Assembly (NCBI GenBank): GCA_963833985.1
Contig: CAWIAD010000002.1
Location: 6,528,001 to 6,592,000 of the forward strand
Direction: 5' to 3'
DNA: 64,000 nt
Source of the DNA: an uncultured Planctomycetaceae bacterium
Lineage (GTDB): Bacteria > Planctomycetota > Planctomycetia > Isosphaerales > Isosphaeraceae
In this document: positions 1 to 64,000 of the stretch, one piece after another
Layout: every line of letters begins with the position of its first letter
Position numbering within the stretch: position 1 is the first letter of the stretch
Notes under the pieces: model-generated
The model's database searches: none
Told to the model about the DNA's origin: nothing
What the model saw: the letters and a program-made list of their open reading frames with translations, nothing else
Translations under genes and position numbers: made by a program

Positions 1-1438
1 GGAACCATCGAGGAACTCCTGAAGCAGAAAGCCTCCCTCTTGGGGGCCGAGCAGCCTTGCCCCAACTGCAAGCGGCTCTGTCCGGTGCAACGCAACGATC
101 GAACCATTGAATTCTGGGGAGGCAAGGTCACCTACGCCGAACCGAAGTGCCACTGCCCGGCATGTCGCCGGGATTTTTTTCCCTCAGCGTCCGGCCTTGC
201 GCCTCACGCCACATGACTACAGCCCTTCGGTGCTGCGCAAGATCGTCCGTTGCGGTGCCCTGGAGCCCTCCTTCCGGGAGGCGGCCGAGGCGATGGCGGA
301 ATTGGCCGAGGTGACCATCGGCAGTCGGCAGATCGGCCGCATCGCCCAGGAGGTCGGCCAACAATTGCAGGCCGAGAGAGATCAGCATGTGAGCGAACTT
401 CAAGCCCATAAGCTCGAGCCGCGAGTCGAGACACGGCCGGCTCTGGCAGTGGTCGAGGTTGACGGCGGCCGGCTGCAGATTCGCGGCCAGGGGGAAGGGC
501 CCGGTGCCCATGATGCGTCCTGGCGTGAGGACAAGATCGCGATTCTGGCCACCATGGCCAATGTCGTCTCGGAATGCGATCCGGAGCCGGAGTTGCCCGC
601 CTGCTACCGCGACCGGGGATACGTCGAGAAGCTTGTCGGCGGGATCAGCGGGGCGAGCTCGATGGGCCTACAGGAGGCCCCGGCGGAGAACATCGACGAA
701 GCATCTCTGCCGTCCCCCGGGGATCGGTCCGAGCCGAGGGAAAGGCCCGAACTGGTGGTGCGGACTTACGTGGCGAGCACCTGCTCCAGCGAGCAATTCG
801 GGCCGATGGTGGCCGCGGAGGCGTGGCGACGCAATCTCATGAAAGCGGCTCATCGGGCGTTCCTGGGGGACGGCTCGGCCTGGATCTGGAAATTGCAGCA
901 ACGGCATTTTCCGACCTTTCTGGCCATCGTTGATTTTCTCCACGCCCTGGGTCACCTGTTCGCGGCCGCCAAGGCTGCGGCGGTCGAGACCGAAGGCCGC
1001 TGGGAGTTGTTCCAGGCATGGGCAGAGGCCTGCTGGAAGGGACGCGTGGGCCAGGTGATTGAGGAACTCCGTACCCTGCGAGATGCCCAGGCGTCCTTAT
1101 CCGGAGACGAGCTCGAACGGCTGGCCGACGATGACCCGCGCAAGATCATCGCCCAAGAACTCGGCTACCTGGAGCATAATCGAGAGCGGATGGACTACCC
1201 TGCTTATCGACGCGGGGGATTGCCGTGGACGAGCAGTCACGTGGAGTCGACCGTGAAGATCTTCAACCGGCGGGTCAAGGGGTCGGAGAAATTCTGGAGC
1301 GACGCCGGTGCCGAGACGATGCTTCAGCTTCGAGCGTCGTTCCTCTCGGAGGACGGACGCCTGGATCGGTACCTCAAAGAGAGGCCCAGCAGCCCCTTCC
1401 GCAACTATAAAGCCAGGGAAACTGGGAAAGCGGCGTAG
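1..1438 (+). CDS. ISKra4-family transposase (5'-partial, two frames joined near 172-183)
   Basis: Frame 1 (1-216) reads ...CPNCKRLC...CHCPACRRDFFP. The next frame continues FFPQRPALRL...VEVDGG...FLGDGSAWIW...IVDFLHALGHL...RMDYPAYRRGGLPWTSSHVESTVK, the ISKra4/UPF0236 DDE motifs. Confidence 0.85.
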
Positions 1439-1470
1439 GACCTCAGAAAAACGAACCGTGTCTTACACCC
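1..1470 (+). mobile_element. ISKra4-family insertion sequence (left part outside window)
   Basis: Two-frame transposase, followed by ...GTCTTACACCC ending at 1470, which resembles an ISKra4-type right end. The left end is not in the window, so the IR pair and TSD cannot be checked. Confidence 0.75.
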
Positions 1471-1989
1471 GCGGGGCTGCGTGCTGTTCGTCTGTTTCAT
1501 TCTGCCAGCGACGATCTCCACGTGCAGGAGAGCGTCGCGGGAATCAGCGGGTCATCGTGCTCCCATCGCGATTGCCCGCCAGAGTGCTCCGTCCCTGTGC
1601 CGGCACCGGGGCGTTTCCACTCGAAAGCAGCCTCGATTTCTGGCCTATCGAACCAAAGCCAATGGACATTACCCGTTTGTCGCCAACCAGTTGAAGTGCC
1701 ATCTCCGATTCGTTTCACGCGGCGCTTTCCAGCTCGCGCTCAGCGGTGTCAGGTCCATGAACCGGAGGAGTTGAGACAAGGGAGACTTGATGAAAGCAAC
1801 CGACTCCGCAGGAATCGCAGGAGTGGATGGATCCGGTCGCGGGCGGACGAGGGTGGACGCACACCGAGCCGTGCGGGACGATGGCGGTTTCATGACCCAG
1901 CCTCATCCGGCTTGGTCGCCGTCCCTGTCAGTCCATCCGACGAACCCGGCAAGGAGCATCTCCTTCCCGTATCGGAAAGGTCGATCCGC

Positions 1990-4900
1990 ATGAATGCGAA
2001 GCACCAACTGGTTTTCGCCCTCCTCGGGATGGTGGCAGTGCCCGCTTCGGCCCAGCAAAACCTGCTTCCTCAGGGGGACTTCAACAACCCGAGCGTCACG
2101 ACGGAGTGGGCCGAGGGGTTCAACATTCCGAAGAATCGCGAGTTCCAGGTTGTCTCAGAAAACGGCAAGCACTGGCTGCGAATCGAGAATCACGATGCGA
2201 ACCGTCAACTCGACTACGTGCATGCTTACGTGAAAGTCGCTCCGCGGATCACGTCGCTGACCGTCGCGGTTCGAATGCGAGCCAGAAACCTGAGCATTGG
2301 CAAGGAAGGCTGGCACACGGCTCGAGTGGCCCTGATGTTCGAGGGAGGCAGCTTCGGTTACCCGGCGCTGGTTCCCGAGCTCAGGGCCGACTCCGACTGG
2401 GTCACGAAATCGGTCGAGCTGAAGGTGCCCGCGGGGGCGACTCGGCTCAATATCCAGCCCGCCATGTTCTACTGCACCGGCGTGTTCGAGATTGCCGATC
2501 TCACGGTCGCCCCGCGACTGGCGGGGACGACAAAGCCACCGGCAGATGCCGAGCTGCCGGCCGGCATGAGCCTGAACTGGGAGCAGACGAAGATCGTGAG
2601 AGAGAATACCAGGCGAGCGCGCATCTCGCTTGATGGTATCTGGCGGTTCGCGCCGGCAGGCGAGGGATCCACGGGGCCACCCGGAGTGGGGTGGGGCTGG
2701 ATCCGTGTGCCGGGCAACTGGCAACGTTCGCCGGGCAGGTCTGCCGGCTTCCTGGTCCCCGGCGCTGGTCCGCAGTGGGATCTCTACGACGGGACCCGGG
2801 TGGCGCGCGCCTGGTACCAGCGACGGATACCCATCCCGGCGGAATGGAAAGGCCGCGCGATCAGCGTGCGCTTCGAACGGGTGTGCGCAGACGCAATCGT
2901 TTATATCAATGGCACCGAATGCGGAAGGGTCGCCTGGCCCTGGGGCTCCGTGGATGTCACGTCGGCCGTGACGCCGGGCCAGACTGCCGAACTTCGGGTG
3001 CTGGTGGCAGCCATCGCGGATCCGGAACAGGTGGGTACCTTCTGGCAGAACGCCTTCATGAACGTCTCCTACGCGGCAGCCTCGCTCAGGTCGCGAGGGC
3101 TCACCGGCGGCGTCATCCTGGAAAGCCGCACTTCGAAGGCGCGCGTCTCCGACTTGTTCGTACGCACCTCGACGCGGAAAAAGGAGATCGCGATCGACGT
3201 GGATCTGACCGGCGTCAAGCAGGCGGGCCCGGTCCAGGTGGTTGCCGATATGCTCGATGAGAAGGGCAATCTGGAAAAGAGCTTCAAGGCGAGCGCCGAG
3301 TGGTTGCCGCGGAGACGCAGACCATGGTGCTCGCATGGCCCTGGACCGACCCGCGGCTCTGGGATGTGGGCCAGCCCAATCTCTACACCCTTCGGTTGAC
3401 CGTGACGGGCGCGGGCATGGATGACCAGTACGACCAGAAGTTCGGCTTCCGGGAGTTCTGGATCGAAGGCCGTCAATTCGTCCTTAATGGCACTGTCCTG
3501 CACCTGCGGCAGCCCTGTTTCTACAACGGTCCGCGCACGCAGGTTGGGGACAACTTCTCCGAGATGGGCGCGGAGAATGTGGATACCCGGGGTGATGCCA
3601 GTGATGCGGGGCATGAGCTCGACGACGCCGATCGCCGGGGATACCTGGCGGCAGTGTATCTCCTGAACGCGAACAAGTACATGATGAGCTCCAGGGGCCG
3701 GATTGTCTGGGAGCAGAACCGTCAGCGCGCCCTCGACCGCGCCACAGTTTGGCTGCGGCACTACCGCAATCATCCCTCCGCGATCATGTGGATCGCCGGA
3801 TTCAATTTCTTCAACAGCGCGGTGGACGCAGATCCGCGCCATGTGGGACGTCAGGGCTGGGACCAGGGCGACGTGCGCTGGAGAAACCTCATCGCACAGG
3901 GCAAGGACCTGTTCGAGGGTCTGAAAAAGCTCGATCCGACCCGGGTGTATTATAGCCACGCGGGTGCCTCCGCGGGCGACGTTTACACGATGAACTGCTA
4001 CCTGGATCTCCTTCCCCTCCAGGAGCGCGAAGATTGGCTGAGCGACTGGTCCAGCAGCGGCGAGATGCCGATTTGTATGGTCGAGTTCGGCACGCCCATG
4101 GACTGCACGTTCAGGCGCAGGCGCCACGGGTTCGAGAGCAACATCACCAGCGAGCCTTTGCTCACGGAGTTCGCCGCCATCTATTTTGGCACGGCAGCCT
4201 ACTCCTCCGAGGAGGCAGAGTACCGGCAGTATCTGCACGACCTGTTCCGCGGGGGGATGCTCTTTGGCAGCTCCGAGAATCGGCTCGATACGTACGCAAA
4301 CAACCACAAGCTCCAGCAGCTCTACCGCCGAAATACCTGGCGCAGTTGGCGGACAGCAGGCCTGCCGGGCGGTTTGCGCACCTGGTCATGGATGCAGGAT
4401 GCTCTCGTCGAGATCAATGGCCCGACCCTGGCGTGGATCGCGGGCCCGGCGGGAGCTGACACCGCGAAGGACCATCACTTCGGTCCCGGAGAGACGATCA
4501 ACAAGCAGATCGTGCTCATCAACGATACGCGCCGGCCGCAGCAGTTTCGCGCTGCCTGGACCGCCATGGTCGGCGGCAAAGCGGTGCATGGGGGTCAAGT
4601 GCAAGGCTGTCTGGCCATTTCCGAGATCCGATTCGTTCCAGTTCAGATCACAGCCCCAGCCCAGGCAGCCGGAGCAAGGGCCGAGGGCCAGATCACGCTG
4701 GAGGCGACCATCGGCGACACCAAACACCAGGATCGTTTTCCGTTCCGCTTGTACGGAGCAGACGAGAGCCACAGCGGTCAGCTCGCCGTCGTCGATCCCC
4801 GCGGCACGACCAGCAAGATGCTTGCAAGCCTGGGATATCGAACCTTCCCCTGGGATGGCTCGGCCGTCCCGCTGGTGGTGATCGGGCGCAACGCGCTGAA

Positions 4901-6635
4901 GGAGGATGCAACAGTGGTGGCCAGGCTCGAGCCCCACGTGCGGGCGGGAGGCAGGGCCCTGATCTGCGCTCAAGATCCGGAATGGATGTCCCAGACCCTG
5001 GGGTGGCGCGTGTGCCCGAAGGTGGCCAGGCGCGTTTTCCCCGCCGGTTCCGAAGTCACCCGCGCCATCGATTCGGAAGACCTCCGAGATTGGAATGGCA
5101 GCAGCGCCTTGATCGAGCCTTTCCCGCGCTACGAGGGGAACTACCTCAGAGGCAACGAGCGAGAGCAACCCTATGCCGGGTGGCACTGGGGCAACCGCGG
5201 AGGCGTCAGCAGCGCGGCCGTCGAAAAGCCGCACCGCAGTGGCTGGCGTCCCCTGCTCGAGTGTGAATTCGACCTGTCCTATACGCCGCTCATGGAGCTC
5301 GACCATGGCCTGGGCCGGTTGACCGTCTGCACGCTGGACCTGGAGGACCATCTGCTCCAGGATCCCGCGGCGCGGCTCATGGCAGGTCGAATCGTGGACC
5401 ACGCCCTGCACTCGCCGCTGGCTCCACGGGTGAGCAAGGTGGTGTACCTTGGCGGCGCCTCAGGCGCTGCCTGGCTCGACAGGATCGGAGTGAGCTATCA
5501 GCGGTCGGACACTCTGGAAACCGGGGCCGGGCTGCTGCTCATCGGCCCGGATGCCGCACTCGACACGACGGTGCTCACCACCTACATCCAGCACGGGGGC
5601 AAGGCGTTCTTCTTGCCGCGGTCGCAGCCTGATGGATGGCTCGGCACCGCTCTGAAGCCAGCCTCCGCCCGATTCGCGGGATCACTCGCCGCTCCAGATT
5701 GGCCCGAGGCAAGCGGCCTCAGCGCGTCGGATTTGCGCTGGCGCGGTTCCCTGGACACGCCTTACTGGCTGCTCAGTGCCGGTGCGGAGATCGGGGCCAG
5801 CGGCTTGATTGGCCGCAAGACGCTGGGCAGGGGCCTGGCAATCTTCTGCCAGGTGGATCCGGATGGCTTTAATGCAGACAGGAAGACCTATTTTCGGTAC
5901 ACGCGCTGGCGGGCTACCCGCGCCGTCGCCCAGTTGCTCGCCAACCTGGGTGCCAGTTTCGCCGTGGATCGGCGGATCTTTCACCCTCTCGATACCTGGG
6001 TAGTCAACCTTGCGGGCAAGTGGCAGATGCAAGTCGCGTCCAAGCTACCACGCGCGACCAGCGAGGCCATGGCGCCTGCCGACCCCGGCATGAGCGCTCA
6101 GGGCCGCCGCCTGGTCGAGCAAACCGTGGCGGGCGCAGGATGGGTCCCTGTCCCCCTACCACAAATGTTGCCGATATTCGAAATCAGCGACGGGGAAGCC
6201 GTCTTTCGTCAAGAGGTCATCATCCCGACGCAGCACGCCGGGCAGGGACTGAAGCTCGCGCTGGGCGCCCTCTGTGATTTCGACAACACCTACTTCAATG
6301 GTGTGGAAGTGGGGCACACGGACAGGACGACGCCGGACTGGCGGCACACGCCGCGCGACTACCTCGTACCTGGAAGACTGGTCAAGGCCGGCAGGAACGT
6401 GATCGCAGTACGACTCTTCAATTGTTTCGGATCAGGCGGCTTTGCCGGTGATCCCGGCCTCGCCACGGGCCCCAACGGAGATCGCTCGGGGCCCCAAGCC
6501 ACGGGCCCGCGCATCGGCCTAAACATGTCTCTGAGCCGCAGCCCCGAAGGCCCCCAGTCGCTCTCGTACTATCACGCCGATTACCGCACCGATTTCCCGA
6601 TGGGAGACAACCCGTACCGGTATTACCGGTGGTAG
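1990..6635 (+). CDS. Secreted glycoside hydrolase family 2-like protein (frameshift near 3298)
   Basis: Signal peptide MNAKHQLVFALLGMVAVPASA, sugar-binding domain (ISLDGIWRF, AWYQRRIPIPAEW), PRLWDVGQPNLY and FGFREFWIEGRQFVLNG, YRNHPS, and a C-terminal jelly-roll (DFDNTYFNG...GRNVIAVR). Joins ORFs 1522-3399 and 3300-6635. Confidence 0.8.
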
Positions 6636-6759
6636 CCTTGCTTGTGCCTTCGAGGGGCGGCGCTCGGCAGGCGTTGAAATACGAGCAGAGCAAAAAACGT
6701 CGCGATCCGAGTGTGCGCGGCGTCCAGGGACGGGCGAGGCCGTCGTCGATGATCACACG

Positions 6760-6960
6760 GTAATCCTTGTCTGCGTCGGTCCGATCTTCCAGAAACGCCA
6801 AAAAGCAACGGCCGTTGACCCCGGCCACGCCCTTGCCCCAGGACGACATGTCGAGAAAGGTGTTGCCCCCCGCGGGCACACTGAACACCGCCCGCCGGAA
6901 GGCCGTACCGCCAGAGTCCGATCCCGGAGCCTTGAAGTCCAGGGCCGTGTTCTACCGCCA
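6760..6960 (-). pseudogene. Remnant of a GH35 beta-galactosidase C-terminal domain
   Basis: TFLDMSSWGKGVAGVNG and, in another frame, RFWKIGPTQT match the GH35 C-terminal pattern DTFLDMxGWGKGxxWVNG...GRYWxIGPQQT. No start and no catalytic domain. Confidence 0.6.
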
Positions 6961-7117
6961 GGGGTAGAGCACGGCCTGGACTGCATCATAACGTGTGTAT
7001 GAGTGCGCCCGCCTGGCCTGCCAAGAAAGGGATCACGGTGCGCGCGCCCAGACGGCCCTGGTCGCAGCGTAACATGTCTGGAATTCTCGGTTTGCATAAG
7101 AATGTTAGGTGGCCCGA

Positions 7118-7660
7118 TCAAGGTCGATCGGCTTCCGAGCCGAGGTTGTGCAAGGCAGTGATGATGCGGGCGCACTGGCGGACGGCCTCGAAGAGGCCGA
7201 TCGCCACGGCGCTTGAGAGGTTCAGGCTGCGTGCCTCGGGGCGGATAGGGATGCGGAGCGAGCGGTCGGGGCACTCATCCATCCAGGACCCGGGGAGGCC
7301 GCGGCTCTCCGGGCCGAAAACGAGCGCGTCGCCAGGTTGGAAGACCGCTTCCGTGTAGAGCCGGCTGCCCCTGGTGCTGAAGGCCCAGAGCCGTTGCCGG
7401 CCCAGGGCTCCGGTCACCTCGGCCAGGCTGTCCGCGAGGCAAAGGTCGAGGTGCTCCCAGTAATCGAGCCCGGCGCGGCGGAGATGCCGGTCGTCGAGGT
7501 GAAAGCCCAGCGGGCGGACCAGCCACAGGCTGGCTCCCGCGGCCACGCAGGTGCGGCCGATTGCGCCGGTGTTGGACGCGATCTCGGGCTCGAAGAGGAC
7601 TACGTGAAGCCGCGCGCCCTTGCCCGCAGGATTATAGGCCGGCATGGGGCTGAGCGTCAT
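7118..7660 (-). CDS. trmL: tRNA (cytidine/uridine-34 2'-O)-methyltransferase
   Basis: LHVVLFEPEIASNTGAIGRTC, LRRAGLDYW, VFGPESRGLP, RSLNLS (SPOUT). ATG at 7660 overlaps the tsaB TGA (ATGA). Confidence 0.9.
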   Translation of the reverse strand: MTLSPMPAYNPAGKGARLHVVLFEPEIASNTGAIGRTCVAAGASLWLVRPLGFHLDDRHLRRAGLDYWEHLDLCLADSLAEVTGALGRQRLWAFSTRGSRLYTEAVFQPGDALVFGPESRGLPGSWMDECPDRSLRIPIRPEARSLNLSSAVAIGLFEAVRQCARIITALHNLGSEADRP

Positions 7661-8380
7661 GATGCGGGCTTCCTCTGCTGCGCGTCCCTGGTCTCTTCGG
7701 CAGCACTGCGACGAAGGTAATTCGGCTCGAGCGTCCACAGGTCGTCGCGCCGGCCCGCCGCGTGCAGCCTCTGCGCCAGCGCGATGCAGCGCCTGCACCC
7801 TGGCCGAGTCGCCGACGGCGGGCGCCGCCTGGAGCACCGGCGGCAAGATCGCGGCGCGGATTCGCGGTGAGTCAAGGCCTGGACCGACGACAATTCCCGG
7901 GGCGGACAGTTCCCGCGCCGAGGCGTCAAGTGCAACGATGCGGGCGGGGACCAGTGTCGCGGGTGGTTCCTCCGGCAATGTCCGGCGGAAACTGGCGGCG
8001 TAGACGTCCCCGCGCTGTGCATCAGCCACTGCGTGGATGCATTCAGGCGAGTCATGCAGGCTCAGCGCCCAGCCTTCCAGGCTATCAAACCCGACGAGGT
8101 CAGCGCCGCTGGCATAGGCGAGCGTTCGCGCGGCCGTCAGGCCGATACGCAGCCCGGTGTACGATCCCGGGCCGAGCCCCACCGCGATGACCTCCAGCTC
8201 GCGGGCGCTCAGTTTTGCCCCCTGGAGCAGTTCAGCCACAGCGGGGAGGAGATCGCGGCCATGGCGCCGTGCATGGACAAACCTGGACACATGAACGGTG
8301 CCCGCCGCTGTGTGCAATCCCACGGCGGGGTAGTCACACGACGTGTCGATCACCAGCAGGTGGGTTTCGTGAGCGTTCAC
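7657..8380 (-). CDS. tsaB: t6A biosynthesis protein TsaB (frameshift near 7790)
   Basis: LLVIDTS, IAVGLGPGSYTGLRIG, DAQRGDVY. The conserved C-terminus LEPNYLRRSAAEE lies in the frame of ORF 7657-8055. Confidence 0.85.
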
Positions 8381-8629
8381 AGCAGTCCTGGAGTACGAGC
8401 CGGGCTGTCACGGCCACTCCCTTTCATGATGGTGAAGGATCGCAACATCCCGCAATTGATTCCGCGTGCTGTCAGGGTGAAGCGTCTGATTTTCGATAGA
8501 AAGAATATCTGAAGGTCTACTCACCTGGCGAAATCAGGCGCAGCCAGTCTCGCAGGATGATGTTAAAGGGGGGAGCGCTGGGGCCTCGACCTGGCGGAAG
8601 GGGCGATCTGAGATCATGGATTCGTGGAC

Positions 8630-8671
8630 TTGACCCCTTCACTACCTTCGTTCTATTCTTTAGGATATAAT
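8630..8671 (+). promoter_or_regulatory. Candidate sigma70 promoter
   Basis: TTGACC (8630-8635), 18 nt, TATTCT (8654-8659), plus a TATAAT at 8666-8671, in an AT-rich divergent intergenic region. Confidence 0.45.
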
Positions 8672-8779
8672 TTCGCGCGGAATTTGATCGTATTCAGGAC
8701 GGATCATTCTCGCGCGGCAAATTAGCGGACCGTGGGCCGCTGCCAGAAGCTGGCCTGTTCGGTCGGAGGATTCTCCTCG

Positions 8780-9574
8780 GTGCGGCGAGCCTTGATCAGC
8801 GATATTCATGGGAACCTGGAAGCCTTGGAGGTGGTTCTCGACGACATCCAAGGCCAGAAGATCTCGGAGATTTTTTGTCTCGGGGACATCATCGGCTACG
8901 GACCGAACCCTCGAGAGTGCATTGACCGGGTGATGGATACCTGCAAGATGACCTTGCTGGGCAACCATGACCAGGGTGCGATGTTCGACCCGGACGGGTT
9001 CAACATTGGTGCGGAGCGGGCCATTTTCTGGACCCGCAGCCAGCTCGAGAGTCCCTCTGACCGGAACAACAACGAGCGCCGCTGGGAGTTTCTGGGCGAT
9101 CTGCCGCGTTCTTACCGGATGGGGCCGTTCCTCTTCGTGCACGGCTCACCGCGTAATCCGCTCAGCGAGTACATCTTTCCCGAAGACATCTACAACCACC
9201 GCAAGATGGAACGGCTGTTCCAGCTTGTGGAGCGTTATTGTTTTCAGGGACACACCCACGTGCCGGGGATCTTCACCGAGAACTATCAATTCTTCGCCCC
9301 CGAGGAGATCGACAACGAATATACCCTGGGCGAGGGAAAGCTGATGGTGAACGTGGGTTCGGTGGGCCAGCCGCGTGACGGCGATAACCGCGCCTGCTAC
9401 GTGGTTCTCGATGATGGACAGAGCGACGAATCCGGGGCGGAGCTCCGGGTGCAGGCCTCTCCCCGCATCACGTTCCGCCGCCTTGGCTACGAGTTCGAGA
9501 AAACCATCCAGAAGATCTACGCCATTCCCGATCTCGAGCCGTTCCTGGGCGACCGGCTCCGGCAAGGACGTTGA
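8780..9574 (+). CDS. Calcineurin-like metallophosphoesterase
   Basis: [42 protein letters not shown] start with GGAGGA RBS. Confidence 0.9.
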
Positions 9575-9820
9575 TCCGTGCATCGAGCGGCGAAGGCGGG
9601 TCGTCCCGGTCGTCCCTGTGCGAGCGGTAGGCAGCTGCTCGATGCGATCTGGCGGCCGGCTTCCGTCCATTTGAGACGGACGAGGCACAAGCCAGGCGGC
9701 GGTGTTCGGCCAGGACGATCGACGCCCTGCGACCACACGGAGTGCCCGGCCTCCGGGTGAGCCTGTGACGGATCCAGAAACCCATCCCGGAAACGCTCGC
9801 CATCCCAGAGTTTGCACGCC

Positions 9821-12178
9821 ATGAGCAATGAGAAACGCGTCATCCTGTGCGTCCTGCTGATCTTCGTCTGGGTGACGGTGGCCCCCACGCTGCTCCGATC
9901 TCTCGGGCTCATGCCGCCGCCCCCCAAGAAGGCAGCACCGGCCCCGGCGGCGACTGTTGACGCGGCCAAGGAACAGATGAAACCTGGAGACGACCAGGCC
10001 GTAGCGAAGGCCGAGGCCGAGCAGTCCAGGGCCGGTGCGGCATCGGCAGACTCCAGGCCGGAACCCGCCAAGGGTGCCGACGCTGCGAAGAAGGCCCCGG
10101 AGACGGCCAGCGAGGCCGCAAAGCCCGGCAAGCCCGGTGTCGTCCCGGTGGAGGAGCAAGAGCTGGTCCTGGGCTCGGCCAGCGACAAGAGCCCCGCAGG
10201 CTACCGTCTGGAGGTACAGCTCCAGCAAAAGGGCGCCGGGGTGGAATCGGTCGCGTCGTCACGCTATGACGCCGAGTTCGAGGGCCGCAAGAACCCGCAT
10301 CTTCCCCTGCAACTGGTTCGACGCGACCCATTCGCGCAGCCGTCGCTGGCGTTGACCCTGAGCACCGACGTGCCCGCGGCCGCCGAGGCCGAGAAGCCGG
10401 AGACCGAAAGCGACACCGAGACCGACCAGCCCAAGCCTCCTTCCCGCACCGAGGACCTGCTTGACTCCGTGCTCTGGGACGTGGTTCGCGACGACCAGGG
10501 CCGCGTCGTCGTGCCTTTAACCGGCACGACCGACTCCGGGAAGGAAGTCGAAGGCCAGCAGGTCAGCTTCCGCACCAAGGCCGCCAACGAAGTTGTCGTC
10601 ACCAAGACGTTCCGGCTCTGGAAGGAGACCGACGGCCTGGAGCTGGAGATCCGCTTCGACAGCCCCGACCAGGAGCGGGCCTTCTCTTACAACCTGCTCG
10701 GCCCGCACGGCATTCCGATCGAGGGCGAATGGTACACCGGCACCTTTCGCGAGGCCTTCTTCGCCACCTACGACCAGGGAAAGATCAAGGTCAGCACGCA
10801 TACCGCAAACGACATCGTCAAGGCCAGTCGAGCGGGCAAGCCGATCGAAAGCACCACCTTGCCCTTGCGCTTCACGGGGATCGAGAACCAGTACTTCGCC
10901 CTGCTCATGACCCCGGCGCCTGCACCCACCAGCGAGGCGGACCGCATCGACCGGGAGACCCTGGCCATCGTCTTGCACGAGGACCCGAAGGCCCTTCAGA
11001 AATCCGACGTGGGCGTGCGCATGACTTCCCGGCCGCTCAAGATCGGCCCCAACGTCCCCGCCGTGCACACGTTCCGGATCTTCACCGGGCCGAAGACCGA
11101 CGAGGCACTGAGCGATTATGCCGCCTCGTCTCTGGTCTCGTACCGCAAGAGCAGCTACATCCCCTATGCGTCCACCATCGCTCGATACGTGATCGCGCCC
11201 ACACTGTCGTTCACCTACCAGGTGACGCGCCGGGTCGCCGCCCTGTTCGGCCGGCAAGAAGGCAACTGGGGGATGGCGATCATCCTCCTGACCCTGCTGG
11301 TGAAGATGATCATGTTTCCGCTGGGCCGCAAGCAGGCGCTCATGGCGCAGCGGTCGCAGCAGCTTCAGCCGTTTCTCAAGCAAATTCAGGAGAAGTACAA
11401 GGACGACAAGGAACGGCAAACCAAGGAGACCTTCGCACTTTACAAGAAGCATGGCGTCAACCCCGTGAGCGGCTGCATCCCCGCCCTCATCCAGCTACCC
11501 ATTTTCGTCGGCCTCTGGCAGGCGTTGAACACGAGCGTGGCTCTCCGCCATGCGTCGTTCCTCTGGATCAACGACCTGGCGGCGCCGGACATGCTGTTCC
11601 GGTTTCCGGTGGAGATTCCCCTCATCGGTAGCTGGCTGGGCAACTGGTTCAACGTCCTGCCGTTTGGCGTCGTCGCGCTGATGCTGGTGCAAACCAAGCT
11701 TTTTTCTCCACCGCCGACGACCAAGGAGGCCGAAACCCAGCAACAGACGATGAAGATCATGATGATCTTCATGGCATTCATGTTCTACAAGGTCCCCTCC
11801 GGCCTGGGCATCTACTTCATCACCAGCAGCCTCTGGTCGATCGGCGAGCGGCTGCTCTTGCCCAAGATCAGCCATGCGGCGCCGGATAAGTCCGTGGACG
11901 ACGAGATAGACGGCGGCAAGAGCGGCACACGTGGCAAGGGCGGCTTCGGCGGCAAGGGCGGACCCGGCGGCAACGGCCCGGCACCTCCCAAGAAACCGCC
12001 CGGCGCTTTCAGCCAGTTCATGGAGAGAATTCTCGCGGAGGCGCGCAAGGACCCGACCTATCGCAAGATTGCCGAGCCGCGTGACGGCAAGGACCGCGAC
12101 GGCAAGACCGAATCCGGCGACCACCGCGAACGTGACCGCGACCGCGGCAAGCCCAGGACCCGGCCGGGAAGGAAGTGA
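9821..12178 (+). CDS. yidC: Membrane protein insertase YidC
   Basis: N-terminal TM, large periplasmic domain, GNWGMAIILLTLLVK, LYKKHGVNPVSGCIPALIQLPIF, FLWINDLAAPD, PSGLGIYFITSSLW. Confidence 0.95.
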   Translation: MSNEKRVILCVLLIFVWVTVAPTLLRSLGLMPPPPKKAAPAPAATVDAAKEQMKPGDDQAVAKAEAEQSRAGAASADSRPEPAKGADAAKKAPETASEAAKPGKPGVVPVEEQELVLGSASDKSPAGYRLEVQLQQKGAGVESVASSRYDAEFEGRKNPHLPLQLVRRDPFAQPSLALTLSTDVPAAAEAEKPETESDTETDQPKPPSRTEDLLDSVLWDVVRDDQGRVVVPLTGTTDSGKEVEGQQVSFRTKAANEVVVTKTFRLWKETDGLELEIRFDSPDQERAFSYNLLGPHGIPIEGEWYTGTFREAFFATYDQGKIKVSTHTANDIVKASRAGKPIESTTLPLRFTGIENQYFALLMTPAPAPTSEADRIDRETLAIVLHEDPKALQKSDVGVRMTSRPLKIGPNVPAVHTFRIFTGPKTDEALSDYAASSLVSYRKSSYIPYASTIARYVIAPTLSFTYQVTRRVAALFGRQEGNWGMAIILLTLLVKMIMFPLGRKQALMAQRSQQLQPFLKQIQEKYKDDKERQTKETFALYKKHGVNPVSGCIPALIQLPIFVGLWQALNTSVALRHASFLWINDLAAPDMLFRFPVEIPLIGSWLGNWFNVLPFGVVALMLVQTKLFSPPPTTKEAETQQQTMKIMMIFMAFMFYKVPSGLGIYFITSSLWSIGERLLLPKISHAAPDKSVDDEIDGGKSGTRGKGGFGGKGGPGGNGPAPPKKPPGAFSQFMERILAEARKDPTYRKIAEPRDGKDRDGKTESGDHRERDRDRGKPRTRPGRK

Positions 12179-12315
12179 GGGTCGTCGCGGCCGGCTCGTC
12201 CCCGAGCGGTGGGTCCGAACCGGTCCGGTCGGCCGCGGTGAGCCTCGGAAGCGGACAGCCCTGATTCCTTGTGCTTTCGCTCGCGCTCCCGCTTGCTTCC
12301 AGGAGCGACTGGCCA

Positions 12316-13678
12316 GTGTTTACCCTCGTGGATACGGAGGAAACGATCGCGGCCGTCGCTTCCGCCGCTGGTCCGGCGATGCGCGGCATTGTGCGGATGT
12401 CCGGGCCAAAAGCCTGGCCGATTGCGCTGGGGGCCTTTCAATCGGGTCACCCCACCACGCCGCCTTCGTCCCACCGGGCGGAGATCCGCGCCGGCCTGCT
12501 TGCGGTCGCTGGAGTGCGGCCTCTCCTGCCGGCCATGATTGCCTTCTGGCCCGGTCCGCGCACCTACACGGGGCAGGACATCGCCGAGATCCATGCCCCG
12601 GGCGCGGTGCCGCTGGTGAACCAGGTGCTCGCTGATTGCCTGGTGCGCGGTGCGCGGCACGCCCGGCCTGGCGAGTTCACGCTCCGCGCGTTCCTCTCCG
12701 GCCGCATCGACCTGACCCGCGCTGAGGCGGTGCTGGGAGTCATCGACGTGCGCAACCCGGCGCAGCTCGACGCCGCGCTGCGGCAACTCGCCGGCGGTCT
12801 TTTCCGGCCGATCGACGCGCCTGCGCGACCGTCTGCTCGACGTCGTGGCCCTGCTCGAGGCCAACCTCGATTTCGCGCACGAGTCCGACGTGGCCGATCC
12901 TGGCCGTGCCGCGCTCGCGCACCAGCTCCTTGCGTCGGCCCGGACGGTCGCGTCGCTGATCGAACGCCTGGCGCGCCGGGATCGCCCGGCGAGCAGCCCT
13001 CGAGTTGTGATCTGCGGCCCACCCAACGCCGGCAAGAGCCGGCTTTTTAACGCGCTACTGGGAGATGAACGGGCCATTGTCGCGCCCACGGCCGGCACCA
13101 CGCGCGACTACCTGAGCGCCGCGTGCGACGTGGGCGGGCTCATCGTCGAGCTGGTGGACACCGCTGGTGAGGAAGTGCCCCGCGGCAGCGTTGAGTCCTG
13201 GGCGCAACAGCACCGCGCCGAGCAGGCTGGGCTGGCCGATCTCGTGCTGGTCTGCCGTGCGCCGGATTCGGACAACGCATTGGAGGCACAGCCCCGCGCG
13301 AATGTGCCAATGCTGAGGGTCTTGACGAAGTGCGACATGGGCTGGCCCGCGCGGGAAGCCACCCCGGCGGCGATCGTCACGAGTGCGGCCACCGGCGAGG
13401 GGCTCGCTGCCCTGCGCGCGGCCATTTGCAGGGCCGTGGGCAACGACGCGGCCGAGCATGCGCTCCCCTCCAGCACCTCGGCACGCTGTCGCGAAAGCCT
13501 CGAAGGCGCCTCGTACGCGCTCGATTCGGCCGCGCGTACCCTGCAAGACCGAGGCGGAGACGAACTGGTGGCGGCCGACCTGAGGTTGGCCCTCGACGAA
13601 CTGGGTGAGGTGACCGGCGCGGTAGTCACTGATGACATTCTGGACCGCATCTTCCAGCGCTTCTGCATCGGCAAATGA
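12316..13678 (+). CDS. mnmE: tRNA modification GTPase MnmE (frameshift near 12820)
   Basis: ETIAAVASA, PRTYTGQD, PGEFTLRAFLSGRIDLTRAEA, GPPNAGKS, GTTRD, DTAG, C-terminal FCIGK. Directly downstream of yidC. Confidence 0.92.
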
Positions 13679-13764
13679 GCACGGCGACCTTGCGCCGACA
13701 CAGGGATTGGAATGGATTCCAGGATCCGGCGGCAGTGCAGCGACCTCGACGTTTTGCCTGGGAG

Positions 13765-14275
13765 ATGGCTGTGGCGCATGACCCGATCAGTCCGATCCAG
13801 TGGCAGGTCGAAACCCTCATTCACGCGCGCCGCGAGGCGACGTGGGAGGCCATCGATGATCTCTCCCTGATACCTGACTATCATCCGGTGGTCGGCCACG
13901 TGGAGCTGCCGCAAGGAGTCGAACGCCGGCAACCGGGCGTGGAATACAGATGTGTGATCCCTTCGGGACCGGGCAAGGGGTGGTGCGTGGAGAAGGTGAT
14001 CGACCATGTCCCGTTGCGGAGGACCACGGTAGCGTTCACGGCCGACTCGTGGGGTCTGACCCGGCTGATCGACGGTTTCCTGACGGAAATCGAAATCGAA
14101 CCTCGGGGAGAATCAATCACGCGGGTCATCCTGACAGGGCGCTACCGTCCCAGGGGCTGGAAAGGCGCGATCCTCAACGTCTTGGTGCTGCGCCGGCGCA
14201 TGTGCGAGCCGCGCCCTCGAGACGATGCGCGGTTTCAAGCGGCTGCTCGAGGAGCGGAGCACGAAAGCGTCATGA
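13765..14275 (+). CDS. SRPBCC/polyketide cyclase-like protein (probable frameshift near 14205)
   Basis: VETLIHARREATWEAIDDLSLIPDYHP is an SRPBCC-type N-terminus. The expected C-terminal helix (TMRGFKRLLE) is in another frame ending TGA 14273-14275. Confidence 0.65.
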
Positions 14276-14326
14276 CAGGGACGTCGTGCCGGATGGGCGG
14301 CTCGAAGCGGGATTGAACGAATCGAC

Positions 14327-14370
14327 CTCGCTCCCACGCTCCTGCGTGGGAGTGTCGTCCGCGACGCTCC
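14327..14370. repeat. REP-like palindromic element
   Basis: CTCCCACGC-TCCT-GCGTGGGAG hairpin followed by GACGCTCC, similar to the widespread CTCGTTCCCACGCTCxGCGTGGGA repeat type. Confidence 0.55.
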
Positions 14371-14503
14371 GAGACTGTGAGTTTTCGACCGCACGGCGGG
14401 TTTTCCCATCGGCGTGCGTCGATTGATCAGGGGTCGGGGTCTCTGCTGCTCTCGGGTTGAGGCGGGTACAATCCCTTGCGCGGATGTCGCGGGGGAGCCG
14501 GCC

Positions 14504-14884
14504 ATGAATTTCGACGTCGCCTGGTTGACCGGACGGAGGCTCGCGGGCGTGGAGTGGTTTACTCCGGACTTCTGGCGATTCCGGTTCGATGACGGGTCTC
14601 GGATTGACGTCGAATGCCCCTGGCGGCTCATCCATGGTCTTCGGATCGCCCTGTCGAGCGAGGACCATGGTCAGGTCTACGGCCTTGGCGTGCCGATCGA
14701 TGCCGCGTCCCGTTGCGAGTCGCTTCTTGCCGGCCTGCCGGTTCGTCAGGCCGAGGTCCGTGACGACACGCGAGACATTCTGATCCACTTCGATGATCAT
14801 CGCAGGCTGGAGATCCTGCCGATTTCCTCCGGTTACGAAAGCTGGAACCTCATCGATCCGTCGGGCCGTCAGACGATCGCCTAG
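14504..14884 (+). CDS. DUF6188-like hypothetical protein, possibly with a premature TAG
   Basis: ECPWRL...SSEDHGQ...SSGYESW. Reading through the TAG at 14882 adds GGGNLVSWPDD, ending at 14920. Confidence 0.55.
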   Translation: MNFDVAWLTGRRLAGVEWFTPDFWRFRFDDGSRIDVECPWRLIHGLRIALSSEDHGQVYGLGVPIDAASRCESLLAGLPVRQAEVRDDTRDILIHFDDHRRLEILPISSGYESWNLIDPSGRQTIA

Positions 14885-15071
14885 GGGGGCGGGAACCTTG
14901 TCTCCTGGCCTGATGACTGAGCGTGTGCCCCGTGAATGCGCGACGGAGCACGGCTCAAGCCATGAAGACGTAGAATGAGAGCCATACGGTGTCACCCGGT
15001 CCCCTGAATGTGTTCGTCGCGCGTGATTGTCCGACCTGCCACCCCTGGCGGATCGTTCGTGGAGGTGATCG

Positions 15072-15290
15072 ATGATTCAAACGGTTGAGGCAGTCGTCGA
15101 TGCCAGCGGCACAGTCCGATTGCTCGGTGAGATCAGCGTGCCTGGCCCGCGGCGGGCTCTGGTAACGATTCACGAAGAACCGGCCGTGATTCCCGGAGAG
15201 GCCGCCCTGCTCGCCGAGGGCGCTCTGGCGGAGGATTGGTCCAGGCCGGAGGAAGAAGCCGCGTGGCCGCACCTTCAGCCGGGGACGTAA
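15072..15290 (+). CDS. Small antitoxin-like protein (DUF104/DUF2281 type)
   Basis: GGAGGT RBS; MIQTVEAVVDASGTVRLL...LAEDWSRPEEEAAWPHL, with an acidic DW..PEE..AW tail typical of putative antitoxins found upstream of PemK/MazF toxins. Confidence 0.55.
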   Translation: MIQTVEAVVDASGTVRLLGEISVPGPRRALVTIHEEPAVIPGEAALLAEGALAEDWSRPEEEAAWPHLQPGT

Positions 15291-15372
15291 TGTGACAACG
15301 GCGCTCGGCGGGCTCGCGCTCCCTGACAACGCCCTCCTGGCCTGATCGCAGAGCGAAGAGGCGCAGACTTCC

Positions 15373-15921
15373 ATGAAGCACTCTGATCATGTGGCTCTCT
15401 TCCGCGGCATCAACGTCGGCCGCGCCAAGCGGGTGGCGATGGCCGACCTGCGATCGCTGTTCGAGGGCCTCGGATTCGGTGAGGTGCGCACGCTGCTCAA
15501 TAGCGGCAACGTGATTTTCAGTGCCCGGGACGGAACCGCCAAGGATGCCGCGACGCGTGTCGAAGAGGCACTTGCGAACGTGCTCGGGGTCTCGTCCCGG
15601 GTGACGGTGCTGTCAGCCGCGGAGCTTGCCGGAGTCGTGGCCGCGAATCCGCTGCTCGGGGTGGCCGACGATCCCTCGCGGTTGCTCATCGCCGTGCTGA
15701 ACGATCCGGCCGATCGGGCCAGGCTCGAGCCCTTGCTGGAGCAGGACTGGACGCCGGACGTGCTGGGACTCGGCGGGCGAGTCGCCTATGTGTGGTGCGC
15801 GGGTGGTATTCTGGAGAGCCGCCTGGCGAAGGCGATCGAACGTGAGCTCCGTGACAGGGCCACCACGCGCAACTGGGCGACCGTGCTCAAGCTGCACGCG
15901 CTGCTCCAGGGCAAGGCGTGA
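15373..15921 (+). CDS. DUF1697 family protein
   Basis: ALFRGINVG, VRTLLNSGNVIF, ATTRNWATV. Confidence 0.9.
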   Translation: MKHSDHVALFRGINVGRAKRVAMADLRSLFEGLGFGEVRTLLNSGNVIFSARDGTAKDAATRVEEALANVLGVSSRVTVLSAAELAGVVAANPLLGVADDPSRLLIAVLNDPADRARLEPLLEQDWTPDVLGLGGRVAYVWCAGGILESRLAKAIERELRDRATTRNWATVLKLHALLQGKA

Positions 15922-16103
15922 CCGCGCCCGAACCGCTTCCCTGCGGATACGTGCCTTTCGCGCGCCGGCAGGTTATTCTGAGGACGGCTTCGCCCCGAAG
16001 GCGAGACGCCGCGGGCCGCGCGGCTGCCGATCCTGAGGTGCCGCGTGGCCGGGCCGGGCCGCGGCGCCCGCACAACGTTCTCCGCGATCGAGGAAAAACC
16101 AAA

Positions 16104-16538
16104 ATGCTGAAGCGCATTCCGAGCATCCTCTCTCCCGAGCTTCTGTACCTGATTGCGCAAATGGGGCACGGCGACGAGCTGGTGATCGCCGACGCCAACT
16201 TCCCCGCGGTGACCAACGCAAAGCGGCTGGTCCGCGCCGACGGCCACAGCGTGCCGGCCATCCTGGAGGCGATCTTGCAGCTTTACCCGCTGGACAGCTA
16301 TGTCGAGAAGCCGGCCGCGGTGATGCGGCGGGTGGACAAGCCGGGCGAGCCGGCACCGATCTGGAACGAGTACCAGCGTCTGCTGGACAGCGCCGAGGGA
16401 CGGCACATCGCCATGGAGCAGGTGGAGCGGTTCGCCTTCTATGAGCGGGCGAAGCAGACCTTCGGCGTGGTGGCCACCGGCGAGACCGCGCTGTACGGCA
16501 ACCTCATCATCAAGAAGGGCGTGATTGCACCCGCGTGA
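16104..16538 (+). CDS. fucU: RbsD/FucU family sugar mutarotase
   Basis: MLKRIPSILSPELL, MGHGDELVIADANFP, ERFAFYERAK, TGETALYGNLIIKKGV. Confidence 0.88.
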   Translation: MLKRIPSILSPELLYLIAQMGHGDELVIADANFPAVTNAKRLVRADGHSVPAILEAILQLYPLDSYVEKPAAVMRRVDKPGEPAPIWNEYQRLLDSAEGRHIAMEQVERFAFYERAKQTFGVVATGETALYGNLIIKKGVIAPA

Positions 16539-16586
16539 AGGCGCGCCGTCTTCTCACCAGCCGCCGGGCGATCGGGGCCGCTCCGA

Positions 16587-17510
16587 TCAGAGCACGTAAT
16601 CCTGGCCCTTGGGCTCGGCGGCGATCGACCCGGCGGACTGGTCCGAGCCGTTGAGGCCGGGCGGGGTGCTGCGGCCGCCGGTCTGCTCCGAGGCCGAGGT
16701 GAGCTGGCTCAGGTAGAACCGCGCCGGCTCGGCGTAGTCGGAGTGGTTGGTGAGCTTGAGAACCCGGTGAAAATCGAGGATGGCATCGCTGATGATGCCT
16801 TTGCGGGCCAGGCACACTCCGCGATTGAGGTAACATTCGGCGTCGTTCGGCCGCATCATCATGACCTGATCGAAATCGCCCAGTGCGGCTTCCAGGTCGC
16901 CCTTCTCGCTCCGAATGCGGCCGCGATGGAGGTAGGAAAGGGCGTGCCGGGGATCAAGCTGGAGGGCCTCATCATATTCGGCGAGCGCCAGGTCCGGCTT
17001 CCCCTCGGCCTCGTGGACGCAGCCACAATAGTAGTGCGCGTCCGCAAGGTAGGGAGAGATCGTCAGCGCCCGGTTGAACTCGGCGAGGGCGGCCTGATGG
17101 GCACCCTGTGCCAGCAGCTTGCGGCCTTCCTTGAGATGGAGCGGGATGCTCGTGCGGAGCCGGCGCCGGGTGGAACTTTGTACCCACGTCATCACCAGGG
17201 TCGCCGCGGCCGGCAAGCCGAGCAAAGCCACTCGAATCTGGAACCGGGTGGGCTGAGGGTAGCGTGAGCGGGTCACGGTGACGTATTCGCCGTAATGCGT
17301 CCGCACGGTCTGCTCGTGAATCACGAACATCGCCAGCATGATCCCGAAGACGCCGAGCGCTCCCAGCATCCGTGCCAGGATCTTCGCCTTGCCCAGCGAC
17401 ATCAGGATCGTCGCCACGATGATCAGGCCCGCGCCTGCCGCGAACAGCAACACCAGCTCCAGCTCAGTGGGCCAGTTCACCACGCGGTGGTAGAGCTCAG
17501 CACCTTTCAT
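16587..17510 (-). CDS. Membrane-anchored TPR protein
   Basis: Three hydrophobic N-terminal segments followed by about 4 TPR motifs (ALAEFNRALTISP, ALAEYDEALQLDP, ALGDFDQVMMMRP). Confidence 0.85.
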   Translation of the reverse strand: MKGAELYHRVVNWPTELELVLLFAAGAGLIIVATILMSLGKAKILARMLGALGVFGIMLAMFVIHEQTVRTHYGEYVTVTRSRYPQPTRFQIRVALLGLPAAATLVMTWVQSSTRRRLRTSIPLHLKEGRKLLAQGAHQAALAEFNRALTISPYLADAHYYCGCVHEAEGKPDLALAEYDEALQLDPRHALSYLHRGRIRSEKGDLEAALGDFDQVMMMRPNDAECYLNRGVCLARKGIISDAILDFHRVLKLTNHSDYAEPARFYLSQLTSASEQTGGRSTPPGLNGSDQSAGSIAAEPKGQDYVL

Positions 17511-18232
17511 GATCAGGATAGCCTTCCAGGCAACAGTCGGCGTTTTTGAGGTTGGCTCGGTTCTGCGCGGCTCTCTTCACGGAGCGGAAGGCCAGGACAG
17601 CGAACGTCGTTGCCGACGATTTCGAGTGTGTAAACGAAACGGCTGACAAAATAGATCACTGTTGTACATGCACGAGAGGTCCCCCCACAATGTACGAGTG
17701 CCCCTTGCAGGTGTCAATCGCGAGCCTGCGCTCGTCGGCCATTTTTCAGTCTTTTCGCACACAAGCTCAAGACAAGGGGCCTGGCTCCGACCCGCCCTGG
17801 CCCGCGCGCTGCCGCATCCGTCGCAAAACATTCAGCAGAACGGCTTCGTGACGCCCATGAGCCCATGACGTGTCACGTCGCGCGGCTCGCGCTTCTCTCT
17901 GCTTACAACTCTGCTTGCAGGACACGCGATCGACGGTTCATAGCAACCCGAAACGCGCGGCTTGTCTCCTGGCCCGGTCGGGACGGGCGGCCACCCTCGC
18001 TCCTGCATGGGGGCTGGTATGAAGCCGCTCCGCTGATTCCAGGCCAGACAGGCCGGTCAATCGCCCGACGGGACTAAGGCCGATGCCGGCACTGCCGGAT
18101 CCGCGCAAAACCCGACCTGCTTCGAAAACGGCTGCTATATTCCAGTAGGCATTCCTCCGGGAATTCCCCAGGCCCGCGGTCGAATGCGCAGGAGGCCGCA
18201 GCTGTCGTCGTCGGCAAAGGGATTGCTTAGCA

Positions 18233-20761
18233 ATGCGACACCGAAAACCGGCTCGGACCCGCCCGGCGGCGTTCGAACGACTGGAAGACCGCTCGCTCTT
18301 GACCGTCCTGATCGCCCTGGTGGATACCGGCGTGGACCTCACCAGCAGCGCAGACGGCCCGTATTACAACTTCAGCGCCGCCTACGACGCATACAGCCAG
18401 CAGCCCGCGGCCCAGTACGGCGACGGCGTGGTCCAGGACACGAGCCTCCAGCACGGCCACGGCTCGACCGTCGCGGACCTGATCGTGCAGGGCATCCAGG
18501 CCGCCGAGTCCCAGCCCGGAGCCGGCGCCGCTGGCGTGCAGATCATGCCCATCCGCGACACCTCCAGCGGCGATAACATCGACGCCAGCGCGCTGGTGCG
18601 AGGCGTCTACTGGGCGGCCGACCACGGCGCCGCGGTGATCAACCTGAGCGTCGCCTCGACCTCCGATCCCGTGCTTCAGGATCTGGCCGACCCGCACAAC
18701 GGTTCCACACTCTCGCAAGCCATTGCTTACGCTCAGAGCAAGGGCGCCGTGGTGGTCACCGCGCCGGGGAACGATGCGATCAACATCGATCACCTGGTGC
18801 TGTACCCGGCTTACGCTTCCGACCCTGTGTATTCCACGGCCAGCCCCGCGCCCACCAACGTGATCGTGGCCGCGGCCGTTGATGCCGCGGGCAATCTCAC
18901 GTCCGTGTCGAGCTGGGGGCCGAACCACGTGGACCTGGGGGCGTATTCCAACGTGCAGGGTTTCACGTCGTACTCGGCGGGTTACACTTCCGGCGTCGCC
19001 GGCGTGATCGCGGCCCTGCTGCCGCCAGGACACCCGGCTCAGCAGGTGATCAGCGTGATCGAGGGCACGGCCACGCCGCATGCTCAGTCCGTCGGCGCCT
19101 GGAGCAAGACCGGAGGGGTGATCAACCCGGCCGGGGCGGTGGCCCGGGCCGAGGCCGCCGGCGTCATCATCAACGCCGGCGGAGGGGCGTCCACCGGCTA
19201 CGCGGCCGACGGAGACTACAGTGGAGGCTCGACCTACTCGGTCACCGACCCGATCAACACCAGCGGCCTGATCGACCCCGCACCCCAGCAGGTCTACCAG
19301 TCCGAGCGCTTCGGCAATTTCAGCTATACCCTCCCCAACCTGGTCCCAGATGCCCCCTATATCGTGCGGCTCGACTTCGCCGAGATCTACTGGAACGCGC
19401 CCGGCGACCGGCTCTTCAACGTCCTGATCAACGGTAACCCGGTGCTCACGAACTTCGATGTCTACGCCGTGGCGGGCGGCAAGGACATCGCCATCGAGCG
19501 CCAGTTTGAGAGCCTTTCGTCGAGCACCGGTCAGATCGTCATCCAGTTCACGAGCATTCGCGACAACGCCAAGGTGAGCGGCATCGAGGTCACCCCGGCG
19601 CCAGACCTCGCCCTGGGGAAGGCGGCCTACGCATCGTCGGTGGAGAGCACGTACTACGCGCCGGGTCTGGCGGTGGACGGCAACAGCAGCACGCGGTGGT
19701 CAAGCGGTCAATGGATGCAAAACGGCGAGACCGGCTGGATCTATGTGGACCTGGGAGCGCCTTACAGCATCTCGGAGGTGCGTCTGAACTGGGAGACGGC
19801 CTTCGCGGTGAACTACCAGATCCAGGTCAGCAACGACGCGGTGAACTGGACCACGATCAAGGTCATCAGCGGCAACCAGAGCAAGGGCGTGGCCGATTTC
19901 AGCGGACTTTCCGGCAGCGGACGTTTTGTGCGCATCGACTGCACCCAGCCCGGCCCCTATTCCAACAATTACTCGCTCTATGATTTCAGCGTCTTCGGCA
20001 CGGCGGTGACCGATCTTGCACTTGACCGACCCGCCTACGCATCGTCGGTGGAGAGTACGTACTACGCGCCGGGCCTGGCGGTGGACGGCAACAGCAGCAC
20101 GCGGTGGTCAAGCGGTCAATGGATGCAAAACGGCGAGACCGGCTGGATCTACGTGGACCTGGGAGCGCCTTACAGCATCTCGGAGGTGCGTCTGAACTGG
20201 GAGACGGCCTTCGCGGTGAACTACCAGATCCAGGTCAGCAACGACGCGGTGAACTGGACCACGATCAAGGTCATCAGCGGCAACCAGAGCAAGGGCGTGG
20301 CCGATTTCAGCGGACTTTCCGGCAGCGGACGTTTTGTGCGCATCGACTGCACCCAGCCCGGCCCCTATTCCAACAATTACTCGCTCTATGATTTCAGCGT
20401 CTTCGGCAGCCCGGCGCCGACGGCCCTGAGCCCGGCGGGGATGGTGGCGGCGCTGGCCGCGGGCTCCGGTGTGGCCGGATCAGGCCCGGTCCCCGCCGCT
20501 CCTCTGGCCATCACCCCCGTGCAGGCTTGTTCGGTCACGCCGAATGCCGCGTCGCCGGGACCCAGCGCCCCACCCTTGACGGTTGCCAGCGCTCCCGCCG
20601 GCCGGGAGCAGCAGTTCAGCGCCGGGTCCTTACCTGGCCAGCGTACGCTCTTGCTACCGGTGCACATGCCGGCACCGCGGCCCTTGGCATTTCCCCGGCA
20701 GTCCGTGAAACTCCGGCCAGCACCCCTCGAGGTCTACCAGAAGCGGTTGCGTCGGCGTTGA
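18233..20761 (+). CDS. Secreted S8 (subtilisin-like) peptidase with malectin and two F5/8-type C (discoidin) domains
   Basis: FERLEDRSLL planctomycete N-terminal motif; IALVDTG, HGHGSTVA, APGND, GFTSYSA; malectin VYQSERFG...LDFAEIYW...RLFNV; two copies of AVDGNSSTRWSS...WIYVDLG. Confidence 0.85.
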   Translation: MRHRKPARTRPAAFERLEDRSLLTVLIALVDTGVDLTSSADGPYYNFSAAYDAYSQQPAAQYGDGVVQDTSLQHGHGSTVADLIVQGIQAAESQPGAGAAGVQIMPIRDTSSGDNIDASALVRGVYWAADHGAAVINLSVASTSDPVLQDLADPHNGSTLSQAIAYAQSKGAVVVTAPGNDAINIDHLVLYPAYASDPVYSTASPAPTNVIVAAAVDAAGNLTSVSSWGPNHVDLGAYSNVQGFTSYSAGYTSGVAGVIAALLPPGHPAQQVISVIEGTATPHAQSVGAWSKTGGVINPAGAVARAEAAGVIINAGGGASTGYAADGDYSGGSTYSVTDPINTSGLIDPAPQQVYQSERFGNFSYTLPNLVPDAPYIVRLDFAEIYWNAPGDRLFNVLINGNPVLTNFDVYAVAGGKDIAIERQFESLSSSTGQIVIQFTSIRDNAKVSGIEVTPAPDLALGKAAYASSVESTYYAPGLAVDGNSSTRWSSGQWMQNGETGWIYVDLGAPYSISEVRLNWETAFAVNYQIQVSNDAVNWTTIKVISGNQSKGVADFSGLSGSGRFVRIDCTQPGPYSNNYSLYDFSVFGTAVTDLALDRPAYASSVESTYYAPGLAVDGNSSTRWSSGQWMQNGETGWIYVDLGAPYSISEVRLNWETAFAVNYQIQVSNDAVNWTTIKVISGNQSKGVADFSGLSGSGRFVRIDCTQPGPYSNNYSLYDFSVFGSPAPTALSPAGMVAALAAGSGVAGSGPVPAAPLAITPVQACSVTPNAASPGPSAPPLTVASAPAGREQQFSAGSLPGQRTLLLPVHMPAPRPLAFPRQSVKLRPAPLEVYQKRLRRR
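19625..20408 (+). repeat. Tandem 408-bp intragenic duplication (discoidin domain)
   Basis: 19625-20000 and 20033-20408 are near-identical; by eye I see three synonymous differences. Confidence 0.92.
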
Positions 20762-20855
20762 TCGGCCCGTGGCGGGTAGGCTCCCTCCTGGTGTAGCATC
20801 TCGAGATCCGGCTGCTCCGGGTGGAATCCAGTCCGGTAATCGCGAGGTCCACGCC

Positions 20856-22016
20856 ATGAACCAGAGCGCAGCGCGGAATGTGATCATCGGCGCGGGAGCC
20901 ATGGGCGCGGCAGCCGCGTATCACCTGGCGCGGCGGGGCGAGCCGGTACTGCTCCTCGAGCAGTTCGCGCTGGGACACGATCGCGGCAGCTCGCACGGCG
21001 CGGCGCGAATCACCCGGCACTCCTACGCCGATGCCGACTACGCCCGGCTCATGCCGGCGGCCTTCCGCGCCTGGAGAGAGCTGGAGGCCGACGCCGGACG
21101 CTCCGTCTACATCCGCACCGGGGGCGTGTCGTTCAGCCCCGAGGGCGTGGATTATGTGGCCCGTGTCGCTGCCAACCTGGAGGCGCTCGATGTTCCCCAT
21201 CGCCGCATGACCGGCGCGGACTGGAACCGGGCGAACCCGGCCTTCGCCGTTCCGGCCCGGCACGACGTTGTCTTCGAGCCCGACGCCGGCATGCTCGCCG
21301 CGTCCGCGGCCGTGATGCTCCAGCTCGAACTCGCACGTCTCCACGGCGGCGCCAGGACGCAGGTCGTCCCGTCCACTCCGGTCCGCGCGATCGACCTGCA
21401 AGGGAGCAGGCCGATCGTCCTGACCGACACGGCCGCCATCACCGCGGACCGGCTCATCGTCACGGCCGGGGCCTGGGTGAAGCAGCTCTTGCCCCAGTTT
21501 CCGGTGCCGCTCGTGCCCACGCGGCAGCAGGTGCTCTACTTCCGCCCGGCCGATCCTGGGCCCTTCGAGATCGGCCGATTTCCCGTATTCATCTACAAGG
21601 GCGACCGCGACGACGACGCCTACTACGGCATGCCGGGCCTGCTGGGAACCGGCGTGAAGACGGCCCGCCACTTCGGGCCGCCGACCGATCCGAACGTCGC
21701 GGAGACCGCCGTGAGCGACGATTATCGCGCGGTCGTCCGCGGCTTCCTCCGCGCCCACATTCCCGCCCTGGCCAGCGCACCGATCGACCAGGCCGAAACG
21801 TGCCTTTACACGGTGGCCCCGGACGAGCAATTCGTGGTCGACTTCCTCCCCGGCCGCGACGATGTCCTCGTTGCCAGCCCATGCAGTGGCCACGGCTTCA
21901 AGTTCTCGTGCCTGATCGGCCGCCTCCTCGCCGCCATGGCGCGGCAAGACGATGCGGGCGCTCGGGACCAGGCCAGTTTCCCCCTTCCACCCGCCTGGCG
22001 GCTGGGTGTGCCTTGA
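20856..22016 (+). CDS. solA: FAD-dependent sarcosine oxidase / N-methyltryptophan oxidase family protein
   Basis: IIGAGAMG, LLEQFALGHDRGSSHGAARITR, CLYTVAPDEQFVVD, CSGHGFKF. Confidence 0.85.
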   Translation: MNQSAARNVIIGAGAMGAAAAYHLARRGEPVLLLEQFALGHDRGSSHGAARITRHSYADADYARLMPAAFRAWRELEADAGRSVYIRTGGVSFSPEGVDYVARVAANLEALDVPHRRMTGADWNRANPAFAVPARHDVVFEPDAGMLAASAAVMLQLELARLHGGARTQVVPSTPVRAIDLQGSRPIVLTDTAAITADRLIVTAGAWVKQLLPQFPVPLVPTRQQVLYFRPADPGPFEIGRFPVFIYKGDRDDDAYYGMPGLLGTGVKTARHFGPPTDPNVAETAVSDDYRAVVRGFLRAHIPALASAPIDQAETCLYTVAPDEQFVVDFLPGRDDVLVASPCSGHGFKFSCLIGRLLAAMARQDDAGARDQASFPLPPAWRLGVP

Positions 22017-22264
22017 TGGTGAGCGAGGGATGATGGAAAGCTGGAAGTCGGTGAGCTATAGAAGGCGAATCAGCCCCGACACCTTTTGCGTGGCCCGGCC
22101 CGTTTTCTGTCCTCCTTCAGCGCAAGCGCATTGCGGGCTTGTCCGTCTTGCATTTTTTACGAAATGTTGCGAGGAGTAGATTTTGACAGAGCCGTCCAGA
22201 AAAGATTGAAATCTAAACTTTGCGCCGCCTTTAAGGGCTTCGATGATCTTGCCTACGGTATCGT

Positions 22265-22726
22265 TCATGACAACCACTTGGCCAATGGCGTTGTTAGGGA
22301 AGCCTGGCTTTCCTGCAAATTGCAGTATAGAAGGCCATCAGTACAGCAATCGAAGGTCTCGGTGAATAGCCTATACACGCGGGTGCGATGAATAGACGGG
22401 AAGAAGTTGGTTATGTCTACGGTGTAGGCGTAGACAGAGCCAGCGTGCACCCTCGCGTTGGTGATGATAGACCGTCCACGTACACCGCCGTGGCTATGAA
22501 CGGAGGGGCGAAGATTGGGGAGCAGGACTCGGGCATAAAGCCTGTCGAGCAAGAGCCTCCACAGCCCTCTAACCTCAATGATGTCCCGACACTTTCCAGG
22601 TTTCGTTGGATCTATCAAAGAATATTGACGAACACAATTGTGGAGATTGGTCAAACCCGCTCGGAGTCTGCGAGATGGGATGCCGAGGATATCCGCTAGG
22701 CACCGTTCCGACCGTATGTGCAGCAT
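22265..22726 (-). pseudogene. Retron-type reverse transcriptase, N-terminal 153 aa only
   Basis: KCRDI, HSHGGVRGRSIITNARVH (retron NAxxH region), VDITNFFPSI (RT motif A). No convincing PQG or YxDD motif in any downstream frame. Confidence 0.8.
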
Positions 22727-22727
22727 A

Positions 22728-23042
22728 TTAGTTGGCGATGTGCCGGTAGCGTACCTTCTCGGCGAGTTCACGCTTCCACGTCTCTGCGATTTTGGCTGCG
22801 GACTCCTGCAATGCCAGCGGTAGCTTGCTCGTGTCGCCGAAAAGACTCCATCCGAGAACGTGGAGATCAACGTCCCAGAGTTCCCGAAAACGATCAATTA
22901 ATTCCGGAGACGGGACAGACCTGCTGTTCTCGATATTGCAATAGTGAACAACCGAGATTCCCAATTCCTCGGCCATTTCCTTCTGCTTGAGACCCAAGCG
23001 CTCCCGCAAATATCGGGCAGTGCGACCCACGTAGAGACTCAT
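22728..23042 (-). CDS. XRE-family helix-turn-helix protein
   Basis: RYLRERLGLKQKEMAEELGISVVHYCNIENSRSVPS; GGAG RBS; stop codon lies 1 nt before the RT ATG. Confidence 0.9.
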   Translation of the reverse strand: MSLYVGRTARYLRERLGLKQKEMAEELGISVVHYCNIENSRSVPSPELIDRFRELWDVDLHVLGWSLFGDTSKLPLALQESAAKIAETWKRELAEKVRYRHIAN

Positions 23043-23071
23043 AACAAACTCCAGAAAGTGGATGGGGTGTT

Positions 23072-23320
23072 CTAGAACGCATTGGTTCCGGATAGGTAAG
23101 CAAAGGCTCTTGCCGTAGCAGACCATGCCGCGACAATGTCCGGCGGATCCTGATACAGTGCCTCAGCCACCTCCCTCTCCAGCGGTCCTAGAACACTCCC
23201 GTAAGCCGCAGCCAGTTCATCTGAGCCATTGATCTGATTCCAGAATTCCACTATGTCGTGCAATTTCCTCTCAGTATCGGGCAGTAATGAACCGGCGGAC
23301 GAGCGAACTACATCGATCAT
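23072..23320 (-). CDS. Small orphan protein (82 aa), putative retron effector
   Basis: ATG at 23320 preceded by GGGAG RBS; MIDVVRSSAG...GTNAF; co-oriented and tightly packed with the HTH and RT genes. Confidence 0.6.
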   Translation of the reverse strand: MIDVVRSSAGSLLPDTERKLHDIVEFWNQINGSDELAAAYGSVLGPLEREVAEALYQDPPDIVAAWSATARAFAYLSGTNAF

Positions 23321-23585
23321 GATGTGACTCCCAAAGGGGACGCGGCTTGGCACTGAGAAGTCCAGTACCAACCATTATGCTATAAGTAGGTACACATATA
23401 GCATGTGCCTGCGGACCTGGTGGTCTCACCTGGGGTGATGTAGCCGACCAGCCTTGGGCGGTGCGTTACGCGTCAAGTAAGCTCCGAGTCCGGTGAGCTC
23501 ACCAGTCAGAGGAACACCAGAAACGCAACGCTTCAGGTCCCGGAGGGCATCACGCTTTCGCGTGGGCGTTGGGAGCATTCGTCGT
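23321..23585 (-). ncRNA. Candidate retron msr/msd-like structured RNA
   Basis: Terminal inverted repeat (23569-23576 with 23327-23334) and several internal stems. G-U pairs and a GAAA tetraloop occur only in the minus-strand reading. Boundaries are approximate. Confidence 0.6.
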
Positions 23586-23591
23586 CTAAGA

Positions 23592-23623
23592 TCTACTAAA
23601 GTAGAAGTTTAATCCGAAGTCAA
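23592..23623 (-). promoter_or_regulatory. Candidate promoter with palindromic operator
   Basis: Minus-strand TTGACT (23623-23618). The perfect palindrome TCTACT-AA-AGTAGA (23592-23605) covers the expected -10 position; the -10 match itself is weak. Confidence 0.45.
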
Positions 23624-24036
23624 GATGCAGGCCAAGAGAAGCGAACTCCAAAAGAGACATCATTCCGATCGCAGACAACAGGGAAACAGTTCGTTGTGCC
23701 TGCTGAGTCTCCGTTGATTCTTCAGGAAGAGAGACACGATTGGAATCGTATCCCACGAGAAGAGGGAGGCGACTGGAAGCGTAGCACTTCCGAGTGGGCC
23801 CGTCGGGGCCTGACTTGCAGCAACAGGCGGTGGTTCGGTCATAAGGGTTCTACGTGTGGTGCGGAGTGGGGGCGCTGGTCTTTCTCGCCGGGGTTGTCCC
23901 ATTGGCGCAGATTGGCGCTTAAGATAGCAGGGACCGGCGACGAGGCCGGGGTATGTTCAGAGGCAGGGAGAAGCCCCGGGTCGTGAGCGATCCCGCGTTC
24001 CAGCTTCAACAATCCCACAAAAACCAGGAGCCGCCG

Positions 24037-25275
24037 ATGTCCGCCGCGCTCGCCGAATTGCCTGATGCGAAAGACGTTACGCATCTCGCCACATCCATCA
24101 TGCCCACGCCTGCCGCAAGTCCGGCGCGGGCCGAGGCCAGCCGGGCCAACGGCCGCAAGTCGCGCGGGCCGACTTCGCCGGAGGGGAAGGCTCGCAGCCG
24201 GAAGAATGGATGCAAGGAGGGGCTCACCGGGGCCGGGGTCGTGTTGCCGCCGGCCGCGGCCGAGGAGGTCGAACGGCGCGAGCGCGAGTTCATCCGCGAC
24301 CTCCGGCCCCGCAACGAGGTCGAGCGCGAGCTCGTTCGGCAGATCGCACTCGGGGCGTGGCGGCAGCACGAGCTGTGCCTGCGGATCATCCGCCACGACG
24401 CCGAGACGAACGCCGCCCGGTTCGCCAACTGGGAGCAGGACGAGCTGGTCAAGGTCGCGGAGATTGGCCGGCGGCTGGCGGATGATCCGCAGGCGGCCGT
24501 CGCGCAGCTTCAGCGATCCAGCTCCGGCTGCGACTGGCTCATCGAGCGCTGGAGGCTCTTGGGCAATGCCCTCGGAGCGGCCGAAGACAGCCCGCGGTGC
24601 GACTGGTCCGAGGCCGACGTCACGCTCATTCTCAACCTGCTGAGCCGGCCGGCGGAGCTGCGGCATCTGGATGACTGGACGGGCTGGCTGGAGGGCCTCT
24701 GCACGCAGGCCCGGTCGGGGTCGGACGAGGCCGTGGGCGAGCTGCGGGCGATGATCGACGAGCAGGTCGAGGAGCTGGAGAGGCGGAGCGACGAGGTCTG
24801 GCAGTCCGTCGAGCAGCCGGCCATGCAGGGCTGGCTGACCGGGGCGAGCCTGGACCTGGGCCCCGAGGGCACACGCCTCCGGCGCTACGAGGCGGCCGCC
24901 GACAGGCTCTTCCGCTCGGCCTGGACCAAGCTGGAAAAGCTGCGCGCTGAGCGCGGGAGGCCCATGATCGGCCATTCCGCGTATCGCCACGAGCCCGAGC
25001 CACTCCCGCGCACCCGCTCGGCCGAGCCGCCCGAGCCCGCGGCACCCCCGGCTTCTGCACCGGCAGTGACGGTTGCGCCGGCCGCGGCACGTCCGCGGCT
25101 CGAGGTTCCGGCCTCGACTCTGCGAGACGATCCCTCCCCGGTGCTCGACCTCTACGTGGCCGGCCGGCCGGGCAACGCGGATCGCCCCGGTTTTTCATTG
25201 CAGAACAAAGCGAACCCGGCGCCCGGCCTGATCTCGAAGGGCGGACTGGCCGCGGCCCTCCGCGGCAAGGTCTGA
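24037..25275 (+). CDS. Conserved hypothetical protein (planctomycete multicopy type)
   Basis: AGGAG RBS; ASRANGRKSRGPTSPEGKARSRKN...GLTG N-terminal motif and LRRYEAAADRLF C-terminal motif. Confidence 0.75.
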   Translation: MSAALAELPDAKDVTHLATSIMPTPAASPARAEASRANGRKSRGPTSPEGKARSRKNGCKEGLTGAGVVLPPAAAEEVERREREFIRDLRPRNEVERELVRQIALGAWRQHELCLRIIRHDAETNAARFANWEQDELVKVAEIGRRLADDPQAAVAQLQRSSSGCDWLIERWRLLGNALGAAEDSPRCDWSEADVTLILNLLSRPAELRHLDDWTGWLEGLCTQARSGSDEAVGELRAMIDEQVEELERRSDEVWQSVEQPAMQGWLTGASLDLGPEGTRLRRYEAAADRLFRSAWTKLEKLRAERGRPMIGHSAYRHEPEPLPRTRSAEPPEPAAPPASAPAVTVAPAAARPRLEVPASTLRDDPSPVLDLYVAGRPGNADRPGFSLQNKANPAPGLISKGGLAAALRGKV

Positions 25276-25528
25276 GCGCCCGGCCGCGTCACCGATTGGC
25301 CCCGATCCCGGCGGACCCGCGACTGAAAACGGCGTCCGATCGAGACTCCGAACGCCCTATCCCCGCGCCGGCCGGCCTGGGGTAGATTCTGTGCTCCCGG
25401 CGACGTCTGCGCTGGCACAGCCCTGCCTTCGCATGACGCAAGACTCGTTACGTGCTAATACAAAGCACATGCAAGCGCATTTGAGTAACTCTCAAAGCAT
25501 ACACTGTCCAAAGCATATCAAAGGAAAA

Positions 25529-25560
25529 AGGTGTCAGGAACCGAGTGGCTCCTGACACCT
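25529..25560. repeat. REP-like inverted repeat / possible bidirectional terminator
   Basis: AGGTGTCAGGAACC-GAGT-GGCTCCTGACACCT between convergent genes. Confidence 0.65.
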
Positions 25561-25588
25561 CCGAGGTGCTCGTTGATGCAGATTGCGA

Positions 25589-28500
25589 TCAGGCGAGGCT
25601 GCCCGGTTTCTTGCTGAGGGGGATCTGGTAGAGGTTGGTGAGGGTGGGTGTGGTGTTCGGGCTGCTGATGGTTACCGGGTAGTTCGACGTCTGGCCGAGC
25701 TTCACGGTGTTGGTCGTGATGCCAGAGCCCGTGCTGGTCGTGGCAGCGGGGCCGGCGGCAAGCAGCAGGGGCTGCACGGTCTGATTGAGGTTCGTGTTCG
25801 CGGGCTGAGCGGGCGTGTTGCCGGCGGGCCCGATGGTGACGATGGTCACGGCGTCGAGGAAGACGGTGTTATCGCCACCGACGCTGTCCAGGCCCTGGAA
25901 GGTGATGGTGTGGCTACCCGCGGAGACGGTGAAGTTGGAGGTGGCATAGCCGGCATAGCTGATCGAGCCCGGCTTGAACGTGCCGACCACGGTGCCATCG
26001 ACCAGGACGTTGAAGTCCTCGTGCGAGGTCAAGTAGTTGCCGCGCTGGGCTGCGTCGAAGCTGATCTGATAGGTGCCGGCGGTCCAGCCGGTGACGTTCT
26101 GGGTGAACGACCCGGTGCGCTGGACGTAGGCGACCTGAGCACCCTGGGGGGCATTCGGGTTGCCGCTGGTGAAGGCGCTGCCGTTTCCGGAGATGCCGGA
26201 CTGGCCGGAGAAGGTCCAGCCCGCGTTCGTGGGGTCGACCACGAAGCCATGGCCGACATTCGGCGCCTCGAAGCCGGCATTGGCCGGGGTCGGGGCAGCG
26301 GGGAGCAGGGTCACGGCGTCGAGGAAGACGGTGTTATCGCCGCCGACGGTATCCAGGCCCTGGAAGGTGATGGTATGGCTTCCCGCGGAGACCGTGAAGC
26401 TGGAGGTGGCGAAGCTGGCATAGCTGGTCGAGCCCGGCTTGAACGTGCCGACCACGGTGCCATCGACCAGGACGTTGAAGTCCTCGTGCGAGGTCAGGTA
26501 GTTGCCGCGCTGGGCTGCGTCGAAGCTGATCTGGTAGGACCCCGCGGGGAAGGCGACGGACTGGTTGAACGAACCGGTGCGCTGGACGTAGGCGACCTGA
26601 GTTCCCTGGGGAGCGTTCGGGTTGCCACTGGTGAAGGCGCTGCCGTTTCCGGAGATGCCGGACTGGCCGGAGAAGGTCCAGCTCGCGTTCGTGGGGTCGA
26701 CCACGAAGCCGTTGCCGACGTTCGGCGACTCGAAGCCAGCGTTGGCGAGGGTGGGGACGCCTGGTACCAGGCTCAGAGCGTCGAGGAAGACGGTGTTATC
26801 GCCGCCGACGGTATCCAGGCCCTGGAAGGTGACGGTGTGGGTTCCCGCGGTGACGGAGAAGGTGGAGGTGGCGAAGCTGGCGTAGCTCGTCGAGCCCGGC
26901 TTGAAGGTGCCGACCACGTTGCCGTCGACCAGGACGTTGAAGTCCTCATGAGAGGTCAGATAGTTGCCGCGCTGGGCTGCGTCGAAGCTGATCTGGTAGG
27001 TCCCCGCGGGGAGGACGACGGACTGGTTGAACGACCCGGTGCGCTGGACGTAGGCGACCTGAGTTCCCTGGGGAGCGTTCGGGTTGCCGCTGGTGAAGGG
27101 GCTGTTGTTGGCGGAGATACCCGCCTGTCCGCTAAAGGTCCAGATGGTGCCGGTGGGGTCGGTCTTGAAGGTTCCGGCCGGGAGGACGGGCGACTCGAAA
27201 CCAGCATCGCCCAGGGTGGCGGTGCCAGGGACAGCGACTGGCGTGCTCAGGGCCGAGGTCTGGGTGGCGGAGAGGTCGGCCATTGCCGTGATCAGCTCGC
27301 CGCCCGCGATCGCGGAAGGAAGGATCGTGCTGAAGCTGGCGTTGCCGTTGTTGTCGCTGGTCACGTTGACCTGGCTGATGAAGGTCTCTCCCTGGTTGCC
27401 GGTGAAGACGGGAGTGGCCGGGGTCGCGTAGATTTCAATGTCGAGATTGGCGTTATGATCGGGCGAGCCGGTCACCACGCCCGTGACCGTGGTCCGGCCC
27501 GTGGCGTCGGTGGTCACGCCCGTGATCACCGGGATGGCTTGCGGTGTCGGATTGCCCACCTGGACGATGCTGCCAGCCCCGTTCCCGTAGACCGCGGTGA
27601 AGGACCAACCGGTCCCCGTCGTCCCCTGGTCGGTCAGGATGCCGTCACCGCCGTTGTAACGATCGATCACGAAGCCCAGGACGTTGTTGTTCGCGGCGTG
27701 GATGGAAACGCCGTTGCCCATGTTGCCCAGCGCGATCGTGTTGTTGAGATCAACCCCGACGTAATCGAACCCGACCACATTACCGGTGGAGGACGTGATC
27801 GAGACGCCGTCGCCAAGATTCCCCGCGATCACGTTCAGATTGGGATAGTCGGACGAGACGGAGCCCACGGTGGTGTTCGAGGTACCGGCGGCGATGGTGA
27901 CGCCGTTGCCGCCGTTGGGCAGCGCGACCGTGCCCGTGACGTCGGTGCCGATGAAATTGCCCGAGATCACCGCGCCGGTCGTGCCGCTGTCGGTGACCAG
28001 GATCCCGTTGACCGAGTTGCCCGAGATCACGTTCCAGGCCGCCAGGTTCCAGGTGGCGCCAGAGTTCTGGCCGCCGATCGTGTTGCTCCCTGCGCCCAGG
28101 CCCTCGTAGACGCCGTCGAGCTGCTGGCTATTCGCGAGGAAAGCCTTGCCGGTGATGTCGGTGCCGATAAAGTTCCCTTCGACGACGTTCCCCGTCGTGC
28201 CCGAGAAGCCGATGAGCACCCCCTCGAAGAGGTTGCCGGAGATGACGTTCCGCGCCGCGGTCGTGGTACCGCCGATCGTGTTGTTCTGGGCACCGAAGAC
28301 CACGTCGATACCGTTGTGGTCGTTGGGGACGGCGTGCTTCCCGGCCGCATCCGTGCCGACCAGGTTGTTCGCGACCGTGTTCAGGTTCGTGCCGGAATCG
28401 CTGATGTAGATGCCCCAGCCGATGTTCCCGGAGATGACGTTGCCGCTGTTCGAGGCCGCGTAGCCGATGAAGTTGCTCGACGCCTGGCCGTTGACATGCA

Positions 28501-29881
28501 CTCCGTCGCCAGCGTTGCCCAGCGCGGTGACGCCGTTGGCGTCGATCCCGATCAGGTTGTTCTCGACGAAGTTCTCGTCGGTGTCAAAACCCGAAATGGT
28601 CACACCGTTGCCCGCGTTGCCCGAGATGATGTTCGGGGTGCTGGTTGGAAGGCCGATGAAGTTCGAGCTTGCCGCACTGGTCACCGTGACGCCGTCGCCG
28701 GCGTTGGGCAGGGCCGTCTCTCCGGTGATGTCCGTGCCGATGTGCACCCCCTCGACGATATTCGAGGAGGTGAACAAACCGGAGATCAGAACGCCGCTGG
28801 CTCCGTTGTTCGAGATGACCTCGGGGGCGGTCGTGGTACCGCTCACGACGTTGTAACCGGCGCCCATGACAATGCCCACGCCGTCCACGCCGTTTCCATA
28901 GGATCGTCCAACGGAATCGGCGCCGTGCATGCCGGTGATATCGGTACCGATGACGTCACCCTCGACCACGTTGTCGTACGTGCCGCTGTCGGTGATGTAG
29001 ATGCCGTAGCTCTTGTTGCCCAGGATGACATCCTTGGCGGACGTGGTCGTGCCGCCGATCGTGTTGTACGAGGCCCCGCCGTTGATGACGATGCCGCTTC
29101 CCCCGCCCCCGCGCTGGCCGTTGCCCAGCGCGTTCCCCGGGTCGTCCACGACGGCAGCACCCGTGTTGTCCGAGCCGATGATCGTGCCGCTGATGACATT
29201 CTTCGTGGTGTTCAGCCCCGAGAGGATGATGCCGTTGTAGTCGTTCGCCGAGACGATATCGTTGGACAGCAAGTTCCCCGTGGACGATCCGCCGTTCTCG
29301 CTCTGGATCGTCAGGCCGTAGACGCCGTTGCCTTCGTAGACGATATTCCCATTCGCATCCTGGCCGGTCGCGTTGTTGTTGGGGTCGATGCCGATATAGT
29401 CGCCGGTAAGCGTCACGTTCGAGGCGTTGTCGATGAGCACGCCGCCACTGGAAAACGCGTCGATGGCCAGCGCCTTGACCTGCGTCCCCGACGCCGTGAT
29501 GTCCAGGCCAAGCGCCGAGCCCGCCGAGCTGCCCAGAAGCTGGACGAACGGGTGGGCGCCGTTGTAGCTGCTCTCGGTCGTGCCGTCGATGATCACGGGC
29601 TGGGTGATCGTGGGCAACTGCGAGGAGAGCTGGATCTGCGCGATGTTATGAAGACCCGAGAATGAGATGACGTTCGGGTTGTTGACGGTGGCGGGGGTGC
29701 TGTCGGAGTTGATGATGGCCTGGCGCAGGCTGCCGGTTCCACTGTCTCCCAGGCTGCTCACGCTGAAGGTCGCCATGAGCTGGCGGTCCTCGAGGGGCTC
29801 CATGCACATCCGGCTGCGGCGGTCACGCTTGACACGGACTGGGGTCTCGTTGCGGCGACGGGGATTCCAGGAGCGAATCAT
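25589..29881 (-). CDS. Large secreted beta-helix repeat protein with three C-terminal jelly-roll (DUF642/CBM-like) modules
   Basis: MEPLEDRQLM N-terminal motif, DSGTGSLRQAI, repeated GNxIGTDxTG/NVISGN units, and three copies of AGFESP...WTFSGQ...HTITFQGLD. Confidence 0.85.
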   Translation of the reverse strand: MIRSWNPRRRNETPVRVKRDRRSRMCMEPLEDRQLMATFSVSSLGDSGTGSLRQAIINSDSTPATVNNPNVISFSGLHNIAQIQLSSQLPTITQPVIIDGTTESSYNGAHPFVQLLGSSAGSALGLDITASGTQVKALAIDAFSSGGVLIDNASNVTLTGDYIGIDPNNNATGQDANGNIVYEGNGVYGLTIQSENGGSSTGNLLSNDIVSANDYNGIILSGLNTTKNVISGTIIGSDNTGAAVVDDPGNALGNGQRGGGGSGIVINGGASYNTIGGTTTSAKDVILGNKSYGIYITDSGTYDNVVEGDVIGTDITGMHGADSVGRSYGNGVDGVGIVMGAGYNVVSGTTTAPEVISNNGASGVLISGLFTSSNIVEGVHIGTDITGETALPNAGDGVTVTSAASSNFIGLPTSTPNIISGNAGNGVTISGFDTDENFVENNLIGIDANGVTALGNAGDGVHVNGQASSNFIGYAASNSGNVISGNIGWGIYISDSGTNLNTVANNLVGTDAAGKHAVPNDHNGIDVVFGAQNNTIGGTTTAARNVISGNLFEGVLIGFSGTTGNVVEGNFIGTDITGKAFLANSQQLDGVYEGLGAGSNTIGGQNSGATWNLAAWNVISGNSVNGILVTDSGTTGAVISGNFIGTDVTGTVALPNGGNGVTIAAGTSNTTVGSVSSDYPNLNVIAGNLGDGVSITSSTGNVVGFDYVGVDLNNTIALGNMGNGVSIHAANNNVLGFVIDRYNGGDGILTDQGTTGTGWSFTAVYGNGAGSIVQVGNPTPQAIPVITGVTTDATGRTTVTGVVTGSPDHNANLDIEIYATPATPVFTGNQGETFISQVNVTSDNNGNASFSTILPSAIAGGELITAMADLSATQTSALSTPVAVPGTATLGDAGFESPVLPAGTFKTDPTGTIWTFSGQAGISANNSPFTSGNPNAPQGTQVAYVQRTGSFNQSVVLPAGTYQISFDAAQRGNYLTSHEDFNVLVDGNVVGTFKPGSTSYASFATSTFSVTAGTHTVTFQGLDTVGGDNTVFLDALSLVPGVPTLANAGFESPNVGNGFVVDPTNASWTFSGQSGISGNGSAFTSGNPNAPQGTQVAYVQRTGSFNQSVAFPAGSYQISFDAAQRGNYLTSHEDFNVLVDGTVVGTFKPGSTSYASFATSSFTVSAGSHTITFQGLDTVGGDNTVFLDAVTLLPAAPTPANAGFEAPNVGHGFVVDPTNAGWTFSGQSGISGNGSAFTSGNPNAPQGAQVAYVQRTGSFTQNVTGWTAGTYQISFDAAQRGNYLTSHEDFNVLVDGTVVGTFKPGSISYAGYATSNFTVSAGSHTITFQGLDSVGGDNTVFLDAVTIVTIGPAGNTPAQPANTNLNQTVQPLLLAAGPAATTSTGSGITTNTVKLGQTSNYPVTISSPNTTPTLTNLYQIPLSKKPGSLA
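25850..27215 (-). repeat. Three tandem 462-bp intragenic repeats
   Basis: Homologous positions recur at 26160, 26622 and 27084 with high nucleotide identity. Confidence 0.85.
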
Positions 29882-30173
29882 GATCAGGTCCTCCCATAGG
29901 TGCAGGGCGATCCCGCACGGCCTGCTCCGGAGCCTGTCCCGGGAGCAACGTGGCTGGGTCGCGGACTTTTTTGTTTGATCCGGAACTGAGCGTTCCAGGC
30001 GGGCAAGAGCGGCTGGTCACTTTGCCAGCCGCGTGTGGGCCTTGCTTCTACGATGAAATGGCCAGTCGAAGTCGGATCCCGACAGCAAACCGTTTTTTTT
30101 CCGCCCGGAGCGCCGGGAGTGACCGTGCGTGTCTGTTAGAGAGCGGTTTTCACTCGGATCGCAGACTGAGACC

Positions 30174-30237
30174 GGGGGGCAGGCATTCCTGCCTGCCGGA
30201 GCATGCCTGCCCTGACAGACAGGAATGTCTGCCCCCC
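30174..30237. repeat. REP-like inverted repeat
   Basis: GGGGGGCAGGCATTCCTGCCTGCC (30174-30197) pairs imperfectly with GACAGACAGGAATGTCTGCCCCCC (30214-30237). Confidence 0.65.
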
Positions 30238-30839
30238 CTTCCAAGATCTCAGAAACTGCTTGCAACACGTCAGAAAACCGCCCTAAGTTGTCCGCTCTCC
30301 GTCGCCATTTCTTTGCCTCTATCTGGCACCATAAAACTCTCGAGCGACAGGCTGGTTGCGTTGGAGATGGTGAAGTCGCTCGCCAGGCTGTGGTCGATAC
30401 GATTCGGACCCCGGCGGTGACCGGGGCCGACGACCAGATCGTCGACGATCTGAACCGATGTGGCTTTCATTCCGGGATCGGTGCCAGGTTCATCATGTCG
30501 ATCGTACGTCAGGTTCGCGTGGCGTACGGGAGTGAGAGCGGTTGTCATGTCCAGCCGCGGTTTTGCGCGGAAGGCAGGCGGGGCGATGAGCGTTACCTGG
30601 TCCGCGCTGTAGCCGAACGGCTCGGTCGCGGAGTGGTGCCGGAGCGGCAAGTTCGACGAAGTCCGGGCGGTGAGATACGGTCCCGGGTGGATCGGCCTGA
30701 CCACCGTGAACATCGCCGAACTGAGCAACCCGCCTGGTCGGGGATCGTCGGGTGCGGGGTAGGGGGATTGGCGAACGCCCAAAAAACCGACGTGCCACGG
30801 TGTCGCCCCTCGTAGAGGAGTCGGCTGGCATGTGAGTAT

Positions 30840-32348
30840 TTCTACTGTATCCTGGGGTTGACGAACTGTAAGGTTTTTTCTGATATTCGCTTCCGTCAAG
30901 GATGTTACAAGGAAGCGAGGGCGTCATGGATCGACGATACGAAGCACGGTTGGCTGACATGCTGGCACAATCGCAGGTGTCGCCTGACTTGATCGATGGT
31001 CTGCTGGAACGGTTGGACGTCTTCATCGAGCCGTTCGCTGCGACCCTGAGCGAACCTGAACAACATCGACATGCAACCGAGTACGTTACCGGTCTGCTGT
31101 CGAAGCTTGAGCACAAGACCGGCGAGGGAATCGCTTATCTCCACGATCAAGAACGACAAGGAATCCAAAAGTTCATCGGGCACGTGCCATGGGATCATCA
31201 ACCCCTGCTCACGATCCTGCGCAGCAGGTCGGCGAGCAACTGGGCGAGAAGGATGGGGTGATTATCTTCGACCCTTCGGGCTTCCCCAAGAAAGGGACTA
31301 TGTCGGTGGGCGTCGCGCGGCAGTGGTGCGGCCGGCTGGGGAAGGTTGAGAACTGTCAGGTTGGCGTCTACATGGCTTATGCGTCTAGAAAAGAGCATAC
31401 GATTACCAATGTAAGGCTTTACTTGCCCAAGGAATGGGCCAAGGATCGCGACCGCCGGAACAAGGCTGGCGTCCCCAAGTCCATCAAGTTCCAGACGCGC
31501 CATCAATTGGCCCTGGCGATGCTGGATGAGCAAGGTGGGTTGCTGCCACACGCGTGGGTGGCGGGGGACGATGAAATGGGCCGTCCCGCGAGTTTTCGCC
31601 AGGCGTTGAGGGAGCGGGGGGAGCAGTATCTGTTGGCGGTTCCGTCGAACACGACGATCCGCGATCTGGAGGCACCGCCACCGGAATATGGGGGGCGGGG
31701 TCAACCCCCCAAGGCTCCTTTCATGCGTGTGGATCATTGGCGTGCGGCCCTGCCGGAATCGGCGTGGACGAGGCTCGACGTCCGTGATGGCGAGAAGGGA
31801 CCTTTGGTGGTCGACGCGATCAAGCGGCGCGTCCAATCTCGAGGACCGGGCAATCGTGCAGGTTTCGAGGAGGTCCTCTTCATCACGCGTGAGCAACAGG
31901 CCGATGGAACTGTTAAACATGATTATTATTTATCAAATAGTAAAGCCGAAACTCCGTTGATCGAATTTGGCCGGGTGGCCAAACTGGCGCATCGGATCGA
32001 GGAGTGCCTGGAGCGGGGCAAAGGGGAGGCGGGCCTGGCCGATTACCAGGTGCGGAACTGGATCGCCTGGCATCACCATCAAACCTTGTCGCTCGTGGCC
32101 GCGTGGTTCCTGAATCAGGAGACGCGGCGGGGAAAAAATACAGACACCGGCATTGACGTCACCGCGGTTGCGGCAACTGATCGCAGGGATCATCGAGGAA
32201 CGTCTCAACGTCAACAGCCCCGAGAAGCTCTCCCGGTGCACCACACGTTGGTTGGAACGCAACGAGCTCGCCCGATTCTTCCAGCATTACTCACGCAAAC
32301 TCTTACCCCCTTTGAAGAACCAACTACGAACGTAGAGATACAGTAGAA
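30840..32348 (+). mobile_element. IS701-family insertion sequence
   Basis: 12-bp IRs TTCTACTGTATC (30840-30851) and GATACAGTAGAA (32337-32348), with a 4-bp direct repeat GTAT at 30836-30839 and 32349-32352. Confidence 0.9.
30926..32346 (+). CDS. IS701-family transposase (frameshift near 31218)
   Basis: FDPSGFPKKGTMSVGVARQWCGRLGKVENCQVGV, WVAGDDEMG, IEECLERGKGEAGLADYQVRNW. Confidence 0.9.
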
Positions 32349-32782
32349 GTATCCAGGTTGGGATCGATCACGGCCATCTCATGCTTACAAGTTGGGGCAC
32401 CCGAATTGCTGCCACTCTGCTGGCATCAGCTGTCCGCAGTTTCCTATCCATTGGATACAAATCGCTTTACGCTTGTGGGGCTCGGGTGCAGATCCCACCG
32501 CCCAGACGACCATCTGACGCCCCGGGGCGTCGCGAATGGGCCAGGCTATGCAGCACCCTCGCTCGCCATCGCCTCGGCTGGCAGCCCCCGCCGGCCGTGC
32601 CGACGGTCGGAGGGAACCCTGACCGACTTCCGCTCGGTCGTCTGAGCCGCGTGAACTCCGAACGACGGCGCCGCGAGGCCTGATGCTGGGGAGCGGGGCG
32701 TTGTGGGGCGCGGCTTTCATGCTCCACGGACCCGCACGCTGAGCCCGAGTTCGTGATATGTGTCGCCTGGCCGCGTGCTGGA

Positions 32783-35752
32783 TCACGGTGCAAAAGGATC
32801 TTCCGGAAAGGCCATGTCCAGCAGCAGGAGCTGGAACTCGGGCCGGGGACGGATCAGATCCATGTCGGGCTCGTTCCGGAAGGCGGTCAGGTCGCGAAGG
32901 CCGCCTGCGACGGAGGCGGCAGCGGCGGCAATCGCCCGATCCGCCTCGGCTCGGGCCTCCTCGCCGTCGAGCACTCCGGCGAGTAGCGAGCGTGCGCAGG
33001 TCATGTAGAAGCGGCCGAACAGATTGCGCGACTCGGGGAGCGACTCGGTGATCGCGATGGCTGCACGGAGCGTGGAAGCCGCATCACTTCGGCGTCCCAG
33101 TCGGGCCTCGGCACGCCCCTGGGAGATGAGGGCCATGGCCAGATTCAAGCGGGAACGGGTCATCTCTGGATTCGAGGCCACCATCCCCCGCGCCACGACA
33201 ACCGCGTCGCGTGCAACCTCCAGCGCCTCCGAAAGTCGGCCCACGTACGCGAGCGACCCGGCTTGGTCAGATCGAGCGACTGCCAGCCAGTCGCGGAAGT
33301 CGAAGACCGAGGGATGATCGTGGACCAGCTTGCGGTCGATCTCCAATGCTCGTTCCGTCGCCTCGAGTGATTCGTGTTCCCGACCGGCGAAGTGGAGGAT
33401 AAAGCCGAGATTGCCATAGGCGTGGGCTAATAGGAGCTGAGACTGCGTGAGCGCGGGATTTGTCGCCACCAGGCGCTCGGCGGTTTTCCGCATGCGATCG
33501 AGGACCGCCAGCGCCGCGTCGGTCTGTCCCTGGGCGGCAAGCGTAAGCCCCACGGCTTTCTGGCTCAGGCCCAATTCGTAGAGGGCTTCGGTCGCGTCCG
33601 GGGCGGCCGCGACGCACCGCTCGAGAATCGCCTCCCCCTGGCTCGCCGCCTCCAGCGCCTGGGACAATCGTCCTGCCTGAAACAACGCCGAGGCGACGTC
33701 GTACTGAGTCTTGCCCCACTCGGGTTGCCGGGTCGCGTCGCCGGGTGCGGCAGCGGCCTGGGCGGCTCGGGCATCGCGGGCGCTTTCTAATAAGGCCAGG
33801 CCTTCGGATTTGCGTCCCGTATCCCGCAAGATCTTCGCCAGGTTCCACTCGGTCGAGGCCAGATCGGCGCGCAGGGGGATGGAGTCGGGGTGCGCCGCGG
33901 CGAGTCGCGCCAGCCGCTCCTGGGCCGCGCGGAGCGAGGCTTCGGCCTCTGCCGTCTGGCCCACGACCAACTGGGCCTGGCCCACTTCCAGCAGGCTCAC
34001 GGCGGCATCGGCCTGTGACTCGGCGTCGACCCCGGGCTCAGAGGCCAGCGACTCGCGTAGAGACAGAACTTCCTGGTGCCTTTTGAGCGCCTCCGTCGCG
34101 TCGCCCACCTTCCCGGTCAGGTCGGCCAGCTCGAACTCAGCGCTCGCCAGCGCCTGCCGCGAGTCGCGGTCGGACCGCCCTTTCAGGAGCCCGCCCAGCC
34201 GGTCGTGGAAATCGGCCGCCGTCCGCAGCAGACGGTCTCGCAGGCCCTTGAACTGCTCCTCTCTCAGTAGGAAGTCGTCGCTGACGCCGGTCTGCAACGT
34301 GCGGATGGAGTCGAGCGCCAGCGCGAACTGCTGTTGCACGCGGGCCTTTTCGTCGGCCAGTTCGGTATTGGCTCGTTCGAGCCGGCCGTTCAGGCCGCGG
34401 AGCGTGTCATTCGACCGGCGTTCGACCGTCGCCACAGCCGCCAGGCCGGCCAGCAGCGTCAGCCCGGCCACCGTGGCCGCGGTCACCGCCGTGCGGTGCC
34501 GTCGCGACCACCGCCGCAGCCACCGCGAGACCGGCTCCCGCCAGGCCGTCACCGGCTCGTCGGCCATCCACCGCTCAAGGTCGTCGGCCAGCGCCTTCGC
34601 CGAGGGGTAGCGGTCTTGCGGCTCGGTGGCCATGGCCTTCAGGCAGATGGCTTCCAGCGGCCGGTCGAGCGACGGGTCGAGCTGCCGCGGCGTGGCGAAC
34701 CGGCCGGCCTCGACGGCGCGGAGGATGGCGCCGAGGTCGTCGGCCTCGAACGGCGGCTTGCCGGTCAGCAGGCAATAGAGCGTCGCGCCCAGGCTGTACA
34801 CGTCGGAACACGGCCCCAGCGCGTCGAGCTCGCCGCGCGCCTGCTCGGGACTCATGTAGGCCGGCGTCCCCAGAGCGCTGCCGGGCAGGGTCTCGCTCGA
34901 CGAGCCCGAGGATGGGGCGATCGTCCGTTCACCGATCGACGGGTCGGCGCGGCCCACGGCCTTGGCCAGGCCCCAGTCCACCACGAGGGTCTCGCCGTGC
35001 TGGCCCAGGATGATGTTGGCCGGCTTGATGTCGCGGTGGATCACTCCCCGGGAGTGGGCGTAGTCGATGGCGTTGCAAACATCCAGGAACCGCCTGAGCA
35101 GCTTGCGGAGTTCGAGCGGACGCCCACCCGCGGGCCCGCCCCGGTGGAACGACTCGATGGCCTCCTTCAGCGACTCGCCGCGGATGAACCGCATGGCGTA
35201 GTAAGGACGGCCGTCGGCGTAGCTTCCCAGGCCATAGACCGGTACCACGCCCGGGTGCTCCAGCCCGCCGGTGATCTCGGCCTCGGCGACGAATCGCTGG
35301 CGGCTGGTCGGGTCGTCGGCGTGCTGGTCGAGGATCTGCTTGAGCGCCACCTCGCGCTTCAGCTCCGAATCGAGCGCCACGAACACGGCCCCCAGGCCGC
35401 CCCGGGCGTGCGGGCGCAACAGCCGGAACCGCTGGCCGTTGCTGGTGGCAGCGCCGATGGAGAGGTCGACTGTGCGGTCCAGGTCGGCGGCGGTCTCTCC
35501 ATCGTCCGGCTCGGCGGCCCGTCCGTTACCCGATCGAGCGGTGCCCCCGTGGGCCTCCAGGTGCAGCACCGCCATCCCCTCCAGCACCGTCCGCTGGGCC
35601 GGCACGAGATGCCCCAGCGCGACCAGGTGATCGGCCAGGCCCCGCGACCGGTCGAGGGTCCAGGCCTGGAAGCCGGCGAGAAGCTGGGCCTGGCTGATCA
35701 GCCCGTTCTGAAGGCCCAGCAGCCCCACAAGTAGTTGATGATCGGTGCCCAT
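32783..35752 (-). CDS. Hanks-type Ser/Thr protein kinase with TM and C-terminal TPR-like repeats
   Basis: HARGGLGAV, VALK, HRDIKPAN, VVDWGLAK, GTPAYMSPEQ, DVYSLG, then a hydrophobic segment and helical repeats. Confidence 0.92.
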   Translation of the reverse strand: MGTDHQLLVGLLGLQNGLISQAQLLAGFQAWTLDRSRGLADHLVALGHLVPAQRTVLEGMAVLHLEAHGGTARSGNGRAAEPDDGETAADLDRTVDLSIGAATSNGQRFRLLRPHARGGLGAVFVALDSELKREVALKQILDQHADDPTSRQRFVAEAEITGGLEHPGVVPVYGLGSYADGRPYYAMRFIRGESLKEAIESFHRGGPAGGRPLELRKLLRRFLDVCNAIDYAHSRGVIHRDIKPANIILGQHGETLVVDWGLAKAVGRADPSIGERTIAPSSGSSSETLPGSALGTPAYMSPEQARGELDALGPCSDVYSLGATLYCLLTGKPPFEADDLGAILRAVEAGRFATPRQLDPSLDRPLEAICLKAMATEPQDRYPSAKALADDLERWMADEPVTAWREPVSRWLRRWSRRHRTAVTAATVAGLTLLAGLAAVATVERRSNDTLRGLNGRLERANTELADEKARVQQQFALALDSIRTLQTGVSDDFLLREEQFKGLRDRLLRTAADFHDRLGGLLKGRSDRDSRQALASAEFELADLTGKVGDATEALKRHQEVLSLRESLASEPGVDAESQADAAVSLLEVGQAQLVVGQTAEAEASLRAAQERLARLAAAHPDSIPLRADLASTEWNLAKILRDTGRKSEGLALLESARDARAAQAAAAPGDATRQPEWGKTQYDVASALFQAGRLSQALEAASQGEAILERCVAAAPDATEALYELGLSQKAVGLTLAAQGQTDAALAVLDRMRKTAERLVATNPALTQSQLLLAHAYGNLGFILHFAGREHESLEATERALEIDRKLVHDHPSVFDFRDWLAVARSDQAGSLAYVGRLSEALEVARDAVVVARGMVASNPEMTRSRLNLAMALISQGRAEARLGRRSDAASTLRAAIAITESLPESRNLFGRFYMTCARSLLAGVLDGEEARAEADRAIAAAAASVAGGLRDLTAFRNEPDMDLIRPRPEFQLLLLDMAFPEDPFAP

Positions 35753-36235
35753 GGAAAACCCCTGCGCTCAGCCCCGATTCCACGGCCCACGCCCTTGGAG
35801 GCCGTGTGAGCACTCGCTCGTTGAAAAGCCTGATCCTACCAGCAAGTGGCTCGCGGGAAGTAGCGACCCGGGATCCAGGCGCTATCCATTAGGTTCACGT
35901 GAACCGACCTAGCCACCTGGACCCGCCACCGGCGGCTGATCGCAGCGATCGCCGGCCATCGCCGGGCCGCGGGTCGGTTGACCGAGAGCCTCGTCCACTT
36001 CCTGAAGGTGTAGAGGATCTACTGCCCGGGGCCGTTTCGCTACGACGAGGCCTCGCGCTCAGGCAACAGGGGGCAAGCCTGTCCCGTCGCTCTACTGTCC
36101 GTTCAGGATCGGGGATGTCGATCATCCGTCTCCCTGCCATGTCGCCCCTCTGTGTTCGGAGGCGTTCTACGCAGCCGATGGCCCGGACGCAAATGACGAC
36201 CAACCATTGATGAAACGGCTTCCAGGCTTTGGGCT

Positions 36236-37353
36236 TCAACGAGACACCTCAACGATGGCGTCGGCGATCGGCGGGGCGGCGTGGGGGAACGCCTCGCGGA
36301 AGGGGGTGAGCTCGCCCAGCAGGGCGGCGATCGTGGCGGCAACCTGGCCCAGAGTGGCCTCGGACGCGTCGGTGCGTTCGCCGAGGCGGGGCGTGTCAGG
36401 GCCGATGACGGCGAGCCAGATCTCGTCGGAGCCGGGCGTGTCCGCGTTGTGGTCGCGCCAATCGCGCGGGGTATGACCCCGGCCATGGTCGGTGGCGATG
36501 ATCAGGGCGTCGTGTCACGGTACTGCGGGTGCGCCTGGAGGGTTTCCCAGAGTTCCTTCAGGTTGGCGTCGAACTGGTGGGAGGCATGCAGATACTGGTC
36601 GTAGCGGCCCCGGTGGGCCTAGTCGTCCACGCCCATCGACAGCAACAAGACGCGCGGCCTGATTCTCGGAAGGGCCTCCATGGCCACCCGGAAGGTGTAC
36701 ACGTCGTCGCGGACGTCGTCCAGTTCCCGGACCGCGTTTTCCATCATGCGCTTCAGGAGTCTGGCGTCGGACGAGAGGTTCGATCCGCCGATCGGCTGCC
36801 AGCCGGCATTCACGGGGATTCCGCTCCGCTCGGTATTGAGGACCCACGGGAGGACGTCCCAGTCTCCGACGACGGCCACCTGGCCCTTGTAGGCATCCCG
36901 GCGCGAGAGCCACTCGAGCACGGTCACGTTCGGGTTGGGCCGCTTGTCATTGAAGTCGATCCGCGGGTCCGCTCGACCGGTGAGCATTTCGTTGTAACAG
37001 GCGTAGGACAGGAGCTTGGTGTTCGTGGCCCGCGCGGGGCTCTTCCGATCGCGGTTGCCGAGCACCAGCCCATTGCGCGCGATCGTGGTCCAGAAGAACG
37101 GCATCAACTTCTGCCGGCGCTGCTCAGGCGTGTCGCCACCGAACGCACGCCGCAGCGCCTCGGGATCCTCCACTCCGCCATCCTCCTTGTTGAACAGGCC
37201 AGGATCCGCGCCATGGAATACCTCGTGCCAGCGCATGCCGGAGTCCATCGCGAGCACGACATTGCGGGTGCGGAGTCGCGCCGGCTGGTCCTCGGCGAGG
37301 ACGGGTACGAAGAGTGACAGGACGAGGGCTGAGACGATCGGGAAGGTCCTCAT
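36236..37353 (-). pseudogene. Alkaline phosphatase/phosphoglyceromutase-superfamily protein, disrupted
   Basis: Signal peptide, NVVLAMDSGMRW, DD*AHRGRYDQYL (TAG at 36619-36621 where Trp is expected), and a frameshift near 36508 before IATDHGRG. Confidence 0.7.
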
Positions 37354-37407
37354 GCGAGTGCCCCAGTACGGCGGGTGATATGGGCGACGATCACAAGCCT
37401 TCCACCC

Positions 37408-38394
37408 CTACAAGAACTTCACATCGAGATCGGCCAAATGCTGGAGGACGCGATCGAAGCGAAACGGCGGAGGCGGCTGCAAGAAGGTGTACTCCTCACA
37501 GGGATCGCACATGTAACGGAAGAACGGCTCGTTCAAGCCCGGGGCATGGAACTGGATGAACCGGGTGTTGTGGCCCGTGAGCTGGAACGTATGCGGCGTG
37601 AGTGCGGGCACGTGCAGAAAATCGCCCGGTTGTAGAGTTACCTCCTCCTCGCCGGCTGTCATGCTCACGGATCCGTTCAGACAGAAGAAGGTCTCCGTGT
37701 GTTTCTCATGCAAATGATTCGGAATGCGATGTCCCTTGGGTCCGTCCGTCATCAAGGCAAGGAATTTCCCGCCGCTCTGGCGCGAATCGGTGAGGAACGT
37801 GAAGAGCGTATCGCCCGCCATCATGCGCTCCCCTTCGCCGGCCGGGATGACGTACGGTTCGACACCCGCAGGTGCGACGTTGCTCTTCTTACCCGGTGTG
37901 ATGGCTGACGATTCCGGGAGAAACTCAACATCGATGCCGGGCAATGGCTTCCTCCAGTCCGGCGGCTCGGCGTGGGGCGAATAGATCACTGCCTCGGTGG
38001 GCTGGCCGAGCGCCTGGTACATCGCGGCACCGTTGTCACCGAAGGTCCATGTCAGAAGCCTGGTTCGGTGACTCGTGGAAACCAGGCCGTGCGGCGTGCC
38101 CGACGGGACGCTCGCATAATCGCCGCCTTCCAGAGCGAACTCCTTGTCTCGCAACCGCAAGCTGGCTGACCCTTCAAGCACATAGATCGCCTCATGCGAG
38201 TTCCCGTGCCGATGCAACGGCACGTGGAAACCCTTCGCACCGGTCAGCACGACACCCTCCATGAGCGAGCCTGTGTTCTCCCTGCGGCCAATACTCGTTG
38301 CCAGAAAGGGACCGAGCAGATACCGTCGACCTTCACCACTTTCGAGGAAGTAAGGCTGCTTCACGCCGGGAAGCTTGTTCTGGTACACATTCAC
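37408..38394 (-). CDS. Quercetin 2,3-dioxygenase-like bicupin
   Basis: Two cupin motifs (PLHRHGNSHEAIY..PSGTPHG; PNHLHEKHTETF..PALTPHTF); PYFLESGEGRRY resembles the Bacillus QdoI type. Confidence 0.85.
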   Translation of the reverse strand: MNVYQNKLPGVKQPYFLESGEGRRYLLGPFLATSIGRRENTGSLMEGVVLTGAKGFHVPLHRHGNSHEAIYVLEGSASLRLRDKEFALEGGDYASVPSGTPHGLVSTSHRTRLLTWTFGDNGAAMYQALGQPTEAVIYSPHAEPPDWRKPLPGIDVEFLPESSAITPGKKSNVAPAGVEPYVIPAGEGERMMAGDTLFTFLTDSRQSGGKFLALMTDGPKGHRIPNHLHEKHTETFFCLNGSVSMTAGEEEVTLQPGDFLHVPALTPHTFQLTGHNTRFIQFHAPGLNEPFFRYMCDPCEEYTFLQPPPPFRFDRVLQHLADLDVKFL

Positions 38395-38728
38395 TTCTCC
38401 GTGTTGGTTCAGCCTGAAATGGAGCGCGGGTGCACTCGATTGTTGAGCATGTCGAGCACCTCGGATAGCCGCTCTTCAGCCTGATGACCGAGATAAGTTT
38501 TCCGGCCGGCTGCAACGATGTTCTGTCTCGAGGGGATGTGATGCCGGCCCGGTCAATGTCATCGACTCTCGCGGTCACTTGACGAATCGCCTCTGTTTGA
38601 GCCCAGATTTGACCTCAATGAACCATTCCCTTTTGGCCTGAAAGGGCGGCAGGCGCCGAGAGCCTTCTGCCAGTGATCCAGGGAGTGTTGGATTTGAAGG
38701 ACCCGGGTCATCCGCCCTTACCAGATGC

Positions 38729-39493
38729 TCAAATCCCCGCGTACCAGGAGTAGCCATGTTCCGGTGAGGCGGAGCCAAGGCCCTTGCCAAACGCCGGCAA
38801 GTTGTCGGTCACGGTCAGGCGGGTGATGTATTTGACGCTCTTGTAGCCCAACTGTCGCGGCACCCGCATCCGGAGCGGACCGCCAAATCCGACCGGCAAA
38901 TCACCCCCATTGAATCCATAGCTGAGCAGGGTCTGCGGGTGCAGCGCATCGGCCATGTCCAGGCTGTCCCACCATTCTGCTTTATCGATCGAATAATAGA
39001 CAACGAACTTTGCCTGGGGGAGAATTCCGGCCACTTCCAGAACGCGAGCCAAAGGTGTCCCGATCCATTCGGCGATATACGACCAGCCCTCTTCACAGGT
39101 TACCTGCGTGACCTGGTTGCTCACAGGTAGACTTCGCAGTTCGGAAAGCGAAAACGACCCGGGATGCGTGACCAAGCCGTCGATCTCCAGCCGCCAATCC
39201 GCGAACCCGCCCGCCTGTAGCTTCTTGAAGGCTTCGAGTTCGGGCGGCTTGCCGTTGGCGAAGGGAGCCTTGGAGATCTGGCTTCGCGTGAACTCGCGAG
39301 CCATGGACCGACGCGTCAACAGCCGTTGCGCCGCATAGGTCAGCGTCGTCCCCGCGCCGTACAGCCCCGCGCCATCGGGCGGGACAAGCCCATACCGGGC
39401 GGCCAGCTTCGCAGCAACGGCCAGGCCCGACAAACCCGCGGCTGCGCCGATTCCGGAGGTTAGCCATTTCCTCCGCGATGATCTGTCGTTCAT
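38729..39493 (-). CDS. Tat-exported molybdopterin oxidoreductase (sulfite oxidase/MsrP-like)
   Basis: SRRKWL Tat motif, WRLEIDGLV, TCEEGWS, GGPLRMRVPRQLGYKSVK. Confidence 0.88.
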   Translation of the reverse strand: MNDRSSRRKWLTSGIGAAAGLSGLAVAAKLAARYGLVPPDGAGLYGAGTTLTYAAQRLLTRRSMAREFTRSQISKAPFANGKPPELEAFKKLQAGGFADWRLEIDGLVTHPGSFSLSELRSLPVSNQVTQVTCEEGWSYIAEWIGTPLARVLEVAGILPQAKFVVYYSIDKAEWWDSLDMADALHPQTLLSYGFNGGDLPVGFGGPLRMRVPRQLGYKSVKYITRLTVTDNLPAFGKGLGSASPEHGYSWYAGI

Positions 39494-40248
39494 AACTTTT
39501 CCAGGGATTTACCAGTGATCATGCCACTCATGCGGCTGCGGAATCCGGCCAGGCAAACCATCAGTACGTGCACGATGACGAAAAGCACGAGGAACAGGGT
39601 GCCAATGAAGTGCAAGGTGCGTGCGGATTGATGACCGCCGAGAACATTCACGAAGAAGGGAAACGCCGAAGTGACAGCCGGTGACATGGCGAGTCCGGTC
39701 CAGATCATCAGCGGGAACGCCCCGAAGATCACGACGAGATAGGCGAACCGCTGAAGAGGATTGTAGGTTTGATGGTCTCCCCCGAACTTGAACCGCAGGT
39801 GGTTCGCGAAGACTCTTGCCAACTCACCGGGCGACAGGTCGGCGCGGGAGGGTACCAGGTCTCTTCGAATGTGGCCCGAGAGCACCCCGGACAGGACGTA
39901 CCACAGGCCGGCCGCGACCACCACCCACGCCGTTTGAAAGTGAAGCGACCGGCTCCAACCGTTCTGGTCCGGCAAGGTGTAGCCAAACCCCGTGGGAACC
40001 GAAGCTCGCGAAGCAGGGATGGGAATGGAGAAGAAGGCCGGCGTGTTGACGTTGCCTTCTTCACCCCAATAAAAACGCGGATGAGAGATGACGATCTCCG
40101 CCCCGCTGAGGAGCAACGCCAGAAGGCACAAGGCCACAACCCAGTGGGACACCCGCACCGTCGCGCTATGCCGAATCGCCGCGGCCGGAACTGCCGCCGT
40201 GGCGGAGGAAGAGGGTCTCAATTCTGATGTGGAGGCGGAACCAGCCAT
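39490..40248 (-). CDS. Cytochrome b membrane subunit (Ni/Fe-hydrogenase b-type family)
   Basis: VRVSHW, SLHF, YNPLQRFAY, ARTLHF...VHV; overlaps the start of the oxidoreductase gene. Confidence 0.88.
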   Translation of the reverse strand: MAGSASTSELRPSSSATAAVPAAAIRHSATVRVSHWVVALCLLALLLSGAEIVISHPRFYWGEEGNVNTPAFFSIPIPASRASVPTGFGYTLPDQNGWSRSLHFQTAWVVVAAGLWYVLSGVLSGHIRRDLVPSRADLSPGELARVFANHLRFKFGGDHQTYNPLQRFAYLVVIFGAFPLMIWTGLAMSPAVTSAFPFFVNVLGGHQSARTLHFIGTLFLVLFVIVHVLMVCLAGFRSRMSGMITGKSLEKL

Positions 40249-41457
40249 GGTAGCGCAAGTGTTGGGTTTACGGCTCGGAGATTTGAGAGATGATCTGGCC
40301 GGGAACGCGATATGTCAAGAAGGTAACCAATAATCACGCCGTAGCGAGGTTCGGATTGGCGGGGGGTTGAGCGGAACGGGTGTCAATGCACGGTAACCGA
40401 TCAGCGAACCGCGTTCTTGGCCTGGCGGGCGAGGGCCAGGCGAGCTGGTGCCGTGCTGGAGACGACGAGGAAGGGCTTCATGCGTAGGCTCCAGGATGGT
40501 GGGTGTCAGGAGCGACGATCTTAGATCCCTGGGCCCCGCAATCTAGTGTCCTGAGTTACAATTTCGCCAAATAACCTTGACTTATCGTTTATATCATCAT
40601 ATAATCTTTCAAATGAGATTTATGATGAATAAAGGTGGTCGCCCCAAGGCTACTCTCACTTTGAATGATGTCGAGCGCCAGAAACTCGAAGCGTGGTCGC
40701 GCCGGCCCAAGACCAGCCAGCGTCTCGCCCTCCGTTCGCGGATCATCTTGGCTTGCGCTCAAGGTTTCGATAATCAGGAAATCGCCGCACAACTCCGGGT
40801 GAATGTCGTGACGGTCGGGAAATGGCGGAAACGTTTCCTCCTCGATCGTCTCGACGGCCTGTCCGACGAGCCAAGGCCGGGGGCGCCCTGCAAAATCACG
40901 GACGCAATGGTCGAGGCCGTTGTGACCAAGACTCTGGAGGAGAAACCCAAGGCCGCCACGCATTGGAGCACTCGGGGCATGGCGGAAGCCGTCGGCTTGT
41001 CTCAGACAGCGATCTCGCGTATCTGGCGAGCGTTCGAGTTGAAGCCTCACCGCAGCGAGACGTTCAAGCTTTCCACGGACCCCTTTTTCATCGAGAAGGT
41101 CCGCGACATCGTCGGGTTGTATATGAGCCCGCCGGAGCGCGCTATCGTCTTGAGCATCGACGAGAAGAGCCAGGTGCAAGCGTTGGACCGTACCCAGCCG
41201 TTGCTTCCCATGGGGCCTGGCCAGGCGGAGAGGCGAACTCCGGATTATGTACGCAATGGGACGACTTCGCTGTTCGCCGCCTTGGACGTCGCGACAGGTC
41301 GTGTGATTGGCAAATGCTACCGTCGCCATCGACAACAAGAATTCCTCAAATTCCTCAACGAGATCGATAGCCAGATCGCCAAAGCACCAGGCGTCGAGAT
41401 TCACCTCGTCATGGACAACTACGGCACACACAAAGCTCCAGCCGTGAAGCGGTGGTT

Positions 41458-43701
41458 CCTACTTTCCGCACATCTCGCCTTGACTATCTCCTAATTTCCG
41501 TGTGCCATCTTTCGGCCTGTCAGGTTCAAATCTCGTAGGCTTTGGGTATCCCCAGCAGGCGCAGGATTCTCTTCTGGAGCCGAGTTAACTCTGTGCTGAA
41601 CACCTCAAGAGGGCGTTTCCCAGCCTTCAGGGAATGCTCTTGAACGTCCTCGTACAGGTCGATCACTTTTCGAGCCGTCGGGCGTCGGCAGGCCCGACCT
41701 TCGGAATACAGTGGCAGACTCTCGATTCCCGCTCGTTCCATCGCGCGGCGGAGTTCTCGCTCCAACAGCGCCTCGACCAGCAACACGAAGAAGTACACGC
41801 AGAGCAAGGCCTGAATCCGACTTACCTCCTTCAGGTACATAGGCGCTACCACGAAGTCAGTCTTCAGGTGCTCGAACCGTCGTTCGATGGCCGGTTGCTG
41901 TTTGTAGGCCAAGAGCAGATCCTGCTCCGTCATCTTCGATTCGTTGCTCACCAGCGGGAAAATGCCATCACAGCGGGCCTCCTCATCCAGTCGCTCCAAC
42001 TCAATCCGATGCTTCAACGAGTAACGGAGCTTCTCCTCTCGGACGTACCGCGTGTCCTGTCCAGGCCGGCCGCGTCGCTCCTGGCGGAACTTTTCGGTGA
42101 CCTGCTCCTCGATCTCGACCGAGATCCACTCGGTGACCTCACAGTCCCGGAGCAGCTCCTCGACCGCCTCGGCGACCTTGGCTCGACTGCGGTACCGGGT
42201 TCGGGACGAGGCGAGCTTGGCACGCAGTTCGTCCAGTCGTTTCAACGCCTTCTCCAGCCGGGTCAGCCGTACCTCCGCATCCAACTCGGCCTTGCGTGTG
42301 CTGTGATACCAGATCAGCCGGTAACCCTCGGTGGTCTGGCTCGCAGGTTTGCAGATCGAGAAGCGGTCGGTCAACTGTCCCTTGTCGTCGTACTTGTCGT
42401 GGGTCCATCGCCACTGGATCTCTCCCCGGAGTACGGCGCCGCGGAAGGCACCGTCCTCACTGCGAGTTCGCGGCAGCACGCTGAGGAACCGACCGCCGCG
42501 CTGATGCAGATAGGCCATGTTCTCGGTGGTGGCCAGCTTGCAGTCGGCGATGTAGAGAAAGTCTCGGCGTCCGGTCAGTTGACAGAGCAACTCCCAGGTC
42601 TCCTGGTGAGAGCGGTCGTCGGTGGCGTTGCCGCTCTCGACGCGAAAGTGCACCGGGACGGCACCGTCGCCGGTCACGGTGAGGATGTAGAGTAGCTGCT
42701 TGAGGTCGGGGCGGTGGTCTTTGTTATGACCCCAGGTCACCGCCAACCGCAATTGTCCCCGCAGGGTTCGCTCCGCCTCCGCCGACTCGTAGTCACCGTG
42801 GAAAGTGATGGTGGTCGAGTCGTTGTGTAACTGGTCGAGGCTGACGTCGAATTCGCGTACGGCATGGGCCGCGACCTTCAGGGCCAACCCCGAGAGATTG
42901 GCGTCGAAGAGACGGTCGAGGGCCCGGCCAACTCGATCGTCGTTCATTGCGGCGACTTGGACATCGGACAACCCGAACAGTTTCGGCTCATGGCGGGCCA
43001 CCCACTCACCGACACCATAGAGTGGCTCACGCGAGATCAGCAGGTTGCGCAGCAGGACGAGCAAGGCCGTGGCCGTGGGGACCCGAGTGCGGCCGTCCTC
43101 ATGGGGCAGGTGGTCGCAGAGAAACTCGCGAAGGCGGAGCCGACTCAGGAAGTGTTCCAGGATGGGCACGGCGGCAATCCGCCGCGTGTTGAGCGTGCGC
43201 TTGCGTCCCTTCGAGCGGGCCGTCTCGCCGGGTTGGCGCGGTCGTTGAGGTTCGTTCATGCGGATCATCTCCGGAGGGTTTGCAGCGAGTTGGCCGGTGT
43301 CCGCCGCCGGGCCTTCCAGGGCCGTGAGGGGAGCAGGCCGACCGCCGCAGGGCTTGCCGCAATGATGGCGGAGGAGATCGGGACGTCAAGGACAAAAAAT
43401 CTTGTGATTCACTTATGACAATTTGCCTTGACGTAAGTTGTGAGCCGCTCAACTTACGCTCATAGCCCGTGTCACAAGTCGTCGCGGCGAGAATCGCGGC
43501 GCGCGGCTGGACATTGCCAAGTCATAAGACAAGGCGAAGAATGGCTCGAGTTCAGGAACGGTCCGGTTGGCGAACCATCTGAACCGAACAAGGTCCCCGT
43601 GCCGATCGACTTGTAGATGTTTACCGACCCTGGGGCCGCGTCTGAGAAGATGGCCTCAGGTCGAATTCGGGGAAATCAAAGGGAGATGTGCGGAAAGTAG
43701 G
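41458..43701 (-). mobile_element. IS1634-family insertion sequence
   Basis: 19-bp perfect IRs CCTACTTTCCGCACATCTC (41458-41476) and 43683-43701, with a 6-bp TSD GTGGTT (41452-41457, 43702-43707). Confidence 0.93.
41526..43268 (-). CDS. IS1634-family transposase (intact ORF)
   Basis: NDDRVGRALD, LHNDSTTITFHG, GHNKDHRPDLKQL, YIADCKL, YKQQPAIERRFEHLK. Confidence 0.9.
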   Translation of the reverse strand: MIRMNEPQRPRQPGETARSKGRKRTLNTRRIAAVPILEHFLSRLRLREFLCDHLPHEDGRTRVPTATALLVLLRNLLISREPLYGVGEWVARHEPKLFGLSDVQVAAMNDDRVGRALDRLFDANLSGLALKVAAHAVREFDVSLDQLHNDSTTITFHGDYESAEAERTLRGQLRLAVTWGHNKDHRPDLKQLLYILTVTGDGAVPVHFRVESGNATDDRSHQETWELLCQLTGRRDFLYIADCKLATTENMAYLHQRGGRFLSVLPRTRSEDGAFRGAVLRGEIQWRWTHDKYDDKGQLTDRFSICKPASQTTEGYRLIWYHSTRKAELDAEVRLTRLEKALKRLDELRAKLASSRTRYRSRAKVAEAVEELLRDCEVTEWISVEIEEQVTEKFRQERRGRPGQDTRYVREEKLRYSLKHRIELERLDEEARCDGIFPLVSNESKMTEQDLLLAYKQQPAIERRFEHLKTDFVVAPMYLKEVSRIQALLCVYFFVLLVEALLERELRRAMERAGIESLPLYSEGRACRRPTARKVIDLYEDVQEHSLKAGKRPLEVFSTELTRLQKRILRLLGIPKAYEI

Positions 43702-44161
43702 GTGGTTCGCTCGCCATCCCGAGTATCATCTGCATTTCACTCCCACCAGCGGCTCTTGGCTGAACCAGGTTGAACGATTCTTCGCGGAGATTACCGAGAA
43801 GTGAATTCGCCGTGGAGTATTCCGGAGCGTGGCGGCGTTGGAACAGGCGATCCATGAATTCCTGGCAAAACACAACGTAAATCCCAAGCCTTTCGTATGG
43901 ACGGCAGATGCTGATATGATCTTAGATCGAGTGACGAGTGTTTGTGAGCGAACTTCTAACTCAGGACACTAGCCGACTTTAGGACAGGCGGATCACGATT
44001 TTTTTGGAGATTTTCCATTGTGCCCGATTATGGCTGAATCGAGGCTTGGCTGGAATCATCGGCTGGAGCGAAATCGCTGGCAGAACCGTGGCACCGGATT
44101 CGTCGTCGACACCTGCTCGCCTGCCACCTGGCGTCGACACTCCCCGGCCGGATGAGCCCGC

Positions 44162-47100
44162 TCAGCGGCGAGACCTGGGATCGCCGTCGGGCGTGCCCGT
44201 CCACGGGGTCGCGTCCCAGAGTTTGATCTCAATCTCCTTGCGGACGCCGCCGGCGAGCCGGCCTCGTGGGACCGCCGAGACGATCTGGTGCCCATTCGGC
44301 GTGAAGGCGATTCCGCTGTACCGCGAACTCGAGTTCGAGCCGATCCCCTTGAGCGCGAGAACCTGCCGCCCGGTCGCGGTATCCCAGAGCCCGACCTCGG
44401 TCGCGATCGAGCCGTACGCGCTCGCGATCCGGGAGCCGTCGGGGCTGAAGGCGAGAGTGCCGAATTCGCCCTGGACCACGTGCTGGAGCTTGCCGGAGGC
44501 AACGTCCCAGACCACGAGGACAGACCGAGAGATTTCGCCCATGTACGGGACGCGGACGGCGATCGAGGCCGCGACCCTCTGACCCTCCGGGCCATACGCC
44601 ATGCCCATCATGTCGAGGATGAGCCCGGGATCGGCGATGCGATCGGGCATTTCCAGTCGAATCCGCTCCGCCCCCATCTCGGCATCCCATACCGCAGCCC
44701 GCCACGATCGATCGGCCGACCGGGAGAAGCCCGCGAGCCGCCGGCCCCTGGGATCAAGGACGGCGCTCGTGCAATTCGGAACCGTCGTCACGAGCCGCCC
44801 GGTCGAGATGTCCCAGACCCTCGCCTCCTTCGTACCGAGATCCATCGTCGTGGATCTGATGGCCGCCACGCGGGCACCGTCGACGCCAAATGAGGGCATA
44901 AAGAAGAAAACGCCCTCCTCTTCAATATGGAAAATCTCCTTGCCGTCGAGGTCCCAGATCGTGAGGGCACTTCCACCTGAGTTGATCGTTCCCTTCGGAG
45001 CTCCCACCGAGCGGATGTAGCGGACGGAGACAAAGGCGATCCGGTCTCCACGGGGGCTCCAGGTCAGCCATCCCATGGCGATCTCATCGTCCCTGGCCAG
45101 TACGGAACGTCCGAACGACCGCACGAATCGGCCCTTCGCATCCCAGAGCTTGACGACCGGCGTATTACCCCATGGCGTGGTGGCCTCCGGTTTCACGACA
45201 CCGGCGATCCACCGCGCGTCGGGACTCACGACCAGGCTGCTGACCCGACCCTCCGGGTCCAGCACGTGGTCTTCCGTGTTATCCGGGGAGTCCCAGATCT
45301 TCACCGTGCCATAGAGGTCGGCCGCCAGCAGGTCGCGGCCATTCCGTCCGTACGAAATCACGTACGCATCGCCGATGTCATCCTGGTAGACCGCCACTGG
45401 CTTACCCTCGGCAACGTCCCAGACGCCGAGCTGATGCCCGAGGAAGACAGAGGCGATCCGGCGGCCGTCGGGACTGAAGACCGGTGGCGTCTGCAAGCCG
45501 TGCGACCGGAGCGGGATGGAGAATCGCATCCGCGCCGTCGCAACATCCCAGACGTGCAGAACATCATCCGTCGGATACGCCGCGACGGCGGCGAGCGTCT
45601 TGCCGTCGGGGCTGAAGCTGAACTCCGCGGTGTCGATCGGGCCGGCCGTCGGAAACGATGCGACCTCGCGCCGGAATCGACCTCCCAGAGCTTGACGTCC
45701 CTCTGGCTCGGGTTCTTGCCCGTCTCGATCGTGGCCGCGACGCGCTTGCCGTCGACACTGAACGCATGCCGCGATCCTTCCCGCGGGAAGGTGCCGGGGA
45801 TGGCTCGAATTTCGGCCCCGGTCTCCGCGTCCCAGACGAGAATTGCATTCCCGGGGCCGTATTTCTCGTCCGCCTCGTGAGGACTGACAATCGCCCCGAG
45901 CCTCCGGCCGTCCGGGCTGAACTGGACGGAATAGAGGTTGTTCTTCAAGGTCCGGCGCACGACCATGCGGCCGGTGGCCGTGTCGACCACCATCAGTAAA
46001 TGCTCGTGCTTGCCGGACGCGTCGTCGTCGGTCTTCAGGGCGATGGCGAGGCGCGATCCGTCGGTGTTCAAGGACGCAAAATCTGCGTCTCCCTCCGGGA
46101 ATGCGACCGTAGCCACGACCTGCCCGCTCGACACGTCCCACACCTTCCAGTCAACAACTCGGTAATCGAGGGGTTTACCCTTGGATTTGACGGGAATTCG
46201 ACCGGAGATGGCGACGAATCGCGAGCCATCGCCGCTGAAGGCGGGGAAGTAGCGAAATGCACTGCGGGGCAGGGAAATCGTCCTCGCCGCCTGATGCGAT
46301 TGCCTCATCCAGTAGTTCCACTCGAAGCCGAGGAGGTCCGGATTCTCGGCCTTCTCGCGCTCGAGCAGACGGGTGACCTCGCGGTGACGCCCCCCTTCCC
46401 AGGCGGCCTGCACCAGCCCCATGTCGGCGGCGTAGAGGGTGCGGCGGAGGTTCTCGCGGGCGGCCTCGGCCTCGGTGCGGCGGGCGGTCGCCTCGTCTCG
46501 CTCGACGACGGCGACGCGTTCGGCACGTAATGCGACGGACTCGGCCTTGCTCGCCCGCAGGGCCTGCCACGCGCTCAGTACCGTACCGAAGACGAGCGCC
46601 GCGGCGACGACCCCCGTCGTCGCAATCGCGACCCTATGCCTCCGAAGGAGCTTCGCCATGCGGTACGACGCCGACGGTGGACGGGCTTCGACGGTCTCGT
46701 TCGCGAGATACCGCTGAATGTCGTGCGCCAGGGCGTTGGCCGTGTCGTACCGACGGTCGCGGCGCTTCTCCAGGCATTTCATCACCACCCAGTCGAGCTC
46801 CCCGCGCAAGAGCGCCATCAGCCGTCGCGGCTCGGTCTGGCGAAGCGCTGCCAGCGACGGCAGCGACTGGTCGGTGGAAAGCCGGGTCGAGGGCCTGGTC
46901 GGCTCTTCCTCGCGGATGATCCGGACCATCTCCGGCAGGGCCGCCCGCCGCAACCGTTCGGCGTCGATGGGCCGCAGGCCGATCAGCAGCTCGTAGAGGA
47001 TCACGCCAAGGGAGTAGATGTCGGCTCGAGTGTCGATGTCGTCGCCGGAAAATGCCGCCTGCTCGGGCGACATGTACTCGAGCGTGCCGACGACCGCACC

Positions 47101-47868
47101 GAACTGGGTCGAGAGCGATTCGGCCGTCAGCCGGCCGGCCGTCGCCTTCGCGATGCCGAAGTCGATGACCTTCGGCACCGGCTTGCCATCGATGATCGTC
47201 GCCAGGATGTTTGCCGGTTTCAGGTCGCGATGGACGATTCCCTTGTGGTGGGCGTGCTGGACCGCCTGGCAGATTGGCACGAACAGCTCCAGTCGGTCGC
47301 GGGGCGTCAGCCGGGCCTCGTCGCAAAACTTCGTCACCTCCAGGCCGTTGACCAGCTCCATGACGAAGAACGGCTGGCCCCCGGGCGTGAGCCCGCCGTC
47401 AAGCACCCGGGCGATGTTCGGGTGGTCCATCAAGGCCAGCGCCTGCCGCTCCTGCTCGAACCGGCGGACCACAGCGCGCGAGTCCATCCCGGCCTTGATC
47501 AGCTTGAGTGCCACCCTGCGTTTTACCGGCTCGCTCTGGCGGGCGACCCAGACCTCTCCCATCCCGCCTTCGCCGATCTTCTCCAGGAGCCTGTACCGCC
47601 CCGCGATGATCATGCCTTCCTGGCCGTCGCCTGTGGCGCGTTCACGCATCGGGGCCGATTCGCTGGTGGAGTCTCGCGGCGCGTCGGTGGGGTCAAGGTC
47701 AAGGAAGCGGCCGGCGCCGCGATGGGCCGCCAGCAGGGCCTCGACGCGGCGCCGCAGCTCGGCGTCGTCACCGCACGCCTGCTCCAGAAAGGCCGCCCGG
47801 GCGGCGTCATCCGCCTTATCGAGGGCTTCGTTGAAAACCGTCATCAATTCAGGGCTCACTTTCGACAT
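44162..47868 (-). CDS. Ser/Thr kinase with TM and WD40 beta-propeller (frameshift near 45672)
   Basis: IGEGGMGEV, HRDLKPAN, VIDFGIAK, GTLEYMSPEQ, and many FSPDG..WD repeats across ORFs 45358-47901 and 44162-46141. Confidence 0.88.
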
Positions 47869-47949
47869 GGGCATATCTCCGCAACGGATTCCGCTACCCA
47901 ATGCCCCGTTTGCCCCTGAAGTGTGCCACGCGACTCCAATTTCTTGGAT

Positions 47950-48507
47950 TCAGCCGCGGGACAGGGCGTCGGCGAGCCAGGCCCGGGCAAAGTTCCAGTG
48001 TCTGTGGGCCGTCCGCCGGGAAATCCCCAGCGCGGTGGCGGCCTCCTCCAGAGTCATCCCCGCGAACAGCCGGAGCTTCACAAGGTCGGCGGCGCGGGGA
48101 TACTCGCTCGCCAGTCCTTCGAGCATCCTGTCCAGGTCCAGCAAATCCTCATCGTCCGCGTTGGCCGCCGCCGCCGAGCCCGCGATCCGGTCGAGGTCGA
48201 CACGTTGGCGCCGGCCCCCGCGTTTCAGTCGGCTCCGGTCCCGGGCATGATTCACCAGGATGCGCCGCATGGCCTCGGCAGCGGCAGCGAAGAAGTGTGC
48301 ACGGCCCTCGAACTGCTGATCGCCGATCAGCCGGAGATACGCTTCATGGACCAGCGCCGTGGCGTCGAGCGTGTGCCCTGGCCCCTCGCGCGCCATGCGC
48401 GTGGCCGCGAGCTTCCGCAGCTCATCATAGACGAGCGGCAGCAACTCCACGGCAGCATGGCGGTCACCGTTCTGGCTGGCCTCGATCAGGCGCGTGATTT
48501 CTGACAT
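47950..48507 (-). CDS. ECF sigma factor, TIGR02999-like
   Basis: LLPLVYDELRKLA, TLDATALVHEAYLRL, HFFAAAAEAMRRILV, WNFARAWL. Confidence 0.92.
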   Translation of the reverse strand: MSEITRLIEASQNGDRHAAVELLPLVYDELRKLAATRMAREGPGHTLDATALVHEAYLRLIGDQQFEGRAHFFAAAAEAMRRILVNHARDRSRLKRGGRRQRVDLDRIAGSAAAANADDEDLLDLDRMLEGLASEYPRAADLVKLRLFAGMTLEEAATALGISRRTAHRHWNFARAWLADALSRG

Positions 48508-48688
48508 GGATAGGTAATATACATGTCGCGGACCGGTCTTTCATCCTGATGTCCGGGGCTTCATCATTTACCTGAAGACCGTCGATCCTCTTCCGGGCGT
48601 CGGCTCCGGTTGCCCTTGCGAGCGGCCGCGTGTGCACCGCGAGGCCCCGGATGACTCGTCGAGATGCTTGTCGGCTGGATATCCCGGC

Positions 48689-51600
48689 CTATCGGCCGGC
48701 CGCCGGGTTGCCCTCGGATGGCGCGGTCCACGGTGTCGCGTCCCAGGTCCGGATCTCCACCGCGGTCCTCGACGGCAGCCGTGCCGTCGAAATGATCCGG
48801 TCTCCTTTCGGGCTGATGGCCAGGCCCGTCTGGAGGGGAAACGTCTCGGAACCCTCGTGCCCACGGAGCACAAGGAGTTGCCGCCCCGAGGGGACGTCCC
48901 AGAGCCCCAGCGCGACTGACGCATAGTCTGAATAGAGGTTGGCGGCGACGCGGGTGCCGTCGGCGCTGAAGACGGGTTGGCCGTGAGCCTGGCCGAAGTG
49001 CCGGACCGCGCCGGAGGCAAGCTCGTGCACCAAAAGCTCGCTCGCCCCCGTGGCGGGCTGCATCGTGGCCGCGAGACTTCGGCCGTCGGGACTGAACGCG
49101 AGGTGCCTGCATCGGGCCTTCGTATCCCAGGTCGCACACTCGTTCCCTGTTGCGACATCAAGTACGACGATCTTCAGGTGGTCGCCCCACGAATCCGCGA
49201 TCGCCAGGCGCGTTCCCTCCCGGTCCAGTGCGATTCTGGAAAAGCTGTCGCTGGTGTCCATGAGGAACCGGCCCGTGTCGACATCCCAGACGCGAAGGAG
49301 CCTGTTGTACTCCGACGGCTTGCCTTGCTTGCGTTCGATGACCGTCGCGGCCACGCGCCGGCCATCGCCGCTGAGCGCGACGTTGATGCCCGGATCGTCG
49401 CGGTGGAATAGGATCTTACCCCCTTCATCCCAGACCGTCAGTGCTCCGCCCAGGGATGGCTGGGTAAGCGAGGCGTAGGCTAGCCGGGTGCCGTCAGCAC
49501 TGAAGGCGATCTGCCGCCACCACTGCTCCCGCGGTGCGGGTTTCGCCGGTCGTTCCAGCGTGAGCAGGGTCTTCCCGGCCGTATCGATGATCTGAACGCT
49601 CTGGCCGGAGCCGCCGACCATGGCGATGCGTCGAGCATCGGGGCTCACGACCGTGGCGAACCTCGTGCCGAGTTCAAAGACCTGTGTGCCGGTCGCGGGT
49701 GGCCGGGCCTCCCACCACTTCAGCGTGCCCCACTCGTCGGCCGAAACCACGTGGCGGCCATCGCGGGTGAAGCTCACGGCGACCAGGGGCGTCGCATGGC
49801 CTCTGAACCTCGCAAGTTCCTCACCCTTCTCTGTGTTCCAGAGCCCGACCTCAAAATTGCTGACCGCTCCCGCGAGCAGGCGGCCATCGGGGCTGAAGGC
49901 AAGGCCCACGTTACCAATGCTGTTCTGCCGTGAGAGCCCCCGGATGCTGAAACGGAGACGACCCGAAGAGAGCTCCCAGACCTGAAGGATATCCTGAGTC
50001 CTGGATTCCGGACCGACCGCGGCGAGCGCCTCGCCTCGCGGCGCGAAGGTCAGCGCCGTGTCGCGGGGTCCTCCCGTGAATTCCGTAGGCAAAGTGTGCT
50101 CGACTCGGCCGCTCGCGACTTCCCAGACACACACGACCACCGCGCCGGGCTGGTCCGGATGCCGCATTGGGCACGCCACCCTGGATCCGTCGGCACTGAG
50201 CGCGGGCCTCTGCGCGGCGTGGCAGAGCAGATGAGGGACCGCCCGGATCTCTTGATAGGTTGTCGTGTCCCAGATGTGAAGAATGCCGGTCCGAGGCCCT
50301 GGCGTCTCTCCCGTGTCGCCAATCACCTCGAGACCAGCGATTCTTCGCCCGTCGGCGCTGAAGGACACCTGGACTCGACCCTTCAGCCCGCGGATCGTTG
50401 CGGCCCTCGTTCCTGTGGCCGTGTCGAGGATGTGGATCTCATGGATCGGTTTCCCTTCGTTTTCACCCTTCAGCGACACATACTGCGCCTGTCGGCTTCC
50501 ATCGAAATTGGTTATGGCCGATCCCACAAAGTCAACTCGCTCCTGAGCCGGGCCTGCGATACTCCATCGGGAAACGACGCGGCCGTTCTCCGTATCCCAG
50601 AGCCTGTAGGTCGATCCGATTCGCGTCGTGTCGCCGCTGAATGAGGCACGGTTGAAATTGAGCCCGGTCTCCGGCTCGAGCTGGATCGTGCGGCGATCCT
50701 GGTGGGCCTGCCTCATCCAGTAGTTCCACTCGAATCCGCAGAGATCCGGGCTGCTCGACTTCTCCTGGTTTAGAACGGTGAGCATCTCGCCGACTCTTCC
50801 CCCCTCCCAGCAGGCCTGCACCAGCCCCATGTCGGCGGCGTAGAGGGTGCGACGAAGGTTCTCGCGGGCGGCCTCGGCCTCCGTGCGCCGGACGGTTGCC
50901 TCGACGGCGCGGGCGTCTGCCAGCGCGCGCTGTTCGACGGCCCGTGTTTCGGCGTGCAGGGCGACTTTTTCGGCATGCCGCGCGCGGACCGCCTGCCAGA
51001 CGCTCAGCATAGTGCCCAGAAGCAGGGCCGCGGCCACTGCGGCCCCGGTTGTCAGGGCAACCTTGTTCCGCCGGGCCAGCTTACTGAACCGGTACCAGGT
51101 CGACGGCGGTCGCGCCTCGATCGGCTCCTCGGCCAGGAACCGGCGCACGTCGGCGGCCAGACCGCTGGCCGTCTCGTAGCGCCGGCGGCGGTCCTTCTCG
51201 AGCGCCTTCATCACGATCCAGTCGAGGTCGCCGCGCACCAGCGCCGAAAGCTTCGCCGGCTCGGTCCTGTGCAGAGCCGAGACCTTCGTCAGCGTCTCGC
51301 CCAGCGTGCTCAGCCGGGTGCTCGGCCGGGGCGGCTCCTCTTCCTTGATGATCCGGCGGATCTCGTCATACGCCGCAGTCGCGAACCGCTGCTTCTCGAA
51401 CGGCGTGGTGCCGGTCAGCAGCTCGTAGAGCAAGACGCCCAGACTATAGACGTCGCTCCGCACATCGACGTCCAGCGCGTTAACCTCGGCCTGCTCAGGG
51501 CTCATGTAGAGCGGAGTGCCGATCATCTGGGCGAACCGTGTGTAGATGGTCCGGTCGGTGAGCTGCTGGCCGATCGCCTTGGCGACGCCGAAGTCGATCA

Positions 51601-52270
51601 CCTTGACCACGGGCTCGCCGTCGTGCGGCGCCACAAGGATGTTGGACGGCTTGAGGTCGCGGTGGATGACCCCCTTGCCGTGGGCGTGCTGCACCGCCTG
51701 GCAGACCGAGATGAACAGGTCGAGCCGCTCACGCGTCGTGAGCTGCTGGGCGTCGCAGTACTCGACGATCGGAATCCCCTTGACCAGCTCCATCACGAAA
51801 TAGGGCCGGCCGCTGTCGGTCGTGCCGGCGTCGAAAACGCGGGCGATGTTGGGGTGGTCCATGAGAGCCAGGGCTTGCCGCTCGGCCTCGAACCGGGCGA
51901 TCACGTCGCGTGAATCCATCCCCGGCTTGATGATCTTCAGCGCCACCTTGCGGCGCACGGGATGTTGCTGCTCGGCGACGTACACCAGGCCCATACCCCC
52001 CTCGCCGATCTGCTCCATCAGCTTGAAGGGACCGATCACCGCGCCGGGCCGCTCCGTGATCGATTCGTAGCCTTCCGTTGCCTCTCCGAGCACTGGCTTG
52101 CCCATGAACTCGCCGGCCCGCTCGTGATACTTGATGAGAGTCTCGATCTCGGCCCGCAGATCGGCGTCGGCTCCACATGCCTGGTCGAGGTACGCGGCGC
52201 GGGCCGTCGGGGACGCAATCTCCATCGCCTGGCCGAAGATCGATTTCACGTCGGGGGAGCTCAGGTTCAT
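48689..52270 (-). CDS. Ser/Thr kinase with TM and WD40 beta-propeller
   Basis: IGEGGMGLV, HRDLKPSN, VIDFGVAK, GTPLYMSPEQ, WD40 repeats. Confidence 0.92.
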   Translation of the reverse strand: MNLSSPDVKSIFGQAMEIASPTARAAYLDQACGADADLRAEIETLIKYHERAGEFMGKPVLGEATEGYESITERPGAVIGPFKLMEQIGEGGMGLVYVAEQQHPVRRKVALKIIKPGMDSRDVIARFEAERQALALMDHPNIARVFDAGTTDSGRPYFVMELVKGIPIVEYCDAQQLTTRERLDLFISVCQAVQHAHGKGVIHRDLKPSNILVAPHDGEPVVKVIDFGVAKAIGQQLTDRTIYTRFAQMIGTPLYMSPEQAEVNALDVDVRSDVYSLGVLLYELLTGTTPFEKQRFATAAYDEIRRIIKEEEPPRPSTRLSTLGETLTKVSALHRTEPAKLSALVRGDLDWIVMKALEKDRRRRYETASGLAADVRRFLAEEPIEARPPSTWYRFSKLARRNKVALTTGAAVAAALLLGTMLSVWQAVRARHAEKVALHAETRAVEQRALADARAVEATVRRTEAEAARENLRRTLYAADMGLVQACWEGGRVGEMLTVLNQEKSSSPDLCGFEWNYWMRQAHQDRRTIQLEPETGLNFNRASFSGDTTRIGSTYRLWDTENGRVVSRWSIAGPAQERVDFVGSAITNFDGSRQAQYVSLKGENEGKPIHEIHILDTATGTRAATIRGLKGRVQVSFSADGRRIAGLEVIGDTGETPGPRTGILHIWDTTTYQEIRAVPHLLCHAAQRPALSADGSRVACPMRHPDQPGAVVVCVWEVASGRVEHTLPTEFTGGPRDTALTFAPRGEALAAVGPESRTQDILQVWELSSGRLRFSIRGLSRQNSIGNVGLAFSPDGRLLAGAVSNFEVGLWNTEKGEELARFRGHATPLVAVSFTRDGRHVVSADEWGTLKWWEARPPATGTQVFELGTRFATVVSPDARRIAMVGGSGQSVQIIDTAGKTLLTLERPAKPAPREQWWRQIAFSADGTRLAYASLTQPSLGGALTVWDEGGKILFHRDDPGINVALSGDGRRVAATVIERKQGKPSEYNRLLRVWDVDTGRFLMDTSDSFSRIALDREGTRLAIADSWGDHLKIVVLDVATGNECATWDTKARCRHLAFSPDGRSLAATMQPATGASELLVHELASGAVRHFGQAHGQPVFSADGTRVAANLYSDYASVALGLWDVPSGRQLLVLRGHEGSETFPLQTGLAISPKGDRIISTARLPSRTAVEIRTWDATPWTAPSEGNPAAGR

Positions 52271-52354
52271 CGGTCTGTCTCCTTTTCCTGGGAGGTTCTA
52301 CCTCCCAATGCGACGTGTCGGGCCGGAGACTGCACAAAAAATCCCAAAGCCTGG

Positions 52355-52927
52355 TCAGGCCCCGTCGGGAGGTCCGCCTTCCAGGCAGCGAAACAGCCAG
52401 GCCCGAGCGTAGGACCAGATCGTGTACGCCTTGCGCGGCGACACGCCGAGCACGGTCGCGGCCTGCTCGATGGTCAGGCCCGCAAAATAGTGCAGCTTGA
52501 CCAGCTCGGCGGCCTGGGCATCGGCGGCCGCGAGCTTGGTGAGCGCTTCGTGTACCGCAAGGATGTCGTCGAGCGGGGTAACGGCCGCCGGACCCTCGCT
52601 GTCCAGTTCCACCCGCCGGAGCTCGCCCCCGTGCCTGATCCGGTTCTTGCGTCGGGCGTTCTCGACGAGGATCCGGCGCATCGCCTCGGCTGCGGCCGCG
52701 AAGAAATGGCCCCGGTTCTGCCAGCGCTGGTCGTCCGCGGGGCCGACCAGGCGCAAGTAGGCTTCGTGAACCAGGGCCGTGGCCTGGAGCGTCTGGCCGG
52801 GGTTCTCCCCGACCAGCTTCTGCGCCGCCAGCTTGCGCAGCTCGTCGTAGACCAGGGGCAGCAACTGCCCGGCAGCCGCGCGGTCGCCTTGTTCGATTGC
52901 GCTCAGGATGCGGCTTGTGTCATTCAT
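52355..52927 (-). CDS. ECF sigma factor, TIGR02999-like
   Basis: LLPLVYDELRKLA, TLQATALVHEAYLRL, WSYARAWL. Confidence 0.92.
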   Translation of the reverse strand: MNDTSRILSAIEQGDRAAAGQLLPLVYDELRKLAAQKLVGENPGQTLQATALVHEAYLRLVGPADDQRWQNRGHFFAAAAEAMRRILVENARRKNRIRHGGELRRVELDSEGPAAVTPLDDILAVHEALTKLAAADAQAAELVKLHYFAGLTIEQAATVLGVSPRKAYTIWSYARAWLFRCLEGGPPDGA

Positions 52928-53062
52928 ACCAGCGATTCTTGCGATTCAAGTGGTAATCAAGGATTCGTCCGTCCAGAACGCCCCACGATCAAGGCATGCC
53001 CGGGGCGGGTCGTTCCAGGGTCTTGCGATTGTTCCCGCGATCGCCGCTCGAAGCCGCCTAGT

Positions 53063-54700
53063 CTAGCTCTTTGAGGCAGCGCGCGGCACGTAACCTGCTC
53101 CCCGGACGATCTGGCCAGGCCGGGCGCCGGTATGTTTCCCGTCCCGGACGACGGCCTTGCCGTTGACGAAGACGTCGCGGACGCCGATCGAGAGCTGGTG
53201 GGGCTTCTCAAACGTGGCCCGGTCCGCGATCGTCACCGGGTCGAAGATCACGACGTCGGCGCGGAACCCCTCATGCAGCAGGCCGCGGTCGGGGATCGAA
53301 AGCCGCGCCGCGACGGCCGATGTCATCTTGCGGATCGCGTCCTCCAGGGGAATTACACGCTCCTCGCGTACGTAGCGGCCCAGGATGCGCGGAAATGTCC
53401 CGTACTCGCGCGGGTGGGCCGGGACTTCGGGATGCTCGGGATCCAGCCCGGAACCATCGGTGCCGAACTTGATCCAGGGCTGACGCAACTGGAGCTTCAA
53501 GTTGTCCTCGCTCATCATGAAATAGACCGTGCCGATGCTCTGGTGCTCCGTGAGGATCAGGTCCATCCCGGCGTCGAGCCAGTGCTTGCCCTCGGACCGC
53601 GCGATCTCGGAGAGCCGCTTGCCGTTGTACTTGCGGTTCTGAGGCTTCTCGAGCCCGACGACGAGAACGCCCTCGGGGCTAGCGAGCTGGCCCATGTTCT
53701 CCCATTCGGTCTTCTGGTCGAGAACCTCGGCCCGGATCTTCGCCCGCACGCCGGGGTCGGCGAGCCGATCGAAGAGCTTCCCGCCGGCCGAGGCCGAGGG
53801 GGGCAGGATGGCGGTCAGAGCCGTCGCGCCGGCGACGTAGGGATACATGTCCGCGCCGACGTCGAGGCCGCGGGCGCGGGCCGCCGCGATTTTCGCGATG
53901 GCGGCCTCGGCCTTGGGCCAGTTGCGCCGGCCGCCGGCCTTCAGGTGATAGATCTCCACCGGCACTCCCCCGAGCCGGCCGATCTCGATCGCCTCGTCGA
54001 GCGCCTCCAGGAAGCGATCCGCCTCGGAACGGATGTGCGAAATATAGATGCCCACGTACGGTGCCATGACCTTCGCCAGCTCGATCAAGTCGTTCTTGGC
54101 GACGAAATTATCGGGAGGGTAGATCAGGGCCGAGGCAATTCCGAAGGCGCCGTCTTCCATCGCCTCGCGCACGACCCGGCGCATCGTGTCGAGCTCCTGG
54201 GCCGAGGGGGCGCCCTGGTCCATCCCCTTGGCGTAGGCCCGGATGGTCGCGGATCCCACAAACGAGCCGAGGTTGAGGGACGATCCGTGGCTCTCCATCG
54301 CCCGGAGCCAATCGTCGAATCCATGCGGGCCGGTGAACTTGCCCGCGAGGCTGGCCATCTCGGGATCGATCTGCCGCCCCTCCGCGATCGTGCGATCGTT
54401 GGCCGGAGCGTTCGTCCAGCCCTCGCCCATGATCTCGGTCGTCACGCCCTGCGTCACCTTGCTGACCAGCCGGCCGTCGCCCACGAGTAGGGCAGCGCGG
54501 GATTGCCCCTGGATGTCGATGAAGCCCGGGCAGACGACCATGCCGCGGGCGTCAATCCGTTCCGCGGCCTTCGCCGTCGCGAGCAGGCCCGCCCCCGCGA
54601 CGCGCGCGATCCGTCCGCCCCGGAACGCCACATCGCCGTGGAACCAGGCGTTGCCTGTCCCATCGACGACGCGGCCGCCCAGGATCACGAGGTCATAGGG
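53063..54700 (-). CDS. N-acyl-D-amino-acid deacylase (amidohydrolase), possibly the C-terminal half of a fusion
   Basis: YDLVILGGRVVDGTG, VVCPGFID, YISHIRSE, EIYHLK, FGTDG, HPREYGTFPRILG, ADVVIFDP. Confidence 0.85.
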   Translation of the reverse strand, partial: PYDLVILGGRVVDGTGNAWFHGDVAFRGGRIARVAGAGLLATAKAAERIDARGMVVCPGFIDIQGQSRAALLVGDGRLVSKVTQGVTTEIMGEGWTNAPANDRTIAEGRQIDPEMASLAGKFTGPHGFDDWLRAMESHGSSLNLGSFVGSATIRAYAKGMDQGAPSAQELDTMRRVVREAMEDGAFGIASALIYPPDNFVAKNDLIELAKVMAPYVGIYISHIRSEADRFLEALDEAIEIGRLGGVPVEIYHLKAGGRRNWPKAEAAIAKIAAARARGLDVGADMYPYVAGATALTAILPPSASAGGKLFDRLADPGVRAKIRAEVLDQKTEWENMGQLASPEGVLVVGLEKPQNRKYNGKRLSEIARSEGKHWLDAGMDLILTEHQSIGTVYFMMSEDNLKLQLRQPWIKFGTDGSGLDPEHPEVPAHPREYGTFPRILGRYVREERVIPLEDAIRKMTSAVAARLSIPDRGLLHEGFRADVVIFDPVTIADRATFEKPHQLSIGVRDVFVNGKAVVRDGKHTGARPGQIVRGAGYVPRAASKS

Positions 54701-56307
54701 GACATCCTCGTGCGCGGGGACGGGGCGGCCGCCGTCGACCTCGCCCCGCCGACCCCGGACCCGGGCTGGCGCGAGAACGAGATGTCCGCGACGCCCGGCT
54801 GGAGCGGGAGGGTGAGCCGGTCGATCCGGCCGCGACGGTCGTAGAAGAATGAAACGAGCAGGTCCTTGCTGTCGCGCTGATTGGGGTCCCGCGCCGTGAA
54901 GATGTCGTAGTGATGGTGGGACATCGGACCGGAAAGCTGTTGCGACTCGAACGTCAGATCACCGTGATCCTGACGGATCGTGACCGGGCCGTATGCGGGA
55001 TGCTCGTAACGGCCGACGTAGTCGCTCAGCGGGTGCGAGGGGGACGTCCCCTCGTGGCGCTCAACATCCTTCGTCGACTTCTCTTTCGCGGCTTTCTCCG
55101 CCTTCTCGCGATCCCCCTTCATCCGGCCGGACCAGTCGATCGGCTCTTGCCCGAGCAGGCGGTCGTAGAGGCTCCGGCTGATAACCAGGTCGATTTCCCG
55201 GCTCTCCTGATTGGTCAGGATGATCAGGCCCAACCGCTCGCGCGGCAGGAATGACATCAGGGCGTGGAACCCGGCGATGGTCCCGGTGTGTTCGACGACC
55301 TTGCGACCGCGATGGGAACCGACGATAAAGCCCATCCCGTAAGTAAGCGGCATCTCCGCCCCGTAGACCTGTGCCATCACTCCAGGCAACTCCGCGGAGG
55401 GGATCACCATCTGGGGGCTCTGCATCCGAGTCGCGTTGGCCTCAGAGAGAATGCGCCGGCCCCCGTGGAGCCCGCGGTCCATGTGGAACTGGAGGTAAGG
55501 GACCATCTCCTCGACGCACGAATTGATGGAGCCCGCCGGGCCGACGCCCGTTAAGAATCGATAGAAAGGGACCGCGCGTACCTGTCCCTCGGTTTCCCGG
55601 TAGGGGCGTGCAAAGTCGTCGTCGTGCTGGGAATCCTCCACGGAGAAGTTCGTCCGCTTCATCGCGAGCGGCGCGAGGATCCGGTCGCGGGTGAAATCTT
55701 CCCAGCTCCGGCCGGCGACCCGTTCCGCCAGATGGCCCGCGGCCATGAACATCAAGTTGTTGTACTGCCAGACGCTCCGGAAGGGACGATTCGACTCGAG
55801 GTGGCGCAGGCGAGCGAAGAGTTCCGCGCGCGACCGCGATGAGCCGTACCAGACGCCGTCGTGACTGGGCAGCCCGGAGCGGTGCGTCACCAGGTCCATC
55901 GCAGTCGTCTGTTCGGTGGCGACCGGGTCGTTGAGCCGGAAGTCGGGGAGATAGGTGCGGATCGGCTCATCCCACTGGAGCTTCCCCTCGTCCACCAGCA
56001 TGCCCAGTCCGGTCACCGTGAACGACTTGGTGATCGAGCCGATGGCGAAGAGGGTCCGCGGCGTGACGGGGAGCTTCTTCTCCAGGTCCCGGAAACCGTA
56101 TCCCTTCATCTGGATGACCTTGCCGTCGCGAACCACGGCCATGGCGAGTCCCGGCACCTTCCAGTCCTTCATCGCCTGCTCGACGAAGGAGTCCCAGCCG
56201 TCGAAGGCGTGAGCGGGTGCATCGGCCGCGTGGCCAGGCGTCGCCAGCAAGAGGCTGAGGAATAGAAGACCACACTGCAACCACGCGGCTCGTCTCATCG
56301 GATTCAT
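54685..56307 (-). CDS. Secreted serine hydrolase (class C beta-lactamase family) with DUF3471
   Basis: Signal peptide, FAIGSITKSF (SxxK), QYNNLMF (YxN), EHTG, YVGRYEHPAYG. Confidence 0.88.
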   Translation of the reverse strand: MNPMRRAAWLQCGLLFLSLLLATPGHAADAPAHAFDGWDSFVEQAMKDWKVPGLAMAVVRDGKVIQMKGYGFRDLEKKLPVTPRTLFAIGSITKSFTVTGLGMLVDEGKLQWDEPIRTYLPDFRLNDPVATEQTTAMDLVTHRSGLPSHDGVWYGSSRSRAELFARLRHLESNRPFRSVWQYNNLMFMAAGHLAERVAGRSWEDFTRDRILAPLAMKRTNFSVEDSQHDDDFARPYRETEGQVRAVPFYRFLTGVGPAGSINSCVEEMVPYLQFHMDRGLHGGRRILSEANATRMQSPQMVIPSAELPGVMAQVYGAEMPLTYGMGFIVGSHRGRKVVEHTGTIAGFHALMSFLPRERLGLIILTNQESREIDLVISRSLYDRLLGQEPIDWSGRMKGDREKAEKAAKEKSTKDVERHEGTSPSHPLSDYVGRYEHPAYGPVTIRQDHGDLTFESQQLSGPMSHHHYDIFTARDPNQRDSKDLLVSFFYDRRGRIDRLTLPLQPGVADISFSRQPGSGVGGARSTAAAPSPRTRMSPMTS

Positions 56308-56547
56308 CGGTGGAGGGACCCCGTCGTGACCCAGGTTCAAGCACATTGACACGCTGAATGGCAAATAATATCAGCGATGACGCGACGATCGTGCAATCCA
56401 TTGGAGCATTGGAACTACGCCGTCCTCTGCCAAGCTCGTGAGCTATCTTGAAACTGGTCATCCATGTGCCATAAGATACGGCCCGAAAAGGCGTGCCCTC
56501 GAACGAATCGGCCACGCCATCCGACCGATTCCATGAGGAGATTCTGC

Positions 56548-57928
56548 GTGACGAACACCGCCCCGTTCGCCCGATCGTCTTTCGTGCTGGCCGCGCTTTG
56601 CCTGGCCCCTGTGGCGAACGCCGAGGACCTGACCAAGAATTCCAGCAGTACATGGACGCCGCCGTCAAGGTCGACGGGTTCAGCGGCTCCGTCCTCGTCT
56701 CTCGGGGCGGCGAGACGCTGTTCGCACACGGGTACGGCCTGGCCAACATCGAGCACCAGGTCCCCAACACCCCCCGAACGAGATTCCGCATCGGGTCGAT
56801 CACCAAGCAGTTCACCGCGATGGCCATCATGATCCTGGCCGAGCAGGGCAAGCTCGGGCTCGACGACCCGATCGGCAAGTACGTCGACGACGCCCCGAGA
56901 ACCTGGGAGAAGGTCACGATCCACCATCTGCTGACCCACACCTCGGGGATCTTCAACATGACGTCTGATCCCGACTTCGGGAAGTTGATGTCCCGGCCCG
57001 AGACCTTGCGGAGCCTGATCGCCCGGTTCAGGGACAAGCCGGTCGACTTCGCGCCGGGCGAGTAATTCGCGTACTGCAACTCGGGCTACATCCTGCTCGG
57101 CGCCGTCATCGAAAAAGCCTCGGGGATGAGCTACGAAGCCTTCCTGAACAAGTCGATCTTCGGGCCTCTAGGTTTGAAGGACACGGGGTATGACCATTCG
57201 GAGACCATCATTCCGAACCGGGCCGCGGGCCACGAGCGTGCCGGTGATCGACTCAAGAACGCGGACTACATCCACATGTCCCAACCCTTTTCCGCCGGGG
57301 CTCTGTATTCGACGGTGGAGGATTTGGCCCGGTGGGACCATGCGCTCCACGACGGGAAGCTGATCTCGAAGGCGTCGTACGCCCGAATGTTCACGCCGGA
57401 GAAAGACGGTTACGCCTACGGCTGGATGGTCGGGACCCTGTCGGGCGCAAGGAGATCGAACACGGGGGCAGCATCAACGGGTTCAAGTCGCAGATCGTCC
57501 GTTATCCTGACCAGGAGGTCTGCGTCGTCGTGCTCTGCAACGTGTACCCCTGCGGCACGTTGAAGGTCGCCCACGACCTGGCCGCCATCGCGTTCGGGGA
57601 AGCGTACAAGCTTCCGGAGGAGCGGGCGGTGGCCGCGGTCGACCCGAAGGTGCTCGACTCTTACTTGGGTCACTACGAAACGAGCGGCTTCGGCGTGATG
57701 ACCATCACCCGTGACGGAAACCATCTCCTGGTACAGTCAGGGCCCCTAATGCCCCGAATGACGGCACTGCCCGCGTCGGAGAGTGAGTTCTTCGTGAAGT
57801 TCAGCGACGTCAGCATCACCTTCGTCAAGGACGCGGAGGGAAAGGGCACCCACATGGTGCTGCGGCAGGGGAAACTCGAGATCAAGGCGAAGCGGCTTGA
57901 GGAGGGGGGAGAAGAGCCCCACAAGTAG
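56548..57928 (+). pseudogene. Serine hydrolase (beta-lactamase family) with DUF3471, disrupted
   Basis: GAGGAG RBS; FRIGSITKQF, E*FAYCNSGY (TAA 57063-57065), AGALYSTVEDL, EHGGSINGF; frameshifts near 56636 and 57440. Confidence 0.75.
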
Positions 57929-58003
57929 CACCATGTCGGCGGTTCGGACCGCCGAGCCCGGTCGGCAGGCCTTCTTTCGCGAAGAATCACTCCAGGGATC
58001 ACC

Positions 58004-58782
58004 ATGTTAAGCATTCAGCCCAGCGACAGCGACTTTCCGTCGCGGCACCGGTTCGACCAGGCCTTCTTTCTCATGATGGTACTCCTGGTCTGGGCTGCGG
58101 TCCTGTCCGGATTCCTCTACAAGAACGTCAACAAGTTCATGGAAGGCACGCTTACCTACCCGTGGGTCGTTCACTTGCACGGCATTCTCTATTCTCTATG
58201 GCTGATCTATTTCACGACGCAGGTGTTCTTGATTGGCCGTGGATCGGTCTCGCTCCACCGCAAGCTGGGCCCGTTCGGCGCGGCCCTCGCAGCGGTGATG
58301 GTGGTGAGTGGGATTCAGACGGGGATCGTGACCGAGAGGGTCGTATATGCCAGATATGGAGCCACGATTCTGGCTGGCATCTTCGCGGACATGGTGTGCT
58401 TCGGCAGCCTCGTGGCGGCAGCCATTCTCCTGCGCGGGTCGCCGGCGGCCCACAAGCGGTTGATGCTCATGGCCACGCTCGGGCTGACCGACGCCGGGTT
58501 CGGCCGCTGGCTGAGCCCGGCGATCAATCGCTGGCTCGGCCTGCATGATTACTACATTCTCCCCACGTTCTCCGGGGCGCGTGGTCGTTCATTCGATTCC
58601 AGGTGCTGCCCGCGTACACACTGATCGCCGCAATCGGAGTCTACGACCTGCTCACACGGAGGCGGCTCCATCCGGTGTATGTCGCCGCGGTGGCCTGGTG
58701 CCTGCCCATCCAGTTGCTCAGCGGCTGGCTCTATTACCAGCCCTTCTGGAAGCAGGTCGCGGGGCGCATCCTGGGACACTGA
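58004..58782 (+). CDS. Multi-pass membrane protein (frameshift near 58578)
   Basis: Several TM segments, VHLHG, LHRKLG, AHKRLML; the C-terminal YDLLTRRRLHPVY is in another frame ending at 58782. Confidence 0.7.
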
Positions 58783-58799
58783 TCCGCCTCGCCGGCCGG

Positions 58800-60640
58800 T
58801 CACGGCGCGGTCGGGTTTTTCTCCAGGTGCGAGAGGTCCCAGACCCGCACCGTCCCGTCCCGGCTCCCCGACACCAGCCGCCGGCCGTCGGGCGTGAACG
58901 CGACACGTGTGACCAGCCCCGTGTGACCGCGGAAGTTGCGCACGAGGGCACCGGTCCGGCTATCCCAGACCTTCACGGTGCTGTCCTCGCCCGCCGAGGC
59001 GATCCAGCGGCCCTCGGGGTCGGGGCTGAACGACACCGAGCAGACCTCGCCGCTATGACCGGAGAGGGATTGGACCTCTCGGCCGCTCGTCACGTCCCAG
59101 ACCTTGACCGTGTGCGCCACCCCTCCCGCGACGAGTCGCTTGCCGTCGGGGCTGAACGCAATGTTCAGGAGCTCCCAGGTGGTGCGCGTGCGCAGGACGG
59201 CGAGCGGCTCCTGCGGCTCGGTCAGGCGGGCCGCGTCCCAGATCTTCACGGTGCCGTCGGCGCTCGCCGACGCCAGGCGCCGGCCGTCGCGACTGAACGC
59301 GAGGCGCCGGATCTGCCGGTCGTGCGCGCCGGGCGTGCCCTCCTCGCGCCCGGTCGCCGCATCCCAGACACGGATGACGCGATCCGATCCCCCGGAGACG
59401 AGGTAACGGCCGTCGGGGCTGAAGGCCACGGTGAAGGTCTCGCCCTCCCTCGGCAGGACGTAAGCGGTCTGTCCCGTTCGCGTGTCCCAGACCTTGACGG
59501 GGTGCGCCTTCCGCCCGTCACCCCCAGACGAGGACACGACCCGCTCGCCGTCGGGGTGCCAGGCCACGCTGAACATGACGCGCGGCTGTCCCGCGAATTC
59601 GCGGCTCAGGCGGCCGGTCGACAGGTCCCAGACGTAGATGGGCGCGTCCACCAGCCCCGGCCGAACCAGGCCGCCCGTGACGAGCCGACGGCCGTCGGGG
59701 CTGATCGCCAGGCCCCAGACCTCGCCCGACGGCTGCACGAGTTCGAGGACCTCCTGGGTCTCGTCCCCCCGAAGGCTCGCCGCATCCCAGAGCCGGATCG
59801 TCCCGTCGGCACTGCACGAGGCGAGGAGTCGGCCGTCGGGGCTGAACGCGACGCACAGGCTCATGGCCTCGTGACCGCGGAGCTTGAGCACTTCCCGCCC
59901 GATCGCCGCCTCCCACAGCGCGCACCGTCCGGTCCTCGCCGCACGAGGCGAGGCGGAGGCCGTCCGGGCTGTACGCCGCGCCCAGGATGATCCCGTCCTG
60001 ACCGCGCCAGGAGTCGAGCCGTCGGCCCGTCGTCGCGTCCCACACCATCAGGCGCCGGTCGGAACTGGCCGAGGTGAGGCGTGTGCCACCGGGGCTGAAC
60101 GTGAGCGAGCTGATGGGATGCTGATGTGCGACCAGGTCGTGGAGGCGTTTGCCGGTCTCCACGTCCCAGATCATCAGGCTGCCGTCCCAACCCCCCGAGG
60201 CGAGCCGCTGCCCGTCGGGGCTGAAGGCCACGCTGATCGAGCGGCTCTCGTGCCCGGGCAGGGTGTGGAGCAGCCGGCGCTCCTTCCAGTCCCAGAGCTT
60301 CACCGACCCATCCTTGCCCGACGCCAGCCGCTGCCCGTCGGGGCTGAAGGCCACGCTACACGCCGTGCCATAGGGATAGTGCATGCCAAGATAGCCCTCC
60401 TCCGCGAACACTTCGCGGCCATCCGAGATATCCCAGACCTTCAACTTGCCGTCCGCGCTCGTTGAGGCCAGGTGCGTCCCGACGGGGTGGAACGCCACCG
60501 AGTAGACGAAGTCGGCGCCCGTCGGGATGGTCCGCATGACCGCGTCCGTCGCGAGGTCCCAGACCTTCACCGTCCCGTCGCCGCACGACGACGCGAGGCG
60601 ACGCCCGTCGGGGCTGAAGCGGATGCTGGTGAACTCCGCC
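58800..60640 (-). pseudogene. WD40-repeat protein lacking its N-terminus (frameshift near 59925)
   Basis: More than ten canonical repeats (VAFSPDG.RLAS...DGTVKVWD). The WD40 pattern stops abruptly at about 60640, where an integrase fragment begins. Confidence 0.75.
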
Positions 60641-60644
60641 CGCG

Positions 60645-60900
60645 AGGGCAAGACGCCCGCCTTCCACGACCAGCAGGTCCGCGACCTCATCGATTCCGTC
60701 ATAGAGGGCGACGTCATCAGAGTCCGCGACAAGACACTGCTCATCATCCTGGCCTACACGGCGGCCCGGGCCGGCGCGGTGGCCCGGCTGCGAACGATGG
60801 ACTACGTCACGGACGGGCGGTCGTGGTTCTTCAACTTCGGCGAGAAGGGCGGCAAGCTCCATCAGGTCCCCTGCGGCACGACCTCCAGCTCCAGATCGTC
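60645..60900 (+). pseudogene. Tyrosine recombinase internal fragment
   Basis: EGKTPAF..QVRDLIDS...RDKTLLIILAYTAARAGAV...EKGGKLHQVPC (box I Arg and catalytic Lys region). No start and no HxxR/Y box. Confidence 0.75.
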
Positions 60901-60994
60901 GAACGGATCTCCCTGTAACGACCGGACACCGACGGGGTCAGTTCACGCCATCCACCCCCCTGCCCGTCGACCGGCACCGTTGGGCTATGTGCCC

Positions 60995-61490
60995 TCACAC
61001 AGCGCCGATGACCAGCACTTCACGAGCCGCTTCGACGACCTCGCGTGTCACCGCCTCGAGCCCGTTGAGCAAGAGGACTCGCCCGACCTGAGTCAGCAAC
61101 CGATCGAGGAGCCGGAGATTCCCGCCCGTGATCCGCACGATCGCAGCGACCGCCTCCTCATCGGCGACCCGTTCCCCCGGCAACGCCACGCCCGAAGTCC
61201 AACCTTCACGCATCAAGCGAGTGGCGTCCGTCGCGCTCAGGGGCCGGTAGGCGTGGACGAACCCCACCCGCGAGTAGAGCTGCGGGTAGCGCGACAGTCG
61301 TCGCTCCAGCCCCGGCATGCCAATCAGGACCAGCCCGATGCCGTGCCGGTCCGAGATGTCCCGCAACTGCTCCAGGCCCGCCATTCTCAAGCGGTCGGCC
61401 TCATCCGCCAGCAGCAGGGCCGTCAGGTCGGCCGCCTCGCGGCACCGCCGGCCGTGTTCGAGGTGCAACTCCTTGATCCGGTCGATCGAG
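60995..61490 (-). pseudogene. TniB/ExeA-like AAA ATPase, C-terminal part
   Basis: LLLADEADRL (Walker B), LVLIGMPGLE, YPQLYSRVGF, TGGNLRLLDRLL. Walker A is missing. Confidence 0.8.
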
Positions 61491-61499
61491 GCTTCACCG

Positions 61500-62376
61500 C
61501 AGGCGCGTAGCCCGGGAGTTCCGGGAGCAGCACCTGGGACACGTTCTCGAAAAAGCGCTCGATCTTCCCCCGACCCCGGAGCCGCCCGACCATCGAGTTC
61601 GTCAGGCGGATCTCGACGTCGGCGGCAACCTGCTCGAGATGTCGGGAAGTGAAATCACTGCCGTGGTCCGAGTAGTGCACGCCGGGGATTCCACAGACGT
61701 CCCAGCCCGGACGCCCTTTGCGCCAGATCGCGTGCCTGAGAGCCAGAGCCGTCTGGATCGCCGACGGGCTGCCGAAGAACAACGCATAGCCTGCCACGGC
61801 GCGACTGTAGTGGTCAAGGATTACGGTCAGCCAAGGCTTCTCGGGTCCCGGCTGTCCGTCTTTCAGCAGGATGTCGAGTTCCGTGTGATCGGCGTGCCAG
61901 ACGGCGTTGGGGCCGACCGCCTCGTGGCGGAGGAGCAGGTCGAAGGACTCGGCATAGACCTTCGTCCCCTGGTGGGCCAGGGCCCCAGGGCCGGGTCGAG
62001 GTCGCGGACCAGATGATAGACCGCTTGTATCCCGGCGGGGCCTCCCCGAGCTGCTCGGCGAGGGCAAGAGCCTGGCGATGGATGGACGCCGCAGATAGTC
62101 GGGGCTACTTCAGAGCCAGGCCCTCGATGGCCCGGCACAGCGTGTCCGAGAGCCGTCGCTTGCCCAGGTCGATTCGCACTTTGCGGACCAGCCCGGCAAG
62201 ACCGTCGAGGCGGTACTGCGCGACCCAGCGTCGGGCCGTGCGGAGGGCGAGGCCCGGTCGCGGGCCACGCGGGCCAGGGGGACTCCCTCTCCCAGCGAGG
62301 GGCGCACGAGTTCGAACCGCTCGAAGGATCGGGCACGCTCGTCCTCCGACAGGCCGCTGGGTGGGGGCTTCGCCAT
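61500..62376 (-). pseudogene. TniA/Mu-like DDE transposase (Tn552/Tn5053-like), fragmented
   Basis: ERFELVRP, RTARRWVAQYRLDGLAGL, PNAVWHADHTELD, PWLTVILDHYSRAV, YSDHGSDFTS, GRGKIERFF; several frameshifts and the C-terminus deleted. Confidence 0.82.
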
Positions 62377-62547
62377 GGCCTGGGAGACTCCTCTGGCAGT
62401 GCGGGGGCGGCGAGCCAAAGCGGCTACCGTGGGATGTGCCGTTCATCGGCCAAGGATGCCAGCGAGCTCCAAAGAAACCGTGCCGGAGAGTGGGCAACTT
62501 AACAGCGAGTCCGTGCGAATCCACGTTTTTGTCGAGGGCCAGTCGCG

Positions 62548-63339
62548 ATGCCAGAGGTTTTCCTGAATGGGGCGTCACTGTTTTACCAGGACGTTGGAAG
62601 CGGCAACCCGCTGCTCTTTCTTCCCGGCCTGGGCGCGCCCCACGGCATGTTCCGGCCCCAGGCCGAGGCGCTCGCGGCGACGCACCGGCTGATCTTGCCC
62701 GACCTGCGGGGCAACGGGCAATCCGGCCGGCTGGAAGGGCCGATCGGCACGGTCCTGAACCGCCAGTGCGACGACCTGGCCGCCTTGCTCGACCGCCTGG
62801 AAATCGCCAGGGCGGTGGTCGTGGGGGTATCCTATGGCGGAGCGGTGGCGTTGCACCTTGCCCTGAGGCATTCCGACCGGGTGGCCGGCCTGGTGGTCGT
62901 CGATTCGTTCGCCGAGCTGCGGCTGACCCAGCCGATGGAGGGGCTTCTGCTGGCCGGGAGTTATCTGACACTCTGGGCGTACTACCTGCCGGCCTGGCTG
63001 CTGAAGTTGCTGGCGCGCGGCTTCTACCGCGGCTGGCCCACCGCCTGTATGCTCATCCCCGAACTGGTTGACGGTTTCCGGCCCACCGAGGCCGTCCTCC
63101 AGAGCCTGGCGATGTGCCGGATCGGTCCGGCGGGAGAACTGGACCGCATCCGCTGCCCTGCGCTGGGGATCGTGGGCGGCTTCTCGGGTACGGCCGTCCG
63201 TTTCATGGAACATGCCATGCACGCGATACCAGGCTCAAGGCTCGAAGTCGTGCCCGATTCGTTCGACCCGACGAACCTGTGCCAGCCGGAGGAGTTCAAC
63301 CGCCTCCTGGCCGAATATCTCCGCGTGATTCCCTGGTGA
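62548..63339 (+). CDS. Alpha/beta hydrolase
   Basis: LFYQDVGSGNPLLFLPG, PDLRGNGQS, GVSYGG nucleophile elbow. Confidence 0.88.
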   Translation: MPEVFLNGASLFYQDVGSGNPLLFLPGLGAPHGMFRPQAEALAATHRLILPDLRGNGQSGRLEGPIGTVLNRQCDDLAALLDRLEIARAVVVGVSYGGAVALHLALRHSDRVAGLVVVDSFAELRLTQPMEGLLLAGSYLTLWAYYLPAWLLKLLARGFYRGWPTACMLIPELVDGFRPTEAVLQSLAMCRIGPAGELDRIRCPALGIVGGFSGTAVRFMEHAMHAIPGSRLEVVPDSFDPTNLCQPEEFNRLLAEYLRVIPW

Positions 63340-63356
63340 TGACGGGAGCAACCAGC

Positions 63357-64000
63357 ATGTACCGGCGATTCTTCTTGCTTGCCCTGACCGCCGGCCCGGC
63401 GGCGTCTGTGCTCGTGCACGAGACGCTTGCCCAGCCTCCGACGAAAGGGCGCCGCGCGGCCACGCGGCGCGGAGTCAACCTGGCCGGTGCCGAGTTCGGC
63501 ACCTCGTCCCAGTTCTGCAACGAGCAGCCGGGCCAGTTCGGGCGCGACTACACCTACAACTCGGAGCGAACGGTGGCCTACTTCGCGCAGCAGGGCCTTC
63601 CCCTGTTGCGCGTTCCAGTCCTCTGGGAACGTCTCCAGCCCCGGCTGGGTCAAGCACTGGATCCGGCCGAACTGGGGCATCTCCGGCAACTGGCCGGCTG
63701 GGCCGGACGGCACCGGGCAACCATCGTCATCGACATCCACAACTACGGGCGGTATCGCCTTCGCCAGGAAGGCCGGATCGTGGAAGCCATCATCGATCAG
63801 GAGTTCGGCGGCCGGGTGCCCGTGACGCGCCAGCACTTCGCGGACCTGTGGGCCCGCCTCTCGGCCGCCTTCCGTGACGCGCCGGCCGTCGAGGCCTACG
63901 GACTGATGAACGAGCCGCACGACATGGGCCGCTCGGACTGGAAGGCGATCTCCCAGGCCGCCGTGACGGCGATCCGGCAGACCGGAGACCAGAAGCACAT
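63357..64000 (+). CDS. Glycoside hydrolase family 5 (endoglucanase-like), 3'-partial
   Basis: Open frame from ATG 63357 to the window end (absent from the ORF track): GVNLAGAEFG, LRVPVLWERLQP, IDIHNYGRY, GLMNEPHDM. Confidence 0.88.
   Translation, partial: MYRRFFLLALTAGPAASVLVHETLAQPPTKGRRAATRRGVNLAGAEFGTSSQFCNEQPGQFGRDYTYNSERTVAYFAQQGLPLLRVPVLWERLQPRLGQALDPAELGHLRQLAGWAGRHRATIVIDIHNYGRYRLRQEGRIVEAIIDQEFGGRVPVTRQHFADLWARLSAAFRDAPAVEAYGLMNEPHDMGRSDWKAISQAAVTAIRQTGDQKH

Follow-up and report, generated by a model that had tools for sequence, protein, structure and literature searches.

A probable Type VI retron whose leader RNA is conserved, likely disarmed by the loss of the catalytic half of its reverse transcriptase

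Genes of the operon and the state of its reverse transcriptase

The window analysed here, the whole stretch of 64,000 nucleotides, carries on its minus strand an operon in which a leader is followed by an 82-aa ORF (SP), a Cro/C1-type HTH gene and a reverse transcriptase (RT) gene. The SP frame is intact (23072..23320, minus strand, ATG at 23320), and its homologues occupy the same place in related loci. The HTH gene, also intact, encodes 104 aa (22728..23042, minus strand); its best PADLOC match is HTH_VI (E 2.7e-11, next family 0.003), Pfam HTH_31 and HTH_3 score above cut-off, and its stop lies one base before the start of the shortened retron RT (22265..22726, minus strand), for which RT_VI is the best model (E 4.5e-20, profile positions 5-125 of 279). 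Because the best PADLOC matches are HTH_VI and RT_VI, the layout is that of a Type VI retron, of whose hybrid RNA the structured leader (23321..23587, minus strand, z -5.67) would be the msr-msd part.

The model of the SP shows three helices (14-32, 34-56 and 62-76; mean pLDDT 77), and the protein is likely a toxic effector. It had no match in PADLOC, Pfam or NCBIfam, the ESM Atlas returned unnamed clusters only (at 0.91), and 34 matches were obtained among 50%-identity representatives, mostly of 72-106 aa, three of them being long repetitive proteins. As a family missed by PADLOC, Pfam and NCBIfam, the SP is possibly new.

The operon lies in a 1.9-kb patch of 48-58% GC amid DNA of about 70% GC. 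In 13 genomes of the same genus matches were confined to the flanks, with none for the patch DNA and no close RT in any of them, and for this reason the patch has the appearance of an accessory island. A short repeat with 61 matches in 42 clusters genome-wide, often as tandem copies at a period of 35 nt, has one copy (23726-23785) directly upstream of the promoter of the retron; it resembles a family of intergenic repeats, and the island edge may be marked by it. The neighbouring 440-aa ORF (23953-25275, plus strand) had no match in Pfam or NCBIfam and is possibly a mobile element, with at least four further copies in this genome at 69-75% DNA identity and others in same-genus genomes. Elsewhere in the window, a transposase-like reading extends over two overlapping frames (31189-32346, plus strand, with 30902-31261), and in an 842-aa ORF (18233-20761, plus strand) a domain of about 135 aa occurs twice close to the end.

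Homology of the RT frame to its relatives ends near residue 128-130 (about position 22340), and a stop follows at 153, so that NAxxH is present, as NARVH, and the catalytic DD and region Y are missing. Most related loci encode a full-length RT with the DD, and all 18 of the longer RT relatives (322-374 aa, up to 79% identical) run through LG..SP and [YF][VI]DD; the sole close RT relative bearing a name is that of Paludisphaera rhizosphaerae, which we take to be a planctomycete. The missing half is in no other frame at the locus, the C-terminal half of the closest relative had no match in the genome (best E 0.63), and a search of the genome with the RT_VI model gave, beyond this fragment, one weak unrelated stretch only (E 9e-4). 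About 200 codons have been lost, with unrelated DNA in their place and no frameshift. Because the RT stops before the catalytic DD and the rest of it is not in the genome, this copy is likely disarmed. The replacing DNA (22020-22340) amounts to about 320 bp of low GC with an open frame at 22319-22059, and gave no match when compared with NCBIfam, with longer proteins and with the fetched loci. Public contigs covered two 151-nt pieces without differences and did not bridge the RT junction; a contig piece at 22164-22314, from a public run that may be the source sample, matches the replacing DNA exactly. An RT with an internal stop or frameshift was also seen in three relatives (L055, L045 and L042), in which the SP and HTH frames are intact, and some of these broken RTs may be sequencing errors.

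The leader RNA and its conservation

The two ends of the leader are predicted to pair with each other on the minus-strand RNA. The a1-like 5' arm GCTCCCAA (23576-23569), an anti-Shine-Dalgarno, is complementary to the 3' arm TTGGGAGT (23334-23327), which includes the Shine-Dalgarno (SD) of the SP, GGGAG (23332-23328). Enclosed by this closing stem, and all on the minus strand, are a first short hairpin, CACGC-GAAA-GCGUG (23564-23551), which is msr-like; a long branched inner domain (23413..23540 in the MFE fold), including the arm GCGTTGCG/CGTAACGC (23531-23524 with 23470-23463) and the internal hairpin GGTGAGCTCACC (23503-23492); and, ahead of the SD, two hairpins (23347..23404), namely ATGCTATA/TATAGCAT (23404-23397 with 23384-23377) and TTGGTACTG/CAGTGCCAA (23371-23363 with 23355-23347). 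The inner domain varies in length and sequence among relatives and is a candidate msd template. These stems had been proposed in the initial annotation, and the 11 segments that it listed proved correct in letters and in minus-strand coordinates, as did its three G-U pairs. Folding favoured the minus strand: positions 23300-23590 folded on the minus strand to -121.4 kcal/mol (z -5.67), a value matched by none of 200 shuffles, and the plus strand reached a z of -1.13 only, with 27 of 200 shuffles as good.

For a transcript that reaches the HTH start, pair probabilities in the closing stem are 0.98-0.99 for its six core pairs, 0.82 for the terminal G-U and 0.23 for the last A-U. This stem had been described as only 8 bp long, which understates the structure over the SP start. 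The predicted fold adds a 5-bp hairpin (23325-23321/23314-23310) that holds the SP AUG in its loop, and the 5' end of the RNA (23577..23586, minus strand) forms, in the MFE fold, a lower basal helix with SP codons 5-8 (23308-23298). For this copy the probability of the lower helix is 0.82-1.0 in shorter transcripts and about 0.11-0.12 when the HTH leader is included, with which it is predicted to compete. Opening the SP start is predicted to cost 17.3 kcal/mol here, and 9.9 without the 5' arm, as compared to 11.6 at the start of the HTH; averaged across the loci, the three costs are 18.4, 14.2 and 10.1 kcal/mol, respectively. Just 3' of the 5' arm, G 23567 (minus strand) might tentatively be put forward as the RT priming and branching site, given that a G followed by C or A lies within -1..+3 of the arm end in 21/22 loci. 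A pairing of 23620-23612 with the HTH RBS, seen in a 611-nt fold, was rejected because the predicted promoter includes these bases, which puts them upstream of where the transcript is predicted to start.

Relatives were sought in family genomes (5 of 120), class genomes (9 of 400) and metagenomes (best 80 of 382 stretches). Loci with SP, HTH and RT that were carried on numbered 25, the window included, with duplicates and loci with a short upstream region left out; removal of one locus whose promoter is off the contig (L072) and of two near-copies (L071 and L044) gave a comparison set of 22. A GGAG-type SD precedes the SP throughout. RNAalifold on a MAFFT alignment did not recover the closing stem and returned two short 5' hairpins only, in which six of six pairs have changes on both sides; four of these pairs form the CACGC-GAAA-GCGUG hairpin, in this sequence-only alignment. 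By eye, gaps in the alignment shift the 5' arm out of register. Because the long-range stem was missed in this way, we used an alignment-free covariation test, in which the 5' segment of each locus was paired with the SD segment of every locus and significance was obtained by permutation.

A helix of at least 7 bp between the 5' arm and the SP SD is present in 21/22 loci, the window included, and the remaining locus (L061) has 5 bp. The duplex of the closing stem averaged -15.6 kcal/mol for own-locus pairings versus -10.5 for cross-locus ones, its helix length 9.0 versus 6.3 bp, and the duplex of the lower helix -14.4 versus -10.1 kcal/mol (p<=5e-5 for either helix), although these p-values overstate the case because of the kinship among the loci and because the windows for the test were picked after seeing the folds. 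No significance was reached by two control pairings (p 0.55 and 0.26). Of the columns immediately 5' of the SD core, the nearest three show pairing in 18, 19 and 21 of the 22 loci, with 4-5 pair types each, and columns further out in just 5-8 of 22, counts that are descriptive since the columns were anchored on the helix. When folded at full length, 17/22 loci keep the SD paired to the 5' arm, and 18/22, this copy (0.12) not among them, form the lower helix; the z of the sense-strand leader is below -3 in 17 loci of the set, and sense beats antisense in 19. The covariation that the initial annotation had asked of homologous leaders is thus found for both basal helices, with the reservation that the 22 loci of the permutation test are kin, and the leader RNA is real and conserved.

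A further candidate pairing fared less well. For the motif TGG[A/T]T, present in 15/22 loci (here at 23374-23368), a possible partner lies past the SP stop at 23065-23059, in a pairing of the IR1-IR2 type around the SP gene. The signal is weak over the set (p=0.003), single loci reached p<0.05 against shuffles in just 3 of 24, and this copy ranks 19 of 22; the pairing was dropped for this copy.

Promoter, palindrome and place among the Type VI retrons

A sigma70-type promoter is predicted at 23595..23623 (minus strand), with the -35 box TTGACT (23623-23618), a 17-nt spacer and the -10 box TTTAGT (23600-23595), which would place the transcription start near 23587. Since a consensus promoter scanner gave 0 sites in the window, the call rests on the relatives, and in 22/22 loci a -10-like hexamer lies 16-18 nt downstream of TTGAC, which served as the anchor. 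Over the spacer and the -10 box lies a palindrome, TTAAA-N7-TTTA(G/A) (23596..23612, no strand). At least 8 of the 10 letters of TTAAA-N7-TTTAA are kept in 21/22 loci, the gap being fixed at 7 nt, and the pattern has a single occurrence in the 10.2-Mb genome and is rare elsewhere in the loci (12 matches in 38,237 positions). No such palindrome was seen, by eye, in the promoters of a sister clade, in which the recognition helix of the HTH differs. Because the spacing is fixed and the palindrome overlaps the -10 box, we suggest it as a candidate operator for the HTH.

A conserved palindrome in this position is possibly new. The words "operator" and "palindrome" are absent from the main texts, as available, of the two preprints on the studied Type VI retrons Vpa2 and Sen3 (10.1101/2025.10.22.683967; 10.64898/2026.04.27.721009), "operator" is likewise absent from the available text of the Type IX preprint (10.64898/2026.07.14.737667), and a literature search on retron HTH operators or autoregulation gave no title on Type VI retrons. 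Mestre et al. speak of the Type VI HTH as 'potentially targeting transcriptional regulation' (PMC7736814). Read as RNA, the palindrome may be the 5-bp stem-loop that the Sen3 preprint places just upstream of the 5' repeat and reports as needed for defence (10.64898/2026.04.27.721009), a comparison made by description only; the loop of the "5' stem-loop" of cl2075 spans, in the same text, 3-14 nt, whereas the gap here is fixed at 7 nt and the palindrome overlaps the -10 box.

Other traits agree with the Type VI description. The order ncRNA-SP-HTH-RT is the same, the HTH of 104 aa falls in the 91-110 range and directly precedes the RT, the SP (about 75-79 aa and a three-helix bundle in the description) has 82 aa and three helices in its model, and sequestration of the SP RBS in the RNA is indicated by prediction and covariation; the complete RT of a functional retron, with NAxxH, DD and region Y, is lacking here. 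As defined by Mestre et al. 2020, Type VI likewise combines a clade-3-like RT, a Cro/C1 HTH of 91-110 aa and a small three-helix auxiliary protein (PMC7736814). Unlike in that definition, the SPs of this clade measure 77-88 aa and find no PADLOC model, 0 of 26 members matching any of them at E 0.1; Type VI SPs have been sorted into clusters 2075, 2760, 3272 and 3897. According to the Sen3 preprint, Mestre et al. defined no ncRNA for Type VI (10.64898/2026.04.27.721009).

RT_VI is also the best model for six of six full-length RT relatives (173-186 bits; next families 148-161). In the RT tree (47 of 127 rows), the reference rows were typed by PADLOC match and gene order, the Vpa2 and Sen3 RTs were left out and the tree was rooted on 14 RTs of other retron types. 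Against these 14, both the clade and its sister join the SP-HTH-RT rows (100/98), and the best PADLOC match of those rows, where scanned, is mostly RT_VI or RT_V; together with the RT_VI matches, this grouping agrees with RT clade 3 (Types IV/V/VI). As to the place of the clade inside the group, a position outside the other rows has an AU p of 0.31, and no nesting in Type VI, for which five subclades have been published, was seen. The sister clade (L068, L070, L073-L078 and L012) has the same SP-HTH-RT order with a different SP family. Type VI has been listed mainly in Bacteroidota, Bacillota and Pseudomonadota (PMC13712802), and in the Type VI retron literature accessible, planctomycetes included, we found no description of this lineage, although published covariance models or trees may already include planctomycete members or the palindrome.

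The leader as a translational lock

Two Type VI members have been studied. In Retron-Vpa2 the translation of the toxin is locked by RNA and released by msDNA (10.1101/2025.10.22.683967). Like the locus described here, Vpa2 has the order ncRNA-SP-HTH-RT, with the RBS as well as the start codon of the SP inside RNA structure. There, the RBS lies in a second arm of local stem-loops and an a1/a2-like repeat closes behind the SP gene, whereas here the SD and early codons of the SP have their partner in the RNA's own 5' end; the SP has 82 aa as opposed to 55, and the RT is shortened, unlike that of Vpa2. The trigger proposed for Vpa2 involves 7-nt direct repeats in the loops of the msd and the RBS arm (10.1101/2025.10.22.683967), and repeats of this kind were not found in the 22 loci, where the longest shared word averaged 6.1 letters against 6.3 in shuffled sequence. 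Retron-Sen3, of the cl2075 group, resembles our locus in several ways: its leader is of similar length and carries inverted repeats at its ends, the RBS of the SP falls within the basal stem, the inner stem is long and variable and a candidate for the msd, the SP has about 80 aa, and an IR1-IR2 pairing around the SP gene is possible. The cl2075 group has been reported chiefly from Beta- and Gammaproteobacteria and its control is post-translational: in Sen3 the RBS lies in the basal stem, and yet the SP is constitutive and is held by the HTH (10.64898/2026.04.27.721009). A dead RT removes defence and is tolerated, and loss of the HTH is toxic, in both Vpa2 and Sen3 (10.1101/2025.10.22.683967; 10.64898/2026.04.27.721009); loss of the leader is toxic in Vpa2 (10.1101/2025.10.22.683967).

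We consider it probable that the leader is a Type VI retron-type ncRNA whose 5' end hides the SD and first codons of a likely toxic SP until reverse transcription is triggered by a phage, and that the copy in this genome is likely both locked and disarmed. The RNA would be a hybrid of msr-msd and SP mRNA, whose basal stems would hold the SP untranslated. In an intact copy, judging from Vpa2 and general retron biology, a phage trigger would let the RT prime at a G that adjoins the 5' arm, with the inner domain serving as template; build-up of msDNA, or loss of the copied template, might then open the lock and free the SD, and the SP so produced would arrest the infected cell. The HTH would hold reverse transcription down. 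Of the initial reading, the a1/a2-like closing stem over the SD of the small ORF stands, conserved, covarying and part of an operon with the Type VI layout. Release of the lock by reverse transcription, which that reading also proposed, matches the mechanism published for Retron-Vpa2 (10.1101/2025.10.22.683967), and is for that reason not new; in this copy release would not come from the adjoining gene, because its RT is without the catalytic half. The break in the RT and the reach of the lock into the SP coding sequence go beyond what had been annotated. Because a dead RT is without defence but tolerated in Vpa2 and Sen3, the present copy would be locked and inactive, and an RT broken beside intact SP and HTH genes, as seen here and in L055, L045 and L042, fits a system in which HTH loss is toxic and a dead RT is not. 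This copy would also illustrate that the RT can be lost while the lock, the HTH and the toxin gene persist.

We call the closing stem a likely translational lock, and do not go further, because Sen3 has the same RBS-in-basal-stem layout and yet produces its SP constitutively. By analogy with Sen3, the basal stem could be mainly an a1/a2 priming helix that only dampens translation, with the SP made at rest and neutralised by the HTH. We regard this as rather unlikely, albeit worth serious attention: the RBS-in-basal-stem architecture and the leaders of 220-340 nt are nearer to Sen3 than to Vpa2, the loop repeats of Vpa2 are missing, and an SP of 82 aa with three helices resembles some cl2075 SPs; against it, a second covarying helix lies on SP codons 5-8, beyond any obvious need of priming, and the SP start is predicted to be far costlier to open than the HTH start. 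If, alternatively, the RT break were an assembly error, or another RT acted in trans, the system would be active. The junction has no independent record and some broken RTs of relatives could be sequencing errors, but the replacement of about 200 codons by unrelated DNA with no frameshift, the lack of a genome match to the C-terminal half of the relative (best E 0.63) or of more than one weak stretch for RT_VI (E 9e-4), and the public contig piece at 22164-22314, identical to the replacing DNA in a run that may be the source sample, make this improbable.

Still less probable is that the clade is a separate retron type, sister to clade 3 and with its own effector and RNA logic, instead of Type VI proper. 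In its favour, the RT_VI scores of the full-length relatives are moderate, a place for the clade outside the other clade-3-like rows is not rejected by the AU test and none of the 26 SPs has a PADLOC match, but the Type VI description is matched in the order of the genes, in the size and family of the HTH, in the size and fold of the SP and in the sequestration of the RBS. That GC-rich DNA folds in this way by chance, or that the leader is an ordinary one with no relation to the RT, would agree with the result of an Rfam search of the whole window, in which 0 families reached the gathering score; it is largely ruled out by the covariation and the leader folding of the set, given a z of -5.67 with strand bias and stems that covary in the same place in 21 of 22 retron loci, and the chance left to it is negligible.

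At its core the finding follows a known design, and its value lies in a further Type VI lineage whose RNA lock is well resolved across about 20 loci. In the two members studied the toxin is kept in check in different ways, by translation in one and by a protein antitoxin in the other, and an intact member of this clade could show which of the two is general. More speculatively, and with odds that we would place well below even, the loci could represent a Type VI lineage centred on planctomycetes that has an SP toxin family of its own and follows a third logic of control, in which the HTH would sit on the palindrome as operator, the priming stem would itself be the lock, and reverse transcription would cut the leash between the anti-SD and the SP mRNA in cis, with no trans-acting loop repeats. 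The conserved palindrome would make it possible to ask directly whether the Type VI HTH binds DNA. In five loci (L045, L049, L052, L060 and L044) the HTH helix reads TNV and the right half of the palindrome reads TATAA, a match that could be protein-site covariation or just kinship.
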